Assembly: GCA_902561355.1 (NCBI GenBank)
Contig: CACEPG010000003.1
Span: 16,753 to 80,752, forward strand
Source of the DNA: an uncultured Alphaproteobacteria bacterium
Lineage (GTDB): Bacteria; Pseudomonadota; Alphaproteobacteria; HIMB59; GCA-002718135
Length of the DNA stretch: 64,000 bases
Direction of reading: 5' to 3'
Shown here: positions 1 to 64,000 of the stretch, one piece after another
How the letters are laid out: every line of letters starts with the position of its first letter
How positions within the stretch are numbered: position 1 is the first letter of the stretch
Position numbers and translations under genes: made by a program
Notes under the pieces: generated by a model
The model's database searches: none
What the model saw: only the letters and a program-made list of their open reading frames with translations
What the model was told of the DNA's origin: nothing

Positions 1-2
1 AT

Positions 3-449
3 CTTAAAGGTTTAATTATTACAACTGGGCCTGGTTCTTATACTTCACTGCGTGTAGGAGCAGCGTTTATAGCTGGTTTGCAATATTCTAAAGATATTAA
101 AACAGCATCAGTTTCTTCTGAAATAATAAGTAAATTACTTATATCTGATAATAACAAAATTAATGAATTAGTTTATATAAATTCTGCTAATTCTCAAAAT
201 TTCATTTCATTACAAAATAACAAAAATATTTTTACTCATTATAAAATAGATAATGAATATGCCAATTTACCAAAAGAAGTTAAAAAAATATATTTCAACG
301 AAAAACCTCTAAAAAATCATTTAAATAATATTAAATATGAAAAATTTAATTTAAATAGCCTTGTTGTAAAAAACTTAAATAAAATAAATTTTAGTAATAA
401 AAATTTAATTAAACCTATTTACATATCTAATAACAAATTATTGAATTGA
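3..449 (+). CDS. tsaB: tRNA threonylcarbamoyladenosine biosynthesis protein TsaB (5'-truncated by window edge)
   Basis: Frame is open from nt 3 (LKGLIITTGPGSYTSLRVGAAFIAGL) and runs into the 78..449 ORF; GPGS(F/Y)TxLR is the TsaB motif; tsaB-rimI-miaB order. Confidence 0.85.
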   Translation, partial: LKGLIITTGPGSYTSLRVGAAFIAGLQYSKDIKTASVSSEIISKLLISDNNKINELVYINSANSQNFISLQNNKNIFTHYKIDNEYANLPKEVKKIYFNEKPLKNHLNNIKYEKFNLNSLVVKNLNKINFSNKNLIKPIYISNNKLLN

Positions 450-922
450 TAAAAATTAAAAAATTAAAACAAATAGATTTGAAATCTTGTCTAAATTTAG
501 TTCACAATGAAAAAGACAATTTTATTGATTTAAAATTTATCGGATGGAGTAAAAAACAAATTACATCCCAATTTAGTAAAAGCATTGATTACTCCTTAGG
601 GATTTATAAAGATAATAATTTAATATCATTTATGCTTGGTGATTTAATTAGTATTGAAAAAGATGCAGAATATGAGATATTAGTATTATATGTTAAAAAA
701 TCTGAACGAAGAGAAGGTTTTGCCTCAAAACTATTAAAATATATAGAAAAACAAAAAAAAAACTTAAACTTAAAAAAAATTTATCTTGAAGTCTCAAAAA
801 ATAATAATAATGCAATATATCTTTATAAAAAAAATAAATATAACTTGATAAATATTCGAAAAAATTATTATTTAATCAAAAATAAAAAAATTGATTCTCT
901 CTGTTATGCAAAATTATTATGA
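446..922 (+). CDS. rimI: RimI-like GNAT N-acetyltransferase
   Basis: GNAT motif RREGFASKLL, YLEVSKNN..AIYLYKK, RKNYY; lies between tsaB and miaB. Confidence 0.8.
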   Translation: MIKIKKLKQIDLKSCLNLVHNEKDNFIDLKFIGWSKKQITSQFSKSIDYSLGIYKDNNLISFMLGDLISIEKDAEYEILVLYVKKSERREGFASKLLKYIEKQKKNLNLKKIYLEVSKNNNNAIYLYKKNKYNLINIRKNYYLIKNKKIDSLCYAKLL

Positions 923-2241
923 ATGATAATTTAAAAGAAAACAAAAATATTTTTATAAAATCATATGGCTGCCAAATGAATGTGTATGATTCGAATAGAA
1001 TAAAAGATCTTTTTGAAAATAAAGGTTATAAAATTGTAAATAAAATAGAAGATGCTAATTTAGCTGTATTAAATACCTGTCATATAAGAGAAAAAGCTGC
1101 TGAAAAGGTTTATTCAGATATAGGTAGAATAAAAAAAATAAAAGAAAAAAAAACTGATAAAAATTTTAAATTAGTTGTTGCTGGATGCGTGGCTCAAGCA
1201 GAAGGTGAAGAAATACAAAAAAGATCACCTTTTGTAGATTTTGTAGTGGGACCGCAATCATATCATAAACTTCCTGATATGATTGATCATTCATCAACAA
1301 AAATTAATGATGAATTTTTGCAAAACGAAAAATTTAAGAATCTTTTATTTAAATCATCAAATAATGTTTCAGAGTTTGTATCCATACAAGAAGGTTGTGA
1401 TAAATTTTGTTCATTTTGTGTAGTGCCTTACACTAGAGGTGCTGAATTTTCTAGACCAGTAGAAGATGTATTAAATGAAATTAAAAATTATTCATCTAAT
1501 AAAATAAAGGAAATTATTTTATTAGGTCAAAATGTAAATGCTTATCATGGCAAAGGGAATGATGGGAAAACTAAAGATCTAGCATACTTAATTAATAAAA
1601 TAAGTGAAATTGATCAAATTAAAAGAATTAGATATATGACATCTCATCCTATAGATATGTCAGACACACTTATTGCCATACATGGTCAAAATCCAAAATT
1701 AATGCCTTTTTTGCATTTACCAATTCAATCGGGATCAGATAAAATTTTAAAATTGATGAATAGAAAACATACAGTTGATGAATATATTGATGTAATTAAT
1801 AAAATAAAAGCATCAAGATCAGACATTGCTCTTTCCTCTGACTTTATAGTAGGTTTTCCTGGTGAAACTGATGAAGATTTTGAAAATACAATGCGTTTTG
1901 TAGAAAAAATCAAATTTGTAATAGCTTATTCATTTATGTATAGTCCTCGACCAGGAACTCCTTCTCAGAAAAAAGATAATATTGATATTACTACAAAAAA
2001 AGCAAGATTGTCAGCTTTGCAGTCATTGCTTAAGCAACAACAAGTAAAGTTTAATAAGTCATTTGTGGATCATGAAATGGAAATTCTTTTTGAAAAAACA
2101 GGAAGGCATGAAAATCAATATGTTGGAAGAACAATTTATAATCAAAGCGCATTCATTTCACATTCTAATAATTTGATTAATAAAATAATTAAAGTGAAAG
2201 TTTCTAGATCAACAGATTTTGCACTAGAATGTCAATTATGA
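919..2241 (+). CDS. miaB: tRNA-2-methylthio-N6-dimethylallyladenosine synthase MiaB
   Basis: SYGCQMN, LNTCHIREKA, radical-SAM CDKFCSFC, C-terminal TRAM-like region. Confidence 0.97.
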   Translation: MNDNLKENKNIFIKSYGCQMNVYDSNRIKDLFENKGYKIVNKIEDANLAVLNTCHIREKAAEKVYSDIGRIKKIKEKKTDKNFKLVVAGCVAQAEGEEIQKRSPFVDFVVGPQSYHKLPDMIDHSSTKINDEFLQNEKFKNLLFKSSNNVSEFVSIQEGCDKFCSFCVVPYTRGAEFSRPVEDVLNEIKNYSSNKIKEIILLGQNVNAYHGKGNDGKTKDLAYLINKISEIDQIKRIRYMTSHPIDMSDTLIAIHGQNPKLMPFLHLPIQSGSDKILKLMNRKHTVDEYIDVINKIKASRSDIALSSDFIVGFPGETDEDFENTMRFVEKIKFVIAYSFMYSPRPGTPSQKKDNIDITTKKARLSALQSLLKQQQVKFNKSFVDHEMEILFEKTGRHENQYVGRTIYNQSAFISHSNNLINKIIKVKVSRSTDFALECQL

Positions 2242-3179
2242 ATCAAGCAATTCACTCACTTAATATAGAATTTAATGATAATAATATTTTAACTAGTCTC
2301 TTTGGTGTAAATGATAAAAATATACAAACTTTAGAAAAAATAAATAATGTAAAGATACAGTATAGAGGAAATAAAGTTAAAATTGTTGGATCAAAAAAAT
2401 CAATAAATGAAACAAAAAAAGAATTAGTAAGTTTATTTAAAGAAGCTAAAAAAGGAATTGAAATTGATGAAGATAAAATTAAAGAAACAAAAAGTATGAT
2501 AAGTCTTGAAATAAATGATGATAAGAAAATTGATCTTTTTTTTCAAACAAAAAAAAGAAAAATTATACCACGTTCTAAAAATCAAAAATTATATTTTGAA
2601 CTATTAAATAATAAAGATATAGTTTTTGCTGTTGGACCTGCAGGAACGGGTAAAACATTTATTGCTGTAGCAAAAGCAGTAACATCCCTGCAAGAAGGAA
2701 AAGTTAAAAAAATTATCTTGTCAAGACCTGCAGTTGAGGCGGGCGAAAAGCTCGGATTTTTACCTGGAGATCTTAAAGAAAAAGTAGATCCTTTTTTAAG
2801 GCCTATATATGATGCTTTGTATGAAATGTTACCATATGATCAAGTTGAAAAAAAAATTAACAACAACATTATTGAAATCGCACCAATAGCTTTTATGAGA
2901 GGAAGAACCCTTGAAGATTGTTTTGTTATTCTTGATGAAGCTCAAAATACAACCAAAATTCAAATGAAAATGTTTTTAACTAGATTAGGACGCAATAGTC
3001 AAATGGTTGTAGTTGGAGATAAAACACAAATTGATCTTATTTCAAAAAATGAATCTGGTCTAATAGATGCATCCTCTAGATTAAAAACTTTAGATGATGT
3101 TGGTTTTATAAATTTAAAAGAAGAAGATGTAGTCAGGCACGATTTAGTTAGAAATATAATTAAAGCTTATGAAAAATAA
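2238..3179 (+). CDS. phoH: PhoH-family ATPase (YbeZ)
   Basis: GPAGTGKT, RPAVEAGEKLGFLPGD, FMRGRTL, DEAQN; ATG 2238 overlaps the miaB stop (ATGA). Confidence 0.95.
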   Translation: MNQAIHSLNIEFNDNNILTSLFGVNDKNIQTLEKINNVKIQYRGNKVKIVGSKKSINETKKELVSLFKEAKKGIEIDEDKIKETKSMISLEINDDKKIDLFFQTKKRKIIPRSKNQKLYFELLNNKDIVFAVGPAGTGKTFIAVAKAVTSLQEGKVKKIILSRPAVEAGEKLGFLPGDLKEKVDPFLRPIYDALYEMLPYDQVEKKINNNIIEIAPIAFMRGRTLEDCFVILDEAQNTTKIQMKMFLTRLGRNSQMVVVGDKTQIDLISKNESGLIDASSRLKTLDDVGFINLKEEDVVRHDLVRNIIKAYEK

Positions 3180-3186
3180 TAAATAA

Positions 3187-3648
3187 ATGATTGTAAGCCG
3201 ATATTATTGTAATTCAAATCACTGGCCTCGTAGAATTAGTAAAATTAAAAAAATATATAATAAAACTATTAAGCAAAAAGATTTAAATTTTAAAAAAAAC
3301 TATAACTATTTTTTAAATCTTGTACTAACCAATGATAAAGAAATAAAAAAATTAAATTTTAAATATAATAATAAAAAAAAACCAACTGATGTTTTGACTT
3401 TTGTTTCAAAAGTTAAAAATAAACATTTGGGTAAGGATGCTTTTTGTGATATTTTTTTTTCTGCTGAAACTTTACTTAAGGACTCTAAGAGAAATAAGAT
3501 AAATTTCTATGATCATTTTACCCATATTTTTGTTCATAGTTGTTTACATATTAATGGTTTTAGACATAATAAAACTAAGGATTTTGAAATAATGAAAAAT
3601 TTAGAAATTAGAATTTTAAAAAAACTAGGTATAAATAAACCTTATTAA
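3187..3648 (+). CDS. ybeY: rRNA maturation endoribonuclease YbeY
   Basis: KPTDVLTF and HSCLHINGFRH (H-x3-H-x5-H) motifs; phoH-ybeY-corC-lnt synteny. Confidence 0.92.
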   Translation: MIVSRYYCNSNHWPRRISKIKKIYNKTIKQKDLNFKKNYNYFLNLVLTNDKEIKKLNFKYNNKKKPTDVLTFVSKVKNKHLGKDAFCDIFFSAETLLKDSKRNKINFYDHFTHIFVHSCLHINGFRHNKTKDFEIMKNLEIRILKKLGINKPY

Positions 3649-3652
3649 TTTG

Positions 3653-4507
3653 ATGAAAAATTCCAATAATGACAAATCAAGCAGTTGGAAAAATTGGTTA
3701 ATTAAAAAACTGCTATCTAATAATTCTTCTAAAGAAGAAATTTTAAAATTTATAGCTACTGATGAAAAAGAAAAAAATAGTTATGAAGATTTTGATGATA
3801 ATAATGAAAAAAATTTAATTAAAAATATTCTTCAATTAAGTAAAAAAAGTGTTGATGATATTATGGTACCTAGAGGTGAAATTATATCTGTTGATAAAAA
3901 AAAATCTTATTCAGAAATTTTGGATCTGATAAAAAGTGAAGGACATTCTAGATTTCCTGTTTATAAAAACAATCTTGATAATATTGTTGGATTTTTTCAC
4001 ATAAAAGATTTCATAAATCTTAATAAAAATAATTTTGATATTAATTTAATATTGAGAGACGTATTATATGTAGCTCCAAAATCTCCTATATTAGATCTTT
4101 TGAAAAGAATGCGATCATCAAGGATTCATATGAGTCTTGTTGTAGATGGGGTTGGTGGTGTTGATGGATTAGTAACAATTGAAGATTTAGTAGAGGAGAT
4201 TGTTGGAGAAATTGAAGATGAGCATGATGCAGAAGATATCGATGAGTTAATATTTAAAAAAGAAAAAAATTTACTAGAGGTTGATGCATCTTATAAAATT
4301 GATGAACTTGAGAAATATTTTAATATTAGCTTAGATATCGCTGATGAAGAAGAGATAGATACAGTGGGTGGATTAGTATTTGCAAAAATAAATAGAATAC
4401 CTAAAAACGATGAATCTTTTAAAATTGATAATCTGATTAATTTAAAAATTATTAAAGCTAATGAAAGAAAAATATTAATAGTTCAAATTAGAAAATTAGA
4501 TAATTGA
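3653..4507 (+). CDS. corC: CBS/CorC-HlyC domain protein (YbeX/CorC)
   Basis: DIMVPR, GHSRFPVY, GLVTIEDLVEEIVGEIEDEHD, DTVGGLV. Confidence 0.9.
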   Translation: MKNSNNDKSSSWKNWLIKKLLSNNSSKEEILKFIATDEKEKNSYEDFDDNNEKNLIKNILQLSKKSVDDIMVPRGEIISVDKKKSYSEILDLIKSEGHSRFPVYKNNLDNIVGFFHIKDFINLNKNNFDINLILRDVLYVAPKSPILDLLKRMRSSRIHMSLVVDGVGGVDGLVTIEDLVEEIVGEIEDEHDAEDIDELIFKKEKNLLEVDASYKIDELEKYFNISLDIADEEEIDTVGGLVFAKINRIPKNDESFKIDNLINLKIIKANERKILIVQIRKLDN

Positions 4508-5967
4508 TTTTAATTAAGTTTTTATTTTTAGGTATTTTAACAGCTTTTTTGTTTCCCCCATATATGATGTTGCCATTAGGTTTAATCATATTTCCATATC
4601 TTAATATTCAATTAAATAAAATAAAAAAAAATAAAGATAAAAAGAATTTTTTTATATATGGATTTTTATTTGGTTTAGGTTTTTTTAATTTTTTATTTAT
4701 ATGGTTGATTAACCCTTTTTTAGTTTATGAAGAAACAAAACCTTATTTTTTATTTTCTTTTTTATTTCCTTTATTTTTGTCAGTAATTTTAGGATTTTAT
4801 TTTATTTTTTTTAAATATATAAGAGATTATTTATCATCAATAATTTTTATTCCTATAATTTTTGTATTTTTTGAAATCTTAGTCTCAAACTTGTTTTATA
4901 GTTTTCCATGGACAATCTTTTCATTAATTGTATCAAATAATTTTTTAGGACTACTTTTAATTAAATATTTTGGAACACATTTTACAAGTTTTATAGTTAT
5001 TTCTTTTTTTATGTTACCTTCATTATTTATTTATAGAAAAAAAATAAAACTTTATTCAAAAATAATTATTTTTATATTTATTTTTTCTATATCTTTGTTT
5101 GTACTCTTAATTAACTATTTTTCTTATAATAATAAAAATTATGAAAAAAATTTATCTTTCGAATTGTTTCAAATGAACAATGAAATAAAAAAATTAAATT
5201 CTAATGATTCAGAAAAAATTTATCAATCTATAATTAAAAATATCAGACAATCAAATTCAGAGGTTTTAATCTTTTCTGAAAACAATTACCCGTATTTAGT
5301 TAGAAATCTTAATGATTTAGGGCTTAATTCATTTTTAAAATATAATCAAAAACTTGTTATCGGAGCGACAAGACATGAAGAAGGGAAGTACTTTAATTCT
5401 TTGCTGGTATTAGATAAAAATAAAACTAATTTTTTTGATAAAAAAATACTTGTTCCTTTTGGTGAATTTCTACCATTAAGAAAACACCTAAGTTTTATGG
5501 AAGCAATTTCTGGGTCACAAGATTTCTCATCAGGTTCTCAAAATAGAATTTTAGATTTAAATGATAAAATTAGTTTCATACCAATAATTTGTTATGAAAT
5601 AATTTTTTTCTGGAAACTTATAGATACTACAAATTATAATGCTGATATTTTAATTAATATAACAAACGATAGTTGGTTTGGACAAAAAATTGGACCATAT
5701 CAACATTTTTATTTATCAAAGATTAAAGCTGCTGAATTTAATAAAATGCTTATTAGAGTTTCAAACAATGGAATTACAGCAATTATTGATAATAAAGGTA
5801 ACTTATTACAATCCACAAATTTGAATCAAATGCAAAAGATAAAAGGTAATTTAAGTATCAAAAATAATACTAATTATGTTAAATTTCATAAATATTTTAA
5901 TTTTATTTTATTAATATTTTTCTTTTTACAAATTTTTCTAATTTTTAATAAAAAAAATGCAAAGTAA
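4504..5967 (+). CDS. lnt: Apolipoprotein N-acyltransferase
   Basis: Hydrophobic N-terminus; nitrilase triad FSE / KKILVPFGEFLP / ICYE; NDSWFG, RVSNNGIT. Confidence 0.93.
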   Translation: MILIKFLFLGILTAFLFPPYMMLPLGLIIFPYLNIQLNKIKKNKDKKNFFIYGFLFGLGFFNFLFIWLINPFLVYEETKPYFLFSFLFPLFLSVILGFYFIFFKYIRDYLSSIIFIPIIFVFFEILVSNLFYSFPWTIFSLIVSNNFLGLLLIKYFGTHFTSFIVISFFMLPSLFIYRKKIKLYSKIIIFIFIFSISLFVLLINYFSYNNKNYEKNLSFELFQMNNEIKKLNSNDSEKIYQSIIKNIRQSNSEVLIFSENNYPYLVRNLNDLGLNSFLKYNQKLVIGATRHEEGKYFNSLLVLDKNKTNFFDKKILVPFGEFLPLRKHLSFMEAISGSQDFSSGSQNRILDLNDKISFIPIICYEIIFFWKLIDTTNYNADILINITNDSWFGQKIGPYQHFYLSKIKAAEFNKMLIRVSNNGITAIIDNKGNLLQSTNLNQMQKIKGNLSIKNNTNYVKFHKYFNFILLIFFFLQIFLIFNKKNAK

Positions 5968-6616
5968 AGATTTTATTTATAGATTGTATGGAAGATCAAG
6001 ATTGAGAAGCAAAAAAAATATAGATTATAATAAAAGCAAAAATTTTATTGACAAATTTTCAATTCAAAATCTTAAAATAAATAAAAATAATATTTTAGAC
6101 ATTGGCTCAGGTTATGGTGAAAACTCTATTCTTTTAGCTAACCAGTCTAAAGATTCAATAGTTATTGCTTGTGATAATTTTTTTGATGGTAATTTTAAAC
6201 TTGCTAAAATGGCTCAGGAACAAAATATGAATAATTTGTATATTCATAATGGCAATGTTCATGAATTTTTAGATAAATTAGATCAAAATTTGTATTTTAA
6301 CTCGGTATGGATTCTTTTCCCAGATCCTTGGCCAAAAAAAAAACATTTTAAGAGAAGATTAATTAATAAGCTGTTTTTTGAAAAAATTTATAATTTTTTG
6401 AAAAAGAATGCATATATATATATTGCTACTGATTCTAAATCATATTTAAAAGAAATATTATTTCTAATTTTTAAAATAAAAAATCAGTTTATTTGGGAAA
6501 ATCAAAAAAAAATCGACTGGGATTATAAAAATGCATCTTTTGTTCAAACTAAGTACTTCAAAAAAGCTATAAAAAAGGGCTCTAATCCTTTTTTTATAAA
6601 ATTGAGAAAATTATAA
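5957..6616 (+). CDS. trmB: tRNA (guanine-N7)-methyltransferase TrmB
   Basis: LDIGSGYG, FPDPWPKKKHFKRRL, IATD, TKY motifs. Confidence 0.92.
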   Translation: MQSKDFIYRLYGRSRLRSKKNIDYNKSKNFIDKFSIQNLKINKNNILDIGSGYGENSILLANQSKDSIVIACDNFFDGNFKLAKMAQEQNMNNLYIHNGNVHEFLDKLDQNLYFNSVWILFPDPWPKKKHFKRRLINKLFFEKIYNFLKKNAYIYIATDSKSYLKEILFLIFKIKNQFIWENQKKIDWDYKNASFVQTKYFKKAIKKGSNPFFIKLRKL

Positions 6617-6618
6617 GC

Positions 6619-6647
6619 TTGAGTTTTTCTTAGATTTTTAATATAGA
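6619..6647 (+). promoter_or_regulatory. Putative sigma70 promoter of the nusA operon
   Basis: TTGAGT-N17-TATAGA, matching the alphaproteobacterial housekeeping promoter type, about 60 nt upstream of the nusA ATG. Confidence 0.55.
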
Positions 6648-6669
6648 CCTTTAAAATTTGGATAATTTC

Positions 6670-6696
6670 AAAGGTGGGATTTCCCGCCTTTTTTTT
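6670..6696 (+). terminator. Intrinsic terminator/attenuator hairpin in the nusA leader
   Basis: AAAGGTGGGA-TT-TCCCGCCTTT stem (one G:U pair) followed by a T run; GC-rich in an AT-rich background. Confidence 0.75.
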
Positions 6697-6706
6697 GGTA
6701 AAATTT

Positions 6707-8239
6707 ATGGCAAAACAAAAAATTAAAGTAATTAGAGAAGATATGCTTCAAGTTGCTAATAATGTAGCACAAGAAAAAAACATTGATGAAAATTCTGTAT
6801 TTGAGGCAATGGAACAAGCTTTAGAAAAATCTGCAAGAGTAAAATACGGTCTTGAAAGAGACATACGTGTAAATATAAATAGATCTACTGGAGACATTAA
6901 CTTGAGTTCTTATCTTGAGGTTGTAGAGACCCTTTCAGAAGAAGAGCAAGCAAAGCAAATATTATTAAATGAAGCAAAAAAAATTAATCCAGATATTAAA
7001 ATAGGAGAATTTATTGTTAAAGAACTTCCTCCTATTGAACTAGGAAGAGTGGCAGCTCAAAATGCTAAAGGTGTAATAATTCAAAAAGTAAGAGAAGCAG
7101 ATAAATCAAAGCAATATAATGAATATAAAGATAAAATAGGAGAGATTGCAATAGGAATAGTGAAGCGTGTTGAGTTTGGTAATTTAATTGTTGATTTAGG
7201 AAAAAGTGAAGCAATTATAAAAAGAGAAGAATTAATTCCTAGAGAAACATTTAAAAATGGTGACAGAGTTCGAGCTTATATTTATGAAGTAAAAAATGAT
7301 GTTAAAGGTTACCAAGTATTTTTATCAAGAAGTCACCCACAATTTTTAGCAAAATTATTTTATCAAGAAGTACCTGAAATTTTTGAAGGAGTAATAGAAG
7401 TAAAAAGTGTTGCAAGAGATCCTGGCTCTAGAGCAAAAATAAGTGTTTATACTGAGGACTCAACTATAGATCCGGTTGGAGCCTGTGTTGGAATGAGAGG
7501 TTCTAGGGTTCAAGCAGTAGTTAATGAACTTCAAGGAGAAAAAATTGATATTGTAACATGGTCTGATAATCAAGCTACTTTTCTTGCTAATGCTTTAGCG
7601 CCAGCTGAAGTAAGTAAAATTTTTTTATATGAAGAAAAAAATAAAGTAGAAGTTGTGATTCCTGATGAACAGCTTAGCCTTGCAATAGGTCGAAAAGGAC
7701 AAAATGTTAAATTAGCGTCTAATTTAACAAATTTAGAAATAGATATTTTAACTGAAGAAGAAGAATCAGAAAGAAGACAAGTTGAATTCAAAGAAAAAAG
7801 CTCATTATTAACTGAGGTTTTAGATGTTGAAGATGTAATTGCTCAATTATTAGTAACAGAAGGTTATGTCTCAGTTGATTCTATAGCATCAGAAACTCTT
7901 GAAAACATTGAAAAAATAGAGGGTTTTGATAATGATTTAGCTACTGAAATTCTTTCAAGATCAAAAAATTATATGAAAGATTTAAATGAACAAAATCAAA
8001 AAATAGTTGATGAAAATATTTTAGATGAGGATTTAAAAAATCTTAAAGGTATGACAATACAAATGTTAGCACTTTTAGCCAAAGAAAATATTTTAACTTT
8101 AAATGATTTTGCTGAACTAGCTTCTTTTGAGTTAATAGATAAAGAAGAAGGTATATTTAAAAAACTAGATCTTGATGAAAAATTGGTAAATGAAATGATT
8201 ATGCAGGCTAGAGAAAAATGGTTTGTTGAAGATAAATAA
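6707..8239 (+). CDS. nusA: Transcription termination/antitermination factor NusA
   Basis: ARDPGSRAK, GACVGMRGSRV, LSLAIGRKGQNV; ATG 6707 preferred over GTG 6674, which lies inside the hairpin. Confidence 0.97.
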   Translation: MAKQKIKVIREDMLQVANNVAQEKNIDENSVFEAMEQALEKSARVKYGLERDIRVNINRSTGDINLSSYLEVVETLSEEEQAKQILLNEAKKINPDIKIGEFIVKELPPIELGRVAAQNAKGVIIQKVREADKSKQYNEYKDKIGEIAIGIVKRVEFGNLIVDLGKSEAIIKREELIPRETFKNGDRVRAYIYEVKNDVKGYQVFLSRSHPQFLAKLFYQEVPEIFEGVIEVKSVARDPGSRAKISVYTEDSTIDPVGACVGMRGSRVQAVVNELQGEKIDIVTWSDNQATFLANALAPAEVSKIFLYEEKNKVEVVIPDEQLSLAIGRKGQNVKLASNLTNLEIDILTEEEESERRQVEFKEKSSLLTEVLDVEDVIAQLLVTEGYVSVDSIASETLENIEKIEGFDNDLATEILSRSKNYMKDLNEQNQKIVDENILDEDLKNLKGMTIQMLALLAKENILTLNDFAELASFELIDKEEGIFKKLDLDEKLVNEMIMQAREKWFVEDK

Positions 8240-8254
8240 TTTTAAGGACTAAAA

Positions 8255-10486
8255 TTGGATAACAAAAAAGATAATAAAAAAAAACCTTTGAAGCTTTCTT
8301 CTTCAGGAAGATTACAAATTAGAAAAAATTTAGGACCTGCAGGAGAAAATTCAAGATCACAAGGTAATAAAAAAACTATTCAAATAGTTTTTAGGAATAA
8401 AAATAACCAACAAAAAAGTTCTTCAACTGCTAAATCAAATTTTAGAGGATCTTCTTCTTTTAGATCTCCAACTCCGCAAGCAGGAACCAATTTCAGTCCA
8501 TTAAATAAAAACAAATCTTTTGAGAATAAAAATAAAAAAACTTCAGAAATTAAAAAAAATCAACCTAAAAAATCAACATTAAAACCAAATCAAGATGATT
8601 TTAGTAAAACTGACGCAAAAAAAATATTAGAACAGGAAGAACAGGAATACGATAGATTTCCAAGTTTAGCTAAATTGAAGCGAGCTAGAGAAAAAGAAAA
8701 ATTACAATCTCAAGATAAAGATGATGAAGTAAAAATATCTAGAGAAGTATCAATACCTGAAATAATAACAGTTCAAGATCTTGCTAACAGAATGGCTGAA
8801 AAAACAGCGGATGTTGTTAAAACACTTATGAAGATAGGAGTTATGGCAAATGCAACCCAATCACTAGAAGCAGACACTGCTGAATTGGTAGTTCAAGAAT
8901 TAGGACATAAAGCAACTAGAGTTAAAGAAGATGATATATTAAAAGAAATTGAAGATTATCAAGATTCAGAGGATTCTCTAAAGACTCGCGCCCCAGTTGT
9001 AACTATTATGGGTCATGTAGATCATGGCAAAACTAGTATTCTAGATGCATTTAGAAGTTCTAATGTTGTTAGTGGAGAATCTGGTGGTATTACTCAACAT
9101 ATTGGAGCATATCAAATAAACAATAATGAAAAAAAAATAACTTTTATTGATACTCCTGGCCATGCTGCTTTTTCTAATATGAGAGCAAGGGGAGCAAAAA
9201 CTACTGATATAATTATATTAGTAGTTGCTGCAGATGATAGTTTAAAACCACAAACTGTTGAGTCTATTGCACATGCAAAGGCTGCAAAAGTACCAATAAT
9301 TGTAGCTATAAATAAAATTGATTTACCAGCAGCTGATCCTGATAAAGTTAGAAATGATTTGTTATCTCAAGAAATTATTGTTGAAAAATTGAGTGGAGAA
9401 GTTTTAGATGTCGAAGTATCAGCAACTAAAAAGACAAATCTAGATAAATTAGAAGAAGCAATTCATTTGCAAGCTGATATTTTAAATTTAAAAGCTAATC
9501 CAAATAGATCAGCAAGAGGATCTATAATTGAATCAAAACTTGAAAAAGGAAGAGGTTCTGTTGCAACTGTGTTAGTTCAAAAAGGTACTTTAAAAGTTAG
9601 TGATATTTTTGTATCTGGTTCAGAATGGGGAAAAGTTAAGGCTTTAATAAATGATCAGGGGGAAACTATCAAAGAAGCAACACCTTCAATGCCTGTAGAA
9701 GTTCTAGGTTTTGATTCTAATCCACTCGCAGGTGATGATTTTGTTGTAGTCGAATCAGAGGCAGTAGCTAGAAAAATTGCAGAATATAGATTTAATAAAC
9801 TTCAAATTCAAAAAAACAAAGTCATAAAAACAAATGTTGAAGAAATGTTTCAAGAAATTAATGAAGGAAAAATAACTGCTTTGCCTATTATAATTAAGGC
9901 CGATGTTCAAGGTTCAGCTGAAGCGATTGAAAATTCAGTAATACAATTGTCAACAGAAGAAGTAAAAGTAACTGTTATTCATAAAGGTGTTGGAGCAATA
10001 ACTGAGAGTGATGTAGCTTTGGCTAACTCAGGCAAGGGCTTTATTGTTGGTTTCAACGTTAGAGCTTTGCCACATGCAAGGGATGCTGCAAAAAGAGATG
10101 GCGTCGATATGAAATATTATTCGATAATATATGAACTAATAGACGATATTAAAAATTTATTATCTGGGTTATTAAAACCTGATATTTCTGAAAAAATAAC
10201 AGGAAATGTAGAAATAAGGGAAGTATTTAGTATATCAAAAATTGGAAATATTGCAGGATGTATGGTTAAAGAAGGTGTAATTAGTAGAAAATCAAAGATA
10301 AGATTAATTCGTGACAATGTTGTAATTCATACAGGCTTAATTTCAAGTTTAAAAAGATTTAAAGAAGAAGTCAGTGAAGTTAAAAATGGTTTTGAATGTG
10401 GGGTAATGTTAGAAAATTATTCCGATATAAAAATAGGTGATATTTTAGAAACTTTTGAAGAAATAAAAACAAATAGAGAACTATAA
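8255..10486 (+). CDS. infB: Translation initiation factor IF-2
   Basis: MGHVDHGKTS, GGITQHIGAY, DTPGHAAF, NKID; TTG start preceded by AAGGA. Confidence 0.98.
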   Translation: MDNKKDNKKKPLKLSSSGRLQIRKNLGPAGENSRSQGNKKTIQIVFRNKNNQQKSSSTAKSNFRGSSSFRSPTPQAGTNFSPLNKNKSFENKNKKTSEIKKNQPKKSTLKPNQDDFSKTDAKKILEQEEQEYDRFPSLAKLKRAREKEKLQSQDKDDEVKISREVSIPEIITVQDLANRMAEKTADVVKTLMKIGVMANATQSLEADTAELVVQELGHKATRVKEDDILKEIEDYQDSEDSLKTRAPVVTIMGHVDHGKTSILDAFRSSNVVSGESGGITQHIGAYQINNNEKKITFIDTPGHAAFSNMRARGAKTTDIIILVVAADDSLKPQTVESIAHAKAAKVPIIVAINKIDLPAADPDKVRNDLLSQEIIVEKLSGEVLDVEVSATKKTNLDKLEEAIHLQADILNLKANPNRSARGSIIESKLEKGRGSVATVLVQKGTLKVSDIFVSGSEWGKVKALINDQGETIKEATPSMPVEVLGFDSNPLAGDDFVVVESEAVARKIAEYRFNKLQIQKNKVIKTNVEEMFQEINEGKITALPIIIKADVQGSAEAIENSVIQLSTEEVKVTVIHKGVGAITESDVALANSGKGFIVGFNVRALPHARDAAKRDGVDMKYYSIIYELIDDIKNLLSGLLKPDISEKITGNVEIREVFSISKIGNIAGCMVKEGVISRKSKIRLIRDNVVIHTGLISSLKRFKEEVSEVKNGFECGVMLENYSDIKIGDILETFEEIKTNREL

Positions 10487-10492
10487 AAAAAA

Positions 10493-10873
10493 ATGAATAT
10501 CCAAATGTCTTCACAAAGACAGATAAGATATAGTGAATTAATAAGGTCTCTTATTAGTGAGTGTTTACTTAGAGAAGATTTTTATAATCCCAATTTTGAA
10601 ATTTCTTCAGTTACTATATCTTTTGTAAAAATGAGTAAAGATCTAAGATTTGCAAATGTTTATCTTATGCCATTAGGAGGAAAAGATAAGGATTTTATTT
10701 TAGATAATATGAATAAAAAAAAATATATTTTCCAAAAATATTTATCAGAAGCTAAATTACAATCTAAATTTACTCCAAAAATAAATTTTTTTATAGATGA
10801 TACTTTTGATGAAGCTGAAAAAATAAAAAAACTTCTTTTAAATAAAAAAGTTTCAAGAGATTTAAATGAATAA
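10493..10873 (+). CDS. rbfA: Ribosome-binding factor A
   Basis: SQRQIRYSELIR, VKMSKDLRFANVY, FTPKINFFID; infB-rbfA-truB order. Confidence 0.92.
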   Translation: MNIQMSSQRQIRYSELIRSLISECLLREDFYNPNFEISSVTISFVKMSKDLRFANVYLMPLGGKDKDFILDNMNKKKYIFQKYLSEAKLQSKFTPKINFFIDDTFDEAEKIKKLLLNKKVSRDLNE

Positions 10874-11777
10874 AAAAGACCAAGGTTGGTTAAATTTATA
10901 TAAACCAAAAAATATTAGTTCTTTCTTGGCTTTAAAAAAAATTAAAAATAAATTTAATATTCCAAAAATAGGTCATGCAGGAACTTTAGATCCTTTAGCT
11001 GAAGGCGTTCTCCCAATAGCTTTGGGCAAAACAACTAAGCTAATACCTTTTGTTAATTTTAATTTAAAAAATTATATATTTACTATTAAATGGGGAGAGC
11101 AAACAAGCACTGATGATATTGAAGGTAACATTATAAATAAATCTAGTAAAGTTCCTAATGATATTGAGATAAAACAATCGTTCAAAAATTTTTTAGGTTT
11201 TATTGAACAGGTTCCGCCAAATGCTTCAGCAGTCAAATTTAATGGGGAAAGAGCATATAAACTTTTAAGAAGTAAAAAAAAATTCGATCTTAAGTCAAAA
11301 AAAGTTTTTTTAAAAAGTATAAAAATTTTAAAAAAATCATCTGAAAGTCATACTACGTTTAAAATCGAATGTGGGAAAGGGTTCTACGTACGAAGTCTAG
11401 CTAGAGATTTAGCTCAGTCTTTAGGTACTTTTGGTCATATAACCTATCTTAATAGAACAAAAGTGGGTTTTTTTTCCAATAAAACTGCAATTTTACTGGA
11501 CGAGTTGTTAAAAATAGGACAAACGGACTTCGAATTTAATTGTATCCATTCTTCAATGTCAATGCTGGACGACATCTTGGCTTACGAGATTGAAGAAAAG
11601 AAAGATTTTGAAGATCTTGCTTTTGGTAAGTCAATTAGAATAGATAAAAAAAAATTGATTAAACCACCTTTAAATTTGGATAAAAAAAATACGGTTTTTT
11701 TATCAAAGAAAGGAAATATCATTTCTTTTGGCAAATTAAATGGAGATTTGTTTAAACCAAATAAAATCTTAATATAG
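10866..11777 (+). CDS. truB: tRNA pseudouridine(55) synthase TruB
   Basis: KIGHAGTLDPLAEGVL, QVPP..SAVKFNGERAY, CGKGFYVRSLARD. Confidence 0.96.
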   Translation: MNKKDQGWLNLYKPKNISSFLALKKIKNKFNIPKIGHAGTLDPLAEGVLPIALGKTTKLIPFVNFNLKNYIFTIKWGEQTSTDDIEGNIINKSSKVPNDIEIKQSFKNFLGFIEQVPPNASAVKFNGERAYKLLRSKKKFDLKSKKVFLKSIKILKKSSESHTTFKIECGKGFYVRSLARDLAQSLGTFGHITYLNRTKVGFFSNKTAILLDELLKIGQTDFEFNCIHSSMSMLDDILAYEIEEKKDFEDLAFGKSIRIDKKKLIKPPLNLDKKNTVFLSKKGNIISFGKLNGDLFKPNKILI

Positions 11778-11782
11778 GAGCA

Positions 11783-12055
11783 ATGATGTCGATAAAAAAA
11801 GAAACAAAAAAAGAATTAATTAACAAGTTTTCATTAACTGAAAATGATACTGGTTCTGCGGAAGTGCAGATTGCAATTATCAGTGAAAGAATTAACAATT
11901 TAATAGAACATTTTAAAACTCATAAGCATGATAATCATTCTAAAAGAGGTTTAGTGGCTTTAGTAAATAATAGAAAAAAATTGTTAAGCTATGTTTCACG
12001 AAAAGATAACAAAAGGTATAAAGAATTAATTAAAGAACTTAATATAAGAGGTTAG
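11783..12055 (+). CDS. rpsO: 30S ribosomal protein S15
   Basis: [22 protein letters not shown]; AGGAG ribosome-binding site (second ATG at 11786 may be the true start). Confidence 0.97.
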
Positions 12056-12080
12056 AAAAATAAATAGAAAAGAGAAAAGA

Positions 12081-14165
12081 ATGTTTGATGTTAAAAAAAT
12101 AGAATTAGAATGGGCAGGAAAAAATTTAAAAATAGAGACAGGAAAAATAGCAAGACAAGCTGATGCTTCAGTAATTGTTACATACGGGGGAACAACAGTT
12201 ATGACGAATGTTGTAGCTGCAAAACAAGCAAAACCTGATATCGATTTTTTCCCTTTAACTGTGAATTATCAGGAAAAATTTTATTCAGTTGGGAAAATAC
12301 CTGGAGGCTTTTTTAAAAGAGAAGCGAGACCAACAGAAAAAGAAACTTTAATATGTAGATTAATTGATAGACCAATTAGACCTTTATTTCATAAAGATTT
12401 CAAAAACGAAACTCAAATAACATGTACAGTGTTATCGCACGATTTATCAAATGACTCTGATATAGTGGCTTTGATTGCTTCAAGTGCTGCATTAACACTA
12501 TCTGGACTTCCTTTCATAGGTCCATTAGGAGCAGCTAAAATAGGCTTAATAGATAATGAATTTGTTTTAAATCCAACTATTGAACAAATTAAAAGTTCTA
12601 GTTTAGATTTAGTGGTTGCTGGAACAAGCAAAGGAGTATTAATGGTTGAATCAGAGGCTCATCAACTATCTGAAGAAAAAATGTTAGAAGCTGTTGTATT
12701 TGGTCAAGAGTCATATAAACCAGTGATAGATGCTATTATATCTTTAGCTAAGCAAGCAGCAAAAGATCCTTGGCTACTTCCAGAAAAAGATGAAGAAATA
12801 AGTAAGTTGCCTGAGAATATTGGTAAAGATTATAAAGAAGAATTCAAGAAAGCTTATAATATTCAAGAAAAACAAAATAGATCTGAAAAACTCAATGTTT
12901 TACGTTCTGAAATCGAAGAGAAATTCGTTTCAGAAAATTTATCTTCAGTTGTTGTTGCAGATGCAGTTAAATCTATTGAGAAAGATATAGTTAGAGGAGA
13001 ACTATTAAATACAGGAAATCGAATAGATGGAAGAGATACAAAAACTGTTAGACCAATTATTTGTGAAACGAGTATCCTCGAAAGAACTCATGGATCTGCT
13101 TTATTTACTAGGGGAGAAACTCAAGCATTAGTAGTTACAACCTTAGGAACAGGTTCAGATGAACAGCGGATTGATGCCATTGAAGGCGAATATAAAGAAA
13201 ATTTTATGTTGCATTATAATTTTCCTCAATATTCTGTTGGTGAAGTTGGTAGAGCGGGATCAACTAGTAGAAGAGAAATTGGTCATGGAAAACTTGCTTG
13301 GAGAGCTATTCACCCTATGTTACCATCACCCGAACAGTTTCCATACACATATAGAGTTGTTTCAGAAATCACTGAATCAAATGGATCCAGTTCTATGGCA
13401 ACTGTCTGTGGTACATCTATGTCATTAATGGATGCTGGAGTTCCTCTAGAAAAACCAATAGCAGGAATAGCAATGGGATTAATTAAAGATGGAGATAAAT
13501 ATGTCGTACTTTCTGATATATTAGGTGATGAAGATCATTTAGGGGATATGGATTTTAAAGTAGCAGGTACTAAAGATGGCATTACTTCACTGCAAATGGA
13601 TATTAAAATCACAAGTATAACATCACAAATTATGAAAGAAGCTTTATCTCAAGCCAAAGAAGGTAGACTTCATATTTTAGAAGAAATGGCAAAAGCAATT
13701 TCCAAACCAAAAGAATCAATATCAAATTATGCTCCAACAATTACTACTATACAAGTACACAAAGATAAGATCAGGGAAGTAATAGGAAAAGGTGGAGCAG
13801 TAATTAGAGAGATCACTGAAAAAACTGGAGCAAAAATAGAGATAGATGACAATGGTCTAGTAAGTATTGCTGCTGTAAACTCTGAGTCAGGTCAAGCGGC
13901 TATTGATTGGATTAATGGAATTGTTGAAGAACCTGAAATAGGTAAAACATATGAGGGAAAGGTTGTAAAATTAATGGATTTTGGTGCATTTGTTAACTTT
14001 ATGGGCTCAAGAGATGGTTTGGTTCATATAAGTCAACTCAAAAACGAAAGAGTTGAAAAAGTTAGTGATGTAGTAAATGAAGGAGATGTTGTTAAGGTAA
14101 AGGTTTTAGATATTGACTCTAGAGGGAAAGTTAAACTTTCAATTAAAGAAGTTGAATCAGAATAA
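12081..14165 (+). CDS. pnp: Polyribonucleotide nucleotidyltransferase
   Basis: [41 protein letters not shown] and S1 domains. Confidence 0.98.
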
Positions 14166-14904
14166 TTGGAAAAATCTAAACAATATTGTTGGACACAGAG
14201 GTGTAAAAGATCTAGCGCCAGAAAATACCTTAGACTCAATATTAAATGCATTTGATTTGGGGTTAAATTGGGTAGAGATTGATGTAAAAGTAAGTAAGGA
14301 TTGTATTCCTTTTTTACTTCATGATGATACATTCAACAGAACCACTAATGGAAAAGGTTTAGCTAATCATAAAAATTATTTAGATATTAAAAAATTAGAT
14401 GCAGGAATTTTTTTTTATAATAAGCCAACAAAAATATATCCACCTACACTCAAAGAAGTATTGGAGTTAGTAAAAAATAAAAAAAAATCTCTTAATATTG
14501 AATTAAAACCAAATAATGGATTTGAAAAAATTAATGTTGAAAAAATTTTACAGGTTATGGAAGATTTTTCTGATGTTGAAGTTTATTATTCTAGTTTTGA
14601 TTTAGATTCTTGTATTTTAGTAAAAAAAAAATTGCCAAATTGTAGCTGCAGTTTTTTAGTTAATGATTTTGAAAAATTTAAAATTCAAGATGTAATTGAT
14701 ATATGTTTAAAATTTAATTTTTTTCTTTGTGGTACTAATATTAAAAATATTACTAAAGATGTTATTGATGTTTTTTCTAAAAATAAAATATTTATAAGTG
14801 TTTATTCAGAAAAAAATATTAATGTTACAGAGGCTATAAATTTATGGAACATAGGAATAAAAACTATTTTTAGTGATGATCCAACAGAACTTTTAAAAAT
14901 TTAA
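14152..14904 (+). CDS. Glycerophosphodiester phosphodiesterase (UgpQ/GDPD family)
   Basis: [33 protein letters not shown]; in-frame TTG 14152 is the likely start; no signal peptide evident. Confidence 0.88.
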
Positions 14905-15678
14905 CTATTTTATCTTAGGCATTCCAACAATATTAAAACCACAGTCAACATAATGTATTTCTCCTGTAACTGCTGAAGATAAATCACTCACTAGATAAAG
15001 TGCTGAATTACCTAACTCTTCCAATAAAACATTTCTTTTTAAAGAAGAATTTACTTCAGTAAACTTATAAACATCTCTTGCATTAGCAATAGCTGCACCA
15101 GCAATTGTGCGCATTGGACCTGCAGAAATTGCATTTACCCTAATATCTTGTGATCCTAAGTCTACACTAAGGTATTTTACGCTTGTTTCAAGGGCAGCCT
15201 TAGCTACACCCATTACATTATAATTTGGCATTACTTTTGAAGAGCCATAAAAACTAAGTGTAATTAAACTCCCACCAGATTTCATAAAGGGTTGAGCTAA
15301 TTTTGCTATTTTTGTAAAAGAGTAACAAGATACATTTAAACTGTTGATAAAGTTTTGTTTTGTTGTTTCAATATATCTTCCATTCAATTCATTTTTGTCC
15401 GAAAAAGCTACAGCATGAATAATAAAATCAATATTATCCCATTTGGAAGTTATTTGCTTAATTGTATTTTCTAATGAACCTTCTTTATTAAAATCACATT
15501 CTAATAATAAATTTGAATTTAATTTTTTTGCTAGAGGTTCTACTCTTTTTAAAAGACTTTCACTTTGATATGTTATAGCTAATTCTGCTCCATTTTCATT
15601 TAATTTTTTTGCAATTCCCCAAGCAATTGAATGATCATTTGCTATACCAAAAACTATACCTTTTTTATTTTTAAGCAT
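14905..15678 (-). CDS. fabI: Enoyl-ACP reductase FabI
   Basis: [34 protein letters not shown]. Confidence 0.96.
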
Positions 15679-16888
15679 TGTATTTTGAAAAAATTAAAGT
15701 TGCATTAGTGCCGCCAAAACCAAAGCTATTTGACATAACACTATTTATTTCCTTAGTTTCTTGAGATTCAAAAAGTATATTAAAATTCTTGGCTTTTTCA
15801 TCTATTTCATAAATATTAGCTGATCCACTAATAAAATCATTATTCATCATTAATAAACAATAAATTGCTTCATGTACTCCAGTGGCACCAAGTGAATGTC
15901 CAGTAAGTGATTTTGTAGAGCTAATTTTAGGCATGTTATCTTTGAAAACATTTTTTATTGCTTCTAACTCTTTTATATCTCCAATTGGAGTACTTGTTCC
16001 ATGTGAATTTATATAATCAATTTTACCTTTTATGTTTTTTAAAGCTTGTAACATACATCTTTCAGCTCCTTCACCTGAGGGTTGAACCATATCAAATCCA
16101 TCTGAAGTTGCTCCGTAACCTGTGATTTCAGCATAAATTTTTGCACCTCGCGCTTTTGCATGTTCTAACTCTTCAAGTACTAATGTTCCTCCACCACCAG
16201 CGATAACAAATCCGTCCCTATTTGAATCATAAGCTCTTGAAGCAGTACTCGGGGTTTCGTTATATTTTGATGATAAAGCACCCATTGCATCAAATAATAT
16301 TGATAAAGTCCAATGTAATTCTTCACCACCCCCAGCAAAAATTATATTTTGTTTTCCCATTTGAATTAATTCATATGCATTGCCTATACAATGTGAGCTA
16401 GTTGAACATGCAGATGTTATAGAATAGTTTACTCCTTTAATTTTAAATGGTGTCGCTAAAGTAGCCGAGTTAGTACTAGACATACTTCTTGGAACCATGA
16501 AGGGGCCAACTTTTTTTGATCCCTTTTCTTTCCCAATTTGAGATGATTGAAAAAGATTTTGGGTAGAGGGGCCTCCAGAACCTGCAATTATACCTGTCAT
16601 TTCATTTGAAACATCTTTATCAACAAGTCCTGAATCCTTTATAGCATCTTTCATAGCTATATAATTGAAAGCAGCTCCGTCTCCCATAAAACGTATTAAT
16701 CTTCGATCAATTTGATCCTCTAAGTTAATATTTGGTTTTCCATGAACAAGACTTCTAAATGAAAATTCTTCATATTCAGGAGCGCTTGTAATTCCTGAAT
16801 TTAAATTTTTCAAATTTTCAGCTACTGTTTTTTTATCATTTCCAATGCAAGATACAATTCCCAATCCAGTAACAACAACTCTTTTCAT
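15671..16888 (-). CDS. fabB: 3-oxoacyl-ACP synthase I FabB
   Basis: [41 protein letters not shown]; fabA-fabB-fabI order. Confidence 0.96.
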
Positions 16889-16893
16889 TAAGA

Positions 16894-17400
16894 TTAATCT
16901 TTAATAGTAAAAAGACCAACTTTCATATCTTTTGCTTCATATATAGATTCGCCATCAGCTTTAAGAATTCCATCCGCAATTCCTAAAATCAATTTTCTCA
17001 AAATCAATCTTTTTAAAGAGATATGATAAGTAACTTTTTTAACTGTTTGAAGAACTTGACCTGTAAATTTAACTTCACCAACACCAAGAGCCCTGCCTTT
17101 GCCGGGCTGACCTAGCCAGCCAAGATAAAACCCAACTAGTTGCCACATAGCATCTAATCCTAAACAACCAGGCATAACAGGATCATTTTTAAAATGACAA
17201 TCAAAAAACCATAAATTTGGTGTAATATCTAATTCAGCTATAATTTCACCTTTTGAAAAACTTCCTCCATTTTCATTAATATTTATAATACGATCAAACA
17301 TCAGCATTGGCGGTGAAGGTAATTGTGCATTACCTTTTCCAAACAATATACCATTAGCACAATCAATAAGCTGCTCATATGAAAAAGAATTTGCTCTCAT
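16894..17400 (-). CDS. fabA: 3-hydroxydecanoyl-ACP dehydratase/isomerase FabA
   Basis: [36 protein letters not shown]. Confidence 0.97.
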
Positions 17401-17445
17401 AAATAAATTATAAAATTAATCTTTTAGTTTATTATTCAATGGAAG

Positions 17446-18192
17446 TTAACCTTTATTTAACTGACATTCTTTATTATTTTTTACTTTGATTTTCTGTATT
17501 TCACCACTTATTGTATTGAAAAGTGTTAAAATATTATTTTCATCTTTAAAATTAAGAAGAGAATTAATAGTTTTTTGTGCAGTTAATAAACCTGCTATTC
17601 CAGCTGTAATACCTGAAATACCAACCGTTTCACATCGAGGTATTTCTACATCATCTTTGTTGGGAAAAAGACAATTTAAACAAATGTGTTTATTTTTTTT
17701 ATTTGGGAAAAAAGCAATTTGAATATCATGACCTACGGCAGACGTAAATATAAAGCTAACTGAATTTTTAACACAATATTCATTTAATAATTTAGAAGTA
17801 TGCCAATTATCTGTTGTATCAATTACTAATGATGAGTTTGACAACAAGTTTATATTTTCTTCATACAAATTTATTGAATAAGATTCAATATTGCTATGAG
17901 GATTGGTTTTTAATAACTTGGATTTAGAAATATCTGATTTTTTTTTACCAATGTCTTCAATTGAATATAAGATTTGTCTGTTCAGATTGCTTTTTTCTAT
18001 CTTATCACCATCAAATATTTTTAAATTTTTAATTCCTGACGAAATTAAATATTGACTTAAAGGACATCCAATACCACCTAAACCTACAATCGCAATTTTA
18101 AGTTTATTAAGTTCAGATAGTATTTCTTCAGTAAATTCTTTTAAAATAAATTGTCTTGCAAACAATTCATACTCTAAATCATTATATTTCAT
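17446..18192 (-). CDS. HesA/MoeB/ThiF family adenylyltransferase
   Basis: VGLGGIG, DGDKIEKSNLNRQ, DTTDN, CLNCLFP, CETVG. Confidence 0.88.
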   Translation of the reverse strand: MKYNDLEYELFARQFILKEFTEEILSELNKLKIAIVGLGGIGCPLSQYLISSGIKNLKIFDGDKIEKSNLNRQILYSIEDIGKKKSDISKSKLLKTNPHSNIESYSINLYEENINLLSNSSLVIDTTDNWHTSKLLNEYCVKNSVSFIFTSAVGHDIQIAFFPNKKNKHICLNCLFPNKDDVEIPRCETVGISGITAGIAGLLTAQKTINSLLNFKDENNILTLFNTISGEIQKIKVKNNKECQLNKG

Positions 18193-18240
18193 GGGATTTT
18201 GATAAAGAAATTGAGCCTGTGATAATAAATAATAATCTCA

Positions 18241-18969
18241 TTATAATTTATAACCTTTGTGAATAGTGACAATTCCATTAAATAAATTAATATAAGAAAC
18301 GTTAATAAATCCTGCTTTAGTTAATTTTACCTTTAATTGATTTTGATTTGGAAAAAGATCAATGCTTTCATTTAAATAATTATAAGCAGCTTTATTATCA
18401 GCAACTAATTTACCAACCAAAGGTATAAAGTTCGCTTTGTATTTATTATAAATTTTTGAAATAAAAAAAGATTTAGGTTTGCTAAATTCTAAACAAAAAT
18501 ATTTTCCTCCCGGTTTTAAAATACGAAAAGCCTCATTTAGTGATTTGTCTATATTGGAAATATTTCTTAAACAAAATGAAATTAAATATTTATCAAAACT
18601 ATTATTTTCAAATTTTAAATTTTCAGCATTATTTATATGAAAATTTACTTTTTTATTTTTTATTCTTTTTTCCCCAATGTTGATCATTTCATAATTTAAA
18701 TCAACCACATCAATATCAATATTAATATTTTTTTTTAATAGTTCGATAACTATATCACCAGAACCAGATCCAACATCTATTATTTTGTCATCTTTTAGAG
18801 GATCAACTAATTCGACAAATTTTTTTTTCCATAATCTATGAGCACCAAGGCTCATAATATCATTCATTAAATCATAATTCTTCGATACATCAGAAAATAC
18901 TTTTTGAACTAACTCAGTCTTTTCTTTAGAAGTGACTTTAGTATAACCAAAATTAAATATTTTATTCAT
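18241..18969 (-). CDS. ubiE: Ubiquinone/menaquinone C-methyltransferase UbiE
   Basis: VFSDVSKNYDLMNDIMSLGAHRLWK, DVGSGSGD, RILKPGG, YLNESI. Confidence 0.94.
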   Translation of the reverse strand: MNKIFNFGYTKVTSKEKTELVQKVFSDVSKNYDLMNDIMSLGAHRLWKKKFVELVDPLKDDKIIDVGSGSGDIVIELLKKNINIDIDVVDLNYEMINIGEKRIKNKKVNFHINNAENLKFENNSFDKYLISFCLRNISNIDKSLNEAFRILKPGGKYFCLEFSKPKSFFISKIYNKYKANFIPLVGKLVADNKAAYNYLNESIDLFPNQNQLKVKLTKAGFINVSYINLFNGIVTIHKGYKL

Positions 18970-18974
18970 AAATC

Positions 18975-19802
18975 ATGCCTGAGTTACCTGAAGTTGAGAC
19001 CACCATTAGAGGTTTAAATATATTAATTAATAAAAAAGTCATCAAAATCATCACTAACACAAAAAAACTTAGATATAACATACCATCCAATATCTCTTAT
19101 AAATTTAAAGATCAAAAAATAATTTCAACAGAAAGAATCGCAAAGTATATTTTAATAAATTTTTTTAACAATTTAACTCTAATAATTCATCTTGGTATGT
19201 CTGGCAGATTAAAAGTTACTAAAAGTAGTTATGTTGAAAATAAACATGATCATGTAATTATTTTATTTGGTAATGGTTATAAATTAATATTCAATGATCC
19301 AAGAAAATTTGGGTTTATTGATATTGCAGCAACATTAGAACTAAACCAAAAAAAATATATTTCATCACTGGGCGTGGATGCTTTAAGTATAAAATTTAAT
19401 ACTAAATATATGTATACAAAAATTAAAAATTCTGCCGTACCTATAAAACAAATACTCTTGAATCAATATATAGTATCTGGAATAGGAAATATTTATGCTT
19501 GTGAAATTCTATATGATGCTAAAATTTCACCATTAATACAAGGTAAAGATTTAAATATTAATCAGATAAGGTTAATTATAAAGTCTGCTAAAAAAATTCT
19601 TAAGAAAGCTATCAGTTATGGTGGATCAAGTATTAAAGACTATAGATCATCTGATGGTACTTTAGGTAATTTTCAATCTAATTTTAAAGTTTATGGCAAA
19701 GAAGGACAAAAAGTTTCAAAGTTTGAAATTATTAAAATAGTTCAGTACGGTAGAGCTACATTTTATTGTCCAGGTTTGCAAAAAGAACAAAATAGCAATT
19801 AG
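18975..19802 (+). CDS. mutM: Formamidopyrimidine-DNA glycosylase Fpg/MutM with degenerate zinc finger
   Basis: MPELPEVET, HLGMSG, DPRKFG, GIGNIY, GRATFYCP. Confidence 0.96.
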   Translation: MPELPEVETTIRGLNILINKKVIKIITNTKKLRYNIPSNISYKFKDQKIISTERIAKYILINFFNNLTLIIHLGMSGRLKVTKSSYVENKHDHVIILFGNGYKLIFNDPRKFGFIDIAATLELNQKKYISSLGVDALSIKFNTKYMYTKIKNSAVPIKQILLNQYIVSGIGNIYACEILYDAKISPLIQGKDLNINQIRLIIKSAKKILKKAISYGGSSIKDYRSSDGTLGNFQSNFKVYGKEGQKVSKFEIIKIVQYGRATFYCPGLQKEQNSN

Positions 19803-19814
19803 AGTATTAATTTG

Positions 19815-19842
19815 TTGACTTTGTTATTTTTAAATTTATACC
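19815..19842 (+). promoter_or_regulatory. Putative sigma70 promoter of rpsT
   Basis: TTGACT-N16-TATACC ending 9 nt before the rpsT ATG. Confidence 0.5.
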
Positions 19843-19851
19843 GTTTCACAA

Positions 19852-20112
19852 ATGGCGAACCACAAATCAGCTAAAAAGCGGTCAGTACAAAACAAGACAA
19901 AAAATGATGTAAACTCAAAATATTTGAGTAAAGTTAGAACAAGTCTAAATAAATTTGATGAAGCTTTAAAATCTAATAAAACTGACGAAATTCAAAAAAA
20001 TTTGAGTGAAGTTAATTCTATTATGGCAAAAACTGTAAAAAAGGGCATTTTCAAAAAGCAATACTTATCTAGAAAGTTATCCTCGTTATCAAATCAAATT
20101 AAAAAAAATTAA
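19852..20112 (+). CDS. rpsT: 30S ribosomal protein S20
   Basis: MANHKSAKKR, KKGIFKK..SRKLSSL; mutM-rpsT-dnaA synteny. Confidence 0.95.
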   Translation: MANHKSAKKRSVQNKTKNDVNSKYLSKVRTSLNKFDEALKSNKTDEIQKNLSEVNSIMAKTVKKGIFKKQYLSRKLSSLSNQIKKN

Positions 20113-20262
20113 ATTTTTTTTTTATTTTTTCACTTTTATTCTTGATAAAAATACGTAAAGAGTATTGATTATCTTTGATATAATTGGTGATTATAATTTT
20201 ACGGCTTTGGATTTTTTTACGTAGAATTTGAATTAAAAAAATCCACTGAGATTAGGGGGCTA

Positions 20263-21654
20263 ATGGAAAAGTCAAGTTTAGGTTTTGATGAAGTTAAATG
20301 GTCCTCATTAAAAAAAGATCTAAAAAAAACTGTTGGAGATAGTGCTTATAATAATTGGTTAAAGCATTTAAATTATGTTTCCTTGGAAAAAGATACAATT
20401 ACATTTTCAGTTCCAACAAAGTTTTTGAGAGACTGGATAGTTAATAATTATTCAGATAAAGTAAAAACAGAATCAAAGAAATATTCTGAACAGATTGATG
20501 TTATAAAATTTGTTGTAAAACCAACCGGTGGAAGAATTGTGCCTGGGACGACAAGAACTATAAAAAGTACAGATAACCATTGGAAATCTACTTTAGATAT
20601 TAGATCTAATCAGCAATCTTCTCCAAATGAATTTGGAGCACCTTTAGATCCAAGGTTTACATTTGACAATTTTGTAGTTGGAAAACCAAATGAATTAGCT
20701 TTTGCAGCTTCAGCAAGAGTTGCTGAAGCAGATAAAGTTTCATTTAATCCATTATTTTTATATGGAGGAGTCGGTTTAGGTAAAACACATTTAATGCATG
20801 CAATAGGTTGGAAAATCAAACAACAACAACCCGAGAGAAAGGTAATCTATTTATCAGCAGAAAAATTTATGTACCAATTTGTGAGAGCTCTTAGGTATAA
20901 AGATACTTCTGCTTTTAAAGAACAGTTTAGATCAATCGATGTACTAATGATAGATGATGTTCAGTTTATTAGTGGAAAAGATAATACCCAAGAAGAGTTT
21001 TTTCATACATTCAATGCATTAATTGAACAAAATAAGCAAATTGTAATTTCTGCAGATAAATCTCCATCAGATCTTGATGGTGTTCAAGACAGATTAAAAT
21101 CTAGACTAGGTTGTGGTTTAGTTGCAGACATACACCCCACAACATATGAGCTCAGATTAGGAATCTTAATTGAAAAAGCACAAAAGAGAGGTGTAGAAAT
21201 TCCTCCAAAGGTACTAGAATTTTTGTCACATAGGATTATATCTAATGTTAGAGAAATGGAAGGTGCTTTAAATAGACTAGTTGCTCATGCCACTTTAGTT
21301 GGAACATCCATAACTGTTGAGACAGCTCAAGTTGTTTTGCAAGATTTACTTAAATCATCTAATAAAAAAATTACTATCGAAGAAATTCAGAAAAAAGTTG
21401 CTGAACATTTTAATATAAGAATAACAGATATGCATTCCCCAAGAAGATCTAGATCTGTAGCTAGACCTAGACAAATAGCTATGTATCTTGCTAAATCAAT
21501 TACATCAAGATCGCTACCTGAGATTGGAAGGAAGTTTGGCGGTAGAGATCATACAACTGTAATGCATGCAGTAAAAAAAATTGAAGAACTTAAGCTACAA
21601 GACGTTAATTTTAATGAGGATATTGAGTTATTAAAAAGACTTATAGATTCTTAA
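20263..21654 (+). CDS. dnaA: Chromosomal replication initiator DnaA
   Basis: FNPLFLYGGVGLGKTHL, LMIDDVQF, RPRQIAMYL, GGRDHTTVMHA. Confidence 0.98.
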   Translation: MEKSSLGFDEVKWSSLKKDLKKTVGDSAYNNWLKHLNYVSLEKDTITFSVPTKFLRDWIVNNYSDKVKTESKKYSEQIDVIKFVVKPTGGRIVPGTTRTIKSTDNHWKSTLDIRSNQQSSPNEFGAPLDPRFTFDNFVVGKPNELAFAASARVAEADKVSFNPLFLYGGVGLGKTHLMHAIGWKIKQQQPERKVIYLSAEKFMYQFVRALRYKDTSAFKEQFRSIDVLMIDDVQFISGKDNTQEEFFHTFNALIEQNKQIVISADKSPSDLDGVQDRLKSRLGCGLVADIHPTTYELRLGILIEKAQKRGVEIPPKVLEFLSHRIISNVREMEGALNRLVAHATLVGTSITVETAQVVLQDLLKSSNKKITIEEIQKKVAEHFNIRITDMHSPRRSRSVARPRQIAMYLAKSITSRSLPEIGRKFGGRDHTTVMHAVKKIEELKLQDVNFNEDIELLKRLIDS

Positions 21655-21680
21655 GTTAATTTTCTTTATATTTCAGAAAA

Positions 21681-22796
21681 ATGAAATTTATAATTGCAAA
21701 ACCCATAATTTTTAAGACCCTATCGCATTTACAAAATATAGTAGATAAAAAAAACACATTACCAATACTCTCAAATATTTTAATTGAGGCTGATAATAAT
21801 AAGCTGACATTGTCATCTACAGATATGGACATATCAATTACAGAAACTGTAAATTGTAATGTTTTGGAGTCTGGTTCGACTACTATAAATGCACAACTTA
21901 TATATGATATTATAAGAAAACTTTCAGATACAAGTGAAATAGAAGTAATCTCAAATGATGGTAAATTGTTAACTTTACGTTCAAGTGGATCACGTTTTTC
22001 ACTAGCATGTTTACCTAAAGAGGATTTTCCTATTATAGAAACCACAAATGATGGTAATAAAATTAAAGCAAAATCTGAAATTCTTTTTAAATTAATTGAT
22101 AAAACTAAATTTGCAATTTCGAATGAGGAAACAAGATATTTTTTAAATGGCTTATATTGTAATATAACTAAAGAAAATAATAATAACTTTATTACTTTTG
22201 TAGGTACAGATGGCCATAGATTAGCAAAGTTTAGTTCACAGAATAATGAATTAAATACTGAAATACCAGGGGTTATAATTCCAAAAAAAACTATAAATGA
22301 ATTATCAAAATTACTATCAGAGAGTACAGACGAAATTGAGCTTGATATAAGTGCAAATAAAATAATATTTTATTTTGATAATTTAATTTTAGTTTCAAAG
22401 TTAATTGATGGAAACTTTCCAGATTATAAAAGAGTTATACCTAATAATAATGAAAATAATTTGATAGTAAAACGAACAAATTTATTATCTGCGGTAGATA
22501 GAGTTAGTACAATTGCGAATGAAAAATCTCCAGTTATAAAATTTAAATTATTAAAAAATTTAGTAAACATGAGTACAATAAATAATGAAAATAGTACTGC
22601 TACTGAAGATTTAGAAGCTATATATGATGGTGAGGAGATAGAAATTGGTTTTAATTCAAAATATATTATGGATATATTAAATAATTTAGAGGAAGACGAT
22701 GTAACTTTATCTTTTAAAGACAACTCATCTCCAATTATTGCTAAAGAAAAATCAAACCCAGATCTTATTTATGTATTAATGCCAATGAGAGTGTAA
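21681..22796 (+). CDS. dnaN: DNA polymerase III beta clamp
   Basis: LPILSNIL, GTDGHRLA, LIDGNFPDY, YVLMPMRV. Confidence 0.97.
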   Translation: MKFIIAKPIIFKTLSHLQNIVDKKNTLPILSNILIEADNNKLTLSSTDMDISITETVNCNVLESGSTTINAQLIYDIIRKLSDTSEIEVISNDGKLLTLRSSGSRFSLACLPKEDFPIIETTNDGNKIKAKSEILFKLIDKTKFAISNEETRYFLNGLYCNITKENNNNFITFVGTDGHRLAKFSSQNNELNTEIPGVIIPKKTINELSKLLSESTDEIELDISANKIIFYFDNLILVSKLIDGNFPDYKRVIPNNNENNLIVKRTNLLSAVDRVSTIANEKSPVIKFKLLKNLVNMSTINNENSTATEDLEAIYDGEEIEIGFNSKYIMDILNNLEEDDVTLSFKDNSSPIIAKEKSNPDLIYVLMPMRV

Positions 22797-22802
22797 ATAT
22801 AA

Positions 22803-26353
<3,551 letters not shown>

Positions 26354-26366
26354 CCAAGAATATTCT

Positions 26367-27593
26367 ATGAACACAATTCTATTGAGCAATCTGATAAAGA
26401 TAAGATGGATTGCAATTATTGGTCAAATATTAACCATTCTGTTAGTAAATTATTTTTTAGACATATCTATATTAATTATAGAGTGTTTATTTGTTGTTTT
26501 TCTATCGATATGTGTAAATTTTTTTTCTTATTTTATTCAAAAAAAAAATAATAAAATTTCAGACAGCCAAGCATTTTTCTTTCTTTTATTTGATACTTCT
26601 CAGTTAGGAATTTTATTGTTTTTGACAGGTGGTATTTTTAATCCATTTGCTATTTTAATTTTAGCACCAGTAATTATATCTGCTTCTTATCTACCAGTTC
26701 TCTGGACAATATTTCTCTCTTCATTTTCAATTCTTCTTATTTTAGTTATAAATTCTAATTTTATTCCTTTAAATTGGAACGAACAAATTTTTATACCTGA
26801 TATATATAATCATGGTTTAATTATTGCACTAATCATTACTATAATATTTATTGCTGTCTATGCATATCTTTTTGCAAATTCATCAAGAAAAATTTCACAA
26901 GCTTTATCAGAAACAAAACTTCAACTTTCTAATCAAAAAAAAATTACTGAAGTAGGATCTTTAAGTGCTGCCGCGGTGCATGAACTTAGTACTCCTTTGA
27001 ATACTATTTTTTTAGTATTAAATGATTTATTAAAAGAAAAAATTTTAATTAAAGATCAAAATTTATTAAAAGATGTTGAACTATTAAAATCACAAGCTGA
27101 GAGATGTAAAGAAATATTATTAAAAATTTCAAAAAATCCATATAATTTGAAAGATAATTTTTTTGAAAAAATAAAAATAGTAGACATAATAAAATTTAAT
27201 TTTGATAAATTTAATACAAACAAGAAGCTCAAAATTTCTAATTTAATAAAAGGAGAAGATGCAAAAATTATATTTAAAGATGAAATAATGTATGCAATTG
27301 GTAATATTATACAAAACGGTATTATTTATTCAAAAACAATAGTTAATGTTGAAATTAAAGTATTATATGATGAATTATTTTTAGTAATATCAGATGATGG
27401 GAGAGGATTTCCAAGAGATATTATAGATAAACTTGGAGAACCCTATATTTCTAAAAATAAAAAAGGTATGGGTTTAGGAATATTTATTGCAAAAAATCTA
27501 ATTGAAAATATGAAAGGTAAAGTTTTATTTTATAATTCAAATGTAAATAATGCAGTTGTTGAAATTAAATTTAACAAATCTATATTATGTTAA
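26367..27593 (+). CDS. regB: RegB/PrrB/ActS-family redox sensor histidine kinase
   Basis: IRWIAIIGQ, quinone-binding GGIFNPF, H-box AAAVHELSTPL, redox Cys in QAERCKEIL, GMGLGIFIA. Confidence 0.92.
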   Translation: MNTILLSNLIKIRWIAIIGQILTILLVNYFLDISILIIECLFVVFLSICVNFFSYFIQKKNNKISDSQAFFFLLFDTSQLGILLFLTGGIFNPFAILILAPVIISASYLPVLWTIFLSSFSILLILVINSNFIPLNWNEQIFIPDIYNHGLIIALIITIIFIAVYAYLFANSSRKISQALSETKLQLSNQKKITEVGSLSAAAVHELSTPLNTIFLVLNDLLKEKILIKDQNLLKDVELLKSQAERCKEILLKISKNPYNLKDNFFEKIKIVDIIKFNFDKFNTNKKLKISNLIKGEDAKIIFKDEIMYAIGNIIQNGIIYSKTIVNVEIKVLYDELFLVISDDGRGFPRDIIDKLGEPYISKNKKGMGLGIFIAKNLIENMKGKVLFYNSNVNNAVVEIKFNKSILC

Positions 27594-28120
27594 TGACTAA
27601 AGAATTAATGATAGTAGATGATGATCTACCTTTTAGAGAAAGATTATCGAGATCTATGAAAAAAAAAGATTTTATCGTAGAATCGTTTCCTAGTTTTAAT
27701 GAATCATTAAAAAGAATTAAAGAAAAAAAATTCGACTATGCAATTGTTGATATGAGATTAAATGATGGTTCAGGTTTAGAATTAATAAAAAAAATAAGAC
27801 AAATTAGTCCAAAAACAAAATCTCTTTTGTTAACTGGCTATGGAAATATTGCAACAGCTGTTGCAGCGATTAAATCTGGCGCAATAGATTATTTACCAAA
27901 ACCAGCTGAAATAGATCAAATATATGATGCTTTAACGAACTCAAAAGAAATATTGCCTCCACCCCCAGAAAATCCAATGACAGCAGATAGGATAAGGTGG
28001 GAACATATACAAAGAGTTTTTGTTCAATGTAACAGAAATGTTTCTGAAACTGCAAGAAGATTAAGAATGCATAGAAGAACACTTCAAAGAATTTTAAATA
28101 AGCATGCTCCAAAAGAATAA
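27593..28120 (+). CDS. regA: RegA/PrrA/ActR-family response regulator
   Basis: LTGYGNIATAVAA, PPPPENPMTADRIRWEHIQRV, NVSETARRLRMHRRTLQRIL; ATG coupled to the regB stop (TAATG; alternative ATG 27587). Confidence 0.95.
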   Translation: MTKELMIVDDDLPFRERLSRSMKKKDFIVESFPSFNESLKRIKEKKFDYAIVDMRLNDGSGLELIKKIRQISPKTKSLLLTGYGNIATAVAAIKSGAIDYLPKPAEIDQIYDALTNSKEILPPPPENPMTADRIRWEHIQRVFVQCNRNVSETARRLRMHRRTLQRILNKHAPKE

Positions 28121-29123
28121 ATACGAACTATCAATAGTTATACCTGTATTTAATGAGGAAAGATATTTAGATAAATTATTTTCTGAATTAATTAAATATT
28201 TTAATGAAAAAAATGTAGAAGTAATTTTTGTTAATGATGGATCAACAGATAAATCTAAAAATATAATAGAAAGTTTAAAAACAAATCAAGAATATAAATT
28301 TAATTTTAATATAATTAATCTAATAAAAAATTTTGGAAAAGGAAAAGCAGTTCGTGAAGGATTTTTGAATTCATCAGGAAAATATGTTATTTTACAAGAT
28401 GCAGATTTAGAACTAGATTTAAAAGACTCAAAAGAATTATTAGATATTATTAAAAATAATGATGCAATCAAATGTATATTTGGAAGTAGATATTTATCAG
28501 GTAAACTAAAAAAACATAATTATTTTTTCAATGAATTATTCGGAAAAATTAATTCATTCATATTTAATATTTTATTTGGACAATCATTAAGTGATATTCA
28601 TTGTGGTTTAAAAGTTTTACATAGAGATGTTATAGATAATATCAAGCTTTCAATAAATGATTTTGGTCTAGAAATTGATTTAGCCGCACAAATTGTAAGA
28701 AATAATTTTTTTATTTATGAATTTGGTGTTTCATATTATTCAAGAACAAGCAAAGAAGGTAAAAAAATTACTTGGGTGGATGGTGTCAAATCTTATTATT
28801 ATTTGTTTAAAGTTAGGTTTATAGATAATCCTATCTCAATCAAAATATCACTAATTTATTCTTCAATGTATATGACTTTTGTTGGATCATATTTTGGGAT
28901 GGGTTCGGGCAAAACATTATTTATGATAGTGTTTTTTATTATTGGTTTGGCAATAGGTTTAAAAAATAAACTTTTACAGTCTTCTCTAATTTTCTTATCA
29001 ATATATATAGGTTCTCTTTTTGGAAATGGACAAGGAAAAGTATTATCAGTAATTTTGTTTTTTTTTATAGGTCTTTATTTAGCAAAAAAAATTAGTAGAT
29101 ACAAAAAGATTAATTTTTTTTAA
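28104..29123 (+). CDS. GT2 glycosyltransferase (DPM/polyprenol-phosphate type) with C-terminal membrane extension
   Basis: SIVIPVFNE, VNDGSTD, NFGKGKAV, QDADLE, FGSRY, GKKITWVDG; hydrophobic C-terminus. Confidence 0.88.
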   Translation: MLQKNKYELSIVIPVFNEERYLDKLFSELIKYFNEKNVEVIFVNDGSTDKSKNIIESLKTNQEYKFNFNIINLIKNFGKGKAVREGFLNSSGKYVILQDADLELDLKDSKELLDIIKNNDAIKCIFGSRYLSGKLKKHNYFFNELFGKINSFIFNILFGQSLSDIHCGLKVLHRDVIDNIKLSINDFGLEIDLAAQIVRNNFFIYEFGVSYYSRTSKEGKKITWVDGVKSYYYLFKVRFIDNPISIKISLIYSSMYMTFVGSYFGMGSGKTLFMIVFFIIGLAIGLKNKLLQSSLIFLSIYIGSLFGNGQGKVLSVILFFFIGLYLAKKISRYKKINFF

Positions 29124-29273
29124 TATAAAAATAAGTATCTTTTTCAAGAGTTTTTTTTAGCTAACTTTTATCCTAGTTCATTTAATAGTGTGTCTAATTT
29201 TTTTGTACATTTAGTTTTAGTTTTTTATAAGTTTCTAAAATTAGTTCAAAAGCAACTACCTTTTTACAATTTT

Positions 29274-30617
29274 TTAGAAATAATTATTATTTCTTAAATT
29301 AAATTGACTAAAAGAAATAGAAATAGCTATTATATAAAAACTAAAAACTCCATTCCAATTTTTTATTAAACTACCTGTAGACATAATTGGCCAAAAAATT
29401 ATTATCATAGATGCTATAGAAATTAATTTAAATTGAATTAAATTTTTTCCCATAATTATAAAATAAAATAAATAACCCAAATACGCTAAAAATGTAATCA
29501 AAGTTATTAAACCACCTTCTGATAACCATTGTATATAAATGTTATGGGGATGAGATGCACAATCATAATTAATCATTTGTTTTTTGTATGATTCATAATT
29601 TAAACAAGCAAACTGATAGTTACCTATACCAACTCCTGTAAAAGGATTATCATTGAACATTTTAAATCCTAAAGAATAAATTTCTCCATATGCTGATGAT
29701 TTAAAGTTTTTTAATATTTCTATGAAGCTAGGTTGAATATTGATAATTTTTTTACATTCTTGATTTTTATTATTTTCACATTCAAAGGTTTTTTCAATTT
29801 TTAACCCTTGGTGATATTGAGTTGAGCTCAGAATTCTAAAGTCATTATAAAAGGGATGTAATTTATAGATTGATCCAATGATTATAATTGATAATATTAT
29901 CGCTAAAAGAAAAACAATTCTTTTATTTGCCATAAATAATAATAAAAAAAATAAAGCTAAAAAATATGTTGCTAAAGACATCCTCTCACCAGATGCAAAG
30001 CATACTACTCCGATAATTGCTAAATAAATTATTTGTAAAAAAAAATTTATTTTATTTTTCTTTAAATAAAAAAATATTAAATATCCAAAAAGTCCAAATC
30101 TTGAAACAAATACTCCTGGGACTAATTCATCTCCAAATGGACCAGTTAAACGTCCATACCAATTTGATTTAAATCCAAGTAAATCAGATCCAAAACCATC
30201 TTTAGAGGAATAATTAAAAAATTGAAAAAGAGTATCTAATAAAACAAAGGTTACAGAAAAAAAAATTATATAAATTAAGATTTTAATATTTTTTTCAGTA
30301 TTTAAAAATACATAATATCCAATTATAGGAATAAGTAAAAATCTAATAAAAATTAAAGAATCTTGAAATGATTTTGTTTTACTTAATGCAAAAAAACTAA
30401 TTAAAATTAATACAAGCCAAAATAAAATTGAAATTATAAATATATTTTTTTTAAATATAAAATAATTTTTTTTTAATAAAATGTAATATATAAGAAAAAA
30501 TATTGCGCCAAAAGTTATAGTAATATCAGGTAGTGCAGGACCTGTTATTAAAAATATTGGTATAAATAAAAATAATATTAAAAAGAATTTATTTATATTG
30601 AAAATTTCATTTTTCAT
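29274..30617 (-). CDS. O-antigen ligase (Wzy_C/WaaL-like) family membrane protein
   Basis: Multiple TM segments; RLTGPFGDE, ASGERMS, PFTGVGIGNY, HPHNIYIQWLSEGG. Confidence 0.85.
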   Translation of the reverse strand: MKNEIFNINKFFLILFLFIPIFLITGPALPDITITFGAIFFLIYYILLKKNYFIFKKNIFIISILFWLVLILISFFALSKTKSFQDSLIFIRFLLIPIIGYYVFLNTEKNIKILIYIIFFSVTFVLLDTLFQFFNYSSKDGFGSDLLGFKSNWYGRLTGPFGDELVPGVFVSRFGLFGYLIFFYLKKNKINFFLQIIYLAIIGVVCFASGERMSLATYFLALFFLLLFMANKRIVFLLAIILSIIIIGSIYKLHPFYNDFRILSSTQYHQGLKIEKTFECENNKNQECKKIINIQPSFIEILKNFKSSAYGEIYSLGFKMFNDNPFTGVGIGNYQFACLNYESYKKQMINYDCASHPHNIYIQWLSEGGLITLITFLAYLGYLFYFIIMGKNLIQFKLISIASMIIIFWPIMSTGSLIKNWNGVFSFYIIAISISFSQFNLRNNNYF

Positions 30618-31533
30618 TTACTAACTTTATAAATACATCCTCTAAGTCACTTTCGTAAGTATTTATTTCAGAAAATTCAATTTTATTTAAATTTAAAATA
30701 TCAATTATTTTTTTAATTGATATGTTGTTCTTATCATAACTAAGAGTCAGTTTATTTTCTTTCAAAACTGGCTTATAAATTTCTAAAGATTTAGGTATTG
30801 TATTATGTTTTGTTAAAGAAAAACTGACTGTTTTGTTTGAAATAATTTCAAGCATATTTTGTTTTGTATCATCTTTAATTACTTTTCCTTTATTAATTAT
30901 AGTTATGTTGTCACATAATTCCTCGGCTTCTTCTATGTAATGAGTAGTAAGACAAATAGTCGTGCCCTCAGCATTGATTTTTTGTATATATTTCCATAGA
31001 GATTTTCTTAAATCGACATCTACTCCAGCAGTCGGTTCATCTAAAATTAACATTTCAGGACTATGAACTAGTGCTTTGGCAACAAGTAATCTTCTTCGCA
31101 TTCCACCTGATAATGTTCTTGCATACGCATTTTTTTGATCAAGTAATCCTACATTATCTAAAATTTGTTCTGTTTTTCTATTTTTTTTTGTTATCCCATA
31201 TAGACCTGCTTGAAGTTCCAGCAATTCATTTGGACTAAAGAAAGGATCAATATTTAATTCTTGTGGGACTATGCCAATTTTAAATTTACTGCTTTTTGAA
31301 TGAGTATCTATATTAAGCCCACATATTTTTATCTCACCACTGTTTTTTTTTACCAAGCTTCCTAAAATATTAATAAAAGTTGATTTTCCAGCACCATTTG
31401 GTCCTAATAAACCATGAATAGAGCCTCTTTTTATTCGAATATTAAAATTGCTCAGCGCATTAACACTTGAAGATTTTTTGAAGAAAATCTTATTAACGTT
31501 TTTTGCTTCTATTGAATATTTATAGTCTAACAT
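30607..31533 (-). CDS. ABC transporter ATP-binding protein (YadG/DrrA-like)
   Basis: GPNGAGKST, LSGGMRRRL, LILDEPT, TTHY; ATG 31533 preferred to avoid overlap with polA. Confidence 0.92.
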   Translation of the reverse strand: MLDYKYSIEAKNVNKIFFKKSSSVNALSNFNIRIKRGSIHGLLGPNGAGKSTFINILGSLVKKNSGEIKICGLNIDTHSKSSKFKIGIVPQELNIDPFFSPNELLELQAGLYGITKKNRKTEQILDNVGLLDQKNAYARTLSGGMRRRLLVAKALVHSPEMLILDEPTAGVDVDLRKSLWKYIQKINAEGTTICLTTHYIEEAEELCDNITIINKGKVIKDDTKQNMLEIISNKTVSFSLTKHNTIPKSLEIYKPVLKENKLTLSYDKNNISIKKIIDILNLNKIEFSEINTYESDLEDVFIKLVNEK

Positions 31534-31566
31534 TCTTATATTACAGTCTATATATTTAATTTTTTT

Positions 31567-34311
31567 ATGAATAAACAAAATAGATTAATTTTAATTGATG
31601 GTTCTGCCTATATTTTTAGAGCCTATTATGGATTACCCCGAATGAATAGGTCAGATGGCACACCTATAAATGCAGTTTTTGGATTTACTAACATGCTTGT
31701 TAAACTAATAGAGGATTATCGTGACAATAAAATGATTGTAATATTTGATGCAGCAAGAGAAAATTTTAGAAATCAAATTTATAAAGAATATAAAGCTAAC
31801 AGAGGTGAAACTCCTGAAGATTTAATACCGCAATTTGATATAATTCGAAAATGTGTAGATGCATTTAAAATACCTCAGTTAGAAATAGAGGGATATGAAG
31901 CAGATGATATTATCGCTACATTTACAAAACTTGCAACTAACAAAAAAATGCATTCATTAATAATTTCTTCTGACAAAGATTTAATGCAGTTAGTTAATGA
32001 AAATGTTTCAATGTTAGATCCAATGAAAAATAAAAATATAGGTATAGATCAGGTTATTGAGAAGTTTGGTCTTCCTCCAGAAAAAGTTATTTATATACAA
32101 GCTTTAACTGGAGACAAAGTTGACAATATTCCTGGAGCTCCAGGAATAGGACCTAAAACAGCACTAGAATTAATTAAAAATTTTGGAGATATTGATGGTT
32201 TACTCAAAAATTCGAATAAAATTAAACAAGAAAAAAGAAGAGAAGCTATAAATGATTCAGTAAAAGATATTTTAACTAGTTTAGAATTGGTAAAATTAAA
32301 GAATGATATAAATTTACCAATTCAAATAGAAAGCATAAAAGCATTTTCTTCAATTGATGATAATACTAATAGCATAATTGAGTTTTTAGGAGAGCAAGGT
32401 TTTAAATCAATTTCCCAAAGATTAGAGAATAATGCTAATGTTTTTTCTAATGTTACTAGAGAAAAACAAAATAAAGTTGAAAAAAATCAATATATTTTAA
32501 TTAATTCTAAAAAAAATTTAGAAGAAATTATATCTAATATCAAGAGAAAGGGTTATTGCACAATTGATACAGAAACGAATTCACTCAATATTGAAAAAGT
32601 AAAATTAGTTGGAGTTTCTTTATGTTGTGAAGAGAACATTTCATATTATATTCCAATCAACCATTTAGATAAAAAAACATCAAAAAAAATTAAAAGCCAA
32701 CTAGATGAAGATTATGTTTTAAATCATTTAAAAAATTTATGTGAAGATAACTCTATACTTAAAATTGGTCAAAATATTAAATTCGATATAAGAGTTTTAG
32801 AGTGTTATAATATTAAAGTTAATTCAATTGCTGATACAATGTTGATGTCCTATGCATTAGATAATGGAATCATCAAACATAATATGGATGATCTAGCATT
32901 TACTCATCTACAACATAGTTGTATAAAATTTAAAGATGTAGTTGGAAGTGGTAAAAGCGAAATTACATTTGATTATGTTGAAATAAATAAGGCTGTTAAT
33001 TATGCAGCGGAAGATGCTCTAGTAACTTTAAAGTTATATAATTTGTTGTTACCAAGAATAATAAGAGAAAAAACTAGATTTGTTTATGAGGATATTGATC
33101 TTAATTTAGTCAATGTTTTATCTTCTATGGAAACTAACGGCATTAAGATTGATAACAAATATTTAAAAGAATTAAGTTATCAATTTGAAATTGAAAGTAA
33201 TAAAATTGCTAGTAAAATTTTTAAAATTTCCAAAAAAGAATTTAATATAGGTTCACCAAAACAATTAGGTGAAATTCTTTTTTTAGATTTAAAAATAGAA
33301 GGTGCCAAAAAGACGAAAAAAGGAGCATTTTCTACAGATTCTTCTACGCTCCAAGATTTAGAATCAAGAGGATATGAAATCGCTAAGCTTGTACTTGAGT
33401 GGAGAGAAGTAACAAAACTCAAGTCAACCTACACAGATGCTTTGCAAGAACAGTCTACTAAAAAAACAGACCGAGTTCATACCTCTTATGGTATAGCCAA
33501 TACTTTGACTGGAAGATTGAGTTCAAATGATCCAAATTTACAAAATATACCTATAAGAACTGAAAATGGAAAAAAAATTAGAAAAGCTTTTATATGTGAA
33601 AAAAATACTAAGTTGATAAGTTTTGATTATTCTCAAATAGAATTAAGATTAGCTGCTGAAATTTCAAAAGATAAAAATTTTATTAATGCATTTATTAATA
33701 AAGAAGATATTCATTCATCAACAGCAAAAGAAATTTTTAATGTTTCTGATAAAAATTTAAATTCTGATTTAAGAAGAAAAGCTAAAGCAATTAATTTTGG
33801 TATTTTATATGGCATCAGTCCTTATGGATTAGCAAAACAACTAAATATTACAAACTCTGAAGCAAAGATATATATTGAAAATTACTTCCATAAATATCCT
33901 AAAATTAAGGAGTATATGAATTTTCAAATTCAATCTGCAAAATCTTCTAATTTTGTATCAACAATTTTTGGGAGACGTTGTAACATTAAAGGAATTAATG
34001 ATAAAAATTTTAATGTACGAGGCTTTGCTGAAAGACAAGCTATAAATGCACCAATCCAAGGAAGTGCAGCTGATATAATTAAATTAGCGATGATTCAAAT
34101 TCATAACAAAATTATATCAAAAGAAATACCAGCTAAAATGCTACTACAAGTACATGATGAATTGATATTTGAAGTAGATAAAAATAAAATTAATAATGTT
34201 TCAGAAAATATAAAAAATATTATGGAAACAGCACATTTAAAATATAAAAATTTTACTGTTCCTCTGACAGTTGAATTTGGTTTGGGTGATACTTGGGCTG
34301 AATCTCATTAA
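31567..34311 (+). CDS. polA: DNA polymerase I
   Basis: 5'-3' exo LIDGSAYIFRAY, 3'-5' exo IDTET, polymerase DYSQIELR, KAINFGILYG, LQVHDEL. Confidence 0.98.
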   Translation: MNKQNRLILIDGSAYIFRAYYGLPRMNRSDGTPINAVFGFTNMLVKLIEDYRDNKMIVIFDAARENFRNQIYKEYKANRGETPEDLIPQFDIIRKCVDAFKIPQLEIEGYEADDIIATFTKLATNKKMHSLIISSDKDLMQLVNENVSMLDPMKNKNIGIDQVIEKFGLPPEKVIYIQALTGDKVDNIPGAPGIGPKTALELIKNFGDIDGLLKNSNKIKQEKRREAINDSVKDILTSLELVKLKNDINLPIQIESIKAFSSIDDNTNSIIEFLGEQGFKSISQRLENNANVFSNVTREKQNKVEKNQYILINSKKNLEEIISNIKRKGYCTIDTETNSLNIEKVKLVGVSLCCEENISYYIPINHLDKKTSKKIKSQLDEDYVLNHLKNLCEDNSILKIGQNIKFDIRVLECYNIKVNSIADTMLMSYALDNGIIKHNMDDLAFTHLQHSCIKFKDVVGSGKSEITFDYVEINKAVNYAAEDALVTLKLYNLLLPRIIREKTRFVYEDIDLNLVNVLSSMETNGIKIDNKYLKELSYQFEIESNKIASKIFKISKKEFNIGSPKQLGEILFLDLKIEGAKKTKKGAFSTDSSTLQDLESRGYEIAKLVLEWREVTKLKSTYTDALQEQSTKKTDRVHTSYGIANTLTGRLSSNDPNLQNIPIRTENGKKIRKAFICEKNTKLISFDYSQIELRLAAEISKDKNFINAFINKEDIHSSTAKEIFNVSDKNLNSDLRRKAKAINFGILYGISPYGLAKQLNITNSEAKIYIENYFHKYPKIKEYMNFQIQSAKSSNFVSTIFGRRCNIKGINDKNFNVRGFAERQAINAPIQGSAADIIKLAMIQIHNKIISKEIPAKMLLQVHDELIFEVDKNKINNVSENIKNIMETAHLKYKNFTVPLTVEFGLGDTWAESH

Positions 34312-34431
34312 ATGAAAAAAAAAGAAAAAAAACAAAATCCAATAGCAAAAGATTTACGAAGCCCTAAGTATAAACAAAGAACTGTTAAAAATAAAAAAAT
34401 TTATAATAGAAAGAAAAAAATTATTACTTAA
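34312..34431 (+). CDS. Small basic 39-aa protein, ArfA-like (not in ORF track)
   Basis: ATG immediately after the polA TAA; reads MKKKEKKQNPIAKDLRSPKYKQRTVKNKKIYNRKKKIIT*; fills the polA-grx gap exactly. Confidence 0.65.
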   Translation: MKKKEKKQNPIAKDLRSPKYKQRTVKNKKIYNRKKKIIT

Positions 34432-34667
34432 AAATTCTCATCTGGATTATTAAAAGCAAGCCACTGTTCTAATTGATTATATGTTCCTATATGTTCGTTA
34501 TTAATAATGATTTGTGGGAATGTTTTAGCATTAGGAAATTTTTGAAAAAATTCTTCTCTTGTAAAATCTTTATCAAGCATGAATATTTGAGGATTATATT
34601 TTGAAAGGCGCATTTTGGCTCTATCACAAAATATACAATTAGTTTTAGAATAAATTTCTGCTTTCAT
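34428..34667 (-). CDS. Glutaredoxin associated with ribonucleotide reductase
   Basis: YSKTNCIFC (CxxC), TFPQI, HIGTY; coupled to the nrdB stop (TAATG). Confidence 0.9.
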   Translation of the reverse strand: MKAEIYSKTNCIFCDRAKMRLSKYNPQIFMLDKDFTREEFFQKFPNAKTFPQIIINNEHIGTYNQLEQWLAFNNPDENF

Positions 34668-35656
34668 TAAAAAGCTTCATCAAAACTAAGAGCCCTATCA
34701 GTCGGTCTTTGATATTCAGATACTCTTTTTTCAAAGAAATTCGTTACATTTTGAACATCTAAAGCACGCATAAAATCAAAAGGATTTTCAGTATTAAATA
34801 CTCTTTCAAATTCAAATAAATCAGCAATTCTATCAGCGACCGCTTCAATATAATCGCACATTAAGTTTGCATTCATTCCAATTAAATCGACTGGTAATGC
34901 ATCTTTTACAAATTCTTTTTCAAATGATACAGCTTCTCTAACTATCTCTTCAAATTGTGACTGAGGAACTTCATTTGGTATTAAAGATAGAGCAGAAATA
35001 TCCGAGTCTGTTAATGATCCATTAGTAAATTTATCTCGAAGAGTTTTAAACATTAAAGCTGAAAAACTAAAATGCATACCCTCATCTCTTGCAATCCAGT
35101 CATTAGAAAGTGCTAAACCAGGAAGCAAACCTCTTTTTCTAAAATAATATATAGCACAAAATGATCCTGCAAAAAATAAACCTTCTACTAATCCAAAACC
35201 AATTAAACGAGTAAGTAAATTTTGATTTCCGTTTAACCACTTAGAAACCCATTGTGCTTTATGGTTAATACACGGAACATTTTGAATAGCATCAAAAAGT
35301 AAGTCTTTTTCCTTTTGATCTTTAACATAAGCCTCTATTTGTAAACCATACATTTCAGCATGAATGGATTCATTAAGCATTTGCATTGATATAAAACATC
35401 TAGCTTCTGGAATTAATATCTCTTTATAAAATCTACTTGCCAGATTTTCATTTATCATTGCTTCAGAATTTGCAAAGTACGCAAGCACATGTTTTATAAA
35501 ATGTTTTTCACCCTCATTTAAAGTTTGTAAATCTCTTAAATCATCTTGTAACGACACTTCTTCTGGTGTCCAAAAAGCCTGAATATGTAATTTATACCTA
35601 TCCCAGATATCTTGATGCTTTATAGGAAAAATTGATTTAACTCCTTTAGATATCAT
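34667..35656 (-). CDS. nrdB: Class I ribonucleotide reductase beta subunit
   Basis: FWTPEEV, ESIHAEMY, VEGLFFAGSF, RDEGMH, NFFEKRVSEY. Confidence 0.96.
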   Translation of the reverse strand: MISKGVKSIFPIKHQDIWDRYKLHIQAFWTPEEVSLQDDLRDLQTLNEGEKHFIKHVLAYFANSEAMINENLASRFYKEILIPEARCFISMQMLNESIHAEMYGLQIEAYVKDQKEKDLLFDAIQNVPCINHKAQWVSKWLNGNQNLLTRLIGFGLVEGLFFAGSFCAIYYFRKRGLLPGLALSNDWIARDEGMHFSFSALMFKTLRDKFTNGSLTDSDISALSLIPNEVPQSQFEEIVREAVSFEKEFVKDALPVDLIGMNANLMCDYIEAVADRIADLFEFERVFNTENPFDFMRALDVQNVTNFFEKRVSEYQRPTDRALSFDEAF

Positions 35657-35670
35657 TTATATAATCTCTT

Positions 35671-38433
35671 TTATGCACTGCATGTTAAACAATCTTCTGG
35701 ATCATCATTTTCAGTAACGGCATTCTTTAAAAAATCCTCCTTGGCAACTTTTTCTGATGAAACAGTTACCTTGACAGCATCAACAGCTGATCTACTTCTA
35801 AGATAATACATACCTGTTTTTAAACCTTTTTTCCAAGCATACATATGCATTGAATTAACTTTTCCAAAAGTCGGTGTTGATAACCATAAATTCATAGACT
35901 GAGTTTGATCTATAAATGGAGCCCTATCAGCGGCCATATCAATTACTGTTTTTTGAGATGTCTCCCAAACTGTTTTATAAGTTTCTTTGAGATCTTCAGG
36001 AAAATTTTGAATATTTTGCACAGAACCGTTTTCTAAAATAATTTTATCACGCATTTCTTTATTCCAAAGGTTGCGTTTAGATAATGCTTTAACTAGGTGT
36101 CTATTAACTAATAAAAATTCTCCAGATAAAGTTTGTCTTTTATAAATATTAGAAGTTTGTATTTGAAAAGTTTCTGTATTTCCTAAGATTATTCCAGTAG
36201 AGGCAGTTGGCATACATGCTGTAGTAAGAGAATTTCTAACACCTACTTTTTTAATTTTTTCCCTTAGAGATTCCCAATCCCACATATTTGAGGGTTCAAT
36301 TCCCCATAAATCAAATTGAAATTTTCCTTGAGATAAAGGGGAGCCTTTAAAAGTCGAGTATGCTCCTTTTTCTTTAGCCAGTTCACAGGATGCTTCTAAT
36401 GCACCAAAATAGATTGTTTCAAATATTTTTTTATTAATTTTCTTAGCTTCTTCACCATCATAAGGAATATCTAATTCAAAGAATACATCTGCTAGACCCT
36501 GAATACCCAATCCGATTGGTCTGTGCTTATTATTAGAAACTTCAGTTTTGTTGGTTGGATAGAAATTTATACCAATTACTTGATCTAAATTTTTTGTAGC
36601 TAGTTTAGCAGTTTCATATAATTTTTTGTAATCATATTCTTTGGTTTTGTTTTTCTGTGATTTTATAACAAATTTAGGTAATGCAATTGAAGCTAAATTA
36701 CAAACTGATGTTTCATTTTTATCAGAATACTCAACTATTTCAGCACAAAGATTTGATGATTTAATTACACCTATGTTTTTTTGGTTAGATTTATTATTAA
36801 TCGAATCTTTATACAACATATAAGGCTGACCCGTTTCTATTTGAGCTTCTATGATTTTAGACATTAATGCTCTTGCTTTAATCTTTTCTAAATGAGGTAA
36901 TTCCTTTTCATATTTTTCATATAGTTCTTCAAAATCTTTACCATATTTATCAGACAAACCAGGACATTCATGTTCACTCATAAGAGTCCAATCATCATCA
37001 CTCTCCACTCTTTTCATAAATAAATCAGGTATCCATAATGCATAGAATAAATCTCTAGCTCTAAATTCTTCTGCACCAGTATTTTTTCTTAGTTCTAAAA
37101 ATTTTTCAATATCAGCGTGCCAAGGTTCTAAATATACAGCAAAAGAACCTTTGCGTTTGCCACCACCTTGATCAACCGATTTTGCTGTTTCATTAAAAAT
37201 TTTTAAAAAAGGAATTAATCCATTAGATTTCCCGTTAGTTGATTTTATTCTGCTCCCACTACCTCTTATGTTATGTGCATGCATTCCTATTCCACCAGCT
37301 GTTTTTGATATTAAAGCACAATCTTTAATTGTGTTAAAAATACCATCAATTGAGTCATCTTCCATACCAATTAAAAAACATGATGATAATTGTTGCATTT
37401 TTAAACCACTATTAAAAAGGGTAGGTGTAGCATGAGTATAAAAACCGTTAGATAAGCTATAATATGTCTTTTTAACTTTTTCTAAATCAAAACTGTCACA
37501 GGAAACTGTTAGAGCCACCCTCATCCACAAATCTTGAGGACGTTCTATTGTTTTGTTTTCAAATTTTAATAAATAAGCTCTTACTAAAGTTGTAAATGCA
37601 AAATAATCAAAATTATAATCTCTATCATAATCAATAACCGATTCTATTTCTTCAGCATTTGCCATTACTTTATTGTAATACTCATCTCTTAAAAGACCAT
37701 CATCAAATAAATTTTTTGTTGCAATTATAAAACCTGGCGTTTCTTTATGCAGAGAATTAGCTTTTATGCGTGCTGCTAAGTATGAATAATCAGGATGTTC
37801 AACTGTTAGAGATGCAGCAGTTTCAGCTAGGTATGTATCAATTTCGATTGAAGTAATATCATTATATAATCCCGGAACTGCTTTTTGAACAACAACTATT
37901 GGATCTATTCTCAAACCAGTTGACAATACAGAAACTCTGTTAGTTATTTTATCTAAAGAAATAGGTTCTTTAGTTCCATCTCTTTTTGTAACCATCATCG
38001 ATGAAGCTTTAGCCCCAACTTGTTCTTTTAGTTTTTTAGTATGATATCGAGAAGCAGCTCTTTGTTCTCGATACAACACATATGCCCTAGCTACTTTATG
38101 ATGCTCATCTCTCATTAAAGCCAGTTCAACCTGATCTTGGATATCTTCAATGTGAATCATATCTCCATCAGCAATTCTTCTAGTTAGTGCAGACACCACT
38201 TTATGAGTAAGACCTTCTACAGTTTTATGAATACTGTCTGTTTGTTCTTTTTCGTGATTTTTATTATTTCTAATTTTTGTTTGAGCAAGGAAAGCTTTTT
38301 TTATTGCGTTAGATATTTTATTAGCTTTAAAAGGTGTTATAGATCCATCTCTTCTAACTACACTCAAACTTAACAGATTAACGCTTTTGTCTTTTATATC
38401 TTTGACCGCTGATACGGGTGAATTGTCTGCCAT
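35671..38433 (-). CDS. nrdA: Class I ribonucleotide reductase alpha subunit with two ATP cones
   Basis: THATPTLFN, QLSSCFL, SSNLCAEI, VCNLAS, GMYYLR, C-terminal CLTC; two N-terminal V(V/T)(R/K)RDG cones. Confidence 0.97.
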   Translation of the reverse strand: MADNSPVSAVKDIKDKSVNLLSLSVVRRDGSITPFKANKISNAIKKAFLAQTKIRNNKNHEKEQTDSIHKTVEGLTHKVVSALTRRIADGDMIHIEDIQDQVELALMRDEHHKVARAYVLYREQRAASRYHTKKLKEQVGAKASSMMVTKRDGTKEPISLDKITNRVSVLSTGLRIDPIVVVQKAVPGLYNDITSIEIDTYLAETAASLTVEHPDYSYLAARIKANSLHKETPGFIIATKNLFDDGLLRDEYYNKVMANAEEIESVIDYDRDYNFDYFAFTTLVRAYLLKFENKTIERPQDLWMRVALTVSCDSFDLEKVKKTYYSLSNGFYTHATPTLFNSGLKMQQLSSCFLIGMEDDSIDGIFNTIKDCALISKTAGGIGMHAHNIRGSGSRIKSTNGKSNGLIPFLKIFNETAKSVDQGGGKRKGSFAVYLEPWHADIEKFLELRKNTGAEEFRARDLFYALWIPDLFMKRVESDDDWTLMSEHECPGLSDKYGKDFEELYEKYEKELPHLEKIKARALMSKIIEAQIETGQPYMLYKDSINNKSNQKNIGVIKSSNLCAEIVEYSDKNETSVCNLASIALPKFVIKSQKNKTKEYDYKKLYETAKLATKNLDQVIGINFYPTNKTEVSNNKHRPIGLGIQGLADVFFELDIPYDGEEAKKINKKIFETIYFGALEASCELAKEKGAYSTFKGSPLSQGKFQFDLWGIEPSNMWDWESLREKIKKVGVRNSLTTACMPTASTGIILGNTETFQIQTSNIYKRQTLSGEFLLVNRHLVKALSKRNLWNKEMRDKIILENGSVQNIQNFPEDLKETYKTVWETSQKTVIDMAADRAPFIDQTQSMNLWLSTPTFGKVNSMHMYAWKKGLKTGMYYLRSRSAVDAVKVTVSSEKVAKEDFLKNAVTENDDPEDCLTCSA

Positions 38434-38472
38434 TTAATTTCTATCCATTTATAATAAAATAATCGTCGAAAA

Positions 38473-38488
38473 ACACAATATGTAGTGT
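38473..38488. promoter_or_regulatory. NrdR box 1 upstream of nrdA
   Basis: ACACAATATGTAGTGT versus consensus acaCwAtATaTwGtgt; about 40 nt upstream of the nrdA start. Confidence 0.85.
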
Positions 38489-38503
38489 CGCCGTTAGGTG
38501 ACA

Positions 38504-38519
38504 ATACAACATTTGCCCA
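38504..38519. promoter_or_regulatory. NrdR box 2 (degenerate)
   Basis: ATACAACATTTGCCCA, offset 31 bp from box 1, the usual tandem NrdR-box spacing. Confidence 0.55.
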
Positions 38520-38531
38520 ATATCGCAATAA

Positions 38532-38546
38532 GAACAAAACATGAAC
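38532..38546 (-). promoter_or_regulatory. Alphaproteobacterial LexA (SOS) box
   Basis: GAAC-AAAACAT-GAAC on the + strand = GTTC-N7-GTTC on the nrdA strand; exact consensus. Confidence 0.7.
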
Positions 38547-38571
38547 ATAAATAATTTTTTATTAAAGTCAA
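38544..38571 (-). promoter_or_regulatory. Putative sigma70 promoter of nrdAB-grx
   Basis: Minus strand TTGACT (38571-38566)-N16-TATGTT (38549-38544); the -10 overlaps the LexA box. Confidence 0.5.
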
Positions 38572-38732
38572 ACTATATATTTATTTTATTTTTTGATTAT
38601 GCAAACAAGTATTTGATTTATTTGAATTTACTTATTAATTCTTAATCACAGTTTGTTATTATTTAATTATATGTTTAATTATTTGAAAACAATTGAACTT
38701 AAATTTGCCATAAAATATTATTAAAAAAACCA

Positions 38733-39446
38733 ATGACCTCAATTGCATTAGTAGATGACGAGCAGTCGATTCTAGCTTCTGTTAGCTTAGCTTTAGAAGC
38801 TGAGGGTTATGAAGTAGACACATTTCATAATGGATTAGAGGCATTAAATGCACTCGAGAAAAATAATTACGATCTTGGATTATTTGATATTAAAATGCCA
38901 AAGATGGATGGCAATGAATTATTAAGTAAAGTTAGAAATAGTAAAAAAACTGACCTCAAGGAGATGCCAATAATTTTTTTAACATCTAAAGATCAGGAAC
39001 AAGATGAAATTATAGGTTTAAGAATGGGAGCCGCAGATTATATAAAAAAACCTTTTTCTCAAAAATTATTAAATGAAAGAATTAGAACGGTTTTAAGAGT
39101 CTATCAAAATAGAAAAAACGATAATAGTTTTTCAGCAGAAACAAAAAAAAATTTAAAAAAAGGTAGTTTAGAATTAGATGAATTAAAACAATTGTGTTTT
39201 TGGAAAAATCAAATAATAGAATTAACTGTAGCAGAATTTAATTTAATAAAATCTTTAGCTAAATATCCAGGAGTAGTTAAAGATAGAAACCAACTACAGG
39301 ACTCAATGTATGGTGATAGTGTTTATGTTGATGATCGTACAATAGATAGTCATATAAAACGTCTTCGAAAAAAATTTAAATCTTACGATCCTTTGTTTGA
39401 TCAGATACGTACTCGTTATGGTTCTGGATATTCATGGCGTGAATAA
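38733..39446 (+). CDS. chvI: OmpR-family response regulator ChvI
   Basis: IALVDDE, DIKMPKMDG, IFLTSKD.E.DE..GL.MGA.DYI.KPFSQ, YVDDRTIDSHIKRLRKKF. Confidence 0.92.
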   Translation: MTSIALVDDEQSILASVSLALEAEGYEVDTFHNGLEALNALEKNNYDLGLFDIKMPKMDGNELLSKVRNSKKTDLKEMPIIFLTSKDQEQDEIIGLRMGAADYIKKPFSQKLLNERIRTVLRVYQNRKNDNSFSAETKKNLKKGSLELDELKQLCFWKNQIIELTVAEFNLIKSLAKYPGVVKDRNQLQDSMYGDSVYVDDRTIDSHIKRLRKKFKSYDPLFDQIRTRYGSGYSWRE

Positions 39447-41124
39447 ATATAAAAGGTTTAATTTATCTAATTATCCCTTAAGATTACAAATATTTGTAAT
39501 TAATTTGTTAATTGCATTATTTGGATTTTTATTTTTTATTTTTTTTAATATTTATTTAATTCAAAATGATAAAAATTTAATCAATGATTTTGAATATACT
39601 GAACAAAATTTATTTAGTATAAAAAATTTTTTAGAAAAAAATTCTATTGCCCGGGTCCCACTTTTTGACGATACTTGTAAAAGAATTGATAAAAAAAACT
39701 GTAAAAATAAAAGTGAGTTAAAAAATACGCTTGAACTCTCGGAACCTGTTTTAGAGCCAAAAATTACTCAACAATATATTTTACAAAATTATCTAAATAA
39801 AATATTTAATGTTAAAATTTATAATGATGATTGGATCAAACTTGCTGATACGCAAGATCTATATAGTTCATCAAATGTAGAGGAGTCTGATTTATCAGAT
39901 TCTATAGAAAATAGCACAGGAATTTACCAAATATATAATGAATTTTATCAAAATCTATTTAGAGAATATTATCTAAAATTTATTAAAAATAAATTTATTG
40001 ATGAAGTTGAGAAACAAAAAAGTGATATTGTTAAAGTAGCCCAAACAATTAAAACCAAAACTATTATTAAAAAAAAATTTATTGATTCTGATGAAAATAT
40101 TTTTCAATTATTCTCTTCCCCAATAATATTTAATGAAAGCGTATATGGAGTTATTCTTATTTCTTATCCTTTATTAAATAACAAACAAACCCTCGGTATA
40201 ATTTCTTTTAATCTATTTAATTTTTATATTCTTTTTGTTCTAGTGATGATTTCTCTTTCATTCATATTTTCAAGAGGTTTAGTAAGCCCTATAAAAAAAC
40301 TATCAAATCTAACTATTTTAGAAAGAGACAAGGTTTCTAATAAGAAAATACAATATCCAAATAGGAAAGATGAAATAGGAATTCTATCAAAAGAAATACA
40401 AAACATGTCTTTAGATTTAAAATCTCAAATTTCGCAGCTAGAAAAATTTGCAGCAGATGTTTCTCATGAGTTAAAAAATCCATTAACAAGTCTTCAATCT
40501 GCAAGTGAGCTTTTGTTGAAAGATACGTTATCAGAAGAGAACAAAAAATTATTAATTGATAATATAAATAAAGATATAAAAAGAATGAATCATTTAATCA
40601 CCGATATATCTAACTTCACAAGAATTAAAGCTGAGGTCGAGTTGGCAAAAAATGAATTTATTAATATTAATGATTTTATTAAGGAAGTATCAAATTATTT
40701 CTCAGATAACTCTAAAAAAATAAAAATAATTGTTGAAGAAATTGATAAAAATTTTGTAATTTTAGCAAACAAAAGTAAGTTGCTTCAAGTATTTATTAAT
40801 ATAATTGATAATAGTATTTCAATTGCAAATAAAAATACTAAAATTTTACTTCAAATAAATTCACATGATCAAAATCAAGTACAGGTAAAGATATATGATC
40901 AAGGAAAGGGCATTTCTTTAGATGATCGTGAAAGAATTTTTAATAGATTTTATACTGATAGAGAGTTTGATAGAAATAATCACACAGGTTTAGGATTGTC
41001 CATAGCAAGAGAAATAATTCTATCTTTTAAAGGGTCTATACAATTAACAGTTTCCGATAAAAATAATTATACAGGTGCTTGTTTTATAATAATTTTACCT
41101 GTAAGAACTCTAAACACAAACTAA
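39439..41124 (+). CDS. chvG: Sensor histidine kinase ChvG/ExoS
   Basis: Two TM helices, HAMP (RKDEIGILS), H-box FAADVSHELKNPLTS, RFYTDR, TGLGLSI; GTG 39439 is the likely start. Confidence 0.9.
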   Translation: MNKYKRFNLSNYPLRLQIFVINLLIALFGFLFFIFFNIYLIQNDKNLINDFEYTEQNLFSIKNFLEKNSIARVPLFDDTCKRIDKKNCKNKSELKNTLELSEPVLEPKITQQYILQNYLNKIFNVKIYNDDWIKLADTQDLYSSSNVEESDLSDSIENSTGIYQIYNEFYQNLFREYYLKFIKNKFIDEVEKQKSDIVKVAQTIKTKTIIKKKFIDSDENIFQLFSSPIIFNESVYGVILISYPLLNNKQTLGIISFNLFNFYILFVLVMISLSFIFSRGLVSPIKKLSNLTILERDKVSNKKIQYPNRKDEIGILSKEIQNMSLDLKSQISQLEKFAADVSHELKNPLTSLQSASELLLKDTLSEENKKLLIDNINKDIKRMNHLITDISNFTRIKAEVELAKNEFININDFIKEVSNYFSDNSKKIKIIVEEIDKNFVILANKSKLLQVFINIIDNSISIANKNTKILLQINSHDQNQVQVKIYDQGKGISLDDRERIFNRFYTDREFDRNNHTGLGLSIAREIILSFKGSIQLTVSDKNNYTGACFIIILPVRTLNTN

Positions 41125-41151
41125 ATTCAATTAAACAATATAGGAACCGAA

Positions 41152-42441
41152 ATGGCAGAAGATTTCAAAGTAAAGGATATCAGCTTAGCTGAGTGGGGTT
41201 TAAAAGAGATTGCTATAGCAGAAACAGAAATGCCAGGTTTAATGGCAATTCGTGATGAATACAAAGATAAAAAACCATTGGAGGGAGCAAAAATTGTAGG
41301 ATGTTTACATATGACAATACAAACTGCAGTTCTTATTGAAACATTGGTACATCTTGGAGCATCTGTGAGATGGAGTTCCTGCAATATTTTCTCTACACAA
41401 GATCAAGCTGCAGCAGCCATTGCTTCAAAAAATATACCTGTCTTTGCTTGGAAAGGAATGAGTGAAGAAGAGTTTTGGTGGTGTATAGAAAAAACTCTTG
41501 AAGGTCCAAATAATTGGAAACCAAATATGATTTTAGATGATGGTGGTGATGCAACTAAAATTATTCATGAAAAATATCCAGAGCTTTTAAACGATATTAA
41601 AGGTTTATCTGAAGAAACAACCACTGGCGTTCATCGATTAAAGGATATGGAAAAAAAAGGTTTATTAAAAGTTCCTGCGATAAATGTTAACGATTCTGTA
41701 ACTAAGTCTAAATTTGATAATTTATACGGTTGTAAAGAAAGTCTTGTTGATGGAATAAGAAGAGGTACAGATGTAATGATGGCTGGCAAAGTAGCAGTTG
41801 TAGCTGGATATGGTGATGTAGGCAAAGGTTCGGCGGCAAGTTTAAGAGGTGCAGGAGCTAGAGTTTGTGTAACAGAAATAGATCCTATAAATGCGTTACA
41901 AGCAGCCATGGAAGGTTATGAGGTAGTAACTATGGATGACGCATGTTCTTATGGTGATATATTTGTAACGGCTACCGGTAATCTTGATGTTATTACTATA
42001 GATCATATGAGAAAAATGCATGATAGAGCAATAGTTTGTAATATTGGTCATTTCGATAATGAAATTCAAACTGAAGCCTTGAGAAATTTAAAATCTGATG
42101 AAATTAAGCCGCAGGTTAATGAAATTGAATTTCCTGATGGAAAGAAAATTTTGTTATTATCTGAAGGCAGATTAGTTAACCTAGGTAATGCTACTGGACA
42201 CCCTAGTTTTGTAATGAGTGCCTCTTTTTCTAATCAAGTATTGGCACAAATTGAACTTTGGCATAATGCATCTGATTATGAAAATAAAGTTTATGTTTTA
42301 CCAAAACATCTAGATGAAAAAGTAGCTTCTTTTCACCTTAAAAAAGTTGGAGCAAAACTAACAGAACTCACTGATAAACAAGCAGAATATATAGGTGTTG
42401 ATAAAAAAGGACCATTTAAAGATAATACTTATAGATATTAA
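41152..42441 (+). CDS. ahcY: Adenosylhomocysteinase
   Basis: [46 protein letters not shown]. Confidence 0.98.
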
Positions 42442-42450
42442 GGAGGAAAA

Positions 42451-43620
42451 ATGAGTAGATCATATTTATTTACTAGTGAATCTGTATCTGAAGGACATCC
42501 AGATAAAGTTTGTGATAGAATATCAGATATGGTTGTTGATACATATTTATCATCTGGTGATCCACAAACTCGAGTCGCATGTGAAACACTTACTACTACT
42601 AACAAAGTAGTTTTAGCTGGAGAAGTAAGAGGACCATCAATATCAAAAGATCAAATTATATCTCAAGTAAGAGATTGTATTAAGGATATTGGATATGAGC
42701 AAGATGGTTTTCATTGGCAAAATTGTGATGTTGATAGTTTTCTTCATGAACAATCATCAGATATCGCAATGGGAGTTGACTCTGGAATTGATAAAGAAGA
42801 GGGAGCTGGAGATCAAGGAATTATGTTTGGTTATGCTTGCCGTGATACAGAAAGTTTAATGCCTGCGCCAATTCATTATTCTCATCAAATTTTGTATAAA
42901 ATGGCGCAAGCAAGAAAAGATGGATCAGCTTCTGGTTTAGAACCAGATTCAAAAAGTCAAGTAACTATGCTTTATGAGAATGGTAGACCAACTAAAGTTA
43001 CCTCTTTAGTAATTTCATCACAACACAAAGAAGGATTATCTCCTGCAGATGTAAAAGAAATTGTTAAACCTTATGTTTATGAATGTATACCAAGTGAATT
43101 AATTGAAGATCTTAAAGAGGAAGAATTTTATGTTAATCCTACTGGCAATTTTGTAATTGGTGGCCCTGATGGTGATTCTGGTTTAACGGGTAGAAAAATT
43201 ATTGTTGATACGTATGGAGGTGCAGCACCTCATGGAGGAGGAGCTTTTTCTGGTAAAGATCCATCTAAGGTTGATAGATCGGCTGCTTATGCAGCCAGAT
43301 ATTTAGCTAAGAATATTGTTGCAGCTGGTCTAGCTGATGAATGCACAATTCAATTATCTTATGCAATAGGAGTTTCAAAACCATTATCAGTTTACGTAAA
43401 TACTAATGGAACAAATAAAGTTGATGAACAAAAAATTGAAAAATCTGTTCAAGATTTATTTGATCTAAGTCCAAGAGGGATAAGAGAACATTTAAAATTA
43501 ACTAATGCAATATATGTTCCAACCTCAGCTTACGGACATTTTGGGAGAAAGCCAACAGACCAAGGACATTTTTCTTGGGAAAAAACTGATTTGGCAGATT
43601 CATTAAAAAGTTTACTTTAA
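42451..43620 (+). CDS. metK: S-adenosylmethionine synthetase
   Basis: [39 protein letters not shown]; strong AAGGAGG RBS. Confidence 0.98.
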
Positions 43621-43622
43621 AT

Positions 43623-44069
43623 TTGAAGGAAGAAACTCTCACTTTAGATTTAACAGGTTTAGAACATTTTTGTGAAGATTTATCCTTAAGAGTAAAAGTA
43701 GGAGACATTATTTGTTTATTTGGTGAATTAGGTTCAGGCAAAACAACATTTGCAAGAAATCTAATTAACTCAATTTACAAAAGAAATGAATTAGAAAAAC
43801 CACTTTTTATAAAAAGTCCATCTTTTCCTATCCTACTAACTTATCAAGTGAATAATTTTGAAATTTATCACTATGATTTATATCGTATTCAAAAAAGTAG
43901 TGAATTGTCTGAAATAAACATTTTTGAGCAATTACATAATACAATTACTCTTATAGAATGGCCTGAAATTATTTTAGATTCTTTGAAAGATTATAATTTT
44001 TATTCTATAAATTTAACAATCGCTAATAAAGATCAAAGAAACATAAAACATAATTTGTTTTTTAATTAA
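43623..44069 (+). CDS. tsaE: tRNA threonylcarbamoyladenosine ATPase TsaE
   Basis: GELGSGKTTFAR, SPSF, HYDLYR, LIEWPE. Confidence 0.93.
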   Translation: MKEETLTLDLTGLEHFCEDLSLRVKVGDIICLFGELGSGKTTFARNLINSIYKRNELEKPLFIKSPSFPILLTYQVNNFEIYHYDLYRIQKSSELSEINIFEQLHNTITLIEWPEIILDSLKDYNFYSINLTIANKDQRNIKHNLFFN

Positions 44070-44070
44070 A

Positions 44071-44994
44071 ATGAAATTTAATTTAGATAATCTGTATCAA
44101 ATTGAAAGTGGCGCATCTCATAAAAAAATTTATCGATTTAAAAATCAAAATAAAGGAAAAGTAGTTGTAGATTTTTCCTATAATCACGAGGATTACTTAG
44201 CTTTTTTAGAAGTTAACAATTTTTTATCAAGTATAAATATATCTGTTCCTAAAATATTTGATGCTGATCATACTAAAAATATAATTTTTATGGAAGATTT
44301 TGGTGATATTAGATATGATAAATTAATAAATAGCATTTATTTAAAAGAAATTTTGATAAATGCTGTAAATTCCTTAATAGAAATTCAAAATACACAAAAA
44401 CCAATAATAAATAATATTTTAAAACAATATGACTTTTCTGCTTTTAAAATAGAGATAGCTGAATTTGTTGATTTCTATTTCCCTATAAACAATATTTCTA
44501 ATGATATAGCTCATGAATTCTTTAATATATGGAGTCAAGAATTTAAGAATATAAATTTTAAATTTGATTCTTTTGTTCATAAAGATTTTGAACTAATCAA
44601 TTTAATGTATCTCCCAAAAAGAAATGATCATTTAAAGTGTGGAATACTTGATTTTCAAAATGCATGTATCGGTTTTTCTGGATGGGATCTTTTTTCTCTT
44701 CTTGAAAATCCAAGAATATATTTTGATGATAAATATAATGACGAATTGTTAAAATATTTTTTTAGCAAAACTAAACAAAATATTCCTTTTAATGAATTTT
44801 TTTTTCAATATTACTTTCTTAATACGGCAAGACAAACAAGAATTATTGGCAGATGGATAAATTTAGATAAAAAAAATAAAAATAATTATTATTCAAATTA
44901 TCTTAATGTGACACTTAAAAGACTTAAAAAAAGTTTATTTAAACTTCAAAATAAAAAATTATCTAAATTATATGATACAATAATAGTTAAATGA
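44071..44994 (+). CDS. amgK: APH-family phosphotransferase, AmgK-like anomeric MurNAc/GlcNAc kinase
   Basis: VPKI, MEDFGD, HKDF..NLM, ILDFQ.A..G, DLFSLL; tsaE-amgK-murU synteny. Confidence 0.72.
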   Translation: MKFNLDNLYQIESGASHKKIYRFKNQNKGKVVVDFSYNHEDYLAFLEVNNFLSSINISVPKIFDADHTKNIIFMEDFGDIRYDKLINSIYLKEILINAVNSLIEIQNTQKPIINNILKQYDFSAFKIEIAEFVDFYFPINNISNDIAHEFFNIWSQEFKNINFKFDSFVHKDFELINLMYLPKRNDHLKCGILDFQNACIGFSGWDLFSLLENPRIYFDDKYNDELLKYFFSKTKQNIPFNEFFFQYYFLNTARQTRIIGRWINLDKKNKNNYYSNYLNVTLKRLKKSLFKLQNKKLSKLYDTIIVK

Positions 44995-45689
44995 CTAGCT
45001 TCAATTTAATGATACTGGCTGCAGGATATGGAAAGCGAATGAAAAATTTAACTGATTCAAAACCTAAACCTTTATTGAAAATAAATAATAAAGAACTTCT
45101 TCGACATAATATTGATTTTTTTTTAACCATAGGGTGTAAAAAAATAGTAATTAACACTCATTATTTGCATGATCAAATTCAAACTTTTATTAAAGAGTAT
45201 TATGCAGATAAAAATATTCAATTAACTTATGAACCAAATTTATTAAATACAGGCGGAGGGATTAAGAATGCATTAAATTTGTTAGAAGGTAAAAATTTTT
45301 TAGTTACTAATGCAGATATTTTGTGGAAAGAAGAAAATAAAAAAGATGTATTAAATTTTATTAGAAATCATGAAAAAATAGAAACATGTAAATTATTACT
45401 TGCTAAAGCTGTTAATTTCAGAGGTTTAAAAAAAATAACAGGTGATTTTAAATTGGAAAATAAGCTTATTAAAAGATGGGAAAAAAATGATCCACAATTA
45501 TATTATACTGGTTTACAAATAATTAACCCTCGTATTTTTGATTTAATAGAAGAAAGATCTTTTTCACTTAATAAACTTTGGGATATACTTATTGCTAATA
45601 AAAATATTCGAGGTAAAATATTAATTTCTAATATTGCTCATATTGGAGATATAAACGCATTTAATCAAATTAAGGATATTGAGACTTGA
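44991..45689 (+). CDS. murU: Nucleotidyltransferase, MurU-like
   Basis: MILAAGYGKRM..LT..KPKPLL, INTHYL, LNTGGG, YTGLQI; follows amgK. Confidence 0.78.
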   Translation: MTSFNLMILAAGYGKRMKNLTDSKPKPLLKINNKELLRHNIDFFLTIGCKKIVINTHYLHDQIQTFIKEYYADKNIQLTYEPNLLNTGGGIKNALNLLEGKNFLVTNADILWKEENKKDVLNFIRNHEKIETCKLLLAKAVNFRGLKKITGDFKLENKLIKRWEKNDPQLYYTGLQIINPRIFDLIEERSFSLNKLWDILIANKNIRGKILISNIAHIGDINAFNQIKDIET

Positions 45690-45719
45690 ATATATTCTTA
45701 AAGTGCTTACTTTGATTTT

Positions 45720-46040
45720 ATGAGTACACAAATAATAACTGATAGCAGCTTTGATGAAGAGATTAAAAATTCAAAATTGCCTATATTAGTAGATTTTTGG
45801 GCAGAATGGTGCGGTCCATGCAAGATAATAGGACCAATATTGGAAGAAATCGCTTTAGAACAAGAGTCAAAAATTAAAATATTAAAACTTAATATTGATG
45901 ATAATCCTGATACTCCTCAAAAATTTGGAGTGAGAGGTATACCAACTTTAATGATTTTTAAAGAAGGTAAATTAATTGATTCTAAGATTGGTAGTCTCCC
46001 AAAAACTGCACTAGAAGCATGGATACAGTCTAACTTATAA
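45720..46040 (+). CDS. trxA: Thioredoxin
   Basis: VDFWAEWCGPCK, VRGIPTL. Confidence 0.97.
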   Translation: MSTQIITDSSFDEEIKNSKLPILVDFWAEWCGPCKIIGPILEEIALEQESKIKILKLNIDDNPDTPQKFGVRGIPTLMIFKEGKLIDSKIGSLPKTALEAWIQSNL

Positions 46041-47294
46041 AATCTTTTCTCTTACTTTTCCAACAAGATATAAAGAACCGGTTATAAGTACATTTTTTTT
46101 ATTAGAATGAAAAATGTAATACAAAGCATCATTAATGCTTTTTTTATTAACACATTCTAATGATATTGTTTTACAATAATTATTTATCTCTTCAACAGTA
46201 AATGCATTTTTTTCTTTTGGTATTCTAACAGCTACAACTTTTGATACATTGTTACTTATTGTTTTCAAAAATTCATAGATTGGTTTATTATTCAACATAC
46301 CAAACAAAACTATAGGTTTAATTTTTTTTTCTTTTAAAAATAAATTAAGTTTTTCTGCACCACCAATATTATGAGATCCATCAAGAATTATTTTTTTATT
46401 ATTTAAATTAACAAACTCCAACCTGCCTGGCCAAATAGTTGTTTTAATACTTTTGTTAAATTTTTTTTCATTAATCTTAAAACCGTTAGATTGTAAAATC
46501 ATTGCAGATGCTAATGCGGTACTAGCATTTTCTAACTGATGATTTCCTAATAATCTGGGTTTATCAAAATTAAATTTTTTGTTTTTATATCTAAATAAAA
46601 ATTTAGATGATTGATTTTCATAAAAATTAAAATGTTTTTTAAAATAAAAGACATTATTATTTTTTTTCAACTTTGAATAAATAATTTTGTTAACTTCTGA
46701 TTTTTGCTTAGCAATCAAAATATTATTACTATAGTTTGTTATGCCCAATTTTTCTTTCGTAATTTTTTTCAGTGTTTTTCCTAAAAATTCTTGATGATCA
46801 ATACTAATTGAAGTTATAATACTTAATTCTTTTTTTGTTATTACGTTTGTTGCATCTAATCTACCGCCTAAACCTGTTTCCAGTAATAAAAAGTCTGCTT
46901 TATTTTTTGAAAATAATAAAAATGCTGCTGCTGTTGTGATTTCAAAAAATGTAATAGGTTTATTTTTATTAATTTTTTTTATAAGTTTAAGAGTATTGTG
47001 AAGTTTGTTTGTGTTAATTTCTTTGTTATTGATAATAATTCTTTCATTAAACCTATTCAAATGTGGTGAAATATAAGCATGGCAAGAATATTTATTATTT
47101 TTAAGTATATTTTGTAAGAAGCTAAGAGTAGAGCCTTTTCCATTTGTCCCTGCAATATGTATGGTTGTAGGCAAGTTCAAATGAGGGTCACCTAGTTTTT
47201 TTAGTAAAATTTTTAATCTATCTAATGAAAGATCTATATATTTTGGATGTAATTTAACAAGTTGAGCTAACAACTTTTCAGTTTTATTTATCAC
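46035..47294 (-). CDS. folC: Folylpolyglutamate/dihydrofolate synthase
   Basis: IHIAGTNGKGS, SPHL..FNERI, LETGLGGRLDATN, WPGRLE, DGSHN, TGSLYLVG. Confidence 0.96.
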   Translation of the reverse strand: MINKTEKLLAQLVKLHPKYIDLSLDRLKILLKKLGDPHLNLPTTIHIAGTNGKGSTLSFLQNILKNNKYSCHAYISPHLNRFNERIIINNKEINTNKLHNTLKLIKKINKNKPITFFEITTAAAFLLFSKNKADFLLLETGLGGRLDATNVITKKELSIITSISIDHQEFLGKTLKKITKEKLGITNYSNNILIAKQKSEVNKIIYSKLKKNNNVFYFKKHFNFYENQSSKFLFRYKNKKFNFDKPRLLGNHQLENASTALASAMILQSNGFKINEKKFNKSIKTTIWPGRLEFVNLNNKKIILDGSHNIGGAEKLNLFLKEKKIKPIVLFGMLNNKPIYEFLKTISNNVSKVVAVRIPKEKNAFTVEEINNYCKTISLECVNKKSINDALYYIFHSNKKNVLITGSLYLVGKVREKIL

Positions 47295-47296
47295 TA

Positions 47297-48142
47297 TTAT
47301 TTTTGAATATGATTTAAAATATCAATCAGTGTTTTTTTTAAATCTTTTCTATGGCACACAATATCAACCATTCCATGTTCTTTTAAATATTCAGCCTTTT
47401 GAAAATCTATAGGTAATTCTTCTCTTATCGTGTCTTGTATTACTCTTTTGCCCGCAAATCCAATTGTTGAACCTTTTTCAGCTAATGTTATATCTCCTAG
47501 CATAGCGAATGAGGCTGTTACACCTCCTGTAGTTGGTTCTGTAAGTACAACTATATAAGGTATGCTATTTTTATGCAGTAGCTCAACTGCAGCTACTGTT
47601 CTAGGCATTTGCATCAAACTAATTATTCCCTCTTGCATTCTTGCTCCACCAGAGGCTGTGAAAATTAAAAAAGGTATTTTTTTTTCAACAGCAATTTTAG
47701 CACCCTTAACAATTGCAGCACCAACAGCTCTACCCATTGATCCACCCATAAATTCAAAATTCATAAAACCAGATATTATTTCTTTATTACCTAATTTTGA
47801 ATCTAACAAAATAAAAGCATCATTTCTTTTTGTATTCCTTCTGTATTCTTTGAGTCTGTCTTTATATTTTTTTTTATCTACAAAATTTAATGGATCATCT
47901 GTTATAGTGTCTAATTCTATTTCTTTAAAATCTCCATTTGAGAATAATAAATTGATTCTGTCCTCTGCTGAAATTCTAAAATGATAATTACAAGAGTTAC
48001 AAACTCGTAAATTTTCTGTTAAATCTTTATGATGCATCATATTTCCACAAGAAGGACAATTTTTCCAAAGATTATCAGGTACTTCTTTTCGTTTAACTAA
48101 AGCGGACAATTTTGGTTTTACAAAATTTGTTAACCAGTTCAT
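47297..48142 (-). CDS. accD: Acetyl-CoA carboxylase carboxyltransferase beta subunit
   Basis: LWKNCPSC..CNSC zinc finger, FMGGSMG, SGGARMQEG, PTTGGVTAS. Confidence 0.97.
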   Translation of the reverse strand: MNWLTNFVKPKLSALVKRKEVPDNLWKNCPSCGNMMHHKDLTENLRVCNSCNYHFRISAEDRINLLFSNGDFKEIELDTITDDPLNFVDKKKYKDRLKEYRRNTKRNDAFILLDSKLGNKEIISGFMNFEFMGGSMGRAVGAAIVKGAKIAVEKKIPFLIFTASGGARMQEGIISLMQMPRTVAAVELLHKNSIPYIVVLTEPTTGGVTASFAMLGDITLAEKGSTIGFAGKRVIQDTIREELPIDFQKAEYLKEHGMVDIVCHRKDLKKTLIDILNHIQK

Positions 48143-48933
48143 ATCTTCGTCCCTAATTTTAAGTTTTTTGTAAAAACATCAATTGATTTTAACATTTTAT
48201 CTTTACTATTTAAATTTTTTTCAATTATATTTACAATACTTGAGCCAACTACCGCACCGTCTGCAATGCTACAAATCTCTTTTACATCATTTGCATCTTT
48301 AATACCAAATCCTGCCATTACTGGTAAATTTGAATGAATTTTAATTGATTTTATAGATTTTTCTAATTCTTTTAAATTAGCAGAATGTTGTCCAGTAATT
48401 CCTGTGATAGTTACATAATATAAAAAACCACTTGCATTATTAAGTATTAATTTTAGCCTTGATTCATTTGTCGTAGGTGTAATTAGCCTTATTAAAGATA
48501 TACTATTCTTTTTTAATTCATTAAAAAGCTCAGCATCTTCTTCTGGTTGCAGATCAACAATTATTAAACCATCTACGCCATTTTTTTTACATTCATCTAC
48601 AAATTTTTTTACTCCAAAATAATAAATAACATTGTAATAACCCATTAATATTATAGGTATTTCATTATTGATTTTTCTAATTTGGTTTGTAATTGAAAAA
48701 ATATCATTAAGATTTGTTCCGTTATTAATTGATCTATTACTTGATAATTGAATAGTAGGTCCATCAGCCATAGGGTCAGAAAAAGGCATGCCAATTTCAA
48801 TAATATCAGTTTTATTACTTATGATTGTTTCAATTATTTTTATACTTGTTTGAATGTCAGGATCACCACCAGTTGTGAAAGTAGCTAATTTTTTGCTATT
48901 ATTTTGAAAAACTTTTTTAATACGTAATGACAT
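48139..48933 (-). CDS. trpA: Tryptophan synthase alpha chain
   Basis: IEIGMPFSDPMADGPTIQ, GFLYYV..TGITG, GFGI, DGAVVGS. Confidence 0.97.
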   Translation of the reverse strand: MSLRIKKVFQNNSKKLATFTTGGDPDIQTSIKIIETIISNKTDIIEIGMPFSDPMADGPTIQLSSNRSINNGTNLNDIFSITNQIRKINNEIPIILMGYYNVIYYFGVKKFVDECKKNGVDGLIIVDLQPEEDAELFNELKKNSISLIRLITPTTNESRLKLILNNASGFLYYVTITGITGQHSANLKELEKSIKSIKIHSNLPVMAGFGIKDANDVKEICSIADGAVVGSSIVNIIEKNLNSKDKMLKSIDVFTKNLKLGTKI

Positions 48934-50144
48934 TAGATTTTTATATTTAATTCATCGGCTACTGTAAAAATATCCTTGTCTCCACGACCACACATATTCA
49001 TAACGACTATATTGTCTTTATTATAATTTTTCGCAATTTTAATTAAAACAGCTAGAGCATGTGAAGGCTCCAATGCTGGAATAATTCCTTCGTGTTTGCA
49101 ACAATATTGAAAAGCATCAATTGCTTCATTGTCAGTAGCATACATATAAGAAACTCTTTTTTCTTCAAAAAGATAAGAATGCTCTGGTCCTATTCCTGGA
49201 TAATCTAATCCCGCTGAAATAGAATGAGCTTCCTCAATTTGTCCATTATCTGATTGCAGAAGGTATGTTTTATTGCCATGCAATATGCCAGGCTTACCAC
49301 CGGTTAAACTTGCAGCATGTTTTCCAGATCCAAGACCATGCCCAGCAGCTTCAACTGCAATCATTTCAATTTCCTTATCATCAAGAAATTCATGAAATAA
49401 ACCTAGAGCATTTGATCCCCCTCCAATACAAGCCATTAAAAGATTTGGAAGTTTATTTTCAGCTTTAATAATTTGTTCTCTGACTTCTTTTCCAATAATT
49501 GATTGAAAATCTCTTACCATTGCTGGATAAGGATGAGGACCTGCTGCAGTACCAATAATGTAAAATGTATCTCTTACATTTGTTACCCAATCACGTAAAG
49601 CTTCATTCATAGCATCTTTTAGAGACTTGGATCCTGTCGAAACACTTCTAATTTCAGCTCCAAGAAGTTTCATTCTAAAAACATTAGGTGATTGTCTTTT
49701 TATATCTTTTTCACCCATATATATAATACAAGGTAAACCAAATAATGCACAAACAGTTGCAGTAGCCACACCATGTTGACCTGCTCCAGTTTCTGCAATA
49801 ATTCTTTTTTTTCCCATTTTTTTAGCTAGTAAAATTTGTCCCATACAGTTATTGATTTTATGAGCACCAGTATGATTTAATTCATCTCTTTTAAAATAAA
49901 TTTTTGGACCACCTAAATTTTCAGTAATTCTTTCAGCAAAAAATAAGGGGCTTGGTCTTCCAACATAGGTGTCTAAATAATATTTTAAATCACTTTGAAA
50001 TTTTTTATCTTCTTTTATTATGTTGTATTCTTTTTCTACTTCTAAAATCAAGGGCATTAATGTTTCAGAAACATACCTACCTCCAAATTGTCCAAAGTAA
50101 CCTTTTTCGTTTGGAAGTTGCTTATAAGAATTTTTATATTGCAT
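48933..50144 (-). CDS. trpB: Tryptophan synthase beta chain
   Basis: [46 protein letters not shown]. Confidence 0.98.
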
Positions 50145-50766
50145 AATATTTATTTATAAAATTTTTAATTTTTTTCTCACTTTTAATACCTAGAGACTCT
50201 TCTACACCTGAAGACAGATCAATTCCATGAGGATTTATGGTATTTTTGATTAAATTTATATTAGTTTCATTAATACCTCCTGATAAAAACCAAGGTTTAT
50301 TTACTTCTATTTTTCTAAGTATAGACCAATCGAATTTTTTAGCATTTCCTCCTGGAAGTTCTGATTTCTTTGGTTTGTAATCAAATAAAAAATAATCAAC
50401 ATTTTTATAATAATCAGTTTGATTTAAGTCTTGAGGTTTTGAAATTGCAATTTTTTTTATTATTTTTATTTCAAAATTTTTTTTAATAAGTTCAATATAT
50501 TTATTATTTTCATCTCCATGTAATTGAATATAATTTAGTTTTAAATCAGAAATTATTTTAAATATATCATTGAGATTTTTATCAACAAAAACACCTACAG
50601 GTTGTATTTTTAATTTATTCGAAAATTCAACAAGTTTTTTTGCAATTTCAATAGATACATTTCTAGGGCTTTTCTCATAAAAAATCAAACCAAATAAATC
50701 TACATTAAGTTTTTCACAGCATAAGAGAATATTATGATTTTTAATTCCACAAATTTTTATAATCAC
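50134..50766 (-). CDS. trpF: Phosphoribosylanthranilate isomerase
   Basis: [39 protein letters not shown]. Confidence 0.95.
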
Positions 50767-50767
50767 G

Positions 50768-51454
50768 TTATTGAATTGATTTATTAATTTCTTTTATTGT
50801 CTTTAGTGGATTTTTACTAGACGTAATTGGTCTACCAATAACTAAATAATCTGCACCCATTTCAATAGCTTCTATTGGAGTAAGAGTCCTTTTTTGATCA
50901 TCATTTTTTTTTGAATAATTTATTGGCCTAATACCTGGAACAACAATTATCATCCTTTTCCCGATTTCTTTTCTTATGGTTTTAATTTCTAAAGGACTAC
51001 AAACAATACCATCAAGACCATTTTTTTTTGCATATTTAACTAATTTTTTGACTAAAAGTTGAACGTTTTTTTCATTATAATATTTTTTTGTTTGATTTGA
51101 ATCTAAGCTTGTCAATATTGATACACCTAAAATCTTTGTCTTTCTGCTAGTTTTTTTAACAGAAAATTTATTCATTTTATCACCACCAGAAATATGAATC
51201 GTAGTAAAAACAGGTTTTAATTTTTCAAGAGCTTTTATACCTTGTTCTACAGTATTAGGTATATCGTGTAATTTTAGATCCAAAAAAATTTTAGGATAGA
51301 TTTCTTTTATTTTTTTATAGCCATCTATTCCAAAATTAAAAAAAAATTCATAACCAACTTTATAGGCATATACCTCATTTTTAAGTGATAAAGCTATTTT
51401 TTTTATTTTTGAAAAGTTATTACCATCTAAAGCAACAATTATTTTCTTATTCAT
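50768..51454 (-). CDS. pyrF: Orotidine 5'-phosphate decarboxylase
   Basis: IVALD, FLDLKLHDIPNTV, VPGIRP, DQKR, LVIGRPIT. Confidence 0.96.
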   Translation of the reverse strand: MNKKIIVALDGNNFSKIKKIALSLKNEVYAYKVGYEFFFNFGIDGYKKIKEIYPKIFLDLKLHDIPNTVEQGIKALEKLKPVFTTIHISGGDKMNKFSVKKTSRKTKILGVSILTSLDSNQTKKYYNEKNVQLLVKKLVKYAKKNGLDGIVCSPLEIKTIRKEIGKRMIIVVPGIRPINYSKKNDDQKRTLTPIEAIEMGADYLVIGRPITSSKNPLKTIKEINKSIQ

Positions 51455-51743
51455 TTGATTGTAGTTCAGGATTTATTTTATTATGTAATATTTTTCCAAT
51501 TTTGAAATGAAGTTTATAAGTTTTGTCTTTATAAATTTTTTCATTAGTTTTTGGATTTCTAACTAGTTTTTCTTTGTTTTCTTTCTTGCTTAAAGTGCCA
51601 AAACCTCTTATTTCAACGTTGTTACCATTATCTAAACTAGAAACTATTTTTTTTGTAAAAATCTTTAATATAAATTCTATATCATTAATGCTTAAATTAT
51701 TATGTTTTTTTTGAATTTCTTGAAGAATTTCAGATTTTAACAT
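51447..51743 (-). CDS. ihfB: Integration host factor beta / HU-family DNA-binding protein
   Basis: MLKSEI, VEIRGFGT, RNPKTNE, HFKIGK; rpsA-ihfB synteny. Confidence 0.85.
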   Translation of the reverse strand: MLKSEILQEIQKKHNNLSINDIEFILKIFTKKIVSSLDNGNNVEIRGFGTLSKKENKEKLVRNPKTNEKIYKDKTYKLHFKIGKILHNKINPELQSNE

Positions 51744-53443
51744 CAATCTTTTTTCTTAAGAATAGATCCAAGAATATCACCAAGAGAAGCACCTGAATCA
51801 CTTGATCCGTACTTTGATAATGCTTCCTTCTCATCAATTACTTCAATTTCTTTTATAGACAGGTTAATTGATCGAGATTTATAATCTACAGATGTAATCA
51901 TAGAGTCGACCATTTCACCTATAGCAAATCTTTCAGTTTTTTGTTCTGATTTAGTTTTAGATAAATTTGTTTTCTTTATATTTCCAATTATGTTGTCTTT
52001 TAATTCAATAACTAAACCCTTTTCATTTACTTCTTTAATTTTGCCAGTAACTTTTGATTTAATAGGATTAGAGTTTAAAAAGTCTTGAAGTGGATCATCT
52101 GATAATTGTTTTATACCTAAACTAATTCTTTCTTTATCAACATTTATATCTAGTATTTTTACTTTTACTTTATCACCTTTTTTGTATCCTCCTAATATTT
52201 TTGTACATTCTTTTTCTTCCCAGCTTAAATCAGAAACATGAACCATGCCATCTATTTGATCATGCACCTTCACAAAAATACCAAAATCAACAATATTAAC
52301 TATTTCAGTTTCGAATGAGTGGTTAATTTTAAAGTTTTTATTTAGGTTTATCCAAGGATTTTCACTCATCTGTTTCAAGCTGCAGATTATTTTTCTTTTT
52401 TCATTATCGATTTCTAAAACTTTAACATCAATAATATCAGAAATGTTTACAATTTTAGAGGGGTGAGGTGGTTTTTTTAACCAAGTTAATTCATTCATTG
52501 AAATTGAACCATCATACTTATCATTGATAATCAGATTAACTGATGAATCACTAATTGAACTTATTTTTGCTTTAATTAATTGATCAGCTTTTATATTTTC
52601 ATCTATATTTTCCCAAGGATTATCGGATAGTTGCTTTATGCCTAAACTTAGCCTAGACAATTGTTCATCATATTTTAAAATTTTTACTTTTATTGTTTGC
52701 CCTAATTCCAAAACTTCAGATGGATTATTTATTTTTGTCCAAGAGATATCTGTAACATGTACTAAACCATCCATTCCACCTAAATCAATAAATGCTCCGT
52801 AATCAGTTAGGTTTTTTACTTTACCTTCTATAATTGATCCCTCTTCAATTTTACTAAGCAGTTCTTTTTTTTGTTCTTTTAGTTCAACTTCTGAAATTGC
52901 TTTTCTAGAAACAACTATATTACCTCTAAACTTATCCATTTTTAAGATCATCAACTCTAATGGTTTGTTTAGTAGTTCCTTTGTATCTTTTATTATTTGT
53001 CTAGTATCAATTTGACTTCCTGGTAGAAAAGCAGTTACCCCATCTAAATCAACACTCATACCACCTTTAACTCTATTGAAGGGGATTCCAGTTACTATTT
53101 TGCCATGATCAAAAGATTCTTGCAGAGTGTTCCATGCTTTTTGTTTAATTGCTTTTTCACGAGAAAGTTTAGTTTCTCCATTAGCGCTATCTATATCTTC
53201 TATAAACACATCAAACTTATCTCCAATATTAATTTCTATATTTTGTCCAGATCTAGAAAATTCGTTTAAAGGAATTCTCCCTTCACTTTTTAGTCCAACA
53301 TCAATAGTAACAATATCCTTTTCAATTGAAATTACTTTCCCTGAAACAATTGTTTTTTCTTTTATTATTTTTTTATTGAATGCTTTTGTAATTAAATTTT
53401 CGTATTCAGAATTTGATATTTTGTTAGTTTCAGTATTTTCCAT
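51743..53443 (-). CDS. rpsA: 30S ribosomal protein S1
   Basis: DVGLKSEG, AFLPGSQID, YGAFIDLGGMDGLVHVTDISW, repeated S1 domains; ATG 53443 preferred over TTG 53458. Confidence 0.96.
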   Translation of the reverse strand: MENTETNKISNSEYENLITKAFNKKIIKEKTIVSGKVISIEKDIVTIDVGLKSEGRIPLNEFSRSGQNIEINIGDKFDVFIEDIDSANGETKLSREKAIKQKAWNTLQESFDHGKIVTGIPFNRVKGGMSVDLDGVTAFLPGSQIDTRQIIKDTKELLNKPLELMILKMDKFRGNIVVSRKAISEVELKEQKKELLSKIEEGSIIEGKVKNLTDYGAFIDLGGMDGLVHVTDISWTKINNPSEVLELGQTIKVKILKYDEQLSRLSLGIKQLSDNPWENIDENIKADQLIKAKISSISDSSVNLIINDKYDGSISMNELTWLKKPPHPSKIVNISDIIDVKVLEIDNEKRKIICSLKQMSENPWINLNKNFKINHSFETEIVNIVDFGIFVKVHDQIDGMVHVSDLSWEEKECTKILGGYKKGDKVKVKILDINVDKERISLGIKQLSDDPLQDFLNSNPIKSKVTGKIKEVNEKGLVIELKDNIIGNIKKTNLSKTKSEQKTERFAIGEMVDSMITSVDYKSRSINLSIKEIEVIDEKEALSKYGSSDSGASLGDILGSILKKKD

Positions 53444-54080
53444 TAATATATTTTCCAATAATTATATTTAATTGATTTTGAGTTATGCTAAATTTTGAAG
53501 AATTATCAACAACATAAGCTCCCTCGGGTATTACCAGTGGTGAGTTTTTTCTTGATTTATCTTTTTTATCTCTCAATTTTATATCCTTTAAAATTTGTGG
53601 GTATATAGACTTTTCACCCATATCAATCAACTGTTTATGTCTTCTTTTTGCTCTTATATTTACATCAACATCTATATATAGCTTTATACTAGCATTTTTA
53701 AAAACTACTGAGCCTATATCTCTACCATCTATTACAAAACCATTTTTATTTTTCGACTTTTTTATTGTTAATTTTTGTTGTGTATTAACAAAATCTCTAA
53801 CAAATTTATATTCTGCAATTATTGAAGCAATGTTGCTAATTTTTTCTGATCTTAGAATTTTGTTTTTTTGAGATGAAATTTGATCAATATCATTAATTAA
53901 AATTTTAATTGTAATTTTGTTTATTGGGTTAATTTTTTTTTTGCTAATTATATATGCTATTCTTCTGTAAAAAATACCAGAGTCTAAATGTTTTAACTTC
54001 CATTTTTTTGCTACATATTTAGCAATTTTGCCTTTCCCAGAACCAGCTGGGCCATCAATAGTAATAATATTTATTTTCAA
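53430..54080 (-). CDS. cmk: Cytidylate kinase
   Basis: ITIDGPAGSGKG, LDSGIFYR, DGRDIGSVVF, RAKRR; aroA-cmk-rpsA order. Confidence 0.94.
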   Translation of the reverse strand: MKINIITIDGPAGSGKGKIAKYVAKKWKLKHLDSGIFYRRIAYIISKKKINPINKITIKILINDIDQISSQKNKILRSEKISNIASIIAEYKFVRDFVNTQQKLTIKKSKNKNGFVIDGRDIGSVVFKNASIKLYIDVDVNIRAKRRHKQLIDMGEKSIYPQILKDIKLRDKKDKSRKNSPLVIPEGAYVVDNSSKFSITQNQLNIIIGKYINGKY

Positions 54081-55375
54081 TATATGTTTCCACCTGCTCT
54101 ATTAAATTCTTCAACAAAATTGGGAAAACTTGTTTTTATTGAATCAGATTTTTCTATATATAATTCTCCTAACCTAGAACCCATTACTAAAAAAGACATT
54201 GCAATTCTATGATCAAAATCTGTTTGTATATTTTGATTATTTATATTTAACTTTTCAATAGGATTAATAAATAAATTGTCATTTTCAATTTTGCAATTAC
54301 AACCACATTTTTCAAGATTTATTTTTATTAGATTAAGTCGATCACTTTCTTTAACTCTTAATTCTTTTAATCCTTTAAATACACTGGGAGTATTTGCAAA
54401 TGCAGCAGCAATAGATATTATTGGATATTCATCTATCATCAATTTTGCTATATCTTCATCTAATTCACATCCATTTAATTGACTTGATTTTACCTTTAAA
54501 TCTGCAACGTTTTCATTATTTATAAATCTATTATTTATTATCTCTATATTTGCACCCATTTTTTTAAGAGCAATTAAAATTCCATTTCTTGTAGGATTAA
54601 TATTAATATTTTTTAATGTAATTTCTGAATTTTTATTAATTAGTGCTGCAACTATAAAAAAAGCACTACTAGATAAATCTGCAGGAACATCAATATTTTT
54701 TGGAGTAAGTTCTTTTTTGCCAATTATTATAATTTCTGTTTTATTGTCATTTTTTTTTAAATCAATATTTGCTTCAAATGATTCGAGCATTATTTCAGTA
54801 TGATTTCTTGTTGTGTGTTTTTCAATAATTTTTGTTTTACCTTTGGTGTTTAGTGCTGCAAGTATTAGGCCTGATTTAATTTGTGCCGAAGGAATATCAA
54901 TTTCTATTTCAGTATTTTTTAAATCGTTACCATAAATTTTAATAGGCATTTTACCAGAATTAGTATCTATTTTGGCATTCATTAAATTTAAAGGATTAAC
55001 AATTCTTTCCATTGGTCTTGAAGATAAAGAAGAGTCACCAGTTAAAACAGAATCAAATTTTTGAGATGCTAATAAACCAATTAATAATCTTGCACTTGTT
55101 CCTGAGTTACCAAGATAAATATTGTCACTAGATTTTTTTAATGAATTTATTCCCTTGCCATAAACAATTAGTTTTTCTTTAGTTTCTTCAAATTTAACAC
55201 CTAATGCCCTAAATGCATTTAAGGTATTAATTACATCTTCTGATTTTAGAATATTTGATACTTCACAAACACCATTTGAAATTGAAGGAATGATTATTGA
55301 TCTATGTGATATAGATTTGTCTCCTGGAATATTTATAATACCATTTATGCCTTTTTCTATTTTTGCACTTTTCAT
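54077..55375 (-). CDS. aroA: EPSP synthase
   Basis: PGDKSISHR, GNSGTSARL, RPMER, SAQIKS, ELRVKESDRL, DHRIAMS. Confidence 0.97.
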   Translation of the reverse strand: MKSAKIEKGINGIINIPGDKSISHRSIIIPSISNGVCEVSNILKSEDVINTLNAFRALGVKFEETKEKLIVYGKGINSLKKSSDNIYLGNSGTSARLLIGLLASQKFDSVLTGDSSLSSRPMERIVNPLNLMNAKIDTNSGKMPIKIYGNDLKNTEIEIDIPSAQIKSGLILAALNTKGKTKIIEKHTTRNHTEIMLESFEANIDLKKNDNKTEIIIIGKKELTPKNIDVPADLSSSAFFIVAALINKNSEITLKNININPTRNGILIALKKMGANIEIINNRFINNENVADLKVKSSQLNGCELDEDIAKLMIDEYPIISIAAAFANTPSVFKGLKELRVKESDRLNLIKINLEKCGCNCKIENDNLFINPIEKLNINNQNIQTDFDHRIAMSFLVMGSRLGELYIEKSDSIKTSFPNFVEEFNRAGGNIY

Positions 55376-56118
55376 CAAATTGAAAAGTTTGATCCAAGAT
55401 AAAATTTTTTAATTTTATCATTTGAAATAGCTTCTTCAGGACTTCCTTCGAAAAAAAGTGACCCTTCATTAACTATGTATACCCTATCAACTATTTTTAA
55501 TGTTTCTCTTACATTGTGATCTGTTATTAAAATACCAATATTTTTTTTCTTCAATTTTTTTATGATTTCTTTTATTTCCTCTATAGATACTGGATCAATA
55601 CCAGTTAACGGTTCATCCAATAGTAAATATTTAGGATTAGAAGCTAAAGTTCTGGCTATTTCTAACCTTCTTCTTTCACCTCCTGATAAAACAATTGATT
55701 TAGATTTTCTTACATGATTTATATCAAATTCATTTAAAAGATTTTGTAATATAATTTCATGTTTGTTTTTTTCGGTTTCAACCATCTCAATAATAGACAG
55801 TAAATTATCTTCTACGTTCATACCTCTGAAAATTGATGCTTCTTGAGGAAGATAACTAATACCTTTTTGACCCCTTAAATATATTGGCATTGAAGATATA
55901 TCTACTTTATCTAATAATATAGATCCGCTATCAGCTTTTACTAATCCCACAATTATATAAAATGTAGTTGTTTTTCCTGCTCCATTAGGACCTAATAAAC
56001 CTACAATTTCTCCACTTTTTATATTTAATGTAATATCTCTAACAACAGTTTTATTTCCATAGGTTTTTGAAATTTTATTTATGATTAGTCCATCATCTAA
56101 AAGTTGAAATTTATTCAT
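55375..56118 (-). CDS. lptB: LPS export ABC ATPase LptB
   Basis: GPNGAGKTTTFY, YLPQEASIF, LSGGERRRLEIAR, ITDHNVRETL. Confidence 0.96.
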   Translation of the reverse strand: MNKFQLLDDGLIINKISKTYGNKTVVRDITLNIKSGEIVGLLGPNGAGKTTTFYIIVGLVKADSGSILLDKVDISSMPIYLRGQKGISYLPQEASIFRGMNVEDNLLSIIEMVETEKNKHEIILQNLLNEFDINHVRKSKSIVLSGGERRRLEIARTLASNPKYLLLDEPLTGIDPVSIEEIKEIIKKLKKKNIGILITDHNVRETLKIVDRVYIVNEGSLFFEGSPEEAISNDKIKKFYLGSNFSI

Positions 56119-56875
56119 TTGAATCAGTTATTAAAACTTTAACCTTACCAGAATTATTAGATTTAACTTTATAAGAATTATTTTTTGTATCCAGTGTTCC
56201 ATAATCTCCTGTAATTATTTCACTACCTCTTACTATTTTAACATTTTCAAATAACTCAATAATAGAAGTCTCTTTATTGTAAATAGCTTTTTTTGAAAGC
56301 ATGTCTAAATCTTCTGTTTTAATGTTAGATAATTGATCATCTTCAACATTTAATTTTAAGATTTCTCTTGTATTTGTTGTTGAAAAAACACCATCTATAT
56401 TATTACCTTTTATATATATATCTTCTGCTTTTAAGAAAGAATTTGAGCCTATTATTTCAAAAGCTCCAGTAAGATTATTAACTTTAATCAATCCATCTGA
56501 TAGCATTTCAACATTTTCTAAATATAATTTTGATGCTTCCCCTTTAACTGTAATTTCCTCTTTAATAATTTGAATATCAATAGAACTACCTGAGCTTTTA
56601 ATTTTATAACTTTTTGAATCAAGATTTACATCACCTTTAGCTTGAATATCGATTATATCATAAAGGTCTTTATCAAAATAAATTTTTACCTCATCACCAG
56701 ATAAATTAAAATCATCTGCAATAATTCGAACATTTTTTTTTAAAAGATAAAATTTTTCATTTTGAAAAACTTCAATTCCTTCATCAGTTAAAATTTCTGT
56801 TTCTCCAACACTTCTTGAAAAACTATTTTTAAATAATATTGTAAATATAAATATTAATAATAATGTTTTTTTCAT
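56111..56875 (-). CDS. lptA: LptA/OstA-family periplasmic LPS transport protein (long form)
   Basis: Signal-peptide-like N-terminus, beta-rich sequence, position between lptC and lptB. Confidence 0.7.
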   Translation of the reverse strand: MKKTLLLIFIFTILFKNSFSRSVGETEILTDEGIEVFQNEKFYLLKKNVRIIADDFNLSGDEVKIYFDKDLYDIIDIQAKGDVNLDSKSYKIKSSGSSIDIQIIKEEITVKGEASKLYLENVEMLSDGLIKVNNLTGAFEIIGSNSFLKAEDIYIKGNNIDGVFSTTNTREILKLNVEDDQLSNIKTEDLDMLSKKAIYNKETSIIELFENVKIVRGSEIITGDYGTLDTKNNSYKVKSNNSGKVKVLITDSNE

Positions 56876-57321
56876 TTTAATGTTAATTTAGTTTTACCTT
56901 TGAAATTAATTATATTCCCATTATCAACAATATCAAAACCATTTGAAACTATTGATGTATTTTTTGAAATAAATTTAGATTTTTCTGAACTTGTAGCTAT
57001 AAATTTTTTTTTATTAAATATTACTTTATCAGTAAAAATTTTAAATTTGTTTGATTGAAAAACTACATTTTTTTTTAACAATATCTCATCATCTGTTATA
57101 AAGTCGCCTTCTTTTGCAGTTATTGCTATTTCTTGATTATTTCCATTTATTGTAAATTTAGGTTTAGTGATATCAGCATTACTTGTACCTGAATTAATTA
57201 TAGGAACATTATTTTTGCTTAATTGAATGTATTGGAAAACAAATATAACAGCAATTATAAAAAATATAATTGAAGTTAAGATCATTAATTTTTTTTTGTT
57301 AATTGATAATAAAAAGTTCAA
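56872..57321 (-). CDS. lptC: LptC-like LPS export protein
   Basis: Single N-terminal TM helix plus beta-rich domain ending INFKGKTKLTL; kdsD-lptC-lptA-lptB synteny. Confidence 0.7.
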   Translation of the reverse strand: MNFLLSINKKKLMILTSIIFFIIAVIFVFQYIQLSKNNVPIINSGTSNADITKPKFTINGNNQEIAITAKEGDFITDDEILLKKNVVFQSNKFKIFTDKVIFNKKKFIATSSEKSKFISKNTSIVSNGFDIVDNGNIINFKGKTKLTLK

Positions 57322-57322
57322 T

Positions 57323-58279
57323 TTAACTAGTTAACCTCAAAAGATCATGTATGTGAACAATCCCTATTGGTTTATTATTTTTGCAAACAAATAAACTAGT
57401 TATTTTTTTTGTGTTCATAATATTTAATGCTTCGCTAACTAAGAGATCTTGACTCACTTTTGTAGGGTTTTTAGTCATTAAATCAGATGTAGTTTTATTA
57501 ATTAAATTTTGATTCATATTACGTCTCAAGTCTCCATCAGTAATTATACCAATAAGTAAATTTTTTTTATTTATAACCCCTATACATCCGAAACTTTTTT
57601 TCGTCATTGTTATTAGTGTTTTTGACATTTTTTCACTATCAAGACATAATGGTAAAGATTTTCCTGTATGCATTATTTCAGATATTTTTTTTAGATCTTT
57701 TCCTATATTGCCTCCAGGATGTAAGTTTTTAAAATGATTACTTTTAAATCCTTTTAATTCTAATAGTGACATTGCAATACAATCTCCAATTACCAAGCAA
57801 ATTGTTGTCGAGCTAGTAGGAGCCAAGTTTAAAGGACATGCTTCTAGAGGTTTTTTATATAAAATTTTTGCAGTTGAATTTTTATACAGGCTGCTTTTTG
57901 AATTGCTAGATATACTTACCAATGGAATATTAAATCTTTTTGAAAAATTTATTATATTGTTCAGCTCTGATGTTTCTCCAGAATTCGAAATAGCAATTAT
58001 GCAATCATTTTTTTTTATACTCCCGAGATCACCATGGCTTGCTTCAGTGGCATGAATAAAAAAAGAAGGCGTTCCAGTTGATGTAAGTGTTGCAGCAATT
58101 TTATTTCCTATATGAGCACTTTTACCAACTCCTGTCACAATAACTCTTCCTTTTGTTTTATGTATTAGTGAAACAACTTTAAAAAAATTATCGTTAATTG
58201 TTTTTGATAAACTTTTAAGAGCTGTTAACTCAGTTGCTAATGTTTTTTTTGCTCTATTTAATATTTGTTTTTTACTCAT
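57323..58279 (-). CDS. kdsD: Arabinose 5-phosphate isomerase (KpsF/GutQ family)
   Basis: VTGVGKSAHIG, EASHGDLG, SNSGET, APTSST, HPGG, CBS pair. Confidence 0.94.
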   Translation of the reverse strand: MSKKQILNRAKKTLATELTALKSLSKTINDNFFKVVSLIHKTKGRVIVTGVGKSAHIGNKIAATLTSTGTPSFFIHATEASHGDLGSIKKNDCIIAISNSGETSELNNIINFSKRFNIPLVSISSNSKSSLYKNSTAKILYKKPLEACPLNLAPTSSTTICLVIGDCIAMSLLELKGFKSNHFKNLHPGGNIGKDLKKISEIMHTGKSLPLCLDSEKMSKTLITMTKKSFGCIGVINKKNLLIGIITDGDLRRNMNQNLINKTTSDLMTKNPTKVSQDLLVSEALNIMNTKKITSLFVCKNNKPIGIVHIHDLLRLTS

Positions 58280-58281
58280 TT

Positions 58282-58890
58282 TTAGTGCCTAAATATATCT
58301 AAATCTGGCCAGCCGCCTAAATCTAAATCTGTTCTATATTCTATAAATTTAAAACAAGCTTCCGCTAAATCAATTCTTTTCTCTCTAGATAGCATTATAT
58401 CTAATTTTTTTTTAATTTTATGAAGATACAGAACATCTGTTGCTGCATATTTCATTTGTGCTTTAGATAGTTCGCCACCCCAATCTGAGGTTTGTTCAGT
58501 TTTTGATATAGATATATTCAGTAATTCTGAGCATAGATCTTTATATCCATGTTTATCGGTATAAGTTCTTATAATTTTTGAAGCTATTTTTGTGCAGTAA
58601 ATATTTTTTATATTTATACCGTAAGAATGTTTTAAAACTGCTACATCAAACCGTGCAAAATGAAAAATTTTTTTTATTTTATTATTTTTAAGAATTTTAA
58701 TCAAATTTTTAGGTTTTTTCTTGATATCATTTATTTTAACTAAATGACTAATATTATTACCCTTTGAAATTTGAACTAAACACAATTTATCTCTAATAGG
58801 GTTTAGTCCCATAGTTTCTGTATCTATAGCTATAGTTAAGCCAAGATTTAAATTACTAGGTAAATCGTCTTGATACAGTTTGATCTTCAT
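58282..58890 (-). CDS. rnd: Ribonuclease D-like 3'-5' exonuclease
   Basis: AIDTETMGL..RD.LCLVQ, FHFARFD, CTKIASK..RTYTDKHG, YAATDV. Confidence 0.92.
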   Translation of the reverse strand: MKIKLYQDDLPSNLNLGLTIAIDTETMGLNPIRDKLCLVQISKGNNISHLVKINDIKKKPKNLIKILKNNKIKKIFHFARFDVAVLKHSYGINIKNIYCTKIASKIIRTYTDKHGYKDLCSELLNISISKTEQTSDWGGELSKAQMKYAATDVLYLHKIKKKLDIMLSREKRIDLAEACFKFIEYRTDLDLGGWPDLDIFRH

Positions 58891-58958
58891 AAATCTATTT
58901 ATTATATTTCTTTATTTCAAATAATTATCTTGTTATATCATCTATTTTTTTAAAGGTC

Positions 58959-59858
58959 ATGAAATCAATAGTTATTTTTGGAGGAGCAGGATTTGTTGGA
59001 AAACATATATTACGTAAAATATCTAAATTAGGATACAAAATTATCGTTCCATATCAAAAACAAACTAACGAAGCCAAACTTAAGCTTCTTGGTGAGGCTG
59101 GTCAAATTATACCTTTTCATTTTATTTCGTTACATGACAAAAGATTAAAAAAAATAATAGAAAAATCTGAAATATGTATCAATCTAAAAACTACTTGGGA
59201 TAATAAAAAATATAGCTATCATAAGTCAATTTTTGATTTTAATGTTAAGCTCATTTCTATTTTAAATAACTGCAATACTGCCAAAAAATTAATATTTTTT
59301 TCTGGTTTGGGAGTAGATCAGAGTACTAATTCTTTAAGAGATAGAGCTATTTTAGATGTTGAAAACCACATTAAAACTAACTTAAGAAATTCTGTTATTA
59401 TTAGACCCAGCGTTATATTGGGCGGTGGTGATCAATTTTTGACAAGATTAATACCTCTTTTTAAATTATTATACCTCATTCCATTATTTGGTAATGGAAG
59501 TAAAAAATTTCAACCTGTTCACATAGAAGATATAAGTAATTTCATTTATTTTTTAGTTCAAAAGAGTTTTGAGGGTCATAACACCTTTGAATTGGGAGGT
59601 CCTAATATTTTTACATACAAAGAATTTTATAATTTGATTGCTGAAAATATAGGTAAAAAAAGAGTATTTCTTCCAATACCGATGCGAATTGCTAAAATAT
59701 TAATAGGAATTACTGAAAAAACACCTTTTTCTCCTATAAATTTGGAACAACTTTCTCTTTTTGAGAGCGATAATATACTTCAAGACTCTAAAATGAGTTT
59801 TGATTATTATGAAATGATGCCTCAAAGTATTTTATCTGCCATTAAAAAATCTATATAA
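58959..59858 (+). CDS. NAD-dependent epimerase/SDR, complex I NDUFA9-like family
   Basis: IFGGAGFVG, IIRPSVI.G.GD.F, FQPVHIED, FELGGP. Confidence 0.82.
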   Translation: MKSIVIFGGAGFVGKHILRKISKLGYKIIVPYQKQTNEAKLKLLGEAGQIIPFHFISLHDKRLKKIIEKSEICINLKTTWDNKKYSYHKSIFDFNVKLISILNNCNTAKKLIFFSGLGVDQSTNSLRDRAILDVENHIKTNLRNSVIIRPSVILGGGDQFLTRLIPLFKLLYLIPLFGNGSKKFQPVHIEDISNFIYFLVQKSFEGHNTFELGGPNIFTYKEFYNLIAENIGKKRVFLPIPMRIAKILIGITEKTPFSPINLEQLSLFESDNILQDSKMSFDYYEMMPQSILSAIKKSI

Positions 59859-59876
59859 AATAAGCTTTTTTAATAT

Positions 59877-59899
59877 ATTAGTACCATATTTGTACTAAT
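59877..59899. promoter_or_regulatory. Palindromic operator-like site upstream of gltD
   Basis: ATTAGTAC-N7-GTACTAAT perfect 8-bp inverted repeat, 80 nt upstream of the gltD ATG. Confidence 0.45.
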
Positions 59900-59979
59900 T
59901 AACCCTTTTTTCTATTTATTTTTTTAATCATTTATATATTGGTTTTTTTTTAATTAAATTAGTCTCAAATTTGTACAAA

Positions 59980-61425
59980 ATGTTAAAATTTACTGAAATA
60001 ACAAAGGAAAATCCATCAAAAAAAACTTCTAAGAATAGGTTAAAGGATTTCAATGAAATATACTTAAATTATTCTAAACAAAAAGCTGAAGAACAAGCTT
60101 CAAGGTGTTCTCAATGCGGAGTCCCCTTTTGTCAAGTTCATTGTCCTTTACATAATAACATACCTGATTGGTTAAAACTTGCTGCGGAAGATAGGCTTAA
60201 AGAAGCTTATCATGTTTCAAGTGAAACTAACAACATGCCAGAAATTTGTGGAAGAATATGCCCACAAGATAGATTGTGTGAAGGGAATTGTGTTATCGAA
60301 CAATCAGGACATGGAACAGTAACAATTGGTTCTATTGAAAAATTTATTACTGATTCAGCGTGGGAAAAAGGTTGGATAAAAAAAATTTTACCTGCAAAAG
60401 AAAAAAAGCAATCAGTTGGAATTATTGGTTCTGGCCCCGCTGGATTAGCTGCAGCTGAAGAATTAAGAAAAGCCGGATATCAAATTACTATTTACGATCG
60501 ATACGATAGACCTGGTGGACTTTTAATATATGGAATTCCTAACTTCAAATTAGAAAAATATGTTGTTGAGAGAAGAACACAAAGATTAATTGAAAGTGGA
60601 ATAAACTTTGAATTAAATTGCAATGTTGGAATAGATAAATCTTTTTCTGAAATTAAAGAAAAACATCATGCAATTTTAATTGCTACTGGCGTATATAAAG
60701 CTAGAGAAATTGATTTAAATTATGAAAAATTTCCAAACGTCTTACCAGCTTTGGAATATTTAATTGCTAGTAATAAAGTTGGTTTAAAAGATTATATTCC
60801 TGATTATAGTAATGGAAGATTAACTGCTGAAAACAAAAATGTAGTTGTAGTGGGTGGCGGTGATACTGCTATGGATTGTGTTAGAACAGCTGTACGTCAG
60901 AAGGCTAAATCTGTTAAATGTTTATATAGAAGAGATCAGAATAATATGCCAGGCTCACAACGTGAAGTTAATAATGCAATTGAAGAAGGAATTGATTTTA
61001 ATTGGTTAACACTTCCTACTGAATATCTAGGTAAAGATAAAGTTTCACAAGTTAAAATTGTTAAAATGCAACTTGGCTCTCCTGATGAATCAGGAAGAAG
61101 AAGTCCTGAAATTAAAAAGGGTAGTGAAAAATTGATTGATTCTGATCTAATTATTGAAGCTCTTGGATTTGAGCCAGAAAATTTACCAATTATGTTTAAT
61201 GATACTTCTCTTAATATTACAAGATGGGGAACCATAAAGATAAATTATAAAAATATGATGACCTCTTTAGATGGTGTGTTTGCAGCTGGAGATATTGTTA
61301 GAGGCGCAAGTTTAGTTGTTTGGGGAATTCGAGATGGAAGAGATGCAGCGGAAAATATTAAACAATACCTCTCCAATAAAAAAAACCTCAATTTAGTGTC
61401 TTCAAAAAGAGTAGTAAATGAATAA
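59980..61425 (+). CDS. gltD: Glutamate synthase small subunit
   Basis: RCSQCGVPFCQVHCP, CGRICPQDRLCEGNC, GSGPAG, GGGDTAMDC, GDIVRGASLVVW. Confidence 0.97.
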   Translation: MLKFTEITKENPSKKTSKNRLKDFNEIYLNYSKQKAEEQASRCSQCGVPFCQVHCPLHNNIPDWLKLAAEDRLKEAYHVSSETNNMPEICGRICPQDRLCEGNCVIEQSGHGTVTIGSIEKFITDSAWEKGWIKKILPAKEKKQSVGIIGSGPAGLAAAEELRKAGYQITIYDRYDRPGGLLIYGIPNFKLEKYVVERRTQRLIESGINFELNCNVGIDKSFSEIKEKHHAILIATGVYKAREIDLNYEKFPNVLPALEYLIASNKVGLKDYIPDYSNGRLTAENKNVVVVGGGDTAMDCVRTAVRQKAKSVKCLYRRDQNNMPGSQREVNNAIEEGIDFNWLTLPTEYLGKDKVSQVKIVKMQLGSPDESGRRSPEIKKGSEKLIDSDLIIEALGFEPENLPIMFNDTSLNITRWGTIKINYKNMMTSLDGVFAAGDIVRGASLVVWGIRDGRDAAENIKQYLSNKKNLNLVSSKRVVNE

Positions 61426-64000
61426 TATTATTAAAAATTGGGAAAAAAATAAAAATTTTTTAAAACAAAATCATATTTACAATGATCTAGATGAACATTC
61501 CTCTTGTGGGGTTGGATTAATAGCATCTTTAGATGGTGAGCCTAATCAGGAAGTTGTGCAGATGGGCGTTCAAGCTCTTAAATGTTTATACCATCGGGGA
61601 GCAGTTGATGCAGATGGAAAAACAGGAGATGGAGCTGGTATTCAGTTAAGCATACCAAATGATTTTTTTATTGATAAAATTGAAAGAACAGGACAGAAAC
61701 CTAATAATTTACCATTTGCTGTTGGAATGATTTTTCTTCCAAGGACTGACTTTGTTGCCCAAGAAAAATCTCGTTCTATAGTAGAATCAGAAATTATTAG
61801 AGGAGGTTTCAAAATTTTTGGTTGGCGACACGTTCCTATAAACTCTTCAATAATTGGAGAAAAAGCAAAAGCAACTAGACCCGAAATAGAACAAATTTTA
61901 GTTTCTAATGATAAGTATGAAAGAAAAAGTGAATTAGATAAGCAATTATATATTGTAAGAAAAAGAATTGAAAAAGAAATTAGCAAACAAAATATTTCTA
62001 ATTTTTATATATGTTCCTTATCTTCACAATCAATAGTTTATAAAGGAATGTTTCTAGCTGAACAGCTTTCAAATTTTTACCCAGATATACAAAATAAAAA
62101 TTTTATTTCAAGATTTGCAGTTTATCATCAAAGATACTCAACGAACACATTTCCTACTTGGTCATTAGCACAACCATTTAGAGTAATTGCTCATAATGGT
62201 GAAATAAATACCCTTAAAGGGAACAAAAATTGGATGACTGCTCATGAACCAAGGTTATTTCATAACAATTTTAAAAACTCTATTAATGACTTAAAACCAA
62301 TAATTGATGATGATGCATCAGACTCAGCAGCTTTAGACGCAACTATAGAATTATTAGTAAAATCTAACAGATCTCTTCCAATGGCAAAGATTTTAACTAT
62401 TCCTGAAGCTTGGGCTCATAGACGGGATTTTTCAAAAAAATTAAAAAATTTATATGCATATGCTACTGCAGTAATGGAACCATGGGATGGACCTGCTGCA
62501 ATTTGTGGAGCACAAGACGAATGGGCAATAGCAGGTATGGATAGAAATGGACTAAGACCTCTTAGATATATTTTAACCGAAAAATATTTAATTACTGGCT
62601 CTGAAACAGGAATGGTTGAATTAAATGAAGAAGATGTAATTGAACGAGGAAGAGTCGGCCCTGGTCAGATGATAGCTATAAATTTTGATCAAAAGAAATT
62701 TTATTCAGATTCTGAAATTAAAAAATACTTGTCAGAAATGAAACCTTTTGGAAATTGGACAAAAAAAACTACACATATAGATAAACTAGTCCAGTCAGTT
62801 GATGAGGAGTTTAGGGAAATTGATTCAGAAAATTTAAGAAAAAGAATGACTTCTTTTGCATGGTCTATGGAAGATATTGAATTAATACTTCATCCAATGA
62901 TTACAGAAAAAAAAGAAGCAACAGGATCTATGGGAGACGACGCTCCTTTAGCTGTACTTTCATCAAACTACAGAGGATTACATCATTTTTTTAGACAAAA
63001 TTTTAGCCAAGTAACAAATCCCCCAGTCGATTCATTGAGAGAAAGAGTAGTGATGAGTCTAAGAACTAGAATTGGTAATTTAAGCAATATACTTGATGAA
63101 GATGAAAATCAATGTGATCATCTACAATTAAGCTCACCTGTATTATCTATCAATCAATTTAAAACAATGCGTCAATATATGAAAGATTCCGTAAAAATCA
63201 TTGATACAACTATGGATATAAATGATGAAAATAATTCTTTTGAAAAAACTTTAGAATTTTTAAATAAGGAAGCTGAAGAAGCTGTTCGTGAAGGCTATGT
63301 TCATATTATTTTATCAGATAAAAATTTATCAAAAGACAATGTAGCTCTGCCAATGATATTGGTAACAAGTTCAATTCATAGTCATCTTATAAAAAATAAT
63401 CTTAGAACATTTATTTCATTAAATGTTCAGTCTGCAGAATGTCTTGATATTCATTATTTTGCAGTTTTAATTGGAGTTGGAGCTACGAGTATAAACGCTT
63501 ATATGGCACAACAAGCGATTGCAGAAAGTCATAAAAAAGGTTTGTTCCAAAATTTAACTTATGAGCAGTGTGTTGAGAGATATATAAATTCTATAAACAA
63601 CGGTTTACTAAAAGTTATGAGTAAAATGGGAATTTCAGTAATTAATTCATATCGAGGTGGATGTAATTTCGAAGCTATAGGACTAAGTAGAAATTTAATG
63701 AAAAAATATTTTCCATCAATGAGTTCAAAAATTTCAGGTATTGGCTTAAGTGGGATTGAAAAAAAATCATTAATAGCACATAACAAAGCTTATGAGTCAA
63801 ATTTAATTACTTTGCCAATAGGTGGTTTTTATAAATATAGATTTGGTGGAGAAAAACATTCTTTTGAAGCACAATCAATTCATATGCTCCAAAGCGCAGT
63901 TGGAAACAACAACTTTTCATTATATAAAAAATATTCTTCAATAATTGATAACTCACCCCCAATTAATATTCGTGATTTATTGGGGTATAGAAGCAAAGAA
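61418..64000 (+). CDS. gltB: Glutamate synthase large subunit (3'-truncated; not in ORF track)
   Basis: ATG 61418 reads MNNIIKNW...EHSSCGVG, HRGAVDADGKTGDGAG, HQRYSTNTFP, AHNGEIN, MEPWDGPA; frame continues to the window end. Confidence 0.96.
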   Translation, partial: MNNIIKNWEKNKNFLKQNHIYNDLDEHSSCGVGLIASLDGEPNQEVVQMGVQALKCLYHRGAVDADGKTGDGAGIQLSIPNDFFIDKIERTGQKPNNLPFAVGMIFLPRTDFVAQEKSRSIVESEIIRGGFKIFGWRHVPINSSIIGEKAKATRPEIEQILVSNDKYERKSELDKQLYIVRKRIEKEISKQNISNFYICSLSSQSIVYKGMFLAEQLSNFYPDIQNKNFISRFAVYHQRYSTNTFPTWSLAQPFRVIAHNGEINTLKGNKNWMTAHEPRLFHNNFKNSINDLKPIIDDDASDSAALDATIELLVKSNRSLPMAKILTIPEAWAHRRDFSKKLKNLYAYATAVMEPWDGPAAICGAQDEWAIAGMDRNGLRPLRYILTEKYLITGSETGMVELNEEDVIERGRVGPGQMIAINFDQKKFYSDSEIKKYLSEMKPFGNWTKKTTHIDKLVQSVDEEFREIDSENLRKRMTSFAWSMEDIELILHPMITEKKEATGSMGDDAPLAVLSSNYRGLHHFFRQNFSQVTNPPVDSLRERVVMSLRTRIGNLSNILDEDENQCDHLQLSSPVLSINQFKTMRQYMKDSVKIIDTTMDINDENNSFEKTLEFLNKEAEEAVREGYVHIILSDKNLSKDNVALPMILVTSSIHSHLIKNNLRTFISLNVQSAECLDIHYFAVLIGVGATSINAYMAQQAIAESHKKGLFQNLTYEQCVERYINSINNGLLKVMSKMGISVINSYRGGCNFEAIGLSRNLMKKYFPSMSSKISGIGLSGIEKKSLIAHNKAYESNLITLPIGGFYKYRFGGEKHSFEAQSIHMLQSAVGNNNFSLYKKYSSIIDNSPPINIRDLLGYRSKE

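Follow-up and report, generated by a model that had tools for sequence, protein, structure and literature searches.

The small subunit of the class I ribonucleotide reductase (RNR) encoded at this locus has Glu at a metal-ligand position where other eukaryote-type R2 proteins have Asp, and it retains the Tyr at which the radical would form. The question that this raises is whether such an enzyme still assembles a di-iron-tyrosyl cofactor or has shifted to one that contains manganese. Here, the window denotes the whole 64,000-nucleotide stretch of DNA that was analysed, and all of the features described below are on its minus strand.

The nrdB gene (34667–35656) encodes a Glu-type, eukaryote-like R2 small subunit of 329 aa whose translation includes LAYFANSEAMINENL, and which matches PF00268 at 1.3e-88 (297.4 bits against a gathering cut-off of 33.6). 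Among all PDB chains the top phmmer match is mouse R2 (E 1.4e-90; 1h0n, 1w68 and 1xsm), followed by human RRM2 and p53R2 (2uw2, 3hf1), and among groups of solved relatives Chlamydia R2 comes next (E 1.6e-33). Glu65, specified by a GAA codon at 35462–35464, occupies the site-1 ligand position and is aligned onto the Asp of 'vlaffaasdgivnenl' in every mouse and human R2 alignment printed by phmmer. The helix C motif E96-x-x-H99-x-x-x-Y103 (35348–35371) provides a bridging Glu, the site-1 His and the radical Tyr; Glu158 (35183–35185) is a site-2 ligand, with F162 and F166, two residues of the Tyr pocket, coming after it; and I188, D191, E192 and H195 (35072–35095) correspond to the pocket Ile, a second-sphere Asp, a bridging Glu and the site-2 His. 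Tyr315 (34712–34714), the C-terminal radical-transfer Tyr, aligns with the Tyr of mouse 'geYqr'. The protein has two ExxH motifs, two further carboxylate ligands and the C-terminal Tyr (E65, E96/H99, E158, E192/H195 and Y315), and both alignment and codon check show that the W29 and D191 pair is also kept. W29, E96, H99, Y103, E158, F162, F166, I188, D191, E192, H195 and Y315 are invariant across a 73-row alignment, and at residue 188 Ile occurs in 135 of 136 Glu-type sequences (the remaining one, a fragment, has a gap there) and in 313 of 314 Asp-type sequences. The Tyr environment typical of class Ia (F162, F166, I188, W29 and D191) is intact.

A preliminary description of this DNA had proposed that Glu replaces the site-1 Asp while the other ligands, Tyr103 and the C-terminal Tyr are kept, on an NrdBe-like scaffold of eukaryotic type, and the codons and alignments bear this out in each respect, with mouse and human R2 closest by sequence and human RRM2 closest by fold. 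An AF2 model of NrdB (pLDDT 87.6) has human RRM2 (3olj) as its top fold match, with a TM(target) of 0.91, an rmsd of 1.8 Å and 44–45% identity. Helix B is unbroken over residues 48–79 of the model with no break of the class Id kind, although 53 of the 73 alignment rows behind the model are Asp-type and the helix B geometry may be inherited from them.

The Glu is fixed throughout the family. It is present in 120 of the 120 closest database proteins (88–94% identical), all of which have the FANSEAMINEN motif, in 80 of 80 loci from species-representative genomes, and in all 83 further members recovered by a search seeded with the Ichthyobacterium protein. All 31 loci fetched from relatives have the motif under a looser pattern, and 30 of the 31 under a stricter one. 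Across 115 loci, a count in which some genomes appear twice, the codon is GAA in 65 and GAG in 50, with no Asp codon, and because both Glu codons are in use the residue has been kept through synonymous change. The gene occurs at at least 84% identity in 157 of 187 genomes of the window's order, and in 21 of the 22 that are at least 90% complete. The preliminary description had left room for homologues with Asp, but the close homologues all have Glu and Asp is found in all of the nearest outgroups, such that the substitution is clade-wide. A sequencing error, a private mutation or a decaying gene, for which we found nothing in favour except that Glu and Asp codons are one third-position change apart, is refuted by the 120, 80 and 83 relatives with Glu, by the use of both Glu codons, by intact reading frames and by the status of the enzyme as sole RNR in near-complete genomes, and the chance that it explains Glu65 is vanishingly small.

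The distribution of the Glu form is narrow but reaches beyond the window's own lineage. Only six of 401 sampled genomes of the class have a match at E ≤ 1e-40, and these belong to the window's order apart from two genomes of one other family, which are 78–81% identical and also have Glu. The nearest 150 representatives of 50%-identity clusters, from 1.8 billion proteins, include 127 with Asp, two with Glu and 21 that are unalignable at the site, either because they are fragmentary or because they are long proteins matched only from about residue 100 onwards. One of the two Glu representatives is a fragment from the window's own clade and the other is a singleton, P0229; a search seeded with P0229 returned 119 relatives, 110 with Asp and nine with Glu. 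These nine are about 61% identical to the window's NrdB, and include proteins of Vibrio harveyi, Vibrio sp., V. tapetis, Photobacterium damselae subsp. piscicida and Ichthyobacterium seriolicida. Asp is kept in all 314 aligned relatives outside the Glu clade, and the change to Glu is therefore unlikely to be trivial. A phage origin of the Glu type was considered and rejected: Asp is present in all 73 alignable sequences of 79 viral-contig relatives, the viral matches to NrdB are all at most 49% identical, and four phage or plasmid relatives (L197–L200) that are 48–53% identical to the Vibrio form have Asp too.

We built two quick maximum-likelihood trees, both midpoint-rooted and without bootstrap. 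The first has 53 rows and kept 46 of 149 representatives, after removal of any with under 290 aligned positions or over 60 inserted residues; its seven Glu rows share a single branch (SH-aLRT 100, stem 0.49) that sits within the Asp-type sequences. The second (81 rows) consists of the first set less two near-duplicates, together with eight Glu-type sequences and 22 chosen at random from the 110 Asp-type sequences, and in it 12 of the 13 Glu rows group together (SH-aLRT 99, stem 0.35). P0229 has a long branch (1.79) and falls in a poorly resolved neighbourhood of the Glu clade, and a single origin of Glu may extend to it. On these trees the Glu forms group, with good support, as a single clade within the R2 family of eukaryotic type. 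Its members come from the window's order (HIMB59/AEGEAN-169-like) and from a second alphaproteobacterial family, and they are also encoded by a mobile cassette found in Vibrio, Photobacterium and Ichthyobacterium. The variant is not confined to the window's lineage; it defines a wider family, which Vibrio and Photobacterium likewise carry on a mobile cassette.

Splitting the sequences by residue 65 (136 Glu-type and 314 Asp-type) and comparing the other columns reveals additional differences. Ile68 (35453–35455) is Ile in 136 of 136 Glu-type sequences and Val in 300 of 314 Asp-type sequences; Ile89 (35390–35392) is Ile or Leu in 135 of 136, against Tyr in 303 of 314; Ala163 (35168–35170) is Ala in 135 of 136, against Ser in 299 of 314; and Tyr171 (35144–35146) is Tyr in 136 of 136, against Trp in 295 of 314. 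Asn95 (35372–35374), which immediately precedes the bridging Glu at a position assigned to the second sphere in Tables 3 and 4 of PMC6370689, is Asn in all 136 Glu-type sequences, while among the 314 Asp-type sequences it is Met or Ile in 285 and Asn in 12. The 83 additional Glu members have the same pattern, with Ile, Met or Leu at position 89. When the six states are scored over 451 sequences, 273 score 0, 32 score 1, nine score 2, none scores 3 or 4, two score 5 (P0229 has five of the six states) and 135 score 6. The nearest Asp-type sequences, two giant-virus MAG contigs among them, already have I68 and N95. That five other highly conserved positions changed alongside the Asp is an observation that weighs against a di-iron cofactor; since the Glu forms are one clade, the co-occurring substitutions represent one historical event and are not proof of functional coupling.

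The genomic setting is that of a class I RNR operon. The upstream nrdA gene (35671–38433) encodes a eukaryote-type large subunit of 920 aa with matches to PF02867 (the barrel, 1.5e-211), PF00317 (all-alpha) and, in two N-terminal stretches, PF03477 (ATP-cones). Its closest solved relative is human RRM1 (5d1y, E 2.4e-280, residues 140–918), and it carries YY876–877 and a CLTC motif at the C-terminal end. Its end is separated by 14 nt from nrdB on the same strand, and the nrdB stop is overlapped by the start of grx (34428–34667), which encodes a 79 aa glutaredoxin (PF00462, 8.5e-10) that scores under the TIGR02181 cut-off and is probably the reductant of NrdA. With the window's Grx as a tblastn query, a match is found 3' of nrdB in four of five Glu-type loci tested, and the fifth (L195), which gave no tblastn match, has an annotated glutaredoxin-domain CDS at that place. 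A pattern search located a 16-bp palindrome, ACACTACATATTGTGT (38473–38488), about 40 bp upstream of nrdA, resembling what we take to be the consensus of an NrdR box. It is the sole site in the window within two mismatches of the NrdR-box-like pattern, and nrdR (TIGR00244) is found in the window's genome.

Four genomes that are 96–100% complete each have one PF02867 and one PF00268 match, which adjoin one another, and in none of them is there a match to the class III RNR model PF13597. Because the Glu-type enzyme is the sole RNR found in these near-complete relatives, it must be active. The absence of nrdI, remarked on in the preliminary description, extends to the window's genome (68% complete), in which there is no match to PF07972, and to five relatives that are 92–100% complete, in which there is none above the cut-off. 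Of the metal-homeostasis genes looked for in five genomes, Nramp is found in none, a ZnuA/TroA-family metal-binding protein in two, and an Fe/Mn superoxide dismutase in all five; the two genomes of the second alphaproteobacterial family have no ZnuA-family protein. This survey does not discriminate between iron and manganese, and the link of the Glu type to iron-poor seawater is circumstantial.

The nrdA-nrdB-grx cassette of Photobacterium damselae subsp. piscicida is on a 136-kb plasmid, flanked by IS1 and IS91, and that of Vibrio campbellii is on a 2.06-Mb record. The alignment of the Vibrio campbellii NrdA with that of the window begins only at residue 146 of the latter, so that the first ATP-cone is missing from the Vibrio protein. 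The Vibrio and Photobacterium hosts presumably also carry a standard class Ia enzyme. An extra mobile RNR would benefit a host more if its cofactor requirements were not the same, a consideration that speaks against di-iron.

One explanation for the combination of Glu and Tyr is that NrdB is a plain member of class Id (NrdAi/NrdBi). According to the parts of PMC8463856 that we drew on, class Id was originally distinguished by its Tyr/Glu pairing, as against Tyr/Asp in classes Ia and Ib and Phe/Glu in class Ic, and the proposition of the preliminary description that a retained Tyr with an all-Glu/His ligand set marks class Id agrees with that usage. In the tables of PMC6370689, NrdBi is the sole group listed with Glu and a retained Tyr. 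NrdBe is given in Table 4 as D-E-H-E-E-H with Met, Ile or Val preceding the bridging Glu, and the pattern seen here, E-E-H-E-E-H with Asn, Asp and Tyr, fits no row of that table. The window's enzyme shares with the class Id proteins described for Flavobacterium johnsoniae, Leeuwenhoekiella blandensis and Facklamia ignava, which have an Mn2(III/IV) cofactor assembled with superoxide, the Tyr/Glu pairing, the same first-sphere set of four Glu and two His, the lack of NrdI, and an association with glutaredoxin, which is fused in F. ignava and encoded by an adjacent gene here. However, the NrdBi signature described in the sections of PMC6754362 on this group combines the Glu with Trp at +7 and, in the studied subgroup, Lys at +4, and the corresponding residues here are L72 and N69. 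In class Id a Thr sequesters the Tyr by a hydrogen bond (T191 in F. johnsoniae, which precedes E195 by four residues, as set out in the same parts of PMC8463856), whereas I188 is at the Thr position in the window's protein, as located by counting back from the aligned ligand rather than by structural alignment. The class Id alpha subunits treated in the relevant part of PMC5794259 are without an ATP-cone, unlike the window's NrdA with its two ATP-cone stretches; the cones are on NrdA and not on NrdB. NrdB also belongs to a different phylogenetic group, with eukaryotic R2 (1e-90) and then Chlamydia R2 (1e-33) as closest solved relatives, its helix B is continuous in the model, and its partner NrdA is of eukaryotic type. 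Membership of class Id is rejected on the defining residues and on the ATP-cones of NrdA, and we regard it as highly improbable.

A stronger alternative, raised also in the preliminary description as a possible shift to a Mn-containing cofactor, is that the Glu-type family moved to a manganese-containing cofactor, Mn2 or Mn/Fe, on the eukaryote-type scaffold and without NrdI, the oxidant being either a Tyr103 radical or centred on the metal. Asp would then have given way to Glu independently for a third time, following classes Ic and Id, and the family would in effect form a new subclass of class I. It is in keeping with the Tyr/Glu pairing that first marked class Id and with the Glu of class Ic (PMC8463856 and Tables 3 and 4 of PMC6370689, as far as these sources were used), and also with NrdBi, in which a change from Asp to Glu marks the divergence from NrdBk, a sister group that has Asp (PMC6754362, in the part on these groups), but the adaptations specific to class Id are all missing (N69 at +4, L72 at +7 and I188 at the Thr position), and the Tyr pocket and W29–D191 path are like those of class Ia. 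Glu is strictly fixed in the family, Asp is strictly fixed in the outgroups, and substitutions at four otherwise at least 94%-conserved positions co-occur with the Glu, although with a single clade these count as one event and their coupling is unproven. The family provides the sole RNR of surface-ocean bacterioplankton and, in Vibrio, Photobacterium and Ichthyobacterium that live in association with fish, an additional one on a mobile cassette; both circumstances are consistent with a shift to manganese. The ZnuA/TroA-family protein in two of five genomes is as well, but it is offset by the lack of Nramp in all five and of a ZnuA-family protein in the two second-family genomes, and the Fe/Mn superoxide dismutase in all five genomes would compete for superoxide. 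We consider a manganese-containing cofactor a serious possibility, albeit one that we lean against. The fuller proposition, that the Glu-type family represents a class I subclass not described before, in which di-iron was independently replaced by Mn2 or Mn/Fe, with the Tyr kept and an assembly free of NrdI, we put forward only tentatively.

The interpretation that we favour is that nrdA, nrdB and grx encode a working, essential eukaryote-type class I RNR in which the cofactor would most likely still be di-iron-tyrosyl, although we give this about an even chance of being correct. The dinuclear site of four Glu and two His would react with an oxygen species to oxidise Tyr103 to a stable radical, held in the unchanged hydrophobic pocket formed by F162, F166 and I188. 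The hole would then pass via W29 and Tyr315 to YY876–877 of NrdA, and the C-terminal CLTC of NrdA would be re-reduced by the co-encoded glutaredoxin; the two ATP-cones are predicted to control activity, and NrdR probably controls transcription. The metal would most likely be di-iron, with chemistry like that of class Ia but with altered kinetics of O2 activation, as in the E. coli R2-D84E variant. The intact class Ia machinery, the missing class Id and Ic adaptations and the iron-bound structures of R2-D84E suggest a di-iron site, which by sequence and analogy we judge to be an evenly balanced proposition. The small share of probability taken by neither iron-tyrosyl nor manganese goes to some other cofactor.

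In the main text of the openly accessible papers searched, we came across no account of a eukaryote-like NrdB of the Glu type; the AEGEAN-169 paper mentions neither ribonucleotide reductase nor manganese, and the literature searched yielded no RNR paper on D84E. Earlier departures from the canonical pattern of R2 ligands and Tyr, in classes Ic, Id and Ie, each marked a new cofactor in the account given in PMC8463856, as far as that source was used. With the Glu type, a whole family departs cleanly from that pattern, and does so on the scaffold that has been studied most, that of eukaryotes. Some of the organisms that carry it have no other route to dNTPs, and its occurrence in cultured bacteria as well, namely Vibrio harveyi/campbellii, Photobacterium damselae and Ichthyobacterium seriolicida, makes it directly testable. 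If the metal is iron, the family would represent in nature what the E. coli D84E variant, used for trapping intermediates of O2 activation, is in the laboratory. If it is manganese, a new subclass would bear on the trace-metal economy of the ocean: the iron requirement would be removed from DNA synthesis in abundant surface-ocean bacteria, and the plasmid-borne cassette would be an iron-independent back-up RNR for fish-associated vibrios. With either metal, published tables that give NrdBe as uniformly Asp need a footnote.

Comparison with other known systems places the enzyme closest to the RNRs of eukaryotes. Class Ic, represented by the Chlamydia trachomatis NrdB with its Mn(IV)/Fe(III) cofactor, resembles it in the Glu first ligand and in an NrdA with multiple ATP-cones, but differs in having Phe, Leu or Val in place of Tyr103 and, in Table 4 of PMC6370689, a second-sphere Glu rather than Asn; membership of class Ic is rejected on the invariant Y103. 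The natural Glu-bearing class I beta subunits that have been characterised, those of classes Ic and Id, all use manganese in the parts of PMC8463856 and PMC6370689 that deal with them, which weighs against di-iron. Class Ib is rejected with an NrdF model (TIGR04171) score of 62 bits against a cut-off of 355 and with NrdI not found in the genomes searched, and class Ie (NrdFe), in which three carboxylates are lost (to Gln or Val, Ser or Pro, and Lys), is rejected on the presence of E96, E158 and E192. The 'Cyano SP' cyanophage beta subunits, for which a subclass If is proposed in PMC6370689, are similar in being marine, in having E-E-H-E-E-H ligands and in fitting no established group, but in Table 4 of that paper they are without the radical Tyr and have Asp in the second sphere, and they are not of eukaryotic type.

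The same single ligand change has been engineered in E. coli R2-D84E, which reportedly forms a long-lived peroxo intermediate and still generates the Tyr radical. As in the window's NrdB, the Glu is set in an otherwise class Ia-type, Tyr-bearing scaffold, which in R2-D84E is a di-iron one (PDB 1pim, 1piu and 1piz, and 1pj0 for D84E/W48F), and by their PDB titles 1pim and 1pj0 include iron-soaked and reduced crystal structures; unlike NrdB, it is a laboratory mutant from a distant subgroup (E 3e-15). The eukaryote-type class Ia proteins (mouse R2, human RRM2 and p53R2; NrdBe), whose class is characterised by an Fe2(III/III)-tyrosyl radical cofactor, differ from the window's NrdB in the first ligand, in N95, where Table 4 of PMC6370689 gives Met, Ile or Val, and in I68, I89, A163 and Y171, and their large subunits lack the extra N-terminal ATP-cone of the window's NrdA. 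They are nevertheless its closest relatives by both sequence and fold, and share with it the Tyr radical site, the Tyr pocket, the W-D-H path and the C-terminal Tyr, with an NrdA that is closest to human RRM1.

The nrdA-nrdB-grx module with a Glu-type NrdB (Glu65 at the site-1 ligand) is also present on a 136-kb plasmid of Photobacterium damselae subsp. piscicida (L195), where it occupies positions 4690–8191 and is bracketed by transposase genes of the IS1-like and IS91-family types. The module has the appearance of a mobile RNR cassette common to fish-associated Vibrio, Photobacterium and Ichthyobacterium.

Among the nearest relatives with Asp at position 65, I68 and N95 are already found in two giant-virus MAG contigs (L118 and L120) and in two other proteins, with the pattern D-I-Y-N-S-W at residues 65, 68, 89, 95, 163 and 171; such sequences look like intermediates en route to the Glu-type signature. 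Site 65 is unalignable in 21 of the 150 nearest NrdB representatives (P0140, P0150, P0164–P0166, P0169, P0171, P0181, P0185, P0186, and others), most of which are 450–860 aa long and match the window NrdB only from about residue 100. In these long relatives, the eukaryote-type R2 gene may carry an intein or be fused to other sequence.

A pattern scan of the whole window identified a single site with two or fewer mismatches to the NrdR-box pattern, the palindrome ACACTACATATTGTGT at 38473–38488, about 40 bp upstream of nrdA. It resembles the NrdR-box consensus and is a candidate NrdR box; the window's genome, like four relatives, contains nrdR (TIGR00244). On one side of the RNR operon lies a convergent polA (914 aa; 31567–34311, forward strand) and on the other a divergent response-regulator/histidine-kinase pair (38733–41124, forward strand), and a search of the grx–polA interval for a terminator-like hairpin found none.

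The window NrdA has an additional N-terminal ATP-cone (residues 1–145; 37996–38433). This second cone would represent either a gain in the alphaproteobacterial branch or a loss in the others, because alignment to the window NrdA begins only at residue 146 for the Vibrio/Photobacterium cassette NrdA and only at residue 140 for human RRM1.
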